NCBI GenBank assembly: GCA_030295235.1
Contig: AP026162.1
Span: 1,674,001-1,738,000, forward strand
Direction of reading: 5' to 3'
Source: Fistulifera solaris
Lineage: Eukaryota
Length of the DNA stretch: 64,000 nt
How positions within the stretch are numbered: position 1 is the first letter of the stretch; each line of letters opens with the position of its first letter. The position numbers and the translations under genes are program-made. Under the pieces are notes generated by a model. That model was not told where the DNA came from. It ran no database searches and worked only from the letters and a program-made list of their open reading frames with translations. Below are positions 1-64,000 of this stretch, one piece after another.

Positions 1-2189
1 TCGCGACCGTAGTCAGTATTATTCTTAACAAAGTCATCAACTGACATTTTCCTATCTTCCCGAATGTTCGTATTATGTTGATCGGTGTTAAGCATGATGA
101 TGCTGAACGAGAGTAAGTATGCTGCATCGCTAGCCCGTTTAGGGTCTTCCGAAAAGAGGTTGAGTCTGCACGACTCTTCGCAGACCCTTCCGCATGAATC
201 AGCGAAAGCCTGCAAGATGCGGTCGATTTGCTGAGCTTCGCCAGGAAGACGAAACGATGCCAGGAACATACGAAGTCCATCTAACAAACTCTGTCGCTCA
301 AACTGAAACAGATTGCAGTAAGCTTGAAGAACCTCTCTGTGAAACCAATCACGCTCCCAAGTGGGAGGAGACTTTCCGGCAACAGGTGCCTTCCCAGCTT
401 CACCCAAATATGCGCCAACAGCTTTTTTATCCAAACCCACAACAATCCCATCACGAAGAAATGAAGCAACACTAGCCGGAGTTATGGGATCTTTGACCAA
501 GCCAGCGTCCAATAAAAACTCAATGCCCCTAGAAGCTTTCACGTTAAAAACTCGTGCCGCTTTTCTCAATAACCGCTTACGGCATTTAAGGTCGCGAAGG
601 AAATGGCCGTCTTCCGTTTCGAAGTTAACTTCGAACCCTACCTGACGTGATAAAATGGAGCGCCTCCTTTTCGACCTTTCCATCATTGTTTGGTCAGATG
701 CCTTGTCATCACGAAAGAGACACTTCATTGCGCCTTGGATTGCTTGAGCACATAACTCCTTTAAGTGGGCTGGCACATGCCTCCAAGGACGCTGACCCGG
801 CTTCACAACTATTAACGTATCACCGTCAATACCAGCCTCTGCAGGCGTTGCGGAAGGAGTTGAGGTGTCCTCTTCGGTATATATTGCGCTAGAAGCAGGT
901 GTCAACGCATCATCACCTTCCACGTCAGCCGAACCACCACAGCAGCGACAAAGCTCGACTATCAGACCCATAGCGACATCCGCTCGACGCATATGACAAT
1001 CATAGAATGAAAATATCGTTTCGAGTGCCCCACCATCTCCGTCCGCAATGGAATGTTGATGGTCGTGAAGACTGAAAAGATCAACCAAAGACTCGAGAAT
1101 GATTTCTACTTCGGCATCGAAAATCAAATTGGCATTGAAAGAAATAGAATCTTGTGGTTGTGGCCGCTTCCGCAGGAGAACAAGAGCACGCGTATAAAAT
1201 CCAGTAAAAATTGTTTCAAACTGAGCAACAAGGTGTTGTCTCAAAGGTAGGCATGTCCATAGAATACCCATCGTGGCGCATATTTCCGACAGCACTTCCA
1301 TGGAAACGAATCCGGGACTTATATTTGAGCTTTCGTCGTGATATGCCCATATTGCCTGTCCTGTCATCAGCAAGGATAGACACAAGTCGTCTTGGATAAT
1401 CTGAACCAAGGTGCGTTCATTCTCACTCGATTCTGTTGATGCCTCGTATGTCGTCCAGTCAACCGACTGCAAAGCCGTTCGAACCAATCTCAGACAAAGA
1501 ACACGGCTCGCGTCATGTACAATTTGCGCTTCTTGTATGGAGTCGTCGAGCGCATTACCCCCAACAAGAGGAGTGTTCAACAACTGGTTGACAAGGAACT
1601 CCATAATCGGCACGGAAGCTTTTTCGCGAAAAACCGTGTGAACTGTTTCCAACAGGACTTTCTCAAAGTGATAGCACAGCGCTGGTGAATGCACAAAAGT
1701 GTTTCGGGTTGACAAAATTGTCGTCAAAGCCTCTACCAGGTCTTTTCGATGCAAAGCGGTCACTTCAGTCCGTACCAGCAAACCCAAAACATCAGCGATC
1801 GCCATTTCCACGGCCTCGTCTGCACCTGGATCTGTCTGCTCAAATTTACAGTCCAGCACCGCTTTGGCAACTGCGGTGGGAGGAACTTGTAATGTCGCAA
1901 ATGCCGTAGGCAGCAGGCGTTGAATCGATTGCAAAGCGACTAGCGTATGAGGACCAGCTGCTCGGGGATCGACAACCACCTGAAGGAACGGGGCCGCAAG
2001 AGGGTGATTTGTAACGCCATTTTCTTCTTTTGCGTCGACCAATGTGGTGCACAGTATTCTTAGATCAATTAAATCTTGCGCCAAGTCACCGCGAGCAACG
2101 TGGGGAGGACCCCCTCGCAAAGAAGTCAAAACCCAGCTTGCTTCCTGAGAAACCTGGCGCAAAGCAGCCGTTCTTTCCGTTGATGTCAT
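1..2189 (-). CDS. GBF1: Sec7-domain ARF guanine nucleotide exchange factor, GBF1/GNOM type (runs off the window start)
   Basis: Absent from the ORF track because no stop lies in the window. Read manually from ATG 2189: MTSTERTAAL..., then PFLQVVVDPRAAGPHTLVALQSIQRLL (DCB-like) and, in the same frame, Sec7 motifs LRMFLASFRLPGEAQQIDRILQAF (~190-280) and AYLLSFSIIMLNTDQHN (~70-125). Confidence 0.9.
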   Translation of the reverse strand, partial: MTSTERTAALRQVSQEASWVLTSLRGGPPHVARGDLAQDLIDLRILCTTLVDAKEENGVTNHPLAAPFLQVVVDPRAAGPHTLVALQSIQRLLPTAFATLQVPPTAVAKAVLDCKFEQTDPGADEAVEMAIADVLGLLVRTEVTALHRKDLVEALTTILSTRNTFVHSPALCYHFEKVLLETVHTVFREKASVPIMEFLVNQLLNTPLVGGNALDDSIQEAQIVHDASRVLCLRLVRTALQSVDWTTYEASTESSENERTLVQIIQDDLCLSLLMTGQAIWAYHDESSNISPGFVSMEVLSEICATMGILWTCLPLRQHLVAQFETIFTGFYTRALVLLRKRPQPQDSISFNANLIFDAEVEIILESLVDLFSLHDHQHSIADGDGGALETIFSFYDCHMRRADVAMGLIVELCRCCGGSADVEGDDALTPASSAIYTEEDTSTPSATPAEAGIDGDTLIVVKPGQRPWRHVPAHLKELCAQAIQGAMKCLFRDDKASDQTMMERSKRRRSILSRQVGFEVNFETEDGHFLRDLKCRKRLLRKAARVFNVKASRGIEFLLDAGLVKDPITPASVASFLRDGIVVGLDKKAVGAYLGEAGKAPVAGKSPPTWERDWFHREVLQAYCNLFQFERQSLLDGLRMFLASFRLPGEAQQIDRILQAFADSCGRVCEESCRLNLFSEDPKRASDAAYLLSFSIIMLNTDQHNTNIREDRKMSVDDFVKNNTDYGR

Positions 2190-2537
2190 AAATCTTTATC
2201 GCAAGTTGGAATTGATTTCAAGCAAAAGGCACAGAGAAACGATAAAGGCAGAGGGTCTTTATAATGGCAATGCAAAACGGAGAGGCCCGCGACGCACACA
2301 CGATGAGAAAGAGAAAAGTCTTATTGCCTCGGGCGATGACAGGCGGTGAGCAGGTCATGAGGAGTCATGACAAGACTCATGAATCATGAATCATGAGTTA
2401 TCATGACTGATTGTCGCAGTTGACGCCTGTATGGCGGAAGAGTATACCGGCGTGACGATGATCCGATACTGTACGGAAGAAGCCTCTCGTTTTCAACTTC
2501 GTGGAAATCACTGCAATACGTCAAACGAATGAAAAAG

Positions 2538-3463
2538 GCAACGCTTCGAATGTCTACGTTTATTTCACGTAGCTCTCGTAGGGAAATTTATCGACAGAGG
2601 GGCAACCCGGATATTGCGTAATTTCGATCACGCCATTGTTCGCGTCTTTTGGACACCAATGTCATCGATACTTTGTCCGTCATCGTTAATGCATGTCATT
2701 GAGCAATGATCAACTTTGATTTATCACTGAAACATGAAATAGTAAAAAGATACAACGCTCCCAGTGTCTACGCTCATTTCACGTAGCCGTCGTAAGAAAT
2801 TTATCTCTGCAGGGGTACCCGGATATTGAACATTTCGCCATCATCCAATTCTTATACTTACAGTGAACAGATATCAACGTTTTTCTTGCGCAATGTATTG
2901 GATTCGTATCGTTAAGCAATAATCGCCATCGAGTTGAAAACAAAACGTTCATGGAACGAACAATGCAACGCTTCGAATGTCTACGTTTATTTCACGTAGC
3001 TCTCGTAGGGAAATTTATCGACAGAGGGGCAACCCGGATATTGCGTAATTTCGATCACGCCATTGTTCGCGTCTTTTGGACACCAATGTCATCGATACTT
3101 TGTCCGTCATCGTTAATGCATGTCATTGAGCAATGATCAACTTTGATTTATCACTGAAACATGAAATAGTAAAAAGATACAACGCTCCCAGTGTCTACGC
3201 TCATTTCACGTAGCCGTCGTAAGAAATTTATCTCTGCAGGGGTACCCGGATATTGAACATTTCGCCATCATCCAATTCTTATACTTACAGTGAACAGATA
3301 TCAACGTTTTTCTTGCGCAATGTATTGGATTCGTATCGTTAAGCAATAATCGCCATCGAGTTGAAAACAAAACGTTCATGGAACGAACAATGCAACGCTT
3401 CGAATGTCTACGTTTATTTCACGTAGCTCTCGTAGGGAAATTTATCGACAGAGGGGAACCCGG
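2538..3463. repeat. Tandem repeat, 427-bp unit x ~2.2; each unit is a dimer of diverged ~213-bp monomers
   Basis: GCAACGCTTCGAATGTCTACG starts at 2538, 2965 and 3392. A variant core ACAACGCTCCCAGTGTCTACG occurs at ~2751 and ~3178. Confidence 0.95.
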
Positions 3464-3774
3464 AGTTTTCCCTACACTTACTTGTATACATACAAAGTAT
3501 CTACTTCCCGCCATAAAGGGTATAGTTTTATTTCCGTTGCTAGTCTAATGTTTAGTCGATGTTGTACCGCTACGATGTCAGAAATGCGGTGCAACTCTGG
3601 CGGGAAAAACAATGAAATAATGCGCTGCACGAGAAAAATGCAGTGAAGAGTGAAAAATGAAGACGATAATATCTGCATTCTTGCATTGCTTGTTTACAGC
3701 TTGCATTTTCCAAAAAAAAACGCTGAAACATTTGAGTGATAGAGTTGAAGAAGAAACAACACAACGAAGGAGCA

Positions 3775-6700
3775 ATGCCAGTTTCTTACTTAGAATTGGA
3801 GAATTTCAAATCGTACGCTGGACGGCAGAAGATCGGCCCATTCAAGTCTTTTACCGCAGGTTCGTCTATCCGGGATGGTGTATTCGCTTTAATGTTTGTT
3901 TATACGTCTAACTTTTTTTGTTCTATTAAATAGTAATTGGGCCTAATGGATCTGGCAAGTCAAATCTCATGGACGCAATCTCATTTGTCTTGGGTGTCCA
4001 GTCGCGTGACTTGCGATCGTCTCAGCTGAAGGATTTAATCCACCGCAGTCCCCACAACACTGCGGGACAACTTTCTTGCAGAGTGACTCTTGTCTATGAA
4101 CACGAGGATGACGAAGAGGAGGAAGGTGAAACGCATTTCGGTCGACGCATTGATCCGAGCGGTCACGGCACGTATTTCGTCAACCACGAGACTGTCACCT
4201 ATGCAAAGTATGTCGAAGCATTATCGAGAATTGGCGTCTTGGTAAAAGCTCGCAACTTTCTTGTGTTTCAAGGGGATGTAGAGGCTCTGGCACGCAAGAC
4301 ACCCGCGGAGTTGACACAGTTGTTCGAAACGGTTTCCCGATCGGTCGAGTACAAGGACGAATACGAGAAAGCTGCCGAAAGAGCCACGGAAGCGGAGCAG
4401 TCCGCGCTTCATTCCCTGCGACAGCAAAAAGTACTTCGACAAGAACGAAAGCTGCTACAAGAGCAGAAGAACGAGGCAGAAAAGTTTCAGCGTTTGTTGG
4501 AAAAGAAAAGGATGCTGCAAACTGATCTATACCTATGGCAGCTTTATCACTTGGAACAAGAGCGACAAGAGAAGCAAACATCGGTGGATGAAGCGAAGGA
4601 AGAACTGGAGGAACAACTCAAAGCGGAATCAGAGGCATCCAAAGCTTTAGCTGCGGCCAAGAAAGAAGCGAGTACGGTTCGACGACAATATCAACAAGCC
4701 GAGAAGAAACGGGTTCAGTGCTCGGCATCGGTCGATCAACTAGACACGGCGCTTCTGCAAAGTAAGCAACAGGTCGACTCACTACAGAAGAAATTGACTC
4801 AGGATGAAAAGAATCTGGAATCACAGCACGAAAAGGCTGAGAAACACAGTGAGACGCTTCAGTCTATGAAAGACGAAATAGTAGAGTTCCGATCGACTTT
4901 GGAGGAACTGGAGAAAGATTATGCTAGTATAAAGCAATCCGTGGCTGAGGTCTCCCTGACTTCAGAGCAAGAGAAAGAGTACGAAAGGGTTCGTGAAGCT
5001 GCTGCGGCTGCTAGTTCCGAACCGAAACGTAAGCTAGTTGCTTTGCAGCGACAGCTCGAATCTGCACGCTCCAAGGCGGCTACCCAAGACCAAGAGTATC
5101 AAGATGCGTTGAAGCAAGCTCGAGAACTTGAGAAGGATGTTGCTGATTTCACGGAACGTCGAGACAAACTCGTCGAGGTAAGTCGATAATCTAAATTTGC
5201 AGTTTCTTGCGATTGTCGATCATTCTAACTATCCTTTGAAGCATCTTGAGAAAACCAAAAGTGACGTCCAAGCTACTGAGGAAGAACTTCGGTCGCTCCA
5301 GGCCACAAGCCGCGAGACGCAGAAACGTCGCGAAGAAATCGATATGGAACTTGAAAAGATAGCACAAAGTCTGCGCACAGCAAGCAATGATAACCGTGCA
5401 AATCGCGAAGAGGAGAAGTTGCAGGCAGCTATCGCATCGTTGCAGCGAAACTTTTCTGGAGTACATGGCCGTCTGATAGATTTGTGTCGACCTGCGCAGA
5501 AAAAGTTCAACCTTGCGGTGACCGTGGCTGCAGGAAAAGATATGGATGCTGTTGTTGTTGATACGCTAAAAACTGGAAAGGAATGTATTGAGTATTTACG
5601 GGCGCAACGAGTCGGTACCGCTACATTCTTGCCGCTGGATAGCTTGGAGACTCCTAAGCCGCAGTCAACGGAAGCCCTTCGAGCGCAAATTAGCGGAGAT
5701 AACAGGTACCGCCTCGCCATTGACGTCATAAATGTAGACGATATGTACCGACCAGCCGTGCACTACGCGGTCGGAAACACTGTCGTGGCAGACGATTTAG
5801 ACTGTGCCCGTGAGCTTTGTTTTGGTGACAATTCGGGTTCCCAACAAGGGCAAGCACGCGTGAAAGCTGTCACCCTAGGCGGCTCAGTCATTAGTAAAGC
5901 TGGTACGATGACTGGTGGTGTCACAAAAGATGACGACAAGAAAGCTTCGCGGTGGAAAGACAAGGAAGTAGAGAAGCTACGTGATATGCAGCAGAAGCTT
6001 GAAGCCGAGAGGGTGGAACTTGACTCCGCTAGTCGTCGCGGTGAAAGCATGCAATCTCAACTGGAAGAACTCCGCAATAATTTGGGACGTCTTCGGAACC
6101 TCGAACAGTATTCGACGAGTGATCTGGTTTACACGAAGAACCAACTAGCCGAAAAGGAAACCTTGTACAAGTCTACGAAGAAGACACTACAAGCTCTGGA
6201 GAAAAGAGCATCCGCAGATGACAAAATCGTCGAAAAACTGAAGAAGGACGTTGAGGAAGCGCGCCGCAAAGTTGTCGCTGCAGAAGATGAACATCTTGCT
6301 CCCTTCCGACAAGCAACTGGACTGAAGGACTTGAAAGCTTATGAAGACAAGATCGGCAAAAACCGAGATGAATACAACGAAAAGAAAAGAACGATTGTCG
6401 AGCACATTACCCAGTTGGAGCAGCAGCTGACGTACGAGGAAGGTCGCAACTTTTCTGAGAATATCAAATCGACCGAGAAGCGGGTTGAAAACCGGAAAAA
6501 GCAACTTGCGAAGGCAAAGAAAAATCTTGTTGAGAAGCAGAACGAATTGAAAGCTGCGCAAGTGCTTTTGGCCGAAGCCGAATCGGCGGTAGAGGAGGCT
6601 GCTCAGGGTGAAAAGGGTGTTGATGCATCGGTGGAAGCATTCCAGGACCAATATTCGGCTGCTCATTCAAAACGAACCGACATCGCTAAAAACGTGAGTA

Positions 6701-8041
6701 ACTTAGAAGCGAGTCTTGAACGGCTCCGTGCTAAGTTGCACGAAACGTTACAGAAGGCGCGGGTCGAGGAGGTTGAACTTCCTATGGTTGGTTCACCGAA
6801 TAACAGGGCTATTGGATCGCGACGAAATCGGTCTCGTCGTTTCTCGTCTGGCGACGACGAAGAAGAGGAAGGAAGCGACGATGAGGAATCGGGAACGGAG
6901 GTGATGACCCAGCCTTCCGCGACCACAGAGATGCCATTTACGCAAGAGAGTCGAACCCACACCCACTTTTCGCAGCGCAATAACCCTGTTGTTGTTCGCG
7001 ATCAACGTGAAGCATCTAAAGTGGACTTTTCGGAAATGCGGGATGATTTGAAACATCGTTTGTCGGATCGTGAAGAGAAGAAGATGCGCAAGGAATTTGA
7101 TGATAAAATTGAGCAGGTTTCAGCGGAAATTGAACGCATTACACCCAACATGAAGGTAGGAACATTTGGTTGTCGAAGACCTTCACTCTTCTTGCACTAA
7201 CACTTTTGATTTTTCAAACTCATCACAGGCCAGTGAATCTTTCTCTGCAGCGACCCAAAAAAGTAAAAGAAGGCAACTCTGATTACGAAAAGGCAAAGGA
7301 AAATGCAAACAAGGCCGCCCAGGAGTTTCAAAAGATTAAGGAAAAGCGCGCTAAGCGTTTTAACGACGCTTTCGAAGCGATTGACGAGGCGCTGAAAACA
7401 ATCTACACCGATATGACTCGGAGCAGTAAGCATCCTCTCGGTGGTAATGCATTTTTGAGCCTTGACGATACTGACGAGCCCTTCAAGAGTGGAATCAAGT
7501 TCAACGCGATGCCTCCAATGAAACGATTCCGCGACATGGACCAACTCAGCGGTGGAGAGAAGACAGTTGCTGCCCTTTCACTCCTTTTGCCATTCATTCG
7601 TACCAACCGGCGCCGTTCTTCGTGATGGATGAGGTGGATGCTGCTCTGGATAATGTGAATCTTCGCAAGGTGTGCAACTACATTCGTCAGCGAAGTCAGA
7701 CCGATTTTCAGTGCATTGTCATCAGCTTGAAAGATATCTTTTACGAGCAGAGTGAAAGCCTGGTGGGAATTTGTCGCGATGTTGGGACGAACTCGAGCCG
7801 CACACTTACGCTTGATCTCACCAAGTTCGACAATCCCATTGGACGTACCGGTGCTCCCAGCAGCAGCAAGAAACGGTCCAGTGACGCGTCCACACGACAA
7901 ACCCTCTCTCCTCCGTTCAGTACGGAATCTACAAAGAAGAAGGTACGCTTGTCGACTTCTGCCTCTGACGTTCGTTCGCCGCTTCGCAATCGTCGACTGA
8001 ACGAGACTATCTATGATGACGATATTTCCACTCGCTCCTGA
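3775..8041 (+). CDS. SMC1: Cohesin subunit SMC1 (3 introns; apparent frameshifts near 7250 and 7590)
   Basis: LELENFKSY; Walker [11 protein letters not shown] across intron 3860-3933; [13 protein letters not shown]; hinge region; [18 protein letters not shown] signature; DEVDAALD Walker B. Other introns at ~5178-5241 and ~7156-7228. Confidence 0.95.
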
Positions 8042-8128
8042 AAGATATGAAGCTCTAGTAGTGTAATTGAATTATATAGTATTCGAAAGACATAGGAACC
8101 TAGTCTATTGAGCTCTTACAACCTGTAA

Positions 8129-8850
8129 TTAGCGCCAAGAGCGACCCGTATCGCGGCCTGTATCGCGACTTTTCGGTTTCCGCTCCTCTCGTTCTCCCCA
8201 GGAACCGGAACGTCGTGTCTCTCCATGCGCCGACGAACGCGCTTCAGCAGATTTCGGTTTCCACACCTGCGTGTTTCGGAACGATGATTTGTCTTGAATG
8301 GAGTTTTGATGGGGTTTGAACTCCATGTTGGCGTGATTCGGCAATTGAAGCACTTTTTAATCGCATCTCGAATGCGATCTACCATGTCACGATCCGATGC
8401 CGTCTTGTTCCAAACACCGAGAATATCCTCGCCGTAGCGGATCGATAGAACAGCTCCGCAAATCTCACCATCAGGGACTCCGGAGAATTGACCACCAATC
8501 AGAGCCAGCATGATTTCTTCCCAGTACCGACTGGACAGCCCCTTGGGCAAGCGCACAATCCACTTTCCTCCTTTCGCATTGCTCGGGTCTTCCCACGTGG
8601 GTTTGATACCTCCTCGAAAGAAGTGATAATCCGTTGTAGTGGGAAGCTCGCTTGGGCGCTTCAAGAAGTCATACGTTTCCCAGAAGTCTTCTACGGTATC
8701 AACCGAGGTGATCGTTTTGATGGCGTTTTCGTACGGATGGGCTGGTTGCGATTCTTGTTTCTGTTCCCCTTCCTCCGTCTTGGGCTTGTTTCCGCCGCGT
8801 CTCATGTACGAGAAGACAAAATTGGTTTGAAGTGGTGTTTTGCCGGTCAT
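8129..8850 (-). CDS. EIF4E2: Translation initiation factor 4E, class II (4EHP/nCBP-like); frameshift ~8355
   Basis: TVEDFWETY, DYHFFRGGIKPTWEDPSNAKGGKWIVR, WEEIMLALIG, GVWNKTAS. Tyr/Phe appear to replace the N-terminal Trp residues, as in class II. Confidence 0.85.
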
Positions 8851-9164
8851 ATTATCTTGCTTATGGAGAGTAATCGAATTCAAGATGTCTTCATATGGTT
8901 TGATCTTTTCTGCACCGCGAGAAGCGAGAGGCGAGAGCGACGAGCCGCAGCTTTTGCAAAGGTTTTTTGCGTGTCGCACCGACCTCACATTTTGCTATTA
9001 ACGGTAAGACACTTTTATCAGGACGACTATAGCGTAAAGAGTAAACGACGTTTTTAACGACTCAAATAAAATCAGTCCCGACTTCAATCTGCAAAGAAAA
9101 ACTATAGCGATAGTAGCCTAGACCCGATAGAAGAATGAATAGCAGAATGACTTGTATGTTATTA

Positions 9165-11495
9165 TTACTCTTCGTGTTCGCTCTGCTTTTCGTTATTCAG
9201 AGACATTCGCAGCGAAGCAGCTAAAGCAGCCTCTTGATCCCGATCTAAGACACACGATTTCCAATGTGCCAATTGAGGCTTTCCCAAAACCGCCGCCAAA
9301 ATTTCCCGCCCAAATTGTAATGGGACTCGCACACCACTATCGGTGTTGTGCTTGTAAAGAAATCTTTTGTAACAATTACGGCTGTCAGGCACTTCGATGT
9401 AAAAGTACCCAGCGCTATCGTCATCATCGGTAATTACAGCTTTTAGGTTCAGATCCGATGAGAGCTCCCGCAAATGTACTCCAATCTTGTTGGCTTGTGC
9501 CATCATAGTAGCCTGCAGCTTCACACCTAGTCCGCGTTCTACAGGAACGCATTGAACGTGCGTGTGATAGCCGTGAATGGTTTCGATGGCACGTTCAAAT
9601 ACAAACAAATCCATGTCGTATGCTCGGGACGCGTGTTCGCGTAGCATTCGTTTGGTGGACTCGATCTCCTCCGCCACGGCGGGATCCGCGAAGGCTCCTT
9701 TACTGCTATGGTGTACGGGTATTAGAAGCACGTGCCCGGGGTGTACCGGTCCTTTAGGCATGGCTGAATAACACAGATCATATACGCCCGTGATCAGATG
9801 TTTTTCGCAGTCTTCCGATGCTAAGCAAAACCAGCAATCTTTACGAGAATCCGCTGGGAAATGTTGACGCTCAAAACGAAAGCCTGAGGAGTCTTCGATT
9901 ATGCCATTCTCCCGTTTATCTGCTTTTGCCCAATGCAAATAGAGGCCGTCCAAGTCTTGTGAAGGCTTGCCTGTTGCGTCTGTAAGAAGTCGACCACCAT
10001 CGGTACTACCGGTCAATGTAGCCAGCGCCATACTAGCGGCTGCATGCGAAGCGAAATCCATGAAACCGAAAAATGCTCCGTCTTGCGGTAGCCTTGCTTG
10101 GACTCGAAGGGCAGGTTCTGTTTCGGCAGTCACTTTTTCTGTATCGTCAGGCCCCGCCAGTGCATCCTCCAAAGTGTTCTCCATCCACTTCCGTAGGTTC
10201 TCGCAAGCTAACTTTACATCAAAAACAGAAGGAGGCAATTTAAAGTAGACAGTTGATGAATCTTTTGCCTCACTTTCCGTCAAACGCTGCCGCTTGCTGT
10301 CCGCATTACTCGTTTTCCCGCTGCTGCTACCCCATTTCAAGGTTAATTCCACTCCTTCTACTCGTACATGGCCTCCGAATTGCTCTAAGCACTTTTCGGC
10401 GTGTTCATGAGTCGCGAACTCTAAAAAGCAGAAGCTACTGCTACTCGCTGGTCGCCGAATTGATTGCAGATTGAACTTGGAAAAGACATTTTGCAACAAA
10501 GGATCCCCCGATTCAGCAAGCTGCAGTCTTCCCGATACATCATAATGCAAACCGTGAACAAATAATGTTGTGCAGTTTGGATCCACTTCAATTGGAGTGT
10601 CATCATTTCTGGAGCGCTTCGTTGCCCAACGATGTTGTTGCGGCTGATCTCTGGTCCGTTCTTCATTCATAATACGTCGAATACTGGCTTCCGACAAATT
10701 AGCACCGGCCGACTTACCGTTCCCGTTCAGTGGTTCGTTCATTTTCTGGTACGACGTGTCCGTGAACGGGCACGGTTGAACGACGGCAGGTCGTTGTTCG
10801 TTCAGTTCGGCAGTGCTCATGGAGTGAAGAGGCGATATTCCAACGGCGTGGACATATTTCGTGTCTTTTGTAGAATTGTTTCGAATCGGCGCAATAGACA
10901 AAAATCGCCCCACGTGAAGTGTTTTCACAGTATGAGTAATCGAAGGCAAATGATCAAAGGCAGTGGATTGTTGAAAGGAGTCTCCAACGGATACATGATA
11001 ACGTGCTCGCGCTTGGAGTGCTACGTGCGCGACGTCAAATGACATGAGAACGTTGGTTGCAGCATTCATACAGCTCTCAATCCCTTGAGGCCATTCGTGG
11101 CTGAGTAATAAGTCGCAACCGGTATAGGATGCATGCTTGAAATGATTCATTAAGTCTGATTGTGAGTCGACGCGTATATTCCAAGGTAGCGTCGCAACAA
11201 TCAGATCCCCCTTGTTGGTGATAGATATGCTCTTCACTCCCGTCAAGAGAACGTGCAAATTGGTGGCTAAATTCACTATATTGTCACATTCTTGTGCACC
11301 TTTCAGGCCGTGGAGATAGACAGGAAAAGGAAAATCGCTTTCTTTCAAAGAATCAATAGTAGAACGACCGACAACAAACGCAACATCGAAGGGCCCCGCC
11401 TTGCTCGAATGTAGAGCGTTTATCTTTGACACAAACAGTTTTTCGCTTTCCGGATCGAAGATGGGACCAAAGAGCAGTATCTTGATCTTGCTCAT
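9165..11495 (-). CDS. CWF19L1: CWF19-like protein 1 (metallophosphatase-like N-terminus, two RRM-like domains, CwfJ C-terminus)
   Basis: KAGPFDVAFVVG, DLLLSHEWPQGI, CWFCLAS, HVLLIPVHH, HTHVQCVPV, QFGREILA, WKSC; RNP1-like FCFLEF and FGFMDF. Confidence 0.88.
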   Translation of the reverse strand: MSKIKILLFGPIFDPESEKLFVSKINALHSSKAGPFDVAFVVGRSTIDSLKESDFPFPVYLHGLKGAQECDNIVNLATNLHVLLTGVKSISITNKGDLIVATLPWNIRVDSQSDLMNHFKHASYTGCDLLLSHEWPQGIESCMNAATNVLMSFDVAHVALQARARYHVSVGDSFQQSTAFDHLPSITHTVKTLHVGRFLSIAPIRNNSTKDTKYVHAVGISPLHSMSTAELNEQRPAVVQPCPFTDTSYQKMNEPLNGNGKSAGANLSEASIRRIMNEERTRDQPQQHRWATKRSRNDDTPIEVDPNCTTLFVHGLHYDVSGRLQLAESGDPLLQNVFSKFNLQSIRRPASSSSFCFLEFATHEHAEKCLEQFGGHVRVEGVELTLKWGSSSGKTSNADSKRQRLTESEAKDSSTVYFKLPPSVFDVKLACENLRKWMENTLEDALAGPDDTEKVTAETEPALRVQARLPQDGAFFGFMDFASHAAASMALATLTGSTDGGRLLTDATGKPSQDLDGLYLHWAKADKRENGIIEDSSGFRFERQHFPADSRKDCWFCLASEDCEKHLITGVYDLCYSAMPKGPVHPGHVLLIPVHHSSKGAFADPAVAEEIESTKRMLREHASRAYDMDLFVFERAIETIHGYHTHVQCVPVERGLGVKLQATMMAQANKIGVHLRELSSDLNLKAVITDDDDSAGYFYIEVPDSRNCYKRFLYKHNTDSGVRVPLQFGREILAAVLGKPQLAHWKSCVLDRDQEAALAASLRMSLNNEKQSEHEE

Positions 11496-11831
11496 GGTAA
11501 GAGAGACAACTTGCAATGCTTGTAACTTTATTCAATCGCCGACCTCCTTTATGTGGTGTGCAAGCAAAAATAATGTTTTTGTTTTTCTCTCTTTTGTAAA
11601 CCTGCATCCGGGACAGGTACCAAATGAATCACGATTCGGATCCGTTTCCACTACTATAGAGCAAAATGTAGTCTCGTTTCATTTCGGTCTGTAGGTGTGT
11701 CCGTCGGACGAGGCATCGCTTTTCACCACCGATCCGAAACATTCCAAAAAGCGCTCTCACCTCCCATCAACAAGTCGATGGAATTTTCTTCTGTTTGTTG
11801 GATTGGAGTCACAGTTATCCGATAAACGAGG

Positions 11832-13913
11832 ATGAAAATATCAAATTGGACCCTCGCTGCGAACAGCGGTAAGAAGAGGCCAGTTGCTGCACGATGGGAT
11901 GCTAGAGATGATCTGTATATAACGACGGAACATCAGATCTCGTGCTTGAAAAATGATACTGTTTACTATTCCAAGCGTCCGACGCAAGCTTCTGCCTTTA
12001 TCACAAAGTCGGCTACTCCTATTGCTGCATTATCGACGACAAAGCGTGTATTTGCCTTCTCAAACGGCAACACAAAGCTTGAATGTTGGTCGTCTTCGGA
12101 TGCTTCTTCCGAAACTCTGATCACATTGCCGAGTCCGGCGGTAGATATCGAATTTTGTGCGCCGTATGTCTACGGTAGCTGTGAGGATGGGAAAGCATTT
12201 GTAACAAGTGGCGGAACGGTGGAGATCATTCCTGCTGTTGTTGAAGGCGGAGTGATGCTCAAGACGATCATGTTATCTCATTCCACTGTTTCGGTCGGCA
12301 CGAAGCGAAAAGCAAAGATGGAATCTGCGAAATTGTACCAGGTTTTCCAAGCGAAGGATGGAATAGTATTGGTCGTACACGAATTACTTGTGGAGGATAC
12401 AACAATACAAGTGACACGCTCTGATACGAAAGTGCTGACGGAAGACTACTGCAACATAGAAATTGTCGGTGTGCACCGTGATTATGTCGGATTTTGCTAC
12501 GATCGCGAGAATCAACGTTATTTTGGATCTTTGTCTCTCGTGAATGCACGAGTTACGTCTTTAGTGTTGCCAGCTGGTGCTCGTAGGGTAGCGCTAATGG
12601 GTCCTCTTCTCGTCGTTTTACTGGGAAACAGTTTAATGTTTTTGGATTCTATGAGAGGCGGTATCATCGATGAGAAATCGCTCCCTCACACAATGGATAG
12701 CTGCGATGAGGATACAATTCAAGTGATAGTGAAGGAGAGAAAGCTTGCTTTGCTTTTCGGTAAAGACACAGTGCAGGTGGCGACTGCGACCTTGTCTTCA
12801 AGTACAGTCGGTAACCTGGCGAGCCTATTAACCAATTCTCTAGAAACGACGACGAAGACCCTTCACGTCCGACAGTTTGTTCACTCACCAGATGCTTCAT
12901 TAGAGGAAAGTATATCGATGCTTATCGACGCTTACGAACATATTGTATCGAACAAGGCATGCAAGGAGAATTCTTTACTGCAATCATTTGAAAACGCTTT
13001 GAAGTGCCTCGCTCCATCGCACAACGACTGCGACAACCCGCAGGAGCAAAGTCCAAAAAAACGGTCTAAAGTATCTTCAAATGGCGTGCACCACAACGGA
13101 ATGAATGGAAACGCAGCCCCTTCTTTCACAGATTTTCCAACGGCTGTGGTGGACTGCTCAACGGAAATTGTCGTGAGACTTCTTTGCGTTGACAAGCTAG
13201 CACGTTCAGACTCTGCTTTACTGCTAAGACGGCTCACGAGAACGAAGAAGGTCTCGGCGCGAAAACATTTTGCATCACTACCGAGAATTCTTTTAGCGTT
13301 GAGACGAAATATCGATTACAACTCTACCGATTTTCTAACGGACATGCTTCAATACTGTCCTGACATTTCCGAGTCACAGCTGGTGTCTTGTTTGCGTTTT
13401 GGAATCTGTTATTTTACGGCTGATGAGCATCTTGAAGGTGCGACGAACGGAGAGAAACACACGTCAACGAACGGCAAGAAGGATCTACACGCCGTATTCA
13501 AAGTCATTCGCAAATCGCTTGGTCACCTGCTGGGACAAATTCTTTCATACTCTCCCTGCAATGACAGCTTGTTGCGTGCTGCTTTTGTGGACGTTCTGTC
13601 TACAGCGGAAATGAAAGTTACTTTGACTCTGTTGGTGGAATGTTTAGAGTCGAACTCTGATGCTAATGTGAAGATGCAAGCCTTACAATGGATCTCAAAC
13701 CTCTGCGATTGCTTGAACACAAGAAACGATCATTCCATCGACATTCATGCAATTCGAAGACGTATCACTTCGTATTTAAAGAACATTCAGGGAACGATTG
13801 TGCTAAAGGGCGTGATAGACAGTATAATGGATTCGATTGAAGGCTCGAGCAACGGCAAGTCCGTGTGGACCGGAAAGCTTCCTCCCTACCAAATCGAACG
13901 ATTAACCTTTTAA
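11832..13913 (+). CDS. Hypothetical protein, possibly NOL11/Utp8-like nucleolar protein
   Basis: Intact 693-aa ORF with a beta-rich N-half and helical C-half. C-terminal PPYQIERLTF resembles the YSIE-type terminus of NOL11/Utp8. Confidence 0.5.
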   Translation: MKISNWTLAANSGKKRPVAARWDARDDLYITTEHQISCLKNDTVYYSKRPTQASAFITKSATPIAALSTTKRVFAFSNGNTKLECWSSSDASSETLITLPSPAVDIEFCAPYVYGSCEDGKAFVTSGGTVEIIPAVVEGGVMLKTIMLSHSTVSVGTKRKAKMESAKLYQVFQAKDGIVLVVHELLVEDTTIQVTRSDTKVLTEDYCNIEIVGVHRDYVGFCYDRENQRYFGSLSLVNARVTSLVLPAGARRVALMGPLLVVLLGNSLMFLDSMRGGIIDEKSLPHTMDSCDEDTIQVIVKERKLALLFGKDTVQVATATLSSSTVGNLASLLTNSLETTTKTLHVRQFVHSPDASLEESISMLIDAYEHIVSNKACKENSLLQSFENALKCLAPSHNDCDNPQEQSPKKRSKVSSNGVHHNGMNGNAAPSFTDFPTAVVDCSTEIVVRLLCVDKLARSDSALLLRRLTRTKKVSARKHFASLPRILLALRRNIDYNSTDFLTDMLQYCPDISESQLVSCLRFGICYFTADEHLEGATNGEKHTSTNGKKDLHAVFKVIRKSLGHLLGQILSYSPCNDSLLRAAFVDVLSTAEMKVTLTLLVECLESNSDANVKMQALQWISNLCDCLNTRNDHSIDIHAIRRRITSYLKNIQGTIVLKGVIDSIMDSIEGSSNGKSVWTGKLPPYQIERLTF

Positions 13914-14054
13914 AATATATTAGACGGTTATTCAAACTGGCGTTGCTGTAAAAACGATGGAAGGCGACTCTAGCTGGACATGGATTTGCCAGCTCTATTT
14001 TTTGATTATTTTGCCTTATCAATTTATGAAGCTTAATCCAGCGTTTTCAGACGT

Positions 14055-14142
14055 GCCGAATTAGCTCAGTCGGTAGAGCGCACGACTCTTAGCCTAAACC
14101 TTAGTTATCGTGTGGTCGTGGGTTCAAGCCCCACATTCGGTG
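14055..14142 (+). tRNA. tRNA-Lys(CTT) with a 15-nt intron at 14092-14106
   Basis: Acceptor stem GCCGAAT/ATTCGGT; D-arm GCTC..GAGC; anticodon arm CACGA-CT-CTT-A-[intron]-A-TCGTG; T-arm GTGGG-TTCAAGC-CCCAC; followed by T-tracts (Pol III terminator). Confidence 0.93.
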
Positions 14143-14283
14143 TCTTTTTTGCTTTTTTTATTTTGCGCCGCGTCTTTTGCGCATGAAGTTTATTATTGAT
14201 TGTTAGTTGTTAGACTGTGATACTGTTATTAATTGCTATCAGAAGTCTTCTCTTTTTATTTTTAAAAGCAACTCCGCTTAAGA

Positions 14284-15775
14284 ATGTTCGAAGAATTCGG
14301 GCAGTGCATATTAGCCGCGAAAGACCAGCAAGATGAAAAGCTAACGAGAAATAGCTACTATTTAGATACAAGTGGTCGAGCTTGTCTCTCGGTGCCTTTG
14401 GTGCTGTCCTTCCCGTCAGAACAATGTCTCAAGGACACGCTTGATGCAAACTGCTTCTATCCACGCCCAAAGTATGATGAGACAACGGACGATGGTACGG
14501 AAACACAAACATCGAGTAGTATTGCCATCGAAGCAAAAGTCGCGCTGACGTTTGGCTCGGGAGAAGCTATTATGGCTGTGGTAGAACAAGTTCGAGTACA
14601 TTCGACGGAAATCATTTCCCCAACATCGGTTCTATTTGAAACTGATATCTACATTCGCGTTTCGCTTTTAGAGGGAAATACTCGATGGCGAATGACAGAT
14701 GTCAAAGTAGCGATTGAAACGTCAGCGGTACTTTCCCAACGACTTCCCTGACCAGGGTGACAATTCAACCGATACGGCACTGCAGCTGCTTAAACGAACA
14801 ATGGCAAAATCAATGGACACGGATGTTCACAATGTACGAAGCATTCGAACCGCTCCCATTAGTATCAAAGCCCATTTGACCCAAGCATTGACAGTTCATG
14901 TGGACAGTGTCAGTGGACCGACTGTGGGAGAGACTTTCCTTTCGATACACATTCGACATTCATCCACACATAAGGAACCCGTTACCGTCACTCGAATCGC
15001 ACTGCATCCGCTGCAGGAAGAATTGACACATGCGGTTCCAAGAACGACCAGCAGCACTATCCGTTGGGGATTTGCCGACCATTGCGATCCGTGTTTACCC
15101 ATCACACTCAACCCAGATGAGAGCTTTTCGACCATATTTTTGGTGGATGCTTCTCAAGATAGTGCCTACCAAACATTCAAATGTCCCGTGTCTGTGACCG
15201 CAATTCTTGGAAAGCGTGAAAGCAGTACCGAATGTCACAGATATCAAGTCACAGCGAGCGCCAAAGCGGAGTTCACATCGTCACCTATGGCCTCAGAACC
15301 GTCGGATGGTTTTGTTCTTGCTTTTCAACTTATAGACGAAAAAGTTCACATTGGTTCCTTGGTTACAGTCAGAGTGAGCGTGCGAAATTTGAGCAACGAT
15401 ACGCGTCGTAATCTGACGCTTTGGGTCGGGGACAACGGAACAAGCTGCGAAGAAGAGTTAAGCTTGGCTGCAAATGAGATACCGCGACTACAGGAAGATT
15501 CAACTGAATCAGATGATACAATCAAGATCACGGGATTGTCTCTGTCCGAACAGATTAATTCACCTCATCAATCTTTGATATCTCTTGACACCGAATATAT
15601 CCTACCGCAGATAGAAGGCCACACCGCAACCACTGCAGATTTGAGATTCATTCCTCTGGTCGAAGGATTGGTCACATTCCCACATGTCCATGTCGTTGAC
15701 CGCACGAAGGGTGTTACTTATGCAAGCTTTCATAAGTTTCGAGCGGTTGTAGGGGCCCAAACCAGTCCTTTGTGA
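14284..15775 (+). CDS. Hypothetical beta-sandwich protein, possibly TRAPP-accessory-like; frameshift ~14730
   Basis: Two overlapping ORFs (155 and 353 aa) joined by one frameshift. Ig-like strand patterns (LVTVRVSVRNLS, LRFIPLVEGLVTFPHVHVVD). Confidence 0.5.
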
Positions 15776-16392
15776 AGAATTGTGTAACGGCGTGTTTGCA
15801 AAGCGCCTCTTCGATCAAAAAGGTAGCTGAATGTTCCTTTCATTACACCTAATGACTAATGAGCTACTAGACACGCTTGAGGTACAGTAGTTTAGTTTTG
15901 GAACGATTCTAGTTGGACTATCTAGTTTTAATAGCAGCTGTTAAGGTTAAAAGTACACTATTTGTTCTACGTAGTACTATATCTATCCGTTGAAATTTAG
16001 CGAGATCTGAACGGAGAATTAGCCTATGATGAAAACCTCAAAATCTTCGTTTTCGTACTTTTTTAGTACTAGTAAAATTTTGTTTAGCTGTTGGATTTCT
16101 CTCCACTGAAATTACGAGTTGGATACATAATCTAAATATTTTGTGCATTTAGGTTTTGAATCCACTCTTTGATCTATACCGAACGATTGACTATGACATG
16201 CGCGCTGATTTTGCTTCGCCATAATACGTCTCACAATTTTCCGAAGCCAATCGCCAGAGCCAAAAGTCTGTTGTCATCAACAAGTTGTCGCTTCCTTGCC
16301 GAATGAACAAGCGATTTGGCGGTTAAACTTCTGCAACGAACTTGTAAAGCAGCTCGCAACAAGGCGCTTGTTTCGATATAACAATATCAATC

Positions 16393-19300
16393 ATGGGTAC
16401 GGCTAGTGGTGAACTGGATAATGGGTCTTTTGGACCCGGCGGTCAAGCATCATGCTGGCAAACTAATCAACAACCCGTTCATCCGTTTAATCGGAATCAT
16501 CAGAGAGAGTCTAGTAGCTTCTCGCAGGATGAGGAATCGGTCCAATCATCTCACCAGAAAGTCAATGAAAAAGTTTTCAGAGTTAAGGGAGATTCTCTTC
16601 CTTTGGAACAAGACTCAAGAGAAGATAGGAATCACATCAGAAGCGAAAGCGAGATTTATCAAGTTAGAGCATCTGTCGATCCATATTATGCAAATAATAC
16701 ATCCAGTGTTTCTCCTGCTGCGTCTCCCACCAATACTGGCAGGCAGCAATCGGCTGAACGAGAGGACAGTGCCATCCTACATCATGATGACACTGCTCCC
16801 CCTAGCCCCCGTAACAATCCCTTTGAGTCTCGTGCTGCAAGAGTAGCAAGGTTAAAACATGTGCGCCCCAAGGTTACACATCAGTCAAACGATGGTGCTC
16901 CAAAAGCAACAACCAATACTGCCAGGGATGATGAGTCTGACGCCCTGTCACATAGTTCTTCTGACATCAAAAGAGACTTGAAAACTCGCCGCTTCATAAA
17001 ATGATGCAACAGAAACGCCCTCAGCGAACAATTTCTGCCTCGCCCCCAAGATCGCGAGAGATTTCTCATGCCGGACAGGAAAAGCCAGAACGGATGAGCG
17101 AAAAACTCAAAAGAATAGCCCGTTCACAATCCCCTGCCCCTTTAAGAGTTTCTGGCCCATACAAAGTCGAGTTACGTGACGGTAGTAGTGAAGAACGGAA
17201 AGCTAGTGCTAACGAAACAGCTCATCCGGTTTTTGGTTACACAAAGAATACGGTAAAATCGGGTCGAAACTATAGAATCGATGTTTTGGACGCATCAAAA
17301 ACGAACTCACCCCCGAGAGTTCAACTGCGAGAACAAGCAATGCATCAACATAATGACACCAATGTGCGAACGAGTCAGTCTCCTCCACGGATACAAAACT
17401 CTGCGGTGCCTATGCATCAGGAAATAAAAAGACTCGATGTCGAAAAGAATAGCCATCAACAGAAACGAAGCACGAGTCCAAAGCAAGTAGCTGGACGGTT
17501 CCACGAACATACCACAAATAGGGGGAAGATCCAAAATCATGAGTATCACATGGTTGATTTGCCACGCAATGCGCTTGTTCGTGAAGGGAAATCCGAATAT
17601 TTGGACCCGACATTGCTTGAGGTCGCAATGAGTGATGAAAGTACGATCTCGACGATTTCTCATAAATATAGTGCAGAGGCGGACCGGAGAGAAATTTCCG
17701 GCTACCAGGCACCTGAAGGGTCGCGACCAAAGCAAATACAGGAACAATCAAATATTCAACGATTCGATGTGGACCCATCACGATCTGGTCACGTTTATGA
17801 TGATTTGCAAAGAACTCGAGACCGAGGAAATAATCAAGCATCTCGCTACCAGACGGTGAAAGGAAGTAGCGGAAGACAGAATGATGCTTACAACAATCAA
17901 AGGCATCAAGTACTAAGGGATCACGTCATGGCCAGAGCTGACGATGACATTTTCGAGGGATTAGAGGACGAAACTCTGCTTAATGATACTATCTTTCGTT
18001 TTGCAGATGATGACGATGGATATGTTCAGAAAGATCAACCGATTGGCAGGCATGACAATCACGCGACAAAGGAGAGAACTCGAGCTCCTTCAAGTTACGT
18101 TTCTAGAGGAGGCATACACGGTCGCTCGGGTATGGTTGTGGAAAAAACTCGAGGAACTAAGTCGGTCATATCGGACATCACCTCTGATCTAAAGTCAAGA
18201 AAGAATCGTGAATATAGGAGGAAAGATTATAGCGGTGCAGAGGTAGCTACTATAGATGAAAAAACTGACGTTGATGGTGAGAGCGATGTCGATGAAACAG
18301 ATATTGGTGGAAGCCGCACTGTCGACGACACAGTAGGGTATACTGTGGGAGAAGAAACTGAATACCAAGACAGCTACGAAGACGAGTCTGTCATTGGCAT
18401 TAGCACTCAAGAATGTACCAGGGAACTCATTATGGACTCGGCATTTTACAAAATGGGATGTGCCGTTGTCAGTTCTCTGAGCAGCGTCTTACCGGGTCAA
18501 GATGTGATCAACCAATTTTGCCAAGACCCGCGCTCTTGTTCTCAAATGCGAGCAGGAAAGAATGGCAATTGCAATTTCCTTAAAGGCGATAATGGCATTT
18601 CGGGAGGAAATACGAGGGCACAGGAGAAGACTCTTCAGCAAGTAGTACAGGGTCTTGCGAAGTCTTCCGACTCTTCTGATACAGATCCTGTTACAAGAAG
18701 GGCTCGACAAGACGAAGAAAGAATGCAAGCACAATCAAAGTTACTTGACTATGCGAGTCAGGCTATGGGACGTCTCTCGTCCACAAGACGCCGTCAACCA
18801 CAAGTACTAGCTCCAATTCTATCGCAGACGTCTCAGAGTGGGCACGGAGGGACAGGGACGGCATTCTCCGTTTCAGATGAAAAGACACATTCTGACAACT
18901 CCTCCGTTCTTTCAGTTGTTCAGACTAAAGCTTTAACTGAGGTCTCTGCATCTTTAAGGAATGAGGGCGTAAAATGTTTGAAACTTAACCGCCACAAAAA
19001 ATGGCAAGTTCGATATCTCAAAGTCTCTCAGGACGGTAATACGAAATGCCCCAAAGCGCTTTTGTGGCTGAAGAATTTATCGGCACCGACCACGAAGCTT
19101 CCGGATCTGAAAACGAATGGTCAGGGTGGTTTTCTGTTTTCGAAATTAACAAACATCGAGACTATGCAAAATACGTCTCTGTTGGACAATCTGCCAAGGA
19201 ATTTGCGCAAGGATTTTCCCTCGCTTCAGGTCGTAGCGCTTGACTACGACTGCGATGAAGGGCCACGGCAAGTCATAATCAGTTTCAAAAATTCTACAGA

Positions 19301-19409
19301 AGCCGAAGCTTTTCGTTCTGCAGTAAAAGTTATAAAGCTCTGGGCCCAGCGGGAAGGTTCATCCAGTTTGGTTGCTAGCCAGAACAACAAAGATCCTACT
19401 TCAAACTGA
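16393..19409 (+). CDS. Large, mostly disordered protein with a C-terminal PH-like domain; frameshift ~17000
   Basis: The 203-aa and 802-aa ORFs abut at an A-run. C-terminal GVKCLKLNRHKKWQVRYLKVS...FKNSTEAEAFRSAV is PH-like. Confidence 0.6.
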
Positions 19410-19609
19410 GCACTCACAATGCGTGGTTTGTAAATACTTCCATTTACAAGTGACGTACCACTTTATAGACCGTAAAGATGTGACTATTTATACTTCGTTT
19501 TTAATTTATTTATTCCTTATAACATTCAATTCATTTTGCTACGTATTAGGCAATGGGTCAGTGGATCGTGTCTTGCCTATCATGTTGACGCAATTGGCCG
19601 AGCAAGAGG

Positions 19610-21886
19610 CTAACAGATGCGACGGAATGCAATGTAGCAGCAAATTGCGGTTGCTAGGAGATTTCGATAATCTGCCAAAAACGAAGATTAAATCGAAAAG
19701 CACTCTTTTCAGAAAAACCAAGTTTTTCATTCAATTGATCCGATAAGGCCAGCGTCAGACCCACAACAAACGATAATTCGTAGGTTTTCACTGCCATCCG
19801 CATTGGATCCCCTTTCAACGGAATTTCAGCAGGGTTACATTTGACCCAACCGTTTAGTACTTCCTCGCGGCCTTTCATTGAAAGCGTCCCTTCTGACGTC
19901 CGCTCGGGCGCATCGTGGGTTACCGCACTAGCGACACTTGAAGATTGGACGAGGTTGAACGTAAAAGTGCCAGGGAAGTCATCTCCCCACTGACCCAGGA
20001 GACGGGACTGATTCAAGAAAAGCTCAAAAACTTTTTCATCGTTGCTTCCTGACAACATTCCTTCCACCTTCACGAAAGCTCGACCAAGAGCACCGAGTTC
20101 CCTAGACCTTTTGTTGCGTTCCATGTAAACTTCTTCGAGCAGCTTCTGCAAATCAGGACGTAAGGAAGCCAAAGAGATCGATCGTGGTGGTGCAAACGGC
20201 TCTAGGTTCTCGTGATGCTTAGCAATAATTGGTTCAAGTTCTCCATTCAGTAAACGCTGCAATGATCGTAGAAGGTCCGGTGAAAACACACGCATTACCC
20301 GCGTAACTACCATCATAGATGCCTCAAATCGATTCGCAGAAAAGTCTAGCTCGCGAGCGCGACGCAGGAAGATAGCAAGAGGGACCAAATAAAAGTACAA
20401 ATTCGCGGCAACGTACGGCTCCCAGTCGGAAGAGTATTTTGAAGGTTGATTGTACTTTATGACTGGTATCGCTCGTGTCGGGCCGCTCTTTGTGTTTTTG
20501 TTGAGTGCGTTCCGCGGTGAGAAATCGCGTTTCGTGGCTGTAGAAGAAAAGTCAGAAACATCTACAACGCCGACTACGGCATAGCAATAAGAAGAACTCA
20601 CCATTCGGTTTGTCCACTACATTCCACGGTTCCAACCAAATCAGCCAAAGATCCAACACGCTGTGGAAAGGAGAAGACGGAACGTGAATGGAAGCGTGAC
20701 GAAAGGTGGTTCGAATCATGTTGTAGAGTGATTGTTGCAGGGCGGTCGCGCTGGGCGACAGACACCAGCTTCGGTCCAAACTACGAGGCAGAGCAGGATC
20801 TGCGACCAGTCGAACCACCAAAGTCCGTAGGCACTTTTGGACTTTATTGCAAGGCGGATCGTAGGTCGCCCGAACCAAGTCCCACGACTCCTCCAAATCC
20901 CAGCGTTTATTTATGCGACGAGTGAGACTTGCCGTTGGCTCAATTTTTTGCGTCTCAAGCCAGAGTGCCATCAGAATTCGCAGAAACTCCGAGACCGTCG
21001 TGTGTTCTTTATCATACGGTAAAAAGTACCTCAGTGTGCTGCCGAAGGCTTGGTAGAAGAGTGATTCCCCGTACGACTCTCTCTTGACCATCATCGGCGG
21101 TTGCCGTCCCCGAAACCCCGGTACACTATTGTTGACGACAGGTTCCGCCAGAGGGAATAAAAGCATCTGGAACGCGTAATACTGAATTGGATTCAACATA
21201 ATATCCGGAGAAGTTGTTTCCTTTCCTTCCGTCTTTGCCGGCGACGATGTTGGCTTCGTGCTCATGGTCGGAGAGGTCATGCGTGCGCGGGTCGTGGGCG
21301 TTGTGGCAAATGTGGGAGCCGTGGTCCGTCCCACCCGAGGGTCGGCGACCTGTAATTTGTTCCGCCGATAGAGCATCAACGAATCTTGTTGGCTCGATCG
21401 GAACAACGCGATTTGGTTCTCGCTCAAATAAAGAGAGGGTTTACCACCCATCGACAGTTCTAAATATGCTAACCAGGCTAGTTGCGTTTGCTCCGGGAGC
21501 GCCAGAAACGGGAATTTGTATGCCGCGTGAGGTAACTGTTCGGATGTGATGACGGGTATCAATTCTTGCGTCAATAACACAACGATTGGATCTACGGGCG
21601 GCGGCGTCCGATGCGGCGCGTAGGTCGGCGTATTCGACGAACTGCCCAAAGAAGAAGCCAAGACGGAGGTTCCTGGTTTATTATTTAGAACCATCCATCC
21701 TCCTGCATTGAAGCGATAATCTTCCTTGATTTTACCAAAGATGCAATCGCAAAGACTGGGAAAGAAACGCAAGAAGCGTAGCTCGGCTGGATGGCCTCCG
21801 GCAGGTAGTTCGGAATTGAGAAAGTTTACCAGCGCCTGAGCCGTTTCTGTCGGCGAAATGTTTCGTTCGAGAAGTTCTTCTATCAT
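19610..21886 (-). CDS. SMPD4: Sphingomyelin phosphodiesterase 4-like (intron ~20539-20602; frameshift ~19680)
   Basis: LQQSLYNMIR...FHSVLDLWLIWLEPW, WEPYVAANLYFY, VKTYELSFVV. Correcting the frameshift gives NLRFLADYRNLL plus a hydrophobic tail, as in SMPD4. Confidence 0.75.
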
Positions 21887-22449
21887 TGTTATTTACTGCC
21901 GTGTCAAGTGATCAATTATAGGACTATAAAAACGGAAGAAAGTTAGACCCTATAATGGTAATGACAGCTTTTCGCATTGATGTTGCGCGTCAAACGTCAA
22001 ACGTCTAACGTCAAACGGCCGACGGACGATTGCATTCATGTCTGAAATCCAATCTTGGAGAAAAACTGACAACACTCTTTGGGACTATAGTCAATTACAC
22101 AAAAAAAATTATGAGGAGTTTTGACACGACGTTTGATAAGATGAAAGTATTTCATCATACTGATAGGTTTCGCAAGCAAGGACAGCTTACATTTTACTCG
22201 AAAGATTGTTCTTCGCGATTGCAATAACACCAAAACTAGAATACTCGTGAATGAAAACCATTCATGTAGCTTTAACCTTACCGTGGGGAAGGATCGGGTT
22301 CAACGAAAGACACCGCACCTTTCTCTCACTGACACGCAAAAATACGATTGCAACTTCGCGTCAGCAGCAGAACAAAACACGACATTTGCACAAAAAAAAA
22401 AAACGACAACTTCTTGGCATTACAATCACAATTGCCATTCACAACTACA

Positions 22450-23087
22450 ATGATGAAAGTTTTTCTTCTTCTTGCTACCTTTCTTCCGACGATCGGTGCC
22501 TTTCAGGGCTTGACTTCATCGTCAAGATGTCCCACAGCCTTGGCCATGAGCGACGACGACTTTATGCGCTGGGCGCGTGCGTCTCGAAGTGCCCAAGATG
22601 GTGATAATGTGGTTGAGCTCGTACGACCGTTGGGTCTTATTCTGAAGGAAGACGAACAACGCAACGTATACGTTGAAACATTGGCGCCGAAGGGGAACGC
22701 GGCGCGTTCTGGAAAGGTGAGGGATTAATAGAGCTCTTGACGAATATCGACTCTATGATTCTGTTCCGGCTCACAACTGATAAACAGGTGAAAGAGGGGG
22801 ACATTGTAACTATGTGCAGTGCTACGTTTGGAAACGAAATGTGGAGTACTCGTGGTGTTGGGTTGAGCCGTGTGTTGGCCGCCATTCGTCTACGGGCTGG
22901 GTCGACCGTGAGCCTGGTGTTTGAAACACCCGGAGAATACAAAAAGAAACAAGCTTTGACCAACAAAGAGATTCAGCAAAGAGAAGAGGCTGCTCGTGCG
23001 GCACAGGCAAAGAAGGATAGTTTGCTAAAAGAACTCGAAAATGATGAGAAGAAATTGAATCCGAAGAAATTCTTTGGATTGTTTTAA
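22450..23087 (+). CDS. Small PDZ-domain protein with a putative plastid-targeting presequence (intron 22717-22787)
   Basis: Signal peptide ending GA-F; RPLGLILKE...VYVETLAPKGNAARSGKVKEGDIV PDZ motif; ends KKFFGLF. Confidence 0.8.
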
Positions 23088-23374
23088 TGTCGTACATACT
23101 AAGCACGAAACACACACAACAATCTCTCTAGCATGAGATATCGGGTTTATGGCGAAATCAGGTCTACTGCAGTTAATCGTGATAGCTATCATATTTGAAA
23201 ATTGCAGCTACTTTACATGTGTCAACGTACGCTCGCAAATGGGGTAGACGGCTTTTCGTCGAGTCGACTTCAAATTCAAAGCGCGAAATGGATCTCCTGC
23301 ATATAGCGCGATCCAACCACATGGCGGTAGATTGAATTCGGTCAAGGACTTTCTTGTGGCGGTCAGTGTATCTT

Positions 23375-23661
23375 GCTCCATATATTCCATGCAAAACATC
23401 AATTTACCGTTCGGTCCTAGTTCCATTTCAACCATCACAACTGATAAATCTACCATGTCGTGTCGTACATCAAATATTGTTTCATAAAGATCGCCCGGAT
23501 CGTTCGCCGGATCCATATTCATCACCGACGCATTGAGTTGCAGCAAGGAAATAACACGCAAATATAGTTACATACAATTGGCAATACGTCGTTTTTCCCG
23601 CCCCAGGAGGACCCACCACGACTTGTCCGTAGGATACAGCGTTCTTGGAAGAACCCGTCAT
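23375..23661 (-). pseudogene. GPN-loop GTPase (GPN2-like) 5' fragment
   Basis: YGQVVVGPPGAGKTTYC, NMDPAND and ELGPNGKLMFCMEY are split over frames, and the gene is truncated after the GPN motif. Confidence 0.8.
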
Positions 23662-23854
23662 ATTCGGTTCCTGCGTGTGCGCCTGATTTATGAAGCGAAT
23701 GCTTAATGCACTCTCGATTTGCCGCGGAGAAGTGATTGCTGCGATAGATGCTCGAGATCCAGATCTCTTAGAATTTGCTGCGGAAAAGTGATTGCTGCGA
23801 TAGATGCGCAAAATCCTGATCTTCTTAAATTTTGTTTTAAAAAAGCAAGCGTTA

Positions 23855-24356
23855 AGCCAGGGCATTTCCTCCATTGAATAACAAGATATAGTAGGCTGCA
23901 GAGTTGCGCGATGAAAGCAAAATGAAGCCTTTCGTCCGATTTTGCCTTCCAATCCCCTTGCAAAAAGTTACGGATTTCACTTAGCGAAGAAGACATCCCA
24001 CAGATGGATTATACTTAGCTCTCGAAAACCGTTTATGTACTATAGTCGATTGTGTAAAAGGAAAACCATAAAGGGGTCTGTTTTTGCTCAATTAATTAAG
24101 GTTATTTGATTTAAAAGTTGAATAACCTTAATGACATAGAGGGAGACCGGCGTCACTTTATGGTTTTCCGTCTACATAATCGACGATAGTACCAAAATGG
24201 TTTTCGCAAGCTAAATATAATCCATCTGATAAATGTCGCTTCTATTAAGTGAAATCCGTAACTTTTAAAGTAAGAAAACCGGACGAAGCTTATTTTGCTT
24301 CATCGCGCAACTCTTCAGCTTACATCTTGTTATTTCTTATAGAAAATGACCTGGCT
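23855..24356. mobile_element. Foldback/MITE-like palindrome (~500 bp, ~200-bp imperfect arms)
   Basis: Arms 23855-24073 and 24156-24356 are reverse complements (e.g. GGAAAACCATAAAG / CTTTATGGTTTTCC). Nested palindrome TTAAGGTTATT..AATAACCTTAA in the loop. Confidence 0.7.
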
Positions 24357-25399
24357 CCACATAAAATAAAGAAATCATAATAAAAGATAATTGAATAAGT
24401 CAATGTTTTGAGGAAGGGACCGGGAGCCGGGAGATGTGGCCGCAGCTTTGTTATCCGCCCCAAGGATCGGTTCCGCGGTTGCGATGTGATCATTAATGTT
24501 CATTCGATGCATTCACTCCTTTGTAATGTTAACGCTGTTTTTCAATACGACCGACTAAAATGAACTGAGTGATGTTCTTCGGTCGATCAGATGCTGCTCA
24601 AACGCGTTGCTTCATGAAACAAAACCCGCAGAAAAGACACGAATCCCCATGTAGATCATACAGCTAACGACACGACTTTAAAGGGCGAACATTAATTACA
24701 GCACAATGCAACCAATACGCTAGTCGAATTGAGAAAGGCTGGGAATCACAGAACGAACTGTCTTCTATCAAAAATTTCATTGACCCTGTTCGATCTTGAC
24801 GGCGATTGGCTTCGCTTGATCGCGGTCGTCAGCTTTGCGGTACGTGCTACGAAGGGAGCTTCACGGCTTGGAGGTTTGTGTCTAGATTCGAAGAGGCGAG
24901 GCATATTGTGTTAGCTGCGGAGGGATAGCCGAATGTAAAGAGCAGGTTTGGGGGAGAAATTTTTATCAGCAAAGCGTTTCTTGATCCGAACCCTGGCGTG
25001 ATGTTGACCGGTGCTTACTGGACTTCGATCTTGAGCGCCAAAGTAATTACATACCTCTGTTGTGTCCGTTGATGAGTAGATCGTCACCTGTCTCATCAAC
25101 GCTTTCAATCTCACCAAGGTATCGATTTTCTTCCCGAGATTTACTTCGGCAAACGCTTACGAGACAGAAAGATATTCCAAGGCTGATCCTATGGTATTCC
25201 AAAGTTTGCAGACACAGACTTTCTTTTCTGCTCGTTCTGGCTTTAACTCCATGTACTAGGCATTTTTCTCGCGGTGGAGTAGGCGATCGAGATTTTTCAG
25301 TGGCATATCAATTGCTGAATTCAGATGCTGATCCTTCTTCGTCTTCGACCGCTTAGGCGGCGCTCGCAAAGAGGGTTTTGCTTCAGGTGCACTAAGTGG

Positions 25400-25850
25400 C
25401 AATGGCATTTCGCGCTCAACAAGACACAGCAATGATTAATGTAGATCTCCCAAATATTTTATGTCGTGGCGGTGAGTGGGACGGCAGCTTCACGGGCAGT
25501 CACGCCTATTCCGGCTCCCGAAGTGGTCGTACAACACGTATGTCAAGCTATGGCGACCGCGGCTCTGACCCCAGTACCCGGTGTTCCTAACTTGCAATCA
25601 GCTCGACTGGTATTACCCGCTACTGGTGGTGAAACGTGCATTGCGAAAGCACTGGTAGCTCGTACGGAGGCTCTCTTGGCGGAAATGAATGTGCCGTCTA
25701 CTGTGATTGCAACGAAACGGGCGTGTGATTTGATGGATACGGTCCGTCGAGACGCATTGACGTGGCTGTTGTTGGAGAAACAAGTGATCCAAAGAGAAGG
25801 TGTGCTGCGTGCTCGACGACTCAAACTGGCCAAAATGGGCGGTAATATTG
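25400..25850 (+). pseudogene. Fragment resembling the SWC4/DMAP1 C-terminal region
   Basis: NLQSARL...LLAEMNVPSTVIATKRACDLMDTVRRDALTWLLLEKQV. No intact N-terminus; upstream stops. Confidence 0.45.
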
Positions 25851-25909
25851 GCATATGGACTGTAGAGTTGCGCGATGAAGCAAAATGAAGCCTTTCGTCC
25901 GATTTTGCC

Positions 25910-27152
25910 TTACAATCTAGACGGCGGTTCTTCTGCTTCGGCTTTATATTCGAAAGGGGAATTGCACGTCTTGCATACAGCGCGATCCAACCACAACCCG
26001 AAATTGCGCTCCGCTTCCGTTATGGCTCCCTGGTAGGCCGCCTCGACCTTTGCATGATTTGCATCGCGGCTGGATTCGAGTAATTCGACAGTCGATTCCA
26101 GTAATTCTTGACGTTCCGCTTCCAGCATCTCACAGCGCTGATATAAATTTCTCACGAAAGCCGGCAACTGTTCCCAAGTTATTGAATCGCTTTGTGGTGG
26201 GAAGACGTTCGGATCGGTTTCGACGGCATTCGCTCCGATTAGTGCGAGGGAATCGTTTCGGTCCTCCGTGAAACGTGATTTTGTCTTTCCATTGTCGGCC
26301 TTCAGTATCAATTGAACATTTTCTGTTTGCAGATCTAATATTTGGTCCATGTAGGCATCTGCTTGATCATTTAGTATTTCCACCTCCCTCTCGGCGCGTA
26401 TTCTTTTCTTGATTTCGATGTCAAGTTGCTTTTGAAGAGAAGATTCGACAAAAGACTTTCTGTTAGATTGTTTGGCATTGGCTTGCTTTGAACTGCACTC
26501 GCATTGATTCTGGCGGTAAAGATATTTCGGCCAAAGACTTTCTTGTGGCTGTCAGTGTATCCTTGAGAGCAGCACTTGCTTGTCGCCACTCTCCGAGCGC
26601 AAGCTTGACACTCGATTGACGCACATCATTATTTGAAAAATGAGCATGATCGTCCTCGGCTTGGTTACTTGATAAGCTGTTGATGGCTTTTCGAGTACAG
26701 TGGACTTCATCTTTCAACTCATAAATTGTTTCGAGCAACTCCGTGTTCAAACTGTCGATTGCGGTCAATTCTTGTTGCCGAGAAAAAGCGACACTTTTCT
26801 CGACGGGTATTAAGGTCAGCACATTCTCAACTTTGCATGGCTTTTCCTCCAGGTCGTAATTCCTCTGCGATTCGTGCATTTGCTTCGATAGTTCGTCCGT
26901 GTCATTGGTGATTGCATTTGGATACCCAGCGATGCATTCTATCTCTTCAGGCCGATCAATGAACTTAGAGCGCGCTTCGCGCAAAAGATCAATAAAACAA
27001 GTTAACTCATCAGCAACAAGGTCCTTATCTTCCTCGCCCTCAAAAGTCGCGCTTTCCAGGGCACGAGTAATTTCCGTTCGGACGCCCTTCAAAAATTGTT
27101 GCAACGTGCCCGCTGTTGCCGACATTCTTGCTTCTAGTAGACTCCCTTTCAT
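25910..27152 (-). CDS. Hypothetical coiled-coil protein (one or more frameshifts ~26380-26470)
   Basis: The 229-aa and 157-aa ORFs are E/L/K-rich with heptad character and lie colinear on the same strand. Confidence 0.6.
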
Positions 27153-27225
27153 TCAACCAGGTATAGGAGGTAATATATCAAAGGACCAACATCTATGGTG
27201 CATGAAATGCTTTATGAAAGCACCT

Positions 27226-27468
27226 CACGCCCAAATTTCTGGGCACGTGAAAACACAGACGACTCCCCCACATTTTCTGGAGACGTGCATGAAAAACCAC
27301 ACGTCCACGCACTCTTTGGACACACTTGCAAAAAGCACACCCCCATATTTTCTGGAGACGTGCAAAAGCACACACCCACATTTTCTGGACACGTGCAAAA
27401 AGCACTCACCCACATTTTCTGGACACGTGCAAAAAGCACACACCCTCATTTTCTGGAGACGTGAAAAA
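27226..27468. repeat. Minisatellite, ~7 copies of ~33 bp (CACACCCACATTTTCTGGA(C/G)ACGTGCAAAAAG)
   Basis: Units start at ~27226, 27262, 27298, 27336, 27369, 27403 and 27436. Confidence 0.9.
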
Positions 27469-27547
27469 CAAATACACAAGTGGAAGGACATATCATTCTT
27501 TTGCCTGTTTTTACTGCGATCGAAGACCCGTGTCATTATCATTCTTG

Positions 27548-29297
27548 ATGGAAAGCAGACGTAGAAACAGCGAGATGCGTCGTCCTCCGGCCGAAAATGA
27601 GGCGCCGGAACAGGGTTCGTTCCTGACGCCGGTCATTTTATCGATTTTGGTTACCGAAACAGGTGAATCTCTATACTTGCATTGTTCAAAAACCGTTCCA
27701 CTGTTCTGACTTTATACATTTTACTAGGAGAACGCTTCGCATACTTTGGCTTTCGTGCCGTGTTGGTTTTGTATTTTAACCAAGCGCTCGAGTATGACGA
27801 AAGTCAGTCCGTGGCGAACTATGCTTTTGTGACGTCGTTGGCTTACTTCTCTCCCATTGCGGGAGCCGTCATGGCCGATGGACGTTGGGGACGGTACAAT
27901 ACGATTTTGTATTTTGGGATTATTTACATTTTGGGTCTCGCCATTTTGACGGCTGCTTCCGTGTTACACGATCTTTCTTTAAAGCGACTTATTTCATTCG
28001 TGGGCTTGTTCTTTGTTTGTCTGGGTACTGGAGGGATCAAACCATGCGTATCTTCTTTTGGAGCCGATCAAGTAGGGCATGACCCCAATGTGCAATGTGA
28101 TGATGGTACTAAGGATAGCGTGAGGCAAGTCGAATCGTCCGTTCGGACAGCTCAAGTGCAAGGCTTCTTTGCCTACTTTTACTTTTGCATCAATCTCGGA
28201 GCATTGACCAGCATATCCACCATTCCTCTATTACGAGCTCATTATGGTTTCCGTGCCGCTTTCTTCACGCCGCTGGTGTTCATGATACTCGCAATGACAT
28301 TGTTTGTGTCAAAACGCAAGGAATATGTTCATCACCTCCCAGAAAAAGTTGGGTCCTCGCTCCTCACGACTTGCCGCTACACGTTTTGGCTTTTTCGTCG
28401 AAATCTTGTACATTCGTATCCTTCTCTGGCGTCCCGTTTACCGTTCTTGGCGCCAGGATCATTGTCCGATTACCGTGTGCTGCAGAACTCTCTAGACGAT
28501 GACACCCAGGCGACTCCGGAAAACGAAGTGACTGTTGATGACGATGGTTCATCGGAACAACAGCTTGAGGACGCAGCTCAAGCCTTACATGTCTTACCTA
28601 TTATGATGATGCTCCCTATCTTTTGGGCTCTGTATGATCAGCAAAGCTCTGTGTGGACGTTGCAGGCTCAGAGGATGAAGCTGCATGGTCTGCAACCGGA
28701 GCAGCTCAATATCATTAATCCAATGCAAATCATGGTATTCATCCCACTTTTGACAAGGTCATCTATCCAGCGCTAAGACAACGTCACGTGAATATTGAAC
28801 CGCTGCGGCGTATGTCATGGGGAATGTTGCTGGCGGCGGCCTCTTTCGTGATCAGCGGATTGGTGGAAAATGCGATACAAAACGCGCCTCCCAATTCGGT
28901 GGATGTGTTCTGGCAATTGCCCCAAATCACAGTTTTAGCAATCGCTGAAATATTTCTTAGTGTCACAGGGTTGGAGTTTGCATACGCGACGTCACCAGAA
29001 CGCTTGAAAACGTTCCTCATGGGTGTTTTTCTCCTCACGACAGCAGTGGGCGACATGTTCAGTGGCGTTTTGTATTCGACCATTTTTGCCCATCTGAACC
29101 AAGCCGTTGTCTTGTATATTTGCGCTGCTTTGATGCTGGGAAATCTTGCTTTGTTTCAGAAGGTGGTGTTGTGGTACAATCGGTGTGATTTTCTCTCTTT
29201 ACGACAGTCATCGGACGACATCGAGATCCAAGCGTTAAAGAGTTCAGCCATCCGCGACGCTACATCTTTACGAAATTGCGACGTTAAAATTACATGA
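27548..29297 (+). CDS. POT/PTR family proton-dependent oligopeptide transporter (intron 27663-27727; frameshift ~28750)
   Basis: ETGERFAYFG (ExxERF motif across the intron), GTGGIKPCVSSFGADQ, FYFCINLG, FWALYDQQSSVWTLQA, EIFLSVTGLEFAY. Confidence 0.92.
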
Positions 29298-29419
29298 AAG
29301 AAACGTGACGCATCATTTTTGAACATCTATTCATAGCAAATGACGAACTTTCAATACTCGATAAGTAATGCTTAGCAGCTTGCGATCTGGTCTAGGCAAA
29401 TTTTTTAATTTTTTTACTC

Positions 29420-32400
29420 CTATAAGGACTTCAGTGACGCCAGTACAGGCTGTCGGGAACAAATCTTCTTTGCCTTTGAAACGAGGACTTTTATTTCCGA
29501 GCAGGGGACTAAGTAACACCGTTGTTTTTCAAATGGGTCCGCTCTGCTGAGGATCCCGATCACTCGACCTTCGTCGTTGACGCATGGTCCTCCCGAGTGT
29601 CCCTGAATAGTCGGACAGATGATGACAATTTCCTCGCGTGGCGAGAAAGAGTTATGACTGGTCGAATCATCGTCTGAGCTACTATCATCATCCTGCGGAG
29701 GGGAGACGAAACGTCGGACTATGTAACCCTTCGCAAAATCAGCAGAGCGGTTAATGTGCTTTCCTTTTCAAGAATACCGTCGCCCCCTTGATTGAATCCA
29801 ACAACTCTGACACTTTCTTCAAGCTCATATTTCGTAGTCATTTTGAGGGGTTTCAGGTCTTCTTCTAGCATCATGTCCATTGCAATAATACGCTCCGGTT
29901 GATAGGCGCAGCCCTCCCCTTCGTTGTCAACATCGTTTTCCATTCGTGTCTTGATACGGACAACGCATGCGTCAACATAATGTATGTCATCAGCGATTAA
30001 TTCTCCGAAATATCTCCACAAAGCTTTGTGCTCATTTTCGTTTCGGTTGCTATCGCTGCCGTCACTCTTCTCTGGAATAACACCAATCACCACTTTGGCA
30101 TCAGGGAGTCCAAAATAAGGGACTCCGAAATTGTTGCCTCCTTCCATGTTAAAAAGCACATGGCCAGCTGTCACGATTAAACCCAGCTTTTTGTCGACGA
30201 CGAAACCAGAACCAACGGTGCGAATTCGCTTTGTATTCGAATCCCACAAACCAACCAGGACGACACTCGGTAAAATTTCATCCACAGGTTTAGAGCCTTT
30301 TAGCGGATTCGTCGCCTCGTGAACAGGAGCATCCTTGCGATCGGCGACAGTGCCGCAAATGAGATTCGAATCTAGTCTATGCCCTCGCATGCAGCGAACT
30401 ACCGAGCTTCCGCTTTGTGCAAGAGCGTAAACACTATCCCAACTCCACGTACTAGCACTTAAAGGATTCGAACGAGCGAGACATTCAGGGCAGACAGCTT
30501 GAAAGTCCACATTCGCGTACGAATCAAGAATTTGACGCACAGCGTCGAGAACAACCTTGTAGCCACCTTTCGAACACACGAGATGCTTTTGAGTCTAGCA
30601 GTCAAGTCAATGCGTGAAATTCAAATGAAAGGTACTTACCTTGCCAGAGCTTTAAACCATGATGCCCGACTTGGCCCTTGCCGCTGACGACCACTCGTTG
30701 CATACTTGCCCGCATTGCGTCAGCAGCTACGCAATGACCGGCTGTCTGATCCACGATGGAAACAAATATTTCAACAAAGCTTTCACGCATTTCTCCACTT
30801 TCATGGTCGGCAAACACCGTTCCCATTTTGACTATTAATGATGAATTCCAGCATGCTACTTGATGAATACGGACTCTCCCAAGCGCTTGATCATCGTGCT
30901 CTTCCAAGAACTCGTTCATGGATGCCTTTCGTAAGGGTACCGTATGAGATCGCAGCATCGGCTCACCTAGTACCGGGGCTGCCTTGAATGCCTTAGAAAA
31001 TTTGTACACTTCACTAAGAACGGTGACTGTTAGATCCTCCATCAAATGTGATGGAGCACCGTCTCGAAAAAAGCCAGGAATGGCAGAGCGTTGTCATCCA
31101 TGCTTCTTTTGTTTTATAAGTCCACACCTCTCGAGGGTCGGCTTGTGCGAGCAAGCTAGGGACAAAGAATATCTCATCCTTACTGTCCAAAGAAGATGAT
31201 GACTGCGAGAAGGTACCGACGTTAAGACACACGATGTCGTACTGATTACTTTGATGTCAGGCACTTACGACATTGAGAGGAAGAAACACCCCAGTATGAA
31301 CCAATAACTGAGCCAAAAAGGCGAACATTGTAGGCGTTGAAGTAGACGTTTCTGCAACTTGAGAATAGTGATCGGCTGCCTCCCTCATGAAGCTCATCGA
31401 TTGCCAAAGCATTTCAGCATCTTTGTCGCTCAACAAAGGGCAATTGTGTGAGCCAGCGCTCAGAGTTCGAATGACTTCGCTCTCCGAAAATTTGTATGGG
31501 CTATAAATGCATTGTAAGTTCATAAATCGTCGAGTCTCTTCCAGCTCTCTTTTCAGATCATTTCTCAAAATGCAACTCAACGCCGAAACGAGCCATTTGC
31601 GACTTAGTACAATATACCGAGAAAGCACATCGTCCCCCGCTGACCCAAAATACAGAATTTCTCCAATATTTGATAAAAATTGCAAAGTCTCAGTAACTTC
31701 CTTCAATTCCATTTTGTCGCCAATTTCACCTAGTAGATAATCCAATAGTATCAATTTATGTCCTTCCTTAAACCGACGAATGAGTTCCATGACCATCACC
31801 GTGCCCTTCGATACTGGAGTGCCAACATGGTCAAAAACTGAACGAGAATCATCGGATGCTATTGCCTGAATCGTATCTTGTAAACGATCGAACCCTTCAC
31901 CGGTGGCATAGTCTACGGTAAGAATATCACTTGCGGCACTTGAAATCAACTTAGGAGCTGCGCCTTTGCTTTCCAATCTATAAACATGCTCCACCAACGA
32001 GTTTTTCAGCATACCACACCGTCTCGTAACCTCCTCTTCGGACATAATCTCATTCGGCGTGATGACTACAGGAAGCACAGCAGAATTGTCTCCTCGTTGC
32101 GCAATCATGTCAATCCAAGGAAGAACACGTTGATTGATGTCAGCCAGTAAGAAGCGATCAGCTTTCCGGTTGGCTTCTTCAAGATGAAAGGCATTTGGCA
32201 ATGCATCGGTGCCGCCCGCGTCGCCAGTCTCTTCTTCGTCTTCATTTTCTTCGTCAACATCGTCTGGTTCCCAGCCAGGAGGTATTCGAAAGGTCCTTCG
32301 ATTCATGCAAGCCAAATCCCAAACCAGTAAATACAAGGATTGACCAGAGAAAAAGAGTGACTGGGTTGCTGGATGCGCCCCAAAATTGCTCATTTCTTCA

Positions 32401-34215
32401 CGAACCTCCGGGCTTTGGACATCCCAGATCATAAACTTGATAGGTATATCATCAGCCAGATGGATACTCTCATCCTTCTTGCACGGGGTCCAACTGTGAA
32501 CGTCAACCCCAAGAGTGGCTCTACGACGTGGTCGCTTCTGACTGCCGCGGAGCGATCGCGCCACCAAGATTTATCTACCCCGGGTGCAGCGACCGTGATC
32601 ACTTTCAGCATGTCATTGTACACGTGCAAATCCGCATTGCATGATCTGGAAAGGGGTACTGGACCCCCATCGGATTTCCCACGCGGAAGAATGCGTGCGG
32701 GCGGAAGATCAGCGGAATCCAAGTCGACTGTGGTTTCTTGCGCCGCTCGCATTAACATTGCTTCCACATCCGGTGTATCGCCTTTGTCAACTTTGTAGTC
32801 AGCATCACGAGGAAGTGCACTGGCGATCATCGAGCCGTCGTCTTTTTCCAGTATGGGTGATCTTCTGTGTCGATGACAGCAGCAACATCTGCAGCCAATA
32901 CTCCTGCCTCGAGTACTGAGTCCATTATTTGATCTTCGGTCCCCACATAATTTGCCATCACGGAATTGGATCCAACCCTTCTATGTCTATGGATTGAACC
33001 TTGTAAACTGGATCCGGGAGAAGCGGCTACAGACAAAAGTGGATGATCATTCAATGAAGCCGCAGAAAGTGCGGCAGTGGGCGGTGACAATGGATCTTCG
33101 TATCGAGCCGCCGAAAAGTAGCCAGTACGATTTGATGGACCAAATGAAGATTCGAGTCCTGTAACGGCGTTAAATTGATTAGCAGGGGGAATGAAATCTT
33201 CCGGTTCAGATTGTTGTGACCTTCGAAACTGCTGATCGTCGCTATGATTCGAAGTGGAAGCTGTGTCGTCAGATCTACCCCAAGAAAAGATCGACTTCTT
33301 TTTCCCACGCTTCTTTTGCTGTTTGTTTTCTTTTCGATTGGGAGATGCCGGCAGCGGCAGATTGGCTTCTGTCGGCGATACAGTCTGCACCGGCGCTTCG
33401 TCGGAAAGAGCGGATGGTTCCGGCTCCATAACTTCAGTAGATCCACCACTTTCATTTCGCGATGAGCCACGAACGCCTCTTTTAAGAAATTTCGAAAGAC
33501 GCCTCACACCTTTCTTAACTCGATTGGGAGCCTGCGTCGCGGTTTGACACTTGCGTTGTTGCGCTTCTCTAAGTCGTTCCTGGATGATATCGCCGGGATG
33601 ATGTTCGTGTCGGGGTAACTCGACTAGATCCCCATCCACCACGTAGTATTCCACTCCACCGACACCTATATCTTGTACACTACGCATACTGGTAGCAAGC
33701 GTCGGTTCTGAATGTATATTGTGAAAATTCCTGATTTGCTCAAAGTTTCGGAGACCGTCTCCTTCACTGCGTATCGAAAGCTGAAACGTTTCTTCATCCT
33801 GATGCGCGCTAGCCAGGCGGCGTTGTTCACCGGGGACCAAAGGCGAGGATACCGCCAGCGAAAATTGATCAATCCCTGTTCGCACCAAGTCTCTCACAAA
33901 CGTAGCCACCGGATAAGCATAATTTCCCGAACTCGCTCGACGACCGTCATCGGAAATGGCTACCACAGGCACAACTGGAGGAGGAAGCTCGTCAAACTCT
34001 CTTCTTAACATTTCTGAGCTCTGGCTATTTAAGCTTCCCATATTTTGCCAGTCTCTCAACAGCGTGGAGGACGTGTGGCTGTTCAAGCCACTATTGTTGT
34101 TTGCGGCATTCGTCGCCAGGCTTTGATTTCTGTTGGCGTCCGCGGAAGCCCCTTCCGTTCCCGAAACAGCCGGAAACAGTGTATTTGTCTGTTCGTTCCG
34201 GTTTGGAGTAGTCAT
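29420..34215 (-). CDS. Roco-like protein: disordered N-terminus, degenerate ROC, COR, C-terminal trypsin-like serine protease (2 introns, ~4 frameshifts)
   Basis: LKVITVAAPGVDKS, ATLGVDVHSW, KFMIWDVQ, HPATQSLFFSGQSLYLLVWDL, LQFLSNIGEILYF, FFVPSLL, CPEC..CMRGH, then GSGFVVD, IVTAGHV, VDACVV, QGHSGGPC. Introns ~30567-30639 and ~31204-31268. Stop at 29420. Confidence 0.82.
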
Positions 34216-34551
34216 GCTTTTACGTATTGAATGAACGTTTCAGGTAAAAGTCGAAAGGAACGTCGCTGTATGGCTTCAATTGCGTTCATTCGGAACTCGG
34301 AACTGCGCTCGAAGACAAAAACTTCGTGTACGTTGTAATAAGGTTACGCGAGTTGGCTTGCGTGGAAGAACCATAAATCAACTCTATAGACTATAGTCGT
34401 ATGCAACGGATACAAAGTAGTATGAGTAAACTGTAGCGCGCAGGCGATCCGGCACCCGTTGAAAGTCACTTTTGTTTTTGCACCGCACACCGCCTTTTTT
34501 CTCTCTTACAATAACCGTATGTGCCATTGCAAACTCCGTAACGATAACAAC

Positions 34552-35831
34552 ATGCCTGAAGAATCGTCATCTTTGCCCTTTGCGTCTTATCACAGAGCCT
34601 CTCAAGTGGGAGCAGGATCGTACGGAAGCGTTTTGACAGTCTACAATGACGAAGGAGAACAATTTGCACTCAAGTTATTCTTCAAAGGCGACAATGACGA
34701 TGATGACGACGACGATGAAAGCGCGGTTCCTCTGGAATTAGGTACACTAAGAGAAATATCTTGCTTACGATTTCTTCGCGGACAAACAGAAGCATCACAT
34801 CATCCTCATATCATTCGTTTGGTGGATATTCAACCCGAGTGGTCGGAAGAGGAAGGAGGCGCGGGTACATCGGGATGTCTCGGCATGGCCATGCCGTGGT
34901 ACCCCTGTTCGCTCGCGAAAGCGATTGAGCAGAAAAAATTTCAGAACGACAAGCGCGTCAAAGTTCAAATAGCACACGATCTGTTGGCGGCAGTGGATTT
35001 CTTGCACAAAAATGGAATCATGCATCGTGACATTAAAAGCGACAATATTCTTCTGCAACAGGATGAAAATTCGTGGCGTGCGGTTCTCACCGATTTCAGT
35101 CTCGCCAAGGCATTTGTTAACGGAAAGGACAATTACGCGGGTCATACTGGAGAAGTCGGTACGTTAGTGTACTCAGCTCCTGAAATTCTGAATGATGAAG
35201 AGTACGATGCTTCGGTCGATTTGTGGAGCGTTGGCGTCGTCTTGATTGAACTATTGAAGCAGGAAACTATACCCGGACTCAAAGCAAAGCAGATTGTACC
35301 CCATATTCAAGCAATATTGAAAGGATTGTCTGATCAGCCGTTTCCTGATTTGATACGAAGCTTACTTAAGATGGATCCAGCCGAGCGGCTTACTGCGAAC
35401 GAGGCCTTACAGCACGAACTCTTTTCCAAGTTTCAGCTGGATGTTCCCAATTCTTCGAAATTGAATGTGAAAGATGTCTTACCATACGAATATACGAGCG
35501 ATTTATCCAAAAAGGCGAGGGAGAAACGTCTGGCCTTGATCAAAAAGGCGTGCGCGTATTTGGAATCCGAGTCACCCCTTACCGCAAAAGCGGCTTTGAA
35601 TACAGCACGCAACTCGATCAACTGGATGACAATGTGAACGAATCGCAAAGTTTACTAGACTGTGTTGTACTCGCGCATCGCTTCTTCGAGGTCGAACATC
35701 CTGATCTTGATGCGCTCGACGAGGAAGAAAAGGGTATCTTTGCCGAATGGTCGCTGTCAGAATACGTGGAAAATGAATCCACTTTGTTCATGCTGCTGGA
35801 TTATTGCTTGTATCCACGGTTCTACGTCTAG
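34552..35831 (+). CDS. CDK-like Ser/Thr kinase with a C-terminal cyclin-box-like domain (frameshift ~35596)
   Basis: GAGSYGSV, ALK, GTLREISCL, HPHIIRL, HRDIKSDNIL, DFSLAK, TGEVGTLVYSAPE, DLWSVG. The tail resembles the five cyclin-box helices. Confidence 0.8.
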
Positions 35832-36623
35832 AATAAATAGATCGATACTAGCAATAAACAATATCTAATGTTACATAAGGTGTTGTTTGTCAGTCGAATT
35901 GGTCGCAAAACGGAACACTAACGGGTGTGCTTGCGATCCGTCGACGAAAAGTCGAAACGAGAAATAAAAATGCTTTAAACCATAACCTGAAAAAACCGGG
36001 ACGATCACGTTAGAATTATTCGGTTGTGACAAAAGCAACCGATTGAGTAATCATGTTTTCGGGTACAGAATCAGGTCGCGTAGTATCGACACATTAGAAA
36101 TCCTCCGTCAGCAATTGGACATCATGATCTCGTCATCTTCTTTCTCTAGAGTATGAGCGGTGGTGCAAACGATAATAAACTCACATGACAAACGTAGTCG
36201 AGTCCTCATTATTCACGGACAGTGAATTAGATTCTGGCAGAAAAGCTAAACAGAAAAGACATGAGAAGTTGTTATACAGACGTCAAGGTCATCAATGTTT
36301 GGGAGTAGTAGAATCAGATAAACCCCTTCGTGTCTCAACACAATTTTCAGACAGCTCCAATAGTTAAAAGTGGTTTCATCATTTTCGTGGACTCAGGTGT
36401 GGTTTGCAGTCGAAGCAGAACTTACCATACATTGAGTTAATAGTAATAAGCGACTTAAGCGCACTCCCCCGAACCAATTGAAATCCATCATTGCGCACAT
36501 GGAATGCGATAATCAATAAAGTTCATAAACCGTAGTAATTTGAGCTTCCTTTTTGTAATCATCGGATGCGATCGTTGGGAAATTGGAACGAGGACAACAA
36601 ATTCATCTTACCTTCGTCTGTAA

Positions 36624-38245
36624 TCACAAATTCGAGGGATCGGTTATCCCTCCTTTCACGCGCCACAACGAGTACTCCAGGTACGAAACTCTCCCATCCA
36701 GCATCGCTTGTTCATGTAGAAAAGGCAAATAAAGAGTTCGGTGCAGTGTACTTGTCCTGTCGGCGTCTAAAAAAGGAAAAGTTTGAATCAACTCGACGTT
36801 GAGCGAAGAAACACACTCACTACCACCAAGATCGACAATCCAGTCACAATCACTTGGATCAACGTAGCGCTCCGTTTGTTCTAAGTTGCGATCATTGAAA
36901 GGCTGCAGCTGTTGTATATTTTCTGGTCGAGATCCTTTGAAAGGTTGCGGCAATTGACCTCTGAATGATGACGGCAAGAAACGCAACTCTCCGTTTAAGA
37001 AGAACGACCCGGGAAAGCGATACCATTCCCCACATGTGCAAATCACTTCCCGAGGTTGATCCGGGGCCAAAGCATAAAGTAGAAGGGGCGCCCCGTAGTA
37101 CTTGCTCAAAGCAACTGTGCGACTGACTGAAACCAGAGCGGAAGTCGTCCATACAATAGCGTGAAGACCCGTTCGCAGTCTCTTGATCAATGGTAGGCAT
37201 TTCTGAATATTATCCAAAACGATATCCACCGTAACGATGGCGCCAATGATGAGTAGGGGGTAAATGGGAAACAGAAATCGCTCTTCCTTGTGCGGTCGAG
37301 GAAAGGTGATAGCCAACCAAAGCACGAGCGGCGATAAAACGCCAAGCATCGTATATCGTCTGCACATGATACAGAGCGGTAAAGCCATCATCCCCAACGG
37401 AGCTACAATATTCAGATTTAGTAACAGATTCTTGACGTAATAAGAGACCGGCTCAACGCCATACAGCTCATCACCACCGCCAGCTGCATTGTATGTGAAG
37501 ATGTTGAGGGTCGGTGAAACCCATTTCCCATAATATGAATGATCGATCACCATGGTGGTCCCTTGCACGATAATTGTACAAAGGAAAGTCCATCCGATGG
37601 TTGCAACAAGCTTCCCAGCTCGCCAATCATTCCAAAGGATGCTAATTCCCGTGGGAAGCAACATGACTACACCAAATGGCCAGCCGACCATTAACGTCGC
37701 CGTGACCGCCACCAAAACAAAGGAGTAATGTCGGTTTTCCAAGAACAAAGCAGTTGCTAACATCCACGCCATCATCCAGGTCGAAGACGGCAAAAGGCTG
37801 CGGCCGAATGGTTGACACCGGTACTGAGTAGCAGGACGAACGCCACCCAATGAGTATTCGCAAGGTGGCCAGAAAGAGCCCATAGAATGTACAACTCACA
37901 AATAGCTGTACTTGCTCCTAGAAAACTTCGAAGAAGCAAAAATACAGCTAGTTTCTCATGGGGCACAACGTGATCGACTAAGAAAGGAGCCCATCGAAGG
38001 GCCACGGGTGTCACTATTTGTGCCACCAATTTGAGCGGGAGCAAGTATGCATACGTCCGAAGCGCATACTGATGCGCATATTCCCATGTTTGCATGCCAT
38101 ATCCGTAAAGAATGAAATGAAGCGGCTCCCAGTAGTTATAAACTTCATCGCAATCTGTGATGGGTAAGCGATTGGCCCAATAGATACGCCAGCCCACGTA
38201 TACTGGAGCTATCGCACAAAGCCAAGTTGTCTCCGTCCTACTCAT
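36624..38245 (-). CDS. ALG9: ALG9-like alpha-1,2-mannosyltransferase (GT22); frameshift ~37790
   Basis: ITDCDEVYNYWEPLH, MQTWEYA, YALRTYAY, ELYGVEP, PHKEERFLFPIYP, EWYRFPGSFFL, FRGQLP, FNDRNLE. Confidence 0.93.
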
Positions 38246-38478
38246 CTTTTCTCCGACCGTCTATAAGATAATCGAGATGCCATGAAGTCTAAAAGCTAGC
38301 AAAGGAGAGACAATGATGACATCGTCGCCCCCAACGTCGAATCATATTCGTACCTGGTAAAGTATCGCGTCGCGTTAACGATGATTTATTTGCTTGCTGC
38401 AAACATGCGGTTTAAAATCTATCAAGCATCGGCTGCCGATTGCCAGACGACACGGTACACGTTCTACGTGATATTGCG

Positions 38479-39224
38479 AACCAGAAATTCTGTGTACATT
38501 CCAGAAATTCTGGAATCGGCGATTCGCGTCAAACAGATGTCTTGTGAGCGATCCAGACATCCTGGTATCGGTGATTTGGTTCATACAGAAATTCTCCAAA
38601 GCTTCCAAAACTTCTGGAATCGGTGTTTGTAATCATCAAACAAATTTGTGGACATTTCAGAAATTCTGGAATTTCGCTGTGCACATTTCTGGTATCGGTG
38701 ATTTGGTTCATATAGAAATTCTCCAAAGCTTCCAGAACTTCTAGAATCGGTGTTTGTAATCATCAAGCAAATTTGTGGACATTCCAGAAATTCTGGAATT
38801 TCGGTGTGCTGAGATTCAGGATTCAGACAGAATTTCTGTGTACATTCCAGAAATTCTGTAATCGGCGATTCGCGTCAAACAGAACTTTTGTGAGCGATCC
38901 AGACATTTCTGGTATCGGTGATTTGGTTCATATAGAAATTCTCCAAAGCTTCCAGAATTTCTGGAATCGGTGTTTGTGGTCATCAAGCAAATTTGTGGAC
39001 ATTCCAGAAATTCTGGAATTTCGGTGTCTTTATTCAAACAGAAATTCTGTGTAAAGTCCAGAAATTCTGGAATTGGTTCAAACAGAGATATTTGGTGCAT
39101 GTTCCAGAAATTCTTGAAATAGCGTTTGCGTCACACAGAGTTTCTGTGCCTATTCCAGAATTTTTGGAATCAGCTGCGTTTGGCGTCACACAGAGATTCT
39201 GTGCCATTTTCAGAAATTCTTGAA
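38479..39224. repeat. Degenerate satellite built on the quasi-palindrome TTCCAGAAATTCTGGAA, with higher-order duplications
   Basis: Core at ~38499, 38603, 38655, 38730, 38782, 38845, 38950, 39002, 39057, 39102, 39152 and 39208. A ~128-bp block starting TGGTATCGGTGATTTGGTTCATA recurs at ~38564, 38690 and 38910. Confidence 0.9.
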
Positions 39225-39452
39225 TGAATACTCCGTAGAAGGTTTTGCGTCACGCAGAGACTTCGTGACTAAGGACGGATGAAAGTCTTACCGGGACACG
39301 GTCGTTGTACGCAAAGTCACGTAGAACATGTACGGGGACTTTTCCATCTGCCGCAAAATAGACTGCGTTGCAATGCAAAAACAAAGCGGATACCATTTGC
39401 ACCTCCTTTTTCGATCGAAATTGACGATAAAGACCCAGTGTACACAAAAGGA

Positions 39453-40805
39453 ATGGCAACGCAACGCAAAAGTCTTCCCGGTTTTTTGCGTCGCAGTTTG
39501 CGTCGGAATTACGAAGAAGACGACGAGCAAGATGTCGATGATTTGCAAGACAGCACGTCACACCGGAGCCAGGACGACGAGCCTATCGAAATCGCACCAA
39601 TATGCAATAGTAATGGAAAAGAATTAAACGGAGCCACTTTGATGCAAAATGAGGAACAAAAGGATTTAGCAAGAGACACCTCGGAAAGATCTATTTCATC
39701 TCACGGCGGTGCCCCAGTTGCGGATGAATTATCGCCGCACCGAACGAACTCTATACGCAAATCATCCAGCCCTGCTTCAGAAGAACCTTCTCATCAACCG
39801 AAAACATACAAAGAAATGCAATACGAGCGGACGTTAGACGCACCAGTCGTCAATCTAACGGATCTTCGCAAGTTGACGTGGAACGGCATACCGTTTCAAC
39901 ATCGCGCTACTTCCTGGAAACTGCTGTTGGGATATTTGCCCACCAATGCCGCTCGACGCGAACAGACGCTGCGAAGGAGACGGAACGAATACCGGGATGC
40001 GATAGCGCAGCACTACGATATTGACGATGATTCTAGAACCTTGCAAGAGCAAGAAACACTGCGTCAGGTATTGGTCGATGTTCCGCGCACAGCACCATCT
40101 GTGCCTTTATTTCGCAATGAACGCATCAAACGTATTCTGAATCGACTCTTGTACGTATGGGCTATGCGTCATCCTGCAAGTAGCTATGTTCAAGGCATCA
40201 ATGACCTTGCTACACCGCTTTTAGCGGTTTTCTTGGCAGATTATTTTGACGAGACTGTTGACGTTCTGGACGGAGAAGTCATGAATCAACTTTCGGATGA
40301 GCAGCTGGATGAACTAGAAGCTGATATCTACTGGTGTTTGACCAATCTTCTTTCCAGTATACAAGACCATTACACTTCCGACCAACCTGGCGTTCAAAGG
40401 ATGGTTGCCCGTTTGGAGGAACTGGTGAATCGTATCGACGCTGACCTTTGTCGACACCTTCGAGACACGGGCATTGAATTTCTTCAGTTTTCTTTTAAAT
40501 GGATGAATTGTCTCTTACTAAGAGAGTTTCCGTTAAAATGTGTTTTCCGACTCTGGGATACTTACCTCAGTGAGAAAGCTGGTTTTGAAGATTTTCATGT
40601 CTATGTTTGTGCGGCATTTCTTTGTCAGTTTAGCGGTCAGCTACAACAAATGTCATTTGACGAACTGTTTGGATTCATGCAGGATATCCCGACAACTGAC
40701 TGGACCGACACGGAAATTGAAATTCTTTTGAGTCAAGCGTTTGTATTGACATCTTTATTCGGAGGAAGTGACGCTCATTTGACTAGCGGACAACCAGCTA
40801 GGTAA
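39453..40805 (+). CDS. TBC1D22: TBC-domain Rab GAP, TBC1D22/Gyp1 type
   Basis: LRKLTWNGIP, WKLLLGYLP, QVLVDVPRT (Arg finger), YVQGINDL (Gln finger), QFSFKWMNCLLLRE, RLWDTYLSE. Confidence 0.92.
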   Translation: MATQRKSLPGFLRRSLRRNYEEDDEQDVDDLQDSTSHRSQDDEPIEIAPICNSNGKELNGATLMQNEEQKDLARDTSERSISSHGGAPVADELSPHRTNSIRKSSSPASEEPSHQPKTYKEMQYERTLDAPVVNLTDLRKLTWNGIPFQHRATSWKLLLGYLPTNAARREQTLRRRRNEYRDAIAQHYDIDDDSRTLQEQETLRQVLVDVPRTAPSVPLFRNERIKRILNRLLYVWAMRHPASSYVQGINDLATPLLAVFLADYFDETVDVLDGEVMNQLSDEQLDELEADIYWCLTNLLSSIQDHYTSDQPGVQRMVARLEELVNRIDADLCRHLRDTGIEFLQFSFKWMNCLLLREFPLKCVFRLWDTYLSEKAGFEDFHVYVCAAFLCQFSGQLQQMSFDELFGFMQDIPTTDWTDTEIEILLSQAFVLTSLFGGSDAHLTSGQPAR

Positions 40806-40905
40806 TTTCTTTAACAATGACGGAAAAGTATAAGTCTCTGGTTTAGTGTAACATTACAATACTTGAAATTGCGCGGAAGTAACGGTTTTAAGTGAAGGCT
40901 ATGCA

Positions 40906-42436
40906 CTATATTATCGTTGTATCGTTCCTAGTCGCTTTGTCCTCTTCACCGGCATCATCCGAACCGCCAAATGTTATTTGCGAAATACCCATCAACGACA
41001 CTGTTTGTCGTCGATAAGCCTGTACCCTGGGATGATGCAAATCTTGTGACGATTCGGAAACATCCCCTTGACTTACCGCTAGAAGGCTGGTGCCCTCATG
41101 CGCCTCTACTCCGCTTCCGTCATTGGTGCTTTGCTGTTCATGTTTTAAACGCAAAAGAACAAATCCAACGAGTAAAACCACCGATAGAAAGCCCGCGAAC
41201 GATGCCAGCGGAGTAAATGCACGCTTATCACTACTTTGAGCGACTTCTTCCGGTGTTCGCAACGCGAACGCAGCCAGTAAACCTGGCGCGACGAAGCCTG
41301 CTACACTAGCCGACATGGACATGGTCGCTTGCATAGTGCCTTGCTGATTTTTGAGGGTAGGATACTTCGCAACACTCTTTGTAAAAATGGACCGCGTCGG
41401 CGCACCGAGAAAAGGAAACGAGCCGGCTGCGACGAAAAAGGTGTCACAAACGCGAGTGGCGTGACTCCTTCCTTCCAAAGGAGATAAAGCGCTCCGTAAC
41501 CAACCGACGACACGAACCAGCCGATCTCGAGCAGATAGAAATCGGAAACCCCGCCGAACTCAATTTAAAAGTCAACGCAATGACAGCCAACATGAGAAAG
41601 GCGTTCACACCGAACACGGTCGAGATCTGTACAGGGTCCCAGTCTAAAATGTCCTTCGCAGCGGGCGCCAAACCCGTTTCGACCAATTGAAAGTTTGCAT
41701 TCAAGACGAAAATACCCATAATCGGAAGTGTGATATCGGGAGCCAACACCTCTTTCCAAAATTGTGATGATTGATGATTCAAATGTGCCGGGTTTTCCTC
41801 AGGTTTGGTCTCAATCGGAGGTTCCTCGAGCATAAAGTAAATGACGAGAAACGACAGAAAGTTGGAAGCCAAAAGAAAAAGACCCACCGAGTTCAAAGGA
41901 TCCACATGAAAAGACCCAATCTTCGTATCGATTCCTGATAAGAAGATATTCAATGCTGGCGCTATTCCCATTCCCATAATTCGCACCATGCTGAGGAGGG
42001 CATTCAACTTTGTGATGTGCTGCTGAGGTATCATTTGCGCGACGTATGTGAAACCCAAAGTGGCATTCGCGGCCCCCATACCTCCAAACAGGCGCCCCAG
42101 GAATAAAATGGCGACCGCCAAGTAGCCTCGGTAAATGCTCGCTCCAAAATACAGTAAGCCACCGATCATGGCCGCACCTAATGAAGTGAGGTACGGTGCT
42201 CGAAAAGTCGATGACTGATCCACCCAATACCCGAGCACTGGCTTGAATAGAAAGGACGCAAAACTGAAAGCCGAAAGAACGGCACCGTATTGTTCCAATG
42301 TGCCTCCCACAGACCGGACGTAAAAGACCACCGAGGGAGCGACGACCATGAAGGAAATGGCGTCCACAAAGCCGACAAAGGCTTGGGGCAGGAGAAGTAG
42401 GTAATACTGTCGCATCGATGACTCTTTGGACACCAT
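40906..42436 (-). CDS. Major facilitator superfamily transporter (MFSD8-like); frameshifts ~41450-41545
   Basis: Multiple TM helices; LGYWVDQ loop; FLGRLFGGMGA; QQGTMQA. Confidence 0.82.
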
Positions 42437-42840
42437 CTTTGCCAACAAGCTGCGATGTATGAACGCACGAAAGTCGTTTTTGTGCTTATTTAATTGTTAA
42501 TCTTCCGATTGACGACCTAAATGCCTTTCGCGACGACGACAGAAGGTAATTTGTGGTTTGCACGGAGAAATTTGAGATGTTCTTCGAACGTGCGTCGCAC
42601 CTCTTTCTGAGTCGTACTATGGACGTCTATAGTAAAGAAGCGTTTTCAGGTGAAGAGGCTGCAAAATGACGGACGACGCTAATAATTGTCCGTTATCTCG
42701 GTCCCTAAGAATACCGAATGATAGGAAGATCTGCTGGCTTCGTTGCGCATCCGCAGCAGCACCATGATCGACCTCCAAAACGGAGACTTTTGCAAAGCAA
42801 TAAAGCGTATACTCGCAATTTACACTTTATAAAATCAACA

Positions 42841-43236
42841 ATGGACTCCAATCCGTCTATTCCTGTACTAGAGAAACCCATCTCGATGATGGAAGTGGGT
42901 CCGAACGGCAACAACTTGGCCTCACAAGCCATGGCTCGTCATCCGGTCGAAGACTTGCAAAAGAATATTGGAATTGCCAAATTCAATGATTTATCCTTTG
43001 TTCGAAATGTCTACGGTTCCGGATTAGCCATGCGTTTGGCGACGGAGCAGAAATTTGCCGCACAAGAACGGAGTCGCAACCCCTTTCGTTCGCAGGGACT
43101 GTTGTATGGAGAAATTGTTACGGGGCACGATACCAAGTTTGATATGGCAGATTTCCTTCCTCGAGCGGAATACCGAGCCGATTTGAAGCAAGATATGAAT
43201 TTGCATGTTGCTATGGAGCGTCAGTTGGGATTGTAG
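42841..43236 (+). CDS. UMP1: Proteasome maturation factor UMP1/POMP
   Basis: HPVE, RNVYGSGLAMRLATE, EIVTGHDTKF, HVAMERQLGL. Confidence 0.85.
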   Translation: MDSNPSIPVLEKPISMMEVGPNGNNLASQAMARHPVEDLQKNIGIAKFNDLSFVRNVYGSGLAMRLATEQKFAAQERSRNPFRSQGLLYGEIVTGHDTKFDMADFLPRAEYRADLKQDMNLHVAMERQLGL

Positions 43237-43504
43237 TCTCGCTGTAGCGTTTCATCGAAATAGAATACGGCTTGCCAATTCAGGAACTCTTCGTTATCGT
43301 TTGCGCTTCCATTTTTACGAACATTACGCGCCTCCCTCTTGTTTGATTCTTTACAAGTAATGATTCATTAGTATTGTGGTTTATCCGCAAGTTTACCGCG
43401 TCGCTCGTTGATGTTCTGTTACGAAAAGATGATGTGTGCTTTCAACCTTTTGCTACATTAAATTTATCGTGCAATTGTAGTAGACTTAGCTAGACACTAC
43501 AAAG

Positions 43505-45091
43505 TCACCTTGATTTTCTTTCTTGATCTGGTACAACAGAAGCCGTCTTTAACGATGAGAGAGCTTCCGCAGCGGCTTCGATGGTTTCGTCCGTCTTGCA
43601 AAACGCGATTCGTACAAATTCATCCGATTTACCGGCTTCCGAGCTCTCTAATGAAAAGAAGGGACTTGCTGGAATGCACAACAGTCCTCTTTCTTCCGCT
43701 AACCACTGACAGAGCGCCCAGTCTTGCCTCGCGACTCCACCCGGCGCGGCATCGTTCTTCACTAAAATGCGGGACGCGGGAATTTGATCACGAATTTCTT
43801 TTCCGATCCGAGCAAAGATAAAGAAACCACCACCAGGCGTTCGATCATAGTCCGGGACCGCAAAACCGGCAGCCTTCAATGCCGTGGCCAGTTGATCGCG
43901 TTTCTTGGTATACTTGGCGCGAAGATAGTCGTAGTATGATTCATGACCCAAATACGGTTCATCGGCGCGAGGAAGTGCGCGCGCCAGCCCTTCCTGCACC
44001 ACAGTGGATGCACAGAATTGCACGTAAGGTAACAACTGATGAATGGGCGCCATGAGCCGTTGCGGTCCGATGCACCAGCCAATCTGCCACCCCGTCGCCG
44101 AGAACGTCTTTCCCGCCGACGATATTGTGATCGTTCGATCCCACATTCCCGGTAACGAAGCGAAGTGAACATGACCTCGACAAAACAGTGACTCTTCAGC
44201 AGCGCGCTCTTTCGGCGGTGAGTGAACAATATACTTGTACACTTCGTCGGAAAGAACCACACAATCGGGATTGGCCAGTTCGAGAGCTTCGGCGATGTAT
44301 TCCATCTCGTCGCGGGTGAAGATCTTTCCTGTGGGGTTGTGGGGCGAATTCAAGATGATGGCCCTCGTTTTGGTGCTTATGAACTGCTTCAAAGTCTCGG
44401 GATCGAGCACCCACTCGCCACCCGAGATCGCATTTTCATCTTCATTGTATGGTACAAATCGCAGTGGAACAAAGACTGGGTTACCACCCGCCAATTTAAT
44501 CTGATTCACATATAAATCAAAGAACGGCTCAAACACAATAACATCGTCTCCCGGTTTGACCAATGTTTGAAGGCAGAGATACAGAGCTTGGCTAGCACCC
44601 ACCGTGACGGAAATTTCTGTCATCGGATCAATGTCTCGACCCAGATGAGCTCGATAACGTCGCGCCAACTGCTGGACCAGATTCGGATGACCGGCCGTTC
44701 GTGTATACTGATGCGGATACGACGCCGAGTCCAACGCGGCCTCTACCAAACTGTCGACCGCAAACTTCGGTGGCAGCCAGTCCGGAAAGCCTTGGCCTAA
44801 ATTTACTACTTCATTTTGTTGCGACAGCCGAGAGAATTCGGTCCACACCGTTGGCTTTGCCGCTGTTCCTAATCTGAGAATTGCTTCTCCGTGTCCTCCG
44901 CTGAGTAAATTTCCGGAACTATCGAACGAGTTTTGTGGAGTTTGCGAGCCTTGATCGGACACGCGTTCGCGGAGAGCAGTTGAAGTTCTTTCTATTCGGA
45001 CATGACTACTTAAGGGAAAGCCCCAAGTCGATACAGAAAACATCGTTGCGACCGATAGCGCAGCTGATAAGATGTGGGAATTGAACTTCAT
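43505..45091 (-). CDS. PLP-dependent class I/II aminotransferase (kynurenine/glutamine transaminase type), putative plastid presequence
   Basis: VNLGQGFPD, HQYTR, LNSPHNPTGK, SDEVY, SAGKTFSATGW (PLP Lys), VRIAFCK. Signal peptide ending WG-F. Confidence 0.92.
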   Translation of the reverse strand: MKFNSHILSAALSVATMFSVSTWGFPLSSHVRIERTSTALRERVSDQGSQTPQNSFDSSGNLLSGGHGEAILRLGTAAKPTVWTEFSRLSQQNEVVNLGQGFPDWLPPKFAVDSLVEAALDSASYPHQYTRTAGHPNLVQQLARRYRAHLGRDIDPMTEISVTVGASQALYLCLQTLVKPGDDVIVFEPFFDLYVNQIKLAGGNPVFVPLRFVPYNEDENAISGGEWVLDPETLKQFISTKTRAIILNSPHNPTGKIFTRDEMEYIAEALELANPDCVVLSDEVYKYIVHSPPKERAAEESLFCRGHVHFASLPGMWDRTITISSAGKTFSATGWQIGWCIGPQRLMAPIHQLLPYVQFCASTVVQEGLARALPRADEPYLGHESYYDYLRAKYTKKRDQLATALKAAGFAVPDYDRTPGGGFFIFARIGKEIRDQIPASRILVKNDAAPGGVARQDWALCQWLAEERGLLCIPASPFFSLESSEAGKSDEFVRIAFCKTDETIEAAAEALSSLKTASVVPDQERKSR

Positions 45092-45361
45092 TTTGATAGT
45101 CAAATGGGGATGTGGGGATTGTTGTCTCGTGTGTGTTGTAGGTAAAAGAGAACAAAGAACCGGTGTTGCTTTCTTGTTATCAAATTTATATGCGATCCTG
45201 CACGGTTTTGAGCATATCGAAGCACCTTCCTTATGCAGATAATTGTTTGAGAAGCTTCTTGTTCGCAAGAGAGGAAAGGAAGGTTGTCAGAAAGGATAAC
45301 AACTGATGACGATGAAAGAAGAAAGCAAAAATAAATGTTGTGTTTTTCTCGCGACTGAGTC

Positions 45362-45444
45362 GGGAAAGGACGTTAAAATTCTGCCTCTCAGTACAAATTT
45401 CTACGTAGAGCCTACGGCGAGGCAGAATTTTAACGTCGTTTCCG
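45362..45444. repeat. Hairpin with perfect 19-bp inverted repeat
   Basis: GACGTTAAAATTCTGCCTC (45369-45387) and GAGGCAGAATTTTAACGTC (45419-45437). Confidence 0.9.
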
Positions 45445-45576
45445 GACGAGAGTGAACACGTGGTCGATCGAATTTCAGTCCCGACATTGAATCCCGTTCT
45501 GTATTACGATAAGTTTCATTTCGAGAAAATTTTTTACTTCAATTTATTGAAAATATAACCAGTTATTCCATTGAGT

Positions 45577-46989
45577 TTACTCCACAATGGGAAAAGATGC
45601 CAGCTTGAGAATAGAACAAATTCCATACTGGTTTGTCGTCTTTCTTCCAATCTTGACGAATCCTTCCGATCCCCAAGAAGGCCCCCAAGAGTTCTTGACG
45701 AGGAAATAAGGTTCCTGTGTCAATCAAGTAGCAGTATTATGAGTCAACTTTGAGTTTATGACGCAGCATCAATCGGCTTACAACACGTACCTGAGTTTCA
45801 ACATCTGTACCGTAGCCGACGGCAAGGACGCCGTGATCGATTGCACCGCTGCTTCCGCAACTACTGTCCGTGATCACTCCTTCCTTGTAAAACTGGAAAA
45901 CAAACTGACTCGCCTGGATCGCAATTGACACTGGCTGCAAGCTCACTTCAGCAAAATGAGTGAATACAGTAATCGTCGAGCAGAGTCGTTCAATTGCAGA
46001 TACTTACAGGCCGACACCAAAGCCATCTCACTGCCCTGCGGCACATCAATAAAAGTTTTAACTATAGTTCCTGGTACATCCGTGCAGTTGGTGAAGCAAG
46101 TCGAATGCTGCTCGGCAGCATACGGATAATCCTCTTCCGAACAGAGACCACCGCTCTTCTCATCAAACTTGAACGCATTGTCCATCAATCCTCCGCTGCA
46201 ACCAAGATCACAATGATCACAATCCAACAGATTCTGCTCCGAAAGTGCCACCAACTCACCCGTTTGGACAAACTTGGCTCCTTCTAAAGCACCCGTCGTC
46301 GAGAACGCCCAACAAGAACCACAAGCTCCTTGATTCTTGACGGGTGTTACGGCACCGAGTTCCACCCAATTGACATAATCCGGCAATTGCAAAGGATCCA
46401 TCTCCAACAAGGCACGACGCTGCTCGGCGACAAACGCATCTTCCTCCTTGATTTGAGAAAAACTGGGGCGGATTTGAGCATGCGGGCCGAGTTTGAAATA
46501 CTCCTGAAATTCGTTCAACGTCATGTCCGAGTATTCGTTATGCCCCAAAGTAAAGGTTGGGGCGGGCTTCTGGTTGTTGTGCTCTTCGATGCGTTCTGTT
46601 TTTGCAAAGAACATTTGAGAAGGTGACAATGATGCATGAAAGCAATTCAAAAAATATGACACGGATACGACTAGTTCATAATATAAAATTCGATGCTGCG
46701 GACGAACAAGATCGTTTCAATCGTACGACAGAAAACGCAACGATTTGGCCGAAAACACAAGCCTACGTCTCTCTGCTGCTGAAAATTCTTATACTCATTG
46801 TCATCACTTACGATCGTTCTCAAGCCAGATACGCAAACGCGCCATCTTTTGCAGATCTGACGCGTATTGTTTCGCGTGCGCTTCAACCCATTTTTCGAAT
46901 TTGTAAAGACCCTCCAACGAAACCGGTTTCACTTCGGATGCCTTGCAAACGGCGGAAATGAGCAACAAAATAGCCGACGTGTATCTCAT
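45577..46989 (-). CDS. Papain-family (C1A) cathepsin L-like cysteine protease with signal peptide and I29 prodomain; several introns
   Basis: [21 protein letters not shown] (catalytic Cys), [10 protein letters not shown] (His), YFLVKNSWG (Asn); ends ASFPIVE*. Confidence 0.93.
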
Positions 46990-47539
46990 GTTTGTTCTTT
47001 GTTTAGTTATAGAACACGATGGCTACTATTATCGGTTGAAAGATAAAGCCGCAGCGGAAGGAATTGTGTGTCAAGAAAGAATTTCAAGGTGCGTTCGCTG
47101 CGAAAAGATGACTTTGGTACTGGTACTGTACAAGTGCGCAACATCACGCGGAGAATGCGGCATTTCATCCGACTATATCCCCAAAGTGTACTGTTAACAT
47201 TGCCATGACTGGATTCCAGTCGTGAACAGATATTTTCCGAGCCACATTGCTTCTTAACCTTCATCCATTATGTAAGTTTGTCGAGACTGTTTTATTTTTA
47301 TTATACTCCAATGAATCGAGGCAGTATTTTCATTGGAAGTTACGATTCGTAATGTCAACAAAATTTGTGCCTAGTTGTCTACCGAATTTACTCTAGATTA
47401 CTTTGTAGAGTGTAATCGACTTTTCTACGCGACTGCTTTTCAGTCATGAGTCGTCATGTTCTTTTTCAAGCCAGCCTGCTACCCAACCTTCCTCATAGTT
47501 CTGAAAACAACCAAGTACTAAGTTTGAGATTCCATTCAT

Positions 47540-48440
47540 CTCGTGACTTGTGAGTTGTGAGCGGCGTAGCCATTTTAGGGAGATCATAGATCATCAATCA
47601 TCAATCATCAATCCAGGTGTGGACTCGTACGTTAAATAAAACTTACTCCGTATCATCGTTTTTCGTATTCACTATACCCGCAGTCTGTGTACTAATCGCG
47701 GCCGATGACACGACTGGATAATGTTGTCCGAAAAGTTCCACTTTTCGCTTTGACATGGGGGGGACTGTATACCACAAAACACAAGATACCATTACTGTAC
47801 AAGATACAAGTCTATGATCTCTAATCTCTAATCCATACCTGGTACTTCATGTAGGGCTATAAGCTATATAAGCTATAAGGTATGAGGTATACTACGTAGG
47901 TATGGGGTATCCGGTATCCGTGATCGGTGATCGGTGTCAAGTGTCAAGCTTCTTTTCAAAGAAGTAATGTACCTGGTACCGTTACCATGAAGCAAGAAGT
48001 GTACAAAAGACAAAAGCACAAAGCGCCAATATTGTGCTACTCTTTTCTATCGAGACTACCTAGGCGGTAGACTACCGGAAACCGGAACCGGTAGAAGTAG
48101 GAAGTACCTGGTGTGCTGGTGTGTGTGTGGTGTGGCTTAAAAAAAGCATTCGCAATTCTGCGTTTGTAAAACACCTTTCAAGTTTGATAGTGCTTGAGAG
48201 TAGTTTTTTCTATTTGGAATGAGAATACCATGTAGAGGGTAAAGTAGATTTTCGATTTTCGGTTTTCGGATGCGCTGTTTACTCTCCACTATAAACTATC
48301 GTATATGTATTTATTTGGTGTGGGTCTGGGTGTGGATCGTGGATCGTGGGTCGTGGGTTTGCAAAAACAGTGTAAACTGTAAACAGGTAAACACTTATCT
48401 CTTCTTTGATCTATGATACATGATACATGATACATGATAC
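47540..48440. repeat. Intergenic region dense in unrelated 7-bp tandem micro-duplications
   Basis: Examples: ATCATCA x3, GGTATCC x2, GTGATCG x2, GTGTCAA x2, TTTTCGR x3, GGATCGT x2, TGTAAAC x2, ATGATAC x4. Confidence 0.85.
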
Positions 48441-48719
48441 GCGTCTCGAACCTCAAGAGTCAAGGGAGACACGGGAACGCACCTCTGCTTGGTACATTTT
48501 TCTACGGGGGGCCTACGTAAAGGTACTCTTTTCCCGAACCTTCAAGAGGTCGATTGTCGATAATCTCTTCATGCGAGTGTATCGAAGTGTTGCCTTGAAG
48601 GAAGAAACACAAAAACTGAACCCTTTTGCTGTCAACTGTATCAATTCAACACCATCAAGAAACAAGTGTTCATTTCTTCTCTAGTGGCAAAGCACGACGA
48701 TAGAATAGATCATTTCAGA

Positions 48720-50496
48720 ATGGCACCGTATTTGAAATTTTTAATGTTGGTGGCCGTGTCTCATGCCCACTATGGTCAAGCGCAACTTTGCGATTATGAC
48801 CAAGACAGAGCCAACCAAAGCTGGCGAAGTTCCTGCTCCCTGAGGGACTATTGCGATGGAATACAAGACAAGTACGGGTCTCAAGAGATCAGTTGTAGCG
48901 GAAACTTGTATTCCACCCATTTCGTGACGGAGGTCTTCAAGGACATGGTTTATGAAGATTATCCTACGGCCGTTTTTGATTGGACACACTATCACACCTA
49001 CGATGGCTATAAGTCTGTTACGAACAGCTACCGGTTTGATCTTACAAGTGGATCGAGACGGTTCTTGTATCTAGATGAAAAGTTCGACGATGATGGAGAT
49101 ATTCCTTCTTCGTGCGAAGTATCTACATCAGGAAATATCTGTCGCAAATGCAGTATTTGTGTGGGAGATGTGGGGATCAGTTATGCAGCGGATTGTTCCA
49201 ATGTCGCAGATGGACTTTATCTTGATTGTACAGAAACAGTTGGCAAGCTCCTGAATACCTTGAGATCTATCAAACCAAACTCAGACACAACAAAAAAAAC
49301 GTAATGGAGCCGGAATAGCCGCCGGAGTTCTTGGTGGGATATTTGTCTTCTGTGGCTTGCTTTATTGTTATCGGAAACCAAAAACACCAGAGCAACCTCC
49401 AGTGGCTGGTGTCGTCAAAACTTCAATCGGCTGGTGGGAAGGATGGCAAAGAGATGGCCATAAACAGCACACAATTCTCTACGTTCTCTTGATCTGCACC
49501 ACATTAACTTGGACCATTCTATCTTCCACTTTCTCCTGTAATGCAGAAGAAGATGACAATAGTGATTCATATTCTTATTCCCGTGAAGACAACAAAATCA
49601 GCTGCGATGTTGTTGTTGCGATATGTTTTCCGTGCTGGATTATATTTTACCTCATGTTCCTCTGTGAGTATTTCCAAAGTTCCTCACGTCGCTACCTACA
49701 AAACATCAACACGGCACAAACAACGTTTGAATATCTCGAAGCGCTCCACCTTGCTGCCCCGACCATTGCACTTCACATCGAGTGTTATCACAATCAAACA
49801 AGTACCTACACAACAACGGACTCAAGAGGCAATTCAACGATCCATACACAAACTTATCCTGTGGTGACGTATTCAGAAACTGAAGTTGTTCCTATTGTGG
49901 AATGGGGCAACGGATCCTCTCCTCCAACCTCGACTGAGATCCGAGAGTATCAACTTACTAAGGTCAAAGTCTCGAAGACATTTGATGCCGATGATGGATA
50001 TTTCCGCCAAAGAAATGCCTTTATCAATCGGAATCGCTATCGCGATGTTCATTATAGGTTTGATGTCATCTATGTGATCCCGGGATTTACGGATCGTGTC
50101 CTGTGTTACGTGGATCTAGCTCACAAACCGGTTATGCTGAACTCACTTTGTCTCATGATGTCCCACTTGTTCATCCTACCCTCTCTACCATATCGGATTT
50201 GGATGAGCGCTATTACTGGTAAGATTGAAGCAAATGTTCACAAATGGATCAGAACAGAAGAAAACACTAGCGTCCTCAGGACGGCTCTACAGGAAATCAG
50301 CTCAGAAGGGGTGGATGGTAATCTTCACAACGGCGACGATAACGACAACAGCAGCAGGGAGAATGACAATCCCCTACCTTCCGAGCCGGAGGCGGTTCTG
50401 AAGGAGGACAAGTTGGATAAAGAAGTAACGGATGAGACCAAAAGTTCGCTTTCTCAATCCTGTGAGGGTGGCACAGAAGACAATGGAACTGCCTAA
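48720..50496 (+). CDS. TMEM151-like membrane protein with N-terminal signal peptide and Cys-rich ectodomain (frameshift in A-run ~49295)
   Basis: APTIALHIECYH...VVTYSETE, YFRQRNAFINRNRYRD, IPGF and LPYRIW resemble TMEM151. The upstream ORF has a signal peptide and many Cys, followed by a TM segment once the frameshift is repaired. Confidence 0.65.
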
Positions 50497-51572
50497 GTTC
50501 AAGGGACGAAAGTCACGTTTTGGTATTCGTGTCTGACAGACGTAAGGGACGTTAAAGCCAAAGCAATCCGGATGCCATGTTTGTCATTGTGATGATGTTA
50601 ACAAAGAAACAATATCTCGGTGACGCCAGACGAAGATAACAGATTATTTTTTTTAAAAAATTAGTGTTTGTGTTGATTGCTCATTGCTATCAAGAGTATT
50701 GCTACAAATTTTGTTTGGATAGTATTGACTACTAATACCTGATACCATACACCACCCATCGCAGCCCCGTCGCCAAAGGGTGCCGACAGCAACAATGGAG
50801 ATGACATCGAATCACACACATCTCAACCAATATGGGTCCGTCTGTTGATTCAAAACGCCACAGTGATAAAACGCTTTTTTTATTTGCCGCTGCGTGTGGC
50901 AGTCGATCGGATGTGAAATCAAGTTTTCAAACAGCACGGTACCGACGACAACGCCAGAGGCAACATTCAAACACACACACATCTCGACCAATACAAGTCC
51001 TCCATTGGATTCGATAAGCCACAGTGACAGCACGCGTTATGCCTTCGTGCTCGATGCCAATCCGAAACAAACATATCCGGAGCCACGTTGTTGTTGTGAG
51101 GATAGAGCCATATATTTTATGAACTGTAGTCGATACATTTGCGGTAAAACGTCGGCAATATCTTCTTACTTCACTTCATTCGTCGGACCAAGAACTCCAG
51201 CAACATAGCATAGACTGTCAGTGACCATGCTCCTTCCGTCTCGTCGCAGCACCATATGGGAAACTATTTCTGTTTAGTAGTGTTTCCATAAAGATTATAT
51301 ACCTCTTTTCAAATCGATCGCAAATCGCGGATTTCCCTCGTCAGTTTTGAGCTACTTTACGTTTTGCGTTTTGATTTGGGTTTGCGGGAGGATTTTAGCA
51401 AAGAATGACACGACTGGATTAAGCAATCACGCATTCCGCATTTTTCTGCATTTTTTTATTTGACTCATCATGAATGTTTTATTGCTGGCGGAACACGACG
51501 CTATAAGGCTGGTGATGTTTAGTCTGTTGATTCGTTCCTTCATTTCTTCACAACAACGTTCACTATTTTGGA

Positions 51573-53674
51573 ATGACAATGATGGGAACGACCACAACAG
51601 CATCACAAGCATGGGCTATATTATCACGACATGCGCGTGAGGAAATCAGTTTGCTTCGTCTGCAAGAACTCTGTCGCGACAATGATCGCGTCTCTTCTTT
51701 GGTCTCTGTTTACAATACGACATTTACTTCCAACTGTCGTCTGGAGAAAAATGTGGATATTATAGAAAATAGAATGTTGATTGCCGATCTGTCGCGGCAG
51801 CGCATGACTTTGGATACAGTCAATCATTTGTTCCGATTGGCGGCTGCCACGAATTTACGAACTTTCATCACACGTCTTGCGTGGGGACAAAACAATCCAT
51901 CTCATCCCGTTCTGCCCGTCCGTGTTAAAGGAATACGTCCGGCACCCGACAAAGTTGACACTACGGCTACGATTCCATCGATGCATTTCGCCATGCGGGC
52001 ACCGGCCGGTAAATCCTACGAAATGCTCACAAAGATGGCGTCAACGCGTTGACGGGGATACACCTAGAATGGGAACGGATTGAACGATACTCCAATTCCA
52101 TTCGGAGAGGACATTTGCGGGGAATTTCGGGTCACATGATCCGTGATGTGGTCGTCGTAGGCCGGGGAGTGCCGATGGCCGCGTTGCAATTCATCTACTC
52201 GGCCTTGATTCGCGACGAACGAGCGTGTGTCTTTCGTCGAGTGGGACTCGCGGATAGCTCTAGCGCCGCGGAGCGGATACGGAGGAATTTGGCGGGTGTG
52301 ACGGCAGGGGGCGGTGCGAGGCAATTGCACTTTTGACGCGCGTGGATCCATTGACAGCGGCGGCCGTCGTGGCGGATCTCGATCCTGCTTCCACATTAGT
52401 CATTAGTATTGCTTTGAATGGGAACGAAGAGACGGGATTGGCTACCAAAATTCTCAAAACTTGGTTGCTGAACGCTTTAGCAAAGAGTGGAAGACCCGAT
52501 CATATTTTGGCGAAGCACATGATGTTGGTGACTGGCAATGACGACATTGCCAATGTGATCAATAAGCCCGAAAGCGTACACATTATTCCACAACATTCAC
52601 GATGTGAAGCTTTTTCATCGACCTCTGCTGCATGTTTACTGGTAAGTTTTCATTCCTTCACCGTCAATTGAGCATACGGCAGCATCTCAAAGGCAAAATT
52701 GCATCGTGCTCGTGAAGCCACTCGCTGTCGTATTCGGGTGGTCTGTTGTCGCTGACTTTTTAGCCGGAGCTCATGATATGGATAGACACTTTGTTGATAC
52801 AAATATGAGACACAATTTACCAGTTTTGTTGGCCCTCGCAGACATATGGAATGAGTGTCTGTTGGGCTTACCTACAAGGATATGCACGCCTTTTTCTCCA
52901 GGAATGGTTGGCTATCCTGCTTTTGCAGCGTCTTTGGAAGCGCAAACATGTAGCAAGGAACACACGGGTCCGAATCAGTACGTCCCAACCGGCGAGCTCG
53001 CATTCGTCGCGCAACCCAAGGACAAACATCACTTAGGTTGCTCTGCCTTGGTATTGGATGGTGGCGTACACGGTGCCTATGATAGGGCTTTGCATCAATC
53101 GTCAACTATATTGAACAATGAACTTTTGGTTGTGATGGACAATCAACTGGAATTCAATGTGTCGCGTTCGATCGGCGCCACAGCTATGGATGATATGAAA
53201 GCAGCCGAGGACGCAACGATGTGTTCTATTTTTGCTCAAGCTGATGAAATGGCGTTTGGAACCGGAAGATCCGAATCAGAGTTTTTCAATCACTCCCCTG
53301 TATCGTCACCACACGGCATAGCCGAGTTGAATGGTCAAAGTGTGGATAAAGCAAAAGGCAATAGACCCAGTTTGCTACTTATTACAGGAAAGCTTGATGC
53401 GTTCGCTTGTGGCCAAATGGTGGCCCTCGCGGAGCATCGAGCTGTAGTGAAAGCACATATTTGTGGTTTAGACCCCTTTGTGCGTGACGTTGGTTCGTCG
53501 TTGCGAATGAGTCGTTCGGAAATGTTGAAAGATGAGCTGGCTAATGTTCGTGCCAGAAGCGCTTCCGGAATCACCGCAGAGGAAGAAACCAACGGTGGAA
53601 ATAGTAACGCCTTGATCCTTTCCACGCGTACCATCTTAGAGCATTATGCCAGTTTGAGTCTTTCGACTCGATGA
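51573..53674 (+). CDS. Glucose-6-phosphate isomerase-like protein with degenerate active-site motifs (intron ~52642-52717; frameshifts ~52030, ~52335)
   Basis: PGI-fold landmarks ADLSRQR, SMHFAMR, IRDVVVVG, LDPASTLV, FLAGAHDMDRHF, NLPVLLAL, KGNRPS, GQMVALAEH. Confidence 0.8.
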
Positions 53675-54642
53675 TAAATTAAGACGACGCGCGAGAAGTA
53701 ATCGAATAGACAGAACCATGCATCACTAGAAATCAAAGGAACTTTTTCGACGACGTAACGCATGGCTTGATTTAACAATCGATATTGAGTCGAGCTCTGT
53801 TCCTCGGCACTTTGTCGGTAGCTGGAGAAGTTGGCGTGAATTTCCAGGAACAAAGCGCAACACACTAAGTGGAGCAGAAACTAGAGCAAAAAGCAACAAC
53901 TAACAAACAAGCAAACTTGAGTTTGCCTGTCATGTCCAACAATTACACAAGACAAGTAAATATCAAGGAACACGACCACGGAACCGCTGGAGCAAAAGGA
54001 ATCGGGCAACATGAGATGAAAAAGCCTCTCCCCCATCCCCATCACCCGCCACGCGCATCCGTCAGTTGTACTAAGTTATTAATTCTAGTTTATTTGGTTT
54101 TGAGATAAGCAATTATTAGCATGTAGGCGTTGTGGTAATTTTTCATTGTGCTGGGACATGTGGGGGACCCTTGCTAGAGTGCCCGTTAGCACTATCCTAT
54201 TTCTAGGATAGCTCATAATTTGGGAAAACCGGTGACATTAATTGTGAGATCGACATCAATATTGACTACCGCAAAGTCTAGGCAACCGAAGCGTCCCCTC
54301 GGAACCTTGAAATAGCCATCCAGGAGCAGGCGAGGATAACCCTGCGACGTGTCTTAAAGGAAAGGTAAATTGGTTGTAAAGCGCAAACATTGAGGAATGA
54401 CACACCGAACGAACAAGCTCGCTACGGCTATCAAATTCTGTTTGAAACAAGTTGCGCGCCCGAGGAAACACCTCTCGATATGCGATCACAATAATGGTCA
54501 CATCAACCGCCGAACCGATCCTTGGGGCGGATAACACAGCTGCGGCCGCATCTCCCGGCTCCCGGTCCCCTCCTCAAAACATTGTCTTATTCAATCATCT
54601 TTTCTTTCGATTAAGTATTACGATTTTCTTGATTTAATGTGG

Positions 54643-55164
54643 AGCCAGGTCATTTCCTATAACAAATAAATAGATGTAAGCTGCAGAGCTACGCGATGGA
54701 GTAAAACGAAACCTTTCGTCCGATTTTGCCTTACAATCCCCCTTGCAAAAATTACGGATTTTACTTAATAGCGAAGACATTTCTCAGATGGATTATATTT
54801 AGCTGGCGAAAACCATTAATGAACTATAGTCGATTGTGTAGACGGAAAACCATAAAGTGACGCCGGTCTCCCTCTAAGTCATTAAGGTTATTCAACTTTT
54901 AAAACAGGTAACCTTAATTAATTGAGCAAAAACAGATCCCTTTATGGTTTTCCGCCTACACAATTGACGATAGTTTTTATATGGTTTTTGAAAGCTAAAT
55001 GTAATCCATCTGAGGAATGTCTTCTTCACTAAGTGAAATCCGTAACTTTTGCAAGGGGATTGCAAGGCAAAATCGGACGAAAGGCTTTATTTTGGTTCAT
55101 CGCGCAACTCCTCTGCATTCTGCAGCCTATATCTTCTGATTCAATGGAAGAAAAAGCCCTGGCT
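54643..55164. mobile_element. Second copy of the foldback/MITE-like palindrome
   Basis: AGCCAGG...CCTGGCT ends, ~200-bp imperfect arms and the same central TTAAGGTTA..TAACCTTAA. Confidence 0.7.
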
Positions 55165-55298
55165 TAACGCTTGCTTTTTTAACAAACTCTTAGAGATCTT
55201 GATCTCGCGCATCTATCGCAGCAATCACTTTTCCGCAGAAAATCGAGACTGCGCTAAGCATTCGCTTCATAAATCAGGCGCACACGCATGAACCGAAT

Positions 55299-55577
55299 AT
55301 GACGGGTTCTTCCAAGAACGCTGTATTCTACGGACAAGTCGTGCTGGATCCTGGGGCGGGAAAAACGACGTATTGCAACGGTATGCAACAATATTTGTGT
55401 CTGCTGCAACGCAATGCGTGGGCGATGAATATGGCTCCGGCGAACGATCCAGGCGATTTGTATGAAACAGTACTTTGTATTTGATGTACACGACATGGTA
55501 TATTTATCGGTTGTAATGGACGAAAGGGAAGTAGAACCGAACGGTGGATTGATGTTTTGCATGGAATATATGGAGCA
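55299..55577 (+). pseudogene. GPN2-like GTPase 5' fragment, second copy
   Basis: YGQVVLDPGAGKTTYCNGMQQYL...NMAPAND, then EPNGGLMFCMEY in another frame. Confidence 0.8.
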
Positions 55578-56083
55578 AGGATACACTGACCGCCACAAGA
55601 AAGTCCTTGACCGAATACAATCTACCGCCATGGTTGGATCGCGCTATGCAGGAGAGAAATTTCGTGCGTGAATTTAAAGTCGACTCGATGAAAACCGTCT
55701 AGCCCATTTGCAACCGAATGTTGACACATGTAAAGTAGATTCAATAAATTATAGCTTTCAAGAAATTTCTGCACATATGATTCCTTTACAAACCAGATAT
55801 AGTCATGCTAGAGAGATTGTTGTGTGTGCTTCGTACTTGGTATGTACGGCATTAAAACGATCCAAAAAAATTCTTCAGATTCAGTTTCTTCTCATCATTT
55901 TCGACTTCTCGTAGCAAACTATCCTTTCTTGCCCGTGCCGCACGAGCAACCTCTTCTCTTTGCTGAATCTCTTTGTTGGTCAAAGCTTGTTTCTGTTAAT
56001 CTCCGGGAGTTTCAAAGACCAGGCTCACGGTCGACCCAGCCCGCAGCGAATGGCGGCCAGCAGAATGTATCAATTAAGAATTT

Positions 56084-58269
56084 TTACAATCGAACTTCCT
56101 TACGTCCATGGTCGTCGCTTGTACCTTTCATCTGCCAAAACGGATCAAAAAAGCCCTCAACTCCTACCCGAAAATCCATCGATACTCTTGTAAAGGGAGT
56201 AGCATTTGAATTCACAAAATGTTTACATGATGAGCCATGGAAGGATATGATCTGGCCCGGTAGAGCAGCAACGGGATGAAAATCTTCTGCCCCGGGTTGG
56301 GTCTCACAATATAAATCGACATTTGTAAAATTCCTGTCCGTGACAGGAAGCCAAAAATTAAGCTCACCATTCTGATGACCATACTGCGCATCATCGTGTG
56401 CCTTGACTTGCGTCCAAGCAGGCCCAGGTTGAAGTCGTAATGTAGGAGGCCGTTGGTAGTAAAAAGTGACGTCCTGCTTGTCTTCCACAACACCAGAGGA
56501 TACCAGGCGTCTCTTCAGATAGGGCAATACAACCTCCAGAAGCAGTTTATCGAAGAGATCCAGAAACTCATTATCTTCCGCAATAAAATCTGAGAGATAT
56601 TTTTGGGCACTTTCACACTGTCCTCCATTGACCTCGCGCCATGTCGATGGTACAGCTACAACGAAATCTTCTAAACGACGTTCTACAATTTCCGTCGAAC
56701 GAAATTCTCCTACAGTGTTTGAGTCGCATCTTGAAAGCAAGCGAATCAGCGCTCCCTTGAAATCATACTTTTCCATGTCGTAATCAAGCACATCTTCTTT
56801 TCGGACGTCATCCGGAAGCCAGGTGGTACCAGTTTCCTTCCCGTCGCTGTTTTTAGGATTCGGATCGTGTGTTCGCTTGAATGGCGCAAACTTCACGCGG
56901 TGCGCGGATGATCGAAGCGTGGGTATACCGGATTTGTAAACGAACGCCGATAATCCCTCTTCGTCTTGTGGCTTGTTTTTCGCGTACGGGTCTACATCTA
57001 CGGATGGTGCTTCTATTCTTAACACCGCCTTGAAATTGTTGGGCACACAATAAATGACGCCGTTGTTGGCCACCACTCCTCCTTCCCACTTAGCTAGACC
57101 TTGCACAGGACACGGCAATGGCCACGTCGTTACATTTTCGGACCTGCAATCAATCTGAAGAACACTTTCGGCTCCCAGCGGGATCGCGAACACCATGCGC
57201 TTATGCTTGAGTGTCAATCCATTTTGCCACTTGTTTTGACAGATGCGCTCCATCTGTTCATCAAAAATATTAGGGCCGATATTCCGAACAGTCCGCGTTG
57301 CCGTGTCGACTTGAAGTACATATTCGCTCCCGCTGGGGAAGCAGTAGACTTTGCCATCCGTGCCCGTCATGGCACCCAGATACTTGTACTTTCCATCCGT
57401 TCGATGGCGACCGGTTTGAATCGCATCATTCGATACTTCCGTTAATATCGGCTCCGGATCGGCTGGTTCAACAAAGAGAACTGAGTCAGCATTCGCTGGA
57501 ACTGATACGATAGTCCCATCCGGTGCGGCCGACGCTCCGTGCCATTTGTGACCTCCATTGCCATAATCTCCGTGCAATGTTATTTTATCAGGTGCCATGA
57601 TCCGTAAAACATGAGGAGAATTGTGAGGTATACCATAAATGGCTCCATCTTGTTTCCCAACCACCCCGCCGTACCATTTATAGCGCCCCGGCAGCGGTGG
57701 ACCGATCAAAGTCGTAGCATCCGTCTTGGGATCGATTTTCAGAACGTGCAACGCTGATTGAGGAATACAGTAAATACACCCATCCAGGGGAGATATAGTT
57801 CCGCCATGATATTTCCATTCTTGTTGACGCTGAGCGGCCGCTAGTTCTACATCATCGGCATAGAACTGTTCGTACGGAATATCAAGTTTTCGCACTTGTC
57901 CTGTTGGTACGTGTATCTTCAAAACCCCATCCGCATGACACGGCAAACCGTAAATAACTTCGCCGCACCGAATTCCTCGTAACCATTTGAATTTTCCCGG
58001 CATCTTCGGACCCATCAGTGTCACTCGATCCGTCTTGGTATCAATGACCAAGACTTGCGGCGCATGTCCCGGAATACAATAAATCTTTTCATCACAACCA
58101 ACTTCCGCGCCAAGATACAATGACTGCCCCGACAATTCTTTTCACACCACAAATACGTGAGACGCGGTCCTCCTTGCGCACGATAATCGACATTGTCCTT
58201 TGAAATTGTTTGCGGTGTTTGGGGTTGAGGATACGTCCATCCCTCGGGTTGCGCGACACCCAGAGTCAT
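56084..58269 (-). CDS. Beta-propeller repeat protein fused to a C-terminal Fe(II)/2OG dioxygenase-like domain (frameshift ~58140)
   Basis: About seven KW/YxGG...DGxIYxIP repeats. C-terminal RPPTLRLQP, AHDDAQYGH (HxD), ELNFWLP, CKHFVNSN (distal His), TRVSMDFR. Confidence 0.78.
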
Positions 58270-59323
58270 GGAAACAGCCAGCGCCGCGGAAAAGATCGGC
58301 GACGCGACCAGCAGTAAGATGAAGCGAAAAAGTGACAGCGTAAAAGCTTCGTTGTAATTAGTATTGACCTTGAATATCGTTGAATATGTTGGAAATGAAG
58401 ATGGCTGGAAGATCGTCCGTCGTCGGAGACACGAAGGACGAAACGTGCACACGGGTGACGGACGGAATTCAGAAAGAATTCCGCATCGGCCATCAACATC
58501 AAAAAAGGATGACCCGCTTCGACCACGAAATCGACAAAGCGTAAGAGCAACGCAACGATGGACTTCAGTAAAGCAATTAGCAGCCACAAGAATACGAACA
58601 CGTCAGCCTCGCCCACGTCCTGGTGCGAGCAGGAGCTCAACGAGGGCGGGCTGAAGCGCTTCATTCTTTTGGCAGCGAATCTAAAGTAAAAACGAAAGTT
58701 ATCTTTACTCGGTTTTTGAACGGTATCTATTGTTGTCCTGATTGGACGCGATTACCGTTGCGGAAATCGGGGTTTCAACAGAATATTGTTTTGCTCTTTC
58801 ACGCGTTTTCTCGGTTTTCTTTTTTGTTGCGTGCGGTGATGGTGGTTGGATATTTCATCAAAACGTACGGAGGACGGACAACTTTGCTAGATCCGAGTAC
58901 CTCTACGACCTGAATGACCCCTTAAAGCAACAATGTAACTCATACTATCGACAAAGACACTCGTGTTTTGAGTAGTCGAGAAGGCCGATGCGACAACAAA
59001 GAAAACAATCGTGAAACGACGCAGCTACATCTGCTTTCCATGTAGTTAGACTAGTTACTTTACCTGATCGCTTTCTTCCGACGCATCGTAAATCGTAACT
59101 CTATTTTTCCGTTAGAGAGACAACACACACGGCGACTTAGCAGTTCCACCAATAGTTTCAATATTTTGTGTTGAATTAACGCCTGTCGATTTAGGAGATT
59201 ATTCTTTACTAACGTTAGTCAGAAGTACCCCAACAGTCTGACGCATGATTCTTGATCAAGCGAGACGGCGAACATCGGCGCCTTCTTGTCAAGAATAAGA
59301 CGTTGCTATCGATTCTTTAAAGC

Positions 59324-60065
59324 TCACAGCCGATTTTCTTCCGTGTACAACGGATGGGTCTTGTAGTCAACACCCTCCGCTTCCCAGCCTTCGGCACGTA
59401 ATGCATTCGCAATAAAGTTAAGACGCTTTCCATTGACTCCAAAATCCAAATAGCCAATACGACTGCTGGATCGCACTTGTACCGAGCGTTCGGGAGTGCC
59501 CGGAATGACGGCGAATTCAACATCGTCAATGTATCCATTCTTCAAAGCTTCGTATTGAACATATATGTAGCCTTTCTTTGCATCGACCGTCCTGATTTCA
59601 AATCCACCTCCATCGACCCCGTTCTGACCCGGCGTGTACTTCTTCAAGACTTGTTCGAGTTGCAGAAAGGCTGCCTCTTGATCCTTGTCTTTCGGCCAAA
59701 TGAAAGCAGGTACTGAGTGATCCGGATCGTCGGGAATAGTGGAAGAGAAGCAGTTTGGCGCCGGTCCGCATCCTTTCAATCCAACATACTCTTCTTGATC
59801 GAGACTTTGTCGAATGGCCACGCCGAGATCTTTTCGGTTGGGGGCCTCTTCGTTTCGGCCGATCATCGTACTTGTTGGAGATTTTGTTTTCAAATGCGTT
59901 GGCGGGCTGCGCAGTCGATACAAGTCCTCCCGAGATCCACAGCAGCGCCTGTCGCCGCGGCAAAGTTGATTTTGGGTCGGGTATCGGATCGGAAGGCGGC
60001 ATCGACCAACTGACGCACTGAACGACGAGCAAGAACAGCAAAGAAATCTGTAAAGCAGCCTTCAT
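59324..60065 (-). CDS. DUF1499 family protein, putative plastid/thylakoid-lumen targeted (frameshift ~59830)
   Basis: Signal peptide, twin-Arg RRQALL, AxA site [42 protein letters not shown]. Confidence 0.85.
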
Positions 60066-60568
60066 AATGGTAAAGATCTCTTTTCCTCTAGTTAATGATT
60101 ACAGATGACTTGAAGAGCTCTTATTATCCTCTCATTTCATCGCATTAATCAGCAGTTGTTTTGTTTCGTCATCAAAGAAGAATGCGTGGCGACGAAGCAG
60201 CAGGATCGAAGATCGAAGCAGGATTGTGTTTGGGAGTAAAAAAAAATCCATACCTGGTACCTCTAGCTAGCGAAACGTACATATACGTATATTAGGTATA
60301 TTAGTATATAATGTCGTATATATACAAAGTACACATACCCCGTAGTATAGTACGGTACCGAATTATACGAGCAACGAGCAACTAAGTTACCTGCGAAACA
60401 AACACCAGCACTTTGACTTTAAAATAAGTAGGTCCAATATCTATTAGTTGTTACACGCTTATTGAATTTGTTCCGTGTGCATGATGAAGAAAGGAGGCCA
60501 GCGGGGATATTACACATTGCTGAAAACCCCGGTATTGTCGATTGAAAATATCTAATCAGTTACAATAT

Positions 60569-61962
60569 CTACACCTTAGCGATCTTTGCCAAAAGAAGCC
60601 GCTATCGCTCAGTATTCGCGATGATTCCATATTGTTGTTGCTGGACAACTTGGGTACGAAGCGCACGGTCCCTGGTATGCTACCTTCTTTCAAAATTTCG
60701 TTCCATCCCTGTTCCTCACAACCATTCACTCCGGACCAATCAAAGGAAAGTTCGATAACCGATGCTTGGGAAGGATACGTATCAAGAAGCCATTTCACCA
60801 CTCCTTCATTCTGATCCTCAGAAAGTGAACACGTTGAATACACCAAATGCCCCCTTTCTTCAACAACCGAAAACCGTTCGACAATAGAGACCGCTGCAAG
60901 TCAACAAGTCTACGGAGTTCTTCTTCATCTGTCAACACAGGAATAGAAAGTGACTCGGATGTCTCTGGTTTTGTCGTACCGACAAAAACACCGGCTTGCT
61001 TTGCCAGTTGTCTCCGAACGTGCTTGAGCGAACCGTCGGTGCTACATTCAACGTCGACAAGGACACGGTCAAAAAGCTTAACTGGAACATGACTCAGCGA
61101 ACTCTCTCCGGCTTGACTCGCTTGACGATCCACGTCGACTAGTTCCTTAAGTCGCTTTCGTTCTCGTCCTTTCGCACTCCTGTTTCGACGCTTTCGTCCT
61201 TCATCATGAAGGCGTTGTTCCATGCACACAGACGAATCAAATATCAAGTTGGTTGGTTCGGACCCAAACATAGTGCCATCATTGTTGTATAGTCGAATCC
61301 GTATGCTCTTTCCTTCTTTGCTGCCAATATAGGGAACGACTTGATGCTTCTCGATAATTTTCCGGCATGTCGACAAACGAGATTCTGAACAGTCAACACC
61401 AATCACCGTAGCTTCCTCGGAATTATCCGAAAGAACATTTTTCCGTAAGTAGTCTGAAATGGCACATAGTTTTAAACCAGGGGCACAGCACAAGTCAAGG
61501 ATCCTCAAAGGTACCTGGGGTGAATCGTTGCCCTTAATACGATCGCAGTGCGTAGACAATAATGCGGCAACGGCTGCTCCGGAGCTGACCTCCTGTCCAT
61601 ATATTCTCCCTTCTTTGTAACAAGATGATTGTGACAGTCGAAAATCCCCCGGTAGTGAATAGAAACCAAAACTCTTGTGCAACCACGAAATCGGATGGGG
61701 ATATTTGGAGTCTGGTGGCAGTTCCGTCTATCGAGAAGGAAAGAGTGAATGTGAGAAGCTCTTGCAGCTTCATCGTATAGGTTATCAAATGACTCACCTG
61801 GAGAAGTTTGAGCGTCTCGTCACCATCAAAGGCAGGATTCAGTCGGATATGCCGGTCGGCAAGGACGAGTTTCTCCTTTAACAGATCGTTTACATCAATG
61901 CCAAATTGTGCATAGTAAGCTCTTAGCTTTGCCGCGTGATCCGCCGTTTGTGGCTCGGACAT
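60569..61962 (-). CDS. NOL1/NOP2/Sun family RNA m5C methyltransferase (intron ~61728-61797; frameshifts ~60848, ~60590)
   Basis: ILDLCCAPGLK, FDRVLVDVECSTDG, VYSTCSLSEDQNEGVV; GFFLAKI after frame repair. Confidence 0.88.
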
Positions 61963-62429
61963 GGAATAAACCAGAGGAACGAATGTATTAGATGCTCGTA
62001 AATAAAGAAAGACTATATTCGGTTGTTTATAATTCCCTTAGGGTGCAATGGAGTTATTACCGGAGTATTATTTTTTGTTCATTTTGCGTTTTGTCGTCTC
62101 CCCTCAGACTTTTTGTCGTTCCGTGATTCACTTGCACATAGTAACGTTTTGCTACGACATCACGTAGAATCTTACGTCTTTTGCTACTGAAAGAAAGGCT
62201 TGGTCCCGGACCTCGTTCTCGCAGTTCTGCGAAGCATTTCGACGTCAACCAAGATGCTCATTTCGCATGCACACGCCACTTCCTTGCGTGAACTGTTTGA
62301 TCTCTTCATTTTGATCAAAACGCTCATCTTTCTATTCATATTTCTGTTTTGAGTTGCTTCTTTTGCCACGTGAAGAAGACGACACCATGGCTCGACCGAA
62401 CGAAAAGAATCGCAAAACGAAAAAGGTCA

Positions 62430-64000
62430 GTTCCTCGCAAAACTCCGAGCCGAGTGCAACAAGAGTTGGATGAAAGTGCAGCCGACGGTGGGAATCCTAC
62501 AGAGGAAGAGTTAACAGCGGCAAAGACTAAGGTGAAGGAGAGCTTCCTGGCGGTCTTGTTTCTTGTCAATAGCGACCAGCACAGATTTGGCGAGCTGTTA
62601 CTTAAACGTTGAGAATGACTTCACGCTCGGGACTCAAAAGTATCCGCAGACACTCAGTGCCGCGTACGACTGTTTGATGAACTACAGGGCGGTTCCGGTT
62701 GAGCGCCAAAGAGACGATGGTGGCGGCCTGGCATTCTTCAATAACGGACAAGAAGGCCGGCGGGAGGTCGAGCAGGGCAGCGGACAAGGCGGCCGGGAAA
62801 GCAATGGAGGGCGAGGACGAGGCCGCGGGCGTGGCGGCGGACGCGGAGACGGAAACGCAAACAACTCATCGGGCGCCAAAGTATCGGACAATGGAGATGA
62901 GGAGATAGACCACTCACAATATCTCTTAGACCAAGCCGGTAATAATAACGATGAAGTTGCTGCGTACACTATGGACTACGTAGACCGATTAGAGACTTGC
63001 TTACAAGTGTTAGGACACAATGGTGTGCAGGCCGACACTCTTCTCCTAGATAGTTGCTCAACAGTGTGCCTCATATCAAACGGAAAACTGCTACATGGTA
63101 TTCACGACGTGGATCGGCCAATGCGTGTGCGGTGCAATGCCGGAGTCCGGGCAACGAGCAAAATGGGATACTTGGGCTCGTTTCCCGAACCGGTGTGGTA
63201 TGATCCCGGAGGAATAGCAAATATCCTGTCTCTTTTTGTCGTGCAGAAATACTATCCCGTTACCTTTGACAGCTCGGGAGGACAACAGTTTTAAAGTTCA
63301 CCTGGCTAACGAGACTCTCTGCTTCCGACCAACTGCTAAAGGGCTATATGCCATGGACGGAAATGCAAGTGAAAAATGTGAATGGGCTATGGTTACAACT
63401 GTACAGCAAAAGATGTCCGGGTACTCAGCACGAGCTGCATAATGCTGCCGTGCCGCAAGAACCGTACAAAATATTATGATGTACCCCAGCGACCGTCAGT
63501 TCGAAGAAATCGTTGATCACAACCTGATTAAAAACTTGGACGTGACTCGGTCTGATATTCAGGCGGCTAGTGATATCTTTGGTCCCAACCTAGGCTCGTT
63601 GTAATGCGGAAGACTGTCGTAAAGCGTCGCCCCGAGTGCAAAGCATGGCCAACGGTATTCCCGCAGACATTCAAGAAAGGTGCAAAAACATCGTTCTCGG
63701 AATTGACATACTGTTCGTGAACAAAATTCCGTTCTTCATCACCACGTCCCGTGACCTGCACTTTGGAACCGTGGAAGACCTCAACAACCGACAAATCCCC
63801 ACCGTCTCCGAGGCTCTTGGGGCGTGTTGTTAAGCTATACAAGCGTCGTGGACTAAAAGTGGTCGCCATCACGGCGGATCGCGAATTTGCTCCGCTTGAA
63901 GTTGACTTCCCAGGCGTGACATTCAACTTTGCCTCCGCTGATGAGCACGTGCCTGAAATCGAACGCTACATCCGAACCGTTAAGGACCGAGTGCGCAGCC
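62430..64000 (+). mobile_element. Degenerate Ty1/Copia LTR retrotransposon (CoDi-like) gag-pol, continuing past the window end
   Basis: Gag-like ENDFTLGTQKYPQTLSAAYDCL; Gly/Arg-rich linker; protease LLDSCST; IANILSL; integrase IDILFVNKIPFFITTSR, ADREF, EHVPEIERYIRTVKDRVR. Frameshifts and an in-frame stop near 63602. Confidence 0.88.

Follow-up and report, generated by a model that had tools for sequence, protein, structure and literature searches.

An intact diatom gene encodes a Roco-family protein with a remodelled Roc domain and a predicted trypsin-fold serine protease

The combination of a Roc-COR core with a protease has already been described at the domain level (PMC11378527, PMC8195603, in their available parts). 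The available text of PMC11378527 reports a C-terminal peptidase in the brown-algal 'group 3' ROCOs and in other SAR ROCOs; the brown-algal peptidase group comprises 3 members among 111 genes and is without LRR exon shuffling. Among bacterial LRR-AP-GTPase-COR proteins, trypsin is one of at least 24 effector domains, and those members whose effector is a trypsin, a caspase, or a TIR domain are read as bacterial conflict systems (available parts of PMC8195603). LRR-ROCOs have been proposed as immune receptors in brown algae (available parts of PMC3341825 and PMC11378527). Within the window, i.e., the whole 64,000-nucleotide stretch of DNA that we analysed, positions 34215..29420 of the minus strand encode a single protein that combines a disordered N-terminus, a Roc domain, COR-A and COR-B, a C-x2-C...C-x3-H module, and a His/Asp/Ser protease. 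The locus is a diatom gene of three exons, intact and transcribed, whose 1552-aa product is a member of the Roco (Roc-COR) family. Its distinctive point is a conserved change in the nucleotide-binding loop rather than the domain combination; we found no mention in the literature of the derived clade to which it belongs, in which the LRRs and G4 are lost and the P-loop reads G-x4-[D/E]-K-S.

Stramenopile LRR-Roc-COR-peptidase ROCOs, e.g., P0154 of Pseudo-nitzschia multistriata and P0160 of Odontella aurita, have Roc-COR, the Cys/His module, and Trypsin_2 in common with the window protein, and homology to the diatom LRR-bearing ROCOs spans Roc-COR-protease (E-values of 1e-30 to 1e-41 for the Roc/COR-A piece). 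In contrast to these proteins, the window protein carries a disordered region of ~520 aa instead of LRRs, a P-loop of A-x4-D-K-S rather than G-x4-G-K-T, and WDVQS rather than WDFAGQ at G3, and it has lost the G4 Asp. Set against the LRR-Roco subfamily with a C-terminal peptidase, it has the PA-clan domain (IPR009003/Trypsin_2) C-terminal to COR but not the LRRs; the brown-algal group 3 ROCOs are likened to it by their description in the available text of PMC11378527 and not by sequence. The bacterial LRR-AP-GTPase-COR proteins follow the same logic, with a Roc/AP-GTPase and COR core and a C-terminal trypsin-fold effector, but are prokaryotic, LRR-bearing, and presumed to diversify rapidly (available parts of PMC8195603). 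A narrow pattern-based scan recovered no close prokaryotic relative. The Roc-COR tandem is also common to LRRK1, LRRK2, and the Rocos of Chlorobium tepidum and Methanosarcina barkeri, and LRRK2 likewise places its output enzyme after COR. However, the output is a serine protease in the window protein and kinase-WD40 in LRRK1 and LRRK2, and the window protein differs further in having no ARM/ANK/LRR repeats, in its non-canonical nucleotide motifs, and in the Cys/His module after COR-B.

The diatom family contains 132 long relatives. All named relatives are diatoms, in line with the diatom-like host proposed in the initial annotation. Precomputed Trypsin_2 matches lie beside COR-A and/or Roc in 90 of the 120 long relatives listed; together with a spliced contig that links COR-B to the protease exon, this bears out the proposal of a Roco fused to a protease. 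When 24 relatives were scanned with Pfam, Trypsin_2 scored above its gathering score in 22, Roc in 14, and COR-A in three, and eight of the 24, more distant relatives from diatoms with the canonical architecture, carried LRRs together with Roc (51.6–58.8 bits), COR-A (7/8 at E ≤ 0.01), and Trypsin_2. The LRR motif count was zero in every row of the derived clade, and each named species occurred once among the listed matches of this LRR-less clade. Identity across genera in COR and protease was 53–62%. By these comparisons, the protein belongs, as an orthologue-type member, to a family of the raphid pennate diatoms, and the LRR-less family is, as judged from its sequences, descended from canonical LRR-Roc-COR-protease Rocos that are still present in diatoms. 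The order of LRR loss followed by the change of G to D/E is the parsimonious reading of an unrooted family tree.

The N-terminal ~520 aa (32657..34215, minus strand) is rich in S, A, and R, and predicted to be disordered, with a few short family-conserved motifs. Scans of 470-aa and 183-aa pieces of this region returned no Pfam families; the predicted structure of the database protein P0001 has pLDDT below 50 over residues 1–188 and most of 247–482; and mean identity to relatives is 20%, with conserved islands. LRRs gave no Pfam match in the window pieces or P0001 and, as first noted, the protein has no LRR, ANK, or kinase. No signal peptide was evident when the N-terminus of the 1552-aa protein was inspected by eye.

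The Roc G domain (aa ~530–790; 31849..32628, minus strand) includes an acidic disordered insert and is followed by COR-A (aa ~800–983; 31269..31821, minus strand). Both score below the Pfam gathering scores in the window protein, with 15.5–18.8 bits for Roc (gathering score 27; E = 0.022 when the uncorrected window pieces were scanned) and 28.5 bits for COR-A (E = 1.6e-6; gathering score 35.3), and their assignment is secured via relatives. The best match of the derived-clade profile was the Roc domain of LRRK2 (E = 1.5e-7), followed by 4wnr Roco2 (3.5e-4) and LRRK1 (1.8e-3), and the Roc fold was predicted confidently in models of P0001 and P0006 (pLDDT > 90). COR-B (aa ~984–1185; 30525..31202, minus strand), which is split by intron B, was assigned from the P0006 model and its fold matches. 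The fold evidence for Roc-COR and for the protease was obtained on this 60% identical relative and not on the C-terminal half of the window protein itself. The P0006 model (pLDDT 80.4, pTM 0.78) matched LRRK1 (E = 4.9e-20), LRRK2, 6hlu, 3dpu, and 4wnr (M. barkeri RocCORdC; TMt 0.73), and aligned over 715–868 columns with Roc-COR of LRRK1/2 and the C. tepidum Roco. The profile match to LRRK2, the COR-A score, and these fold matches all agree with the initial reading of a ROC-like region followed by a COR-like region.

Between COR-B and the protease lies the C-x2-C...C-x3-H module (30379..30492, minus strand), formed by Cys1196, Cys1199, Cys1229, and His1233. The CPEC (30492-30481) and C..GH (30393-30379) elements that had been noticed after COR were both located on the minus strand. 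Cys is present in 65/65 at each of the three positions, and the LRR-bearing relatives likewise show no variation at these Cys and almost none at the His. A profile search matched the module to no solved chain; it is probably a zinc site.

Pfam, the catalytic triad, and the fold together assign the C-terminal region (29459..30267, minus strand) to a trypsin-fold serine protease (Trypsin_2, HtrA-like). The Pfam scan that had been suggested at the outset returned Trypsin_2 at 26.0 and 28.0 bits on two raw window pieces, in addition to the Roc and COR-A matches above, and at 52.5 bits in P0003, the closest full-length relative; the combined matches on the window pieces greatly exceed chance expectation. 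The triad is complete, as originally described: TAGH (30171-30160) holds His1306 (codon 30162-30160), VDAC (29976-29965) holds Asp1369 (codon 29973-29971), and GHSGGP (29602-29585) holds Ser1495 (codon 29596-29594), all on the minus strand. Each of the three residues is conserved in 65/65, G-H-S-G-G-P is near-invariant, and the protein ends ~57 residues past the catalytic Ser. The ordered triad, GxSGGP-type oxyanion loop, and double beta-barrel (fold on P0006) are those of PA-clan S1 (Pfam Trypsin_2), and the protease is catalytically complete and predicted to be active. In the P0006 model, the protease gave target-normalised TM scores of ~0.73–0.75 to the protease-only chains MarP, HtrA1, and DegS, compared to 0.34–0.53 for longer PDZ-bearing chains; the clade profile matched HtrA1 (1.2e-6) and HtrA2. 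The chymotrypsin double-barrel and His-Asp-Ser triad are common to HtrA/DegP/DegS and MarP (Rv3671c), whereas the second barrel of the window protein includes a disordered loop rich in acidic residues and Ser, and its protease is tethered to Roc-COR, theirs being stand-alone periplasmic or mitochondrial oligomers. The HtrA family is defined by one or more C-terminal PDZ domains and by trimer-based oligomers. Since PDZ had no Pfam match in the window pieces or the 24 relatives, the protein falls outside the HtrA family (S1C) proper.

The nucleotide-binding motifs of Roc had been described as degenerate. G1 does read AAPGVDKS (32590-32567, minus strand), which is non-canonical. At G3 the description holds for this gene, which reads WDVQS (32426-32412, minus strand), but not for the family, in which G3 is the canonical DxxG (WDVQG, Gly in 51/65) and Ser is confined to this gene and a minority of relatives. 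The Thr in ATLGVD represents G2, within Roc (31849..32628, minus strand), and the G4 position, aligned to LRRK2 THLD by the clade profile, reads ITPNE, without [NT]KxD/THxD. Against the canonical G1 GxxxxGK[ST], G3 DxxG, and G4 [NT][KH]xD, the protein thus has AxxxxDKS, DVQS, and no G4, and we therefore class it as a Roco on the grounds of homology and architecture, though probably one that is non-canonical or a pseudo-enzyme. Of the 176 covered rows, 92 have D, 23 have E, and 41 have G immediately before the P-loop Lys. G4 reads P-x-x-M in the derived clade, with the guanine-specificity Asp missing clade-wide, and the LRR-bearing relatives retain GMAMVGKT and WDFAGQ.

From these motifs, pseudo-GTPase status is a reasonable prediction, but the label calls for caution because the P-loop Lys (160/176 rows) and Ser/Thr (152/176) are retained. 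The Roc domain of the clade might instead be a working switch, with the G-x4-[D/E]-K-S loop binding GTP or another nucleotide and the protein acting as a GTPase- or ATPase-regulated protease. Also kept are Thr at G2 (115/176) and, at G3, both Asp (160/185) and Gly (146/185); such retention would be unexpected were phosphate/Mg binding irrelevant, and so disfavours a dead switch. Roc is moreover well conserved, with a mean identity of 43% compared to 20% for the N-terminus, and its fold is confidently predicted. However, an acidic side chain takes the place of the Gly whose backbone lines the phosphate pocket, and in the Ras family substitutions of the equivalent Gly15 yield nucleotide-free proteins. 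The clade-wide absence of the G4 Asp argues in the same direction, and this gene additionally has Ala in place of the first Gly of the P-loop and Ser in place of the Gly of G3. We rate a working switch as a serious reading, though less likely than not.

We think it likely, taking the evidence jointly, that this is an intact, expressed Roco-protease gene, derived from LRR-Rocos, in which a remodelled Roc scaffold gates a protease. The data establish the integrity and splicing of the gene, the identities of its domains, the state of its motifs, and its family relationships; that nucleotide binding is lost, that zinc is bound, how the protease would be gated, and what the protein does in the cell are inferred. 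In this model, Roc-COR would serve as a regulatory scaffold and would either restrain or free the C-terminal protease, which would occupy the place of the LRRK2 kinase. The LRR sensor would have been lost in the derived clade and the nucleotide pocket remodelled by Asp/Glu in place of the second Walker-A Gly, by loss of the G4 Asp, and here by replacement of the G3 Gly with Ser, so that the switch probably no longer cycles GTP normally. Control would probably have shifted to the disordered N-terminus, via partner binding or phosphorylation. Gating of the protease by dimerisation is suggested by analogy only.

A more specific and considerably more tentative proposal is that a raphid-diatom Roco lineage discarded its LRRs, its Roc pocket became nucleotide-independent, and a permanently locked Roc-COR gates an HtrA-like protease via a zinc-stabilised COR-B/protease junction, under the disordered N-terminus. 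The conserved Asp/Glu beside the P-loop Lys/Ser may fill the phosphate site with its acidic side chain as an internal mimic. If true, the locked lineage would represent the first naturally occurring pseudo-GTPase Roco, and comparison with the canonical LRR paralogue that these diatoms also carry would offer a built-in control for how the Roc nucleotide state is transmitted to the C-terminal enzyme, an open question for LRRK2.

Alternatively, the protein might be an innate-immune or programmed-cell-death executioner, in which a trigger would cause COR-mediated dimerisation or oligomerisation and the protease would then kill or arrest the cell. This reading draws on analogy with the bacterial LRR-AP-GTPase-COR conflict systems (available parts of PMC8195603) and on the proposal that brown-algal LRR-ROCOs are immune receptors (available parts of PMC3341825 and PMC11378527), and diatoms do have LRR-bearing paralogues with the same protease. 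However, we consider it unlikely for this clade, which is without LRRs or another recognisable sensor and has one sequence per named species among the listed matches. This, together with the 53–62% identity of COR and protease across genera, is what a conserved function in the cell would produce; because of this orthologue-like conservation, a diversifying receptor is disfavoured. The brown-algal peptidase group, with its 3/111 genes and no LRR exon shuffling (available parts of PMC11378527), also speaks against an executioner role.

The structure and integrity of the gene were resolved from the window sequence, read contigs of four runs (X1–X4), and relatives. All coordinates that follow are on the minus strand. 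The corrected CDS is 4659 nt, a single ORF of 1552 codons without internal stops, that runs from the ATG at 34215-34213 to the stop codon at 29422-29420. Exon 1 (31269..34215; two assembly errors) covers the protein from its disordered N-terminus through Roc to COR-A; the independent database protein P0001 is continuous through it without indels. Exon 2 (30638..31202; one assembly error) encodes COR-B, and exon 3 (29420..30564; one assembly error) encodes the end of COR-B, the Cys/His module, a linker, the serine protease, and the stop. Intron A (31203..31268, 66 nt, GTAAGT...CAG) is spliced out in X3 contigs and spanned unspliced in X1 and X2 contigs, and intron B (30565..30637, 73 nt, GTAAGT...AG) is spliced out in X3 (side 148) and X4 (side 133). 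X1, X3, and X4 are RNA runs by guess only; the splicing seen in X3 and X4 contigs indicates that these two contain cDNA. In one spliced contig, COR-B is linked to the exon that holds the Cys/His module along with His and Asp of the protease triad, and continuity of the whole CDS was assembled from overlapping contigs, the ORF, and orthologues rather than from a single contig or transcript. Both GT..AG introns were absent from the initial annotation.

That annotation had listed frameshifts to be repaired near 32830, 32567, 31070, and 29760. The window sequence genuinely contains frame breaks at ~32842, 32563, 31067, and 29764, but all four are one-base homopolymer miscounts by the assembly, and the gene itself is not frameshifted. 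At each site, contigs from every covering run (three or four per site, from two studies including an independent metagenome) carried the compensating indel, at full depth except for X2 at 29764. An A5 run (32843..32847) is A6 in the reads: X1 (33.2/33.2), X2 (16.5/16.5), X3 (23.1/23.1), and X4 (13.2/13.2) all show an insertion behind 32842. At the P-loop/helix-1 junction, GG (32564..32565) is GGG in the reads (insertion behind 32563; X1 18.1/18.1, X2 26.6/26.6, X3 23.1/23.1), and a T6 run (31067..31072) is T5, with one base omitted at 31067 (X1 18.9/18.9, X2 13.1/13.1, X3 17.4/17.4); X4 was without cover at both sites. Finally, an A4 run (29765..29768) is A5, with the insertion behind 29764 in X1 (22.1/22.1), X3 (35.1/35.1), X4 (15.5/15.5), and 14/25 in X2. 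P0001 has no indels across the first two sites, and the residues at the corrected junctions agree with the family consensus. Repair from the reads, as had been advised, thus yielded one ORF.

A pseudogene, or separate Roc-COR and protease genes with real frameshifts, is suggested by the four breaks in the window as given and by the deposited protein P0001, which terminates after COR-A, but is highly improbable, since the read contigs contradict every break, the end of P0001 is a read-through into unspliced intron A that X3 contigs splice, a spliced contig crosses the junction of COR-B with the protease exon, fusion is the rule among orthologues (90/120 listed), and the neighbouring transporter gene has the same type of homopolymer break. 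The read contigs also revealed a variant copy of the gene, whose additional indels (29666; 30310+30313) are multiples of three.

The gene on the minus strand from 34215 to 29420 is real, intact and expressed. Inspection of open reading frames showed a chain of long open frames across this interval; two of the frame junctions are canonical GTAAGT...AG introns, and the other four lie at short homopolymers, with homologous sequence resuming directly in another frame. Read-derived contigs from four of the seven public runs covering the stretch were aligned to the window. X1, X3 and X4 are guessed to be RNA, no run being on record as such, and X2 is a metagenome from a different study, so its agreement on the breaks is not a mere repeat of the source data. 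The contigs depart from the window at each of the four breaks, always by one base. A base is added behind 32842 (depth with the change/total depth: X1 33.2/33.2, X2 16.5/16.5, X3 23.1/23.1, X4 13.2/13.2), behind 32563 (X1 18.1/18.1, X2 26.6/26.6, X3 23.1/23.1) and behind 29764 (X1 22.1/22.1, X3 35.1/35.1, X4 15.5/15.5, X2 14/25), and one is removed at 31067 (X1 18.9/18.9, X2 13.1/13.1, X3 17.4/17.4). The frameshifts that the initial annotation had placed near 32830, 32567, 31070 and 29760 are, by this read check, homopolymer errors of the assembly according to contigs of three to four runs.

Intron A (31203-31268, minus strand, 66 nt, GT..AG) is skipped in X3 contigs, and intron B (30565-30637, minus strand, 73 nt, GT..AG) in X3 and X4 contigs, indicating that spliced cDNA is present in these runs; contigs of X1 and X2 span the unspliced introns. 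Following six edits, i.e., four indels and two introns, the coding sequence comprises 4659 nt (1552 codons plus stop) with zero internal stops, and the residues at the corrected junctions agree with the family consensus in an alignment of relatives. No contig is long enough to cover the gene on its own; its continuity is pieced together from contig overlaps, the uninterrupted reading frame and orthologues. Real frameshifts and separate protease and Roc-COR genes, either of which would have undone the initial annotation, are contradicted by contigs and orthologues: the pseudogene reading is rejected since read-derived contigs contradict the frame breaks, and the two-gene reading by a spliced contig together with fused orthologues. 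The deposited database protein of this gene (P0001, 986 aa), an independent record with 100% identity across the query, passes the first two breaks without an indel and shows only five substitutions over residues 1-983 relative to the window gene. Its end runs into unspliced intron A, and it is truncated because the gene model left this intron (31203-31268) in place; public annotation of the gene lacks the COR-B, Cys/His and protease parts.

The listed motifs were all recovered in the window sequence where the initial annotation had read them, each on the minus strand: G1 AAPGVDKS (32590-32567), G3 WDVQ(S) (32426-32412), CPEC (30492-30481) followed by C..GH (30393-30379), and the protease motifs TAGH (His codon 30162-30160), VDAC (Asp codon 29973-29971) and GHSGGP (Ser codon 29596-29594). 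Of the domains named, Trypsin_2 held up in Pfam (26.0 and 28.0 bits on two adjacent translated pieces). Roc (15.5 bits, E = 0.022) and COR-A (28.5 bits, E = 1.6e-6) were matched on a 437-aa piece (32570-31257) but fell below the gathering cut-offs, and their membership is shown through relatives; no Pfam match was obtained for the 470-aa and 183-aa N-terminal pieces or for two short middle pieces. Given these scores, we tested Roco membership in three ways. A profile built solely from 30 sequences of the derived clade, i.e., LRR-less diatom relatives with Asp or Glu before the P-loop Lys, was run against solved structures and matched the LRRK2 Roc domain best (E = 1.5e-7), followed by Methanosarcina barkeri Roco2 (3.5e-4) and LRRK1 (1.8e-3); HMMER aligned the clade's PVALVPEEM to the LRRK2 G4 motif PVILVGTHLD. 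Distant relatives, with 30-38% identity on the Roc/COR-A piece, proved to be canonical Rocos: among 24 scanned, Roc scored above cut-off in 14 and Trypsin_2 in 22, and eight combine LRR, Roc (51.6-58.8 bits; gathering score 27) and Trypsin_2, with COR-A at E<=0.01 in seven of the eight. These canonical-type proteins include Pseudo-nitzschia multistriata, P. pungens and Odontella aurita, and an additional LRR-less distant relative comes from Leptocylindrus danicus. Finally, we modelled a relative of ~60% identity (P0006; 1138 aa, Roc to C-terminus) with AlphaFold2 from a 56-sequence alignment (pLDDT 80.4, pTM 0.78). Its fold matched, in order, LRRK1 (E = 4.9e-20), LRRK2, Chlorobium tepidum LRR-Roc-COR (6hlu), C. 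tepidum RocCOR (3dpu) and M. barkeri RocCORdC (TMt 0.73).

In the same model, the C-terminal domain matched MarP, Deg2, DegP, HtrA1, DegS, DegQ and MucD, with a target-normalised TM of 0.73-0.75 against the protease-domain-only chains of MarP, HtrA1 and DegS compared with 0.34-0.53 against longer chains. Pfam found no PDZ domain in the window pieces or the 24 scanned relatives; the protease is therefore HtrA-like in fold but outside the strict HtrA family, and true membership of that family was rejected.

At E<=1e-3, the 437-aa Roc/COR-A piece matched 132 long proteins, of which 120 were listed and underlie the family counts. Trypsin_2 with COR-A and/or Roc is precomputed in 90 of these 120, and the 30 without Trypsin_2 are probably for the most part shorter, truncated models like the deposited protein. 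Where a source is named, it is a raphid pennate diatom (Mayamaea, Nitzschia, Seminavis, Cylindrotheca, Epithemia, Pseudo-nitzschia, Bacillariaceae). Run exhaustively against 1.84 billion cluster representatives, HMMER returned just 165 matches at E<=1e-3, showing that the family's Roc-COR is well separated from mainstream Rocos. Two family peptide patterns occurred at 46 stretches of prokaryote genome contigs with none confirmed by tblastn, a narrow scan that says little on bacteria. In the 65 full-length relatives (1350-1950 aa) drawn from the 120, the catalytic His, Asp and Ser of the protease are invariant (65/65 each), as are the three Cys of C-x2-C...C, followed by G-H. Against these relatives, the window protein averages 20% identity over the N-terminus, 43% over Roc, 60% over COR-A, 53% over COR-B, 62% over the Cys/His module and 59% over the protease; a protein atlas search gave no usable match for the Cys/His module. 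The gene encodes a single expressed polypeptide in which the Roc-COR scaffold is intact, the Cys2-Cys-His module at the junction of COR-B and protease is conserved and the protease is catalytically complete. Existing database labels of relatives read 'trypsin-like peptidase domain containing protein', 'S1-C subfamily serine protease' and 'Roc domain-containing protein'. The Seminavis robusta orthologue (P0041) goes under the name 'NADH dehydrogenase (ubiquinone) complex I, assembly factor 6' in NCBI/UniRef; it is probably mis-annotated, since a Pfam scan found Roc, COR-A and Trypsin_2 and no domain of that name.

The nucleotide pocket is remodelled in the window's clade. Across 176 relatives with the P-loop covered, some of them cluster duplicates, the position before the P-loop Lys holds D 92 times, E 23 times, G 41 times and another residue 20 times; 160 retain the Lys itself and 152 the Ser/Thr. 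LRR-bearing proteins carry GMAMVGKT and WDFAGQ and keep a G4 remnant, [ST]-[HF]-x-D; the window's clade has G/A/S-x3-V-[D/E]-K-S and mostly WDVQG, and the G4 Asp is absent. The window protein lies at the degenerate end of this range, with Asp before the Lys, Ala for the first Gly (9/65 full-length relatives) and Ser for the G3 Gly (likewise 9/65). In a maximum-likelihood tree of 56 proteins, which has some long branches and is midpoint-rooted for drawing only, the LRR-bearing proteins group together with strong support, and LRR-less proteins with a canonical P-loop (e.g., VGAPGVGKS) fall between them and the D/E clade. If the canonical state is ancestral, a parsimony assumption, LRR loss would have preceded the change from G to D/E. 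In Ras-family P-loops, an acidic side chain at the glycine before the Lys should strongly impair phosphate binding. That the Roc domain of this clade is a true pseudo-GTPase is possible but less than an even bet, and a still functional, non-canonical switch is only slightly less probable: the acidic residue speaks against such a switch, but retention of the Lys, the Ser/Thr, the G2 Thr and the G3 Asp/Gly would be unexpected of a fully dead pocket. A search of open-access papers and bioRxiv turned up none that describes a Roco whose P-loop is degenerate.

The low-complexity N-terminus without LRR, ANK or kinase was borne out by the missing Pfam matches and by low pLDDT. In a model of the window protein's first 986 residues (P0001; 43-sequence alignment), pLDDT is <50 over residues 1-188 and most of 247-482, with a few short helices and one hairpin there, and >90 for Roc and COR-A. 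The alignment consensus shows short conserved islands within the N-terminal region, whose appearance is that of disordered, regulatory sequence carrying linear motifs.

LRRK2 is the Parkinson's disease kinase, for which it is still debated how the Roc-COR nucleotide state controls the attached enzyme. We propose that the protease may be gated by Roc-COR as the LRRK2 kinase is by its own, that the Cys/His module would bind zinc and fix the COR-B/protease junction, and that in the derived clade the disordered N-terminus may have taken over from LRRs and GTP cycling as the source of input. A complex prediction with two copies of P0006 residues 585-845 (COR-B plus Cys/His module) scored 0.00, the chain's own fold being uncertain and the alignment unused, and weighs neither for nor against dimerisation. 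Analogy with bacterial and brown-algal LRR-Rocos makes an immune or cell-death role possible; we do not favour it, as the window's clade is LRR-less and orthologue-like.

The initial annotation had left the novelty of the architecture open, and the combination is already described in two papers: three brown-algal 'group 3' ROCOs carry a C-terminal peptidase domain, IPR009003 (PMC11378527), and bacterial LRR-AP-GTPase-COR proteins place at least 24 different domains at their C-terminus, trypsin among them (PMC8195603). With these precedents and the labels of relatives, the architecture is not new; PMC3341825 touches on diatom ROCOs only in passing. A search of open-access papers and bioRxiv, the supplementary tree of PMC11378527 lying outside its scope, found no paper on the diatom LRR-less clade or on a diatom Roco-protease. 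The Roco with a C-terminal trypsin-fold peptidase is the known part, and the LRR-less form with a remodelled P-loop is the new one. The diatom lineage offers a simple comparative system for Roc-COR control, with a protease output and a canonical-switch paralogue to set against an altered-P-loop paralogue; a nucleotide-independent Roc-COR controlling a protease would, if true, be of greater interest. In diatom biology, the protein is a large regulated protease, conserved and expressed, and a candidate player in stress or cell-fate signalling.

Contigs of X1, X2 and X3 over 29420-34220 reveal a second, transcribed copy of about 92-94% identity (X3 record 21, for instance, has 68 differences over 1157 nt). 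Its extra indels are multiples of three, with in-frame 3-nt changes at 29666 and 30310-30313. X1 contigs lose similarity exactly at the ends of the coding sequence (loose ends 29421 and 34219), so the second copy could be an allele that has diverged, or a paralogue of recent origin whose flanks differ. Inside the acidic low-complexity Roc insert (32229-32342), several contigs of the X2 metagenome end abruptly; the insert appears variable in length and sequence between strains or species.

The neighbouring POT/PTR2-type transporter gene (27667-29297, plus strand) changes frame at a T4 run (28747-28750), where one added T would restore a continuous '...IPLFDKVIYPAL...' reading; judged from the sequence, this is probably a further homopolymer error. 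Its resemblance to the Roco gene breaks suggests that the assembly is generally prone to such errors. In practical terms, homopolymer indels in the assembly break genes, and a missed intron cut short the deposited 986-aa model. On the other side, a divergent ~400-aa ORF (34426-35637, plus strand) with HRDIKSDNILL, DFS, APE and an acidic insert looks like a CDK/MAPK-like Ser/Thr kinase gene, beginning ~200 nt from the ATG of the Roco gene.

Follow-up and report, generated by a model that had tools for sequence, protein, structure and literature searches.

A gene of the diatom Fistulifera solaris raises the question of whether a CDK-like kinase can carry its own cyclin on the same chain, and whether it still does so here. 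The gene lies in the window, a stretch of 64,000 nucleotides of contig AP026162.1, and was originally predicted to encode a kinase fused to a cyclin-box-like tail. For the family to which it belongs we favor, as a rather likely reading, a Ser/Thr kinase that descends from CDKs and has, at the C-terminal end of the same chain, one cyclin box that is probably its own activator. The closest named protein is FisN_1Lh717 of the same species (P0003, 426 aa), which is 95% identical to the window copy. We collected 417 proteins, of which 285 contain a nearly complete kinase of the same type. The whole tail is present in 277 of the 285, a set that is biased because part of it was found using the tail.

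Gene organization and the fold of the tail

The open reading frame as assembled (34552..35637, + strand) starts with an ATG at 34552 and encodes 361 amino acids, comprising a kinase domain, a linker and the first cyclin helix, followed by 13 out-of-frame residues and a TGA at 35635-35637. The protein kinase domain (residues 13-291, 34588..35424) is CDK-related and matches Pfam Pkinase with an E-value of 4.7e-46. Its Gly-rich loop GAGSYGSV (34609..34632) has Tyr at the Y15-equivalent position, which is Phe in the sister copy. An acidic Asp-rich stretch of variable length and low model confidence (34693..34722) precedes the C-helix GTLREISCL (34741..34767), which contains R67 and E68, stands at the PSTAIRE position and was aligned to PSTALREISLL of the genome's own CDK. 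The catalytic loop HRDIKSDN (35023..35046) has its catalytic Asp, D160, intact, and DFG is replaced by DFS (35092..35100), a family signature with Ser in 259, Thr in 16 and Gly in 1 of 277 relatives. In the activation segment HTGEVGTLVYSAPE (35143..35184), placed in register with THEVVTLWYRPPE, T199 (35146-35148) is the CDK T160 equivalent. All of these motifs are where the original prediction had put them. It had called the DFS atypical; DFS is indeed present, but it is not peculiar to this gene, since 102/102 aligned relatives have it.

The linker from kinase to cyclin box (35428..35508) is modeled with high confidence (pLDDT 90-96 over residues 301-320) and contains a Pro, P311, that is invariant in 102 aligned rows. 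Helix 1 of the cyclin box (residues 320-336, 35509..35559), assigned from an AlphaFold2 model and a structure search, is still in frame. A one-base deletion in codon 348, within helix 2 (35593..35594), then shifts the frame, as seen in a DNA alignment with the sister copy and in read-derived contigs. The remaining cyclin box, helices 2-5, follows in the shifted frame (35595..35831); past the break, the +1 frame reads FEYSTQL...LLDCVVLAHRFFE...SLSEYVENESTLFMLLDYCLYPRFYV, ending with MLLDYCLYPR and the stop TAG at 35829-35831. The tail segments of the original prediction are present in this frame. That prediction had restored a base near 35596; one base is missing, but its site is after 35593, where the sister copy has a C.

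We built the AlphaFold2 model of P0003 on an alignment of 102 of 119 listed relatives, omitting 17 long or partial ones. The whole-chain model has a pLDDT of 89.7, a pTM of 0.91, an ordered linker and five tail helices (residues 320-336, 342-355, 366-379, 386-391 and 402-415). The tail was also folded alone (15-row alignment, pLDDT 78), and the structure search covered 48,161 chains. It matched the tail at Z 11.5-11.0 to four cyclins, namely cyclin C (11.5, with an rmsd of 3.2 over 104 residues), cyclin A2 (11.5, with an rmsd of 2.4 over 97 residues), cyclin D3 (11.3) and cyclin B1 (11.1), and the first 25 rows were all cyclin or TFIIB-type cyclin-fold chains. TFIIB, at Z 11.1, is level with the cyclins, and the fold search does not separate them; the first chain not recognized as cyclin-fold appears at Z 6.2. 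Because helical bundles may reach such Z values by chance, sequence evidence matters. A tail profile compared with the profile of 17 cyclin boxes of the same genome matched over helices 2-5 with a probability of 85.8 (E 5e-6), although the same comparison with the full-length alignment gave a probability of only 4. Pfam Cyclin_N matches 10/102 relatives at E<=1 (best 6.8e-5, model positions 15-114), spans most of the model in two of them, and reaches the curated PF00134 cut-off (23 bits) in 1/102, with 23.0 bits; the query protein itself has no Pfam cyclin match. The Atlas model of the tail has a TM score of 0.72-0.76 to cyclins. Foldseek with the tail model returned nothing at E<=0.001, the weak rows being cyclins and TFIIB, and the tail sequence profile searched against solved structures gave one chance match (E 0.27). 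The claim of the original prediction that the tail matches the cyclin-N helices is borne out by the five-helix fold, the cyclin A2 match, the profile match and the Cyclin_N matches among relatives. As modeled, the tail folds as one cyclin box, and the resemblance exceeds chance. There is no second box (Cyclin_C) in the 277 proteins, which stop a median of 4 and never more than 28 residues past the first. Stand-alone forms of the tail may exist: a search of shorter proteins gave 3 matches among 5 candidates, possibly fragments, and the best Atlas feature match of the tail is a 125-aa viral cluster (0.91).

The two best-conserved positions of the tail are the CDK-binding Lys/Glu pair. In the register of the profile alignment, R377 (35679-35681) and E409 (35775-35777) are the equivalents of cyclin A K266 and E295: they align with K70 and E99 of a cyclin of the same genome, which map to cyclin A2 K266 and E295 gap-free. 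Position 377 is Lys or Arg in 275/277 relatives and position 409 is Glu in 269/277; in the kinase-led set these counts are 102/102 and 101/102. In many structures of CDK-cyclin complexes, K266 and E295 together make bonds to the loop preceding the PSTAIRE helix, as described in the accessible text of PMC3590450.

The arrangement of the two domains resembles that of other kinase-cyclin fusions. The whole chain superposes on an oomycete kinase-cyclin cluster with a TM score of 0.82 over 386 residues and on kinases of Orpheovirus, Pithovirus and Cedratvirus with TM scores of about 0.7 over about 440 columns, all of these being matches of one predicted model to another that may lean on solved CDK-cyclin structures. 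The two domains thus sit alike in separately made models. A whole-chain search of solved structures listed kinase domains only and no single-chain kinase-cyclin match. In compact members the linker is down to 13-29 residues. Covariation between the domains (MI-APC, 277 rows, about 157 effective) is dominated by noise, with the top inter-domain pairs scattered at z 4-5, among them C71-E350 and C71-R377 on the C-helix. We infer that the box would dock on the C-helix of its own kinase. Via the ordered linker, it would fold back onto the N-lobe and keep this helix in its active position, in the way that the first box of cyclin A acts on CDK2, and we propose that no separate cyclin would therefore be needed. 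The single-chain, self-activated kinase of the original prediction is supported to the extent that kinase and cyclin box share one chain and the grip residues are kept, in intact members only.

The cyclin-fold tail could instead be a structural cap or an adaptor for substrates or partners, a reading to which we give roughly one chance in five or six. TFIIB, Rb and cyclin F use the cyclin fold in this way, and the Z scores of TFIIB and Brf chains are no more than 1 unit from those of the cyclins; in addition, helix 1 of the tail is without a Trp that the cyclin boxes of the genome itself have invariably (register by eye), and the C-helix motif is not PSTAIRE. Against this, it is the CDK-binding pair that is best conserved in the tail, the domain arrangement is that of other kinase-cyclin fusions, and the tail keeps company with the kinase. 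A search with the tail profile yields 169 clusters (50% identity), and of the 150 listed, 116 have the kinase part upstream while the other 34 are all <=201 aa and possibly fragments. Activation by the box in cis is, in our assessment, the better account of the tail.

The window copy and its sister copy

The same genome has a second copy of the gene, on contig C2, whose translation equals P0003 exactly from residue 118 to the end. The window copy has one base fewer than the C2 copy after 35593 in the DNA alignment, and no third copy was found among the scored candidates (113/221). As F. solaris is described as allopolyploid in the accessible literature, we read the two copies as homoeologues. 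As written, the window copy encodes the kinase and cyclin helix 1 only.

Several observations bear on whether the break is real. Run X1 yields two read-derived contigs, both starting at 35565, of which the one with the deletion has a depth of 19.2 and the one with the extra base a depth of 16.6. The deletion-bearing contig is identical to the window over 35565-36100 without a gap, with only 29 letters upstream of the break against a bar of 31, and X1 may be the assembly's own source. The exact 361-aa truncated protein is also on public record from a contig of 142,776 bases, much shorter than the window's contig (>2.3 Mb), although the two assemblies may share reads. Both X2 read-derived contigs spanning the break site carry a base there. 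Alleles 98% identical to the window copy, represented by the proteins P0405 and P0407, read through the break site; 253 and 252 of 258 residues match the window copy before the break, and 77/78 match after it.

A sequencing or assembly error, with the window copy in fact whole, starts from a high prior, because the C2 copy in this assembly has two one-base insertions (L002:719 and 816) that break its 5' part and are absent from P0003, and because the 12 kb compared contain many one-base indels between the copies. The C2 insertions are probably assembly errors; an X1 contig over 34803-34977, different at 10 letters, shows no gap. An error would also fit the 13 synonymous and 2 non-synonymous codon differences between window and sister copy in the 78 codons past the break, which indicate selection on the tail until recently. 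Standing against this are the two X1 contigs at similar depth, one of them identical to the window across the site, and the record of the truncated protein on a much shorter contig, which together leave an error at something like one chance in eight. The break is very probably a real, recent, strain-level truncation, and we are probably seeing the recent loss of one of two gene copies, with the sister copy whole. The original prediction had made itself depend on the stop at 35637 not being genuine; for the window copy this stop appears to be genuine, since read-derived contigs carry the deletion; the fusion is therefore lost from the window copy, though not from the family. The window copy would now encode a kinase without a working box that is probably inactive, with the other copy supplying the function. 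We discarded an intron or a programmed frameshift as the cause of the break, because a difference of exactly one base, within a conserved helix, sets the copies apart there and because the frame stays open across the site in relatives.

No RNA records carrying the window gene were found, and the gene names 1Lh717 and 1Hh717, sought for expression, are absent from 11 supplementary files of PMC5935921.

Other features lie around the gene in the window. A long multi-frame gene on the - strand (29719-34215) gives weak Pfam matches to Roc and COR-A domains and, downstream of them, to part of a trypsin-like peptidase, and resembles a Roco-type GTPase that may also carry a protease domain; it has several one-base indels relative to the C2 copy, and its breaks may be assembly errors or introns. 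An Alg9-like mannosyltransferase gene on the - strand (36624-38245, Pfam E 7.6e-45) is split over two frames near 37772-37883, where no indel was seen relative to the C2 copy and an intron or a shared break is possible. At 38375-39223 there are about 800 bases of repeated DNA with a 127-base unit in 2 copies at 95%; they fall in a gap of the C2 alignment (38469-39263) and are probably an insertion in the window copy. An ordinary Rab-GAP TBC-domain gene (E 2e-45) lies on the + strand at 39279-40805.

A CDK-related kinase domain

By profile, the nearest solved kinases are CDKs. The fold is nearest to CDK2 and CDK3, with CDK3 (Z 26.0) tied with MAP kinases and CLKs. The residues K41, E68, H158, R159, D160, K162, N165 and D181 are invariant in 102/102 aligned relatives, so that the VAIK Lys, the C-helix Glu, HRD..K..N and the Mg-binding Asp are all kept; D160, D181 and E68 are each present in 277/277. 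In the alignment with the PSTALRE CDK of the same genome, T199 falls on the T-loop Thr; it is Thr or Ser in 277/277. The basic ligands of the T-loop are R67 (266/277), R159 (275/277) and K186 (272/277), which we take to be the equivalents of CDK2 R50, R126 and R150, the last being Lys here.

Other CDK features are changed. DF(S/T) is found in 275/277 relatives in place of the DFG of canonical CDKs, and the PSTAIRE-like motif is absent, the consensus [DSNE]LGALREIS having only LREIS in common with it. The Y15 position is Tyr in 146/277 and Phe in 121/277. The CMGC insert is missing, each of the 9 family rows aligned being about 33 residues shorter there than the PSTALRE CDK of the genome. V164 and R169 of CDK2 are proline-pocket residues, and the CDK2 structure is the basis on which S/T-P specificity and Cks binding are read here. 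The V164 position is Gly in 244/277 and Ala in 18/277, and the R169 position is Arg in only 101/277, yet in 35/39 short forms. At the level of sequence, these two changed positions and the lack of the CMGC insert argue against S/T-P specificity and against Cks binding. We therefore class the domain as CDK-related and not as a canonical CDK, because it has DF(S/T), has neither PSTAIRE nor the CMGC insert, and differs from CDKs in the residues of the proline pocket. The CDK-like kinase of the original prediction stands as to its nearest solved relatives and its T160 equivalent, though PSTAIRE, DFG, the CMGC insert and the proline pocket of CDKs are absent or changed.

The original prediction had suggested that the kinase may not depend on cyclin oscillation; read functionally, it would be a constitutively active cell-cycle CDK that drives division without such oscillation. 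The closest solved kinases are CDKs, and T/S14-like, Y/F15-like and T160-equivalent residues are present. The missing CMGC insert, the Gly at the V164 position and the single cyclin box speak against this, as do the genome's own PSTAIRE and PSTALRE CDKs (4 pattern matches) and 67 Cyclin_N matches; moreover, the invariant T-loop Thr points to control by phosphorylation, which it suggests is still needed. We judge such a role improbable, at odds of about seven to one against. For the self-activated, CDK-related kinase that we prefer, the remaining switch would probably be the invariant T-loop Thr, which R67, R159 and K186 would sense once it is phosphorylated. Its substrates would probably not be the S/T-P sites of cell-cycle CDKs, because the V164 position is Gly, Arg is found at R169 in about a third, and there is no CMGC insert. 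Identity with Phaeodactylum hCDK1-7 was also considered: by eye, 0/7 forward primers translate to a stretch of the Phaeodactylum member P0027.

Distribution of the family and known kinase-cyclin fusions

Named members come from Phaeodactylum, Thalassiosira, Cyclotella, Fragilariopsis, Pseudo-nitzschia, Seminavis, Amphora and Fragilaria. By its sequences, the family occurs in both centric and pennate diatoms, in a few other protists and on giant-virus contigs. We looked up 20 clusters that did not look like diatoms, and for 5 of them the source is named: Paramoeba, Bicosta, Picozoa (2) and Amorphochlora, whose member lies on a contig of 1.2 Mb; transcriptome and single-cell records among these non-diatom members may be contaminated or viral. 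Among the matches listed, the full layout occurs in 10/80 viral loci, nine of 347-362 aa and one of 418 aa, in gene-dense DNA with neighbors that include TFIIB-like and Rpb1 genes. The compact form on giant-virus contigs (345-420 aa) is itself a member of the family, with which it shares the motifs DF(S/T), HT..[GA]T and A.K.[YF]E at 27-34% identity.

We built a kinase-domain tree of 74 rows, from which 3 long outgroup rows were removed; 44 rows are unlabeled, none is from an oomycete or a ciliate, and the root rests on two rows. The 16 diatom-labeled rows (4 by similarity only) form one clade (100/100), and support for separating the family from the two outgroup rows is 100/98. In each of the 200 bootstrap trees, 3 changes are required to account for the 7 viral rows, which suggests that genes passed between cells and viruses more than once. 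A broader proposal would make the family an old branch of the CDK tree across diatoms and distant eukaryotes, exchanged with viruses more than once, self-contained, non-proline-directed, switched by nothing but its T-loop, and possibly a cyclin-independent CDK-activating kinase, an idea that arises because the T-loop sites of CDKs are themselves not followed by Pro. We regard this as a long shot. If true, the family would fill in diatoms the role of plant CDKF or yeast Cak1, no CDKF having been found there according to the accessible part of PMC2872877, and such a kinase would let viruses switch on host CDKs, a speculative role.

Compared with CDK2-cyclin A2, the family has the nearest kinase fold, a cyclin box with Z 11 and equivalents of T160, R50, R126, R150 (Lys) and K266/E295. 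Unlike that complex, it is one chain with one box, without PSTAIRE, DFG or the CMGC insert, with Y15 unconserved and the proline pocket changed, and it is without a cyclin N-terminal region able to hold a destruction box. Cyclin and CDK-type kinase are also on one chain in the engineered fission yeast Cdc13-Cdc2, which is reportedly a synthetic protein with the cyclin first, a full cyclin with destruction box and a canonical CDK. The activator p25, related to a single cyclin box, is sufficient to hold CDK5 active, as the available text of PMC6170502 has it, and p25 is a weak fold match of the tail (Z 5.8). CDK5-p25 differs in that p25 is a separate protein of distinct topology and T-loop phosphorylation is not needed, whereas the T-loop Thr of the family is invariant.

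Fusions of giant viruses (Orpheovirus, Pithovirus, Cedratvirus, Marseillevirus; BFVD) have the same domain order and a similar predicted arrangement (TM about 0.7). Cyclin_N is found in 93% of the members of a Nucleocytoviricota kinase-cyclin cluster, and the Mimivirus kinases L670 and L673 are reportedly annotated with a cyclin domain. Longer viral or metagenome fusions have a recognizable Cyclin_N, unlike the diatom family (L146, E 8e-12; L023, a metagenome contig, E 4e-15), and L023 also differs in keeping DFG and the CMGC insert and in grouping with the CDK outgroup. No characterization of the giant-virus fusions was found in the literature searched, and the accessible text of two giant-virus papers mentions separate viral cyclins only (PMC10583209, PMC8383183).

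Judelson and Ah-Fong (2010, PMC3019232), in the portion available, describe four CDKs of Phytophthora infestans with C-terminal Cyclin_N and Cyclin_C, confirmed by RT-PCR (PITG_21617 and three paralogues). Asn replaces the catalytic Asp in these proteins, and relatives are reported in other oomycetes, ciliates and Theileria. Two kinase-cyclin fusion genes are described for Stentor (bioRxiv 10.1101/168187, available text). The intact diatom proteins are like these in having the kinase first and the cyclin domain C-terminal on one chain. The oomycete fusions have two boxes with strong Pfam matches, while the diatom family has one very diverged box, DF(S/T) and no CMGC insert. The family would be very unlikely to be a pseudokinase scaffold with DFS marking lost activity: the published protist fusions are thought inactive (PMC3019232; bioRxiv 168187, both as far as accessible) and DFG is replaced in all but 1/277 relatives, but the published inactive forms of oomycetes and ciliates have Asn for the catalytic Asp, whereas the family described here keeps this Asp in 277/277, with HRD intact and the other catalytic residues invariant.

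The kinase-cyclin layout itself is thus already known from oomycetes and ciliates. What would be new, as judged from the sequences, is a version with a single box and DF(S/T) that is apparently active, conserved among diatoms and shared with giant viruses. Diatom cell-cycle inventories treat CDKs and the expanded cyclin family as separate proteins. The accessible text of the Phaeodactylum inventory of Huysman et al. (PMC2872877) lists five CDKs, seven hypothetical CDKs and no CDKF, and no mention of a kinase-cyclin fusion was found in it. The single survey that sought kinase-cyclin fusions reported none in diatoms, finding them in neither T. pseudonana nor P. tricornutum (PMC3019232, available portion). 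The family was apparently missed because the public models are partial, those at NCBI for Phaeodactylum (228 aa) and Fragilariopsis (235 aa) ending inside the kinase, and because the box is under the Pfam cut-off; no description of the family was found in the literature searched, mostly papers open without subscription. Catalytically intact-looking and with a single box, the protein would be a natural minimal CDK-cyclin unit that can be tested in a tractable diatom, and the giant-virus members offer a 350-residue version suited to structure work.

Three longer kinase-cyclin fusions of other types were observed on metagenome or viral contigs (L023:1450-3120, L146:2722-4083 and L100:2986-4563). 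The member in the Bicosta record (P0309) is followed in frame by an adenylate-kinase domain (E 4.8e-27), possibly in a chimeric transcript. At another locus, an ORF upstream of the kinase gene (L004:3-410) resembles, by eye, the end of a resolvase-type recombinase.
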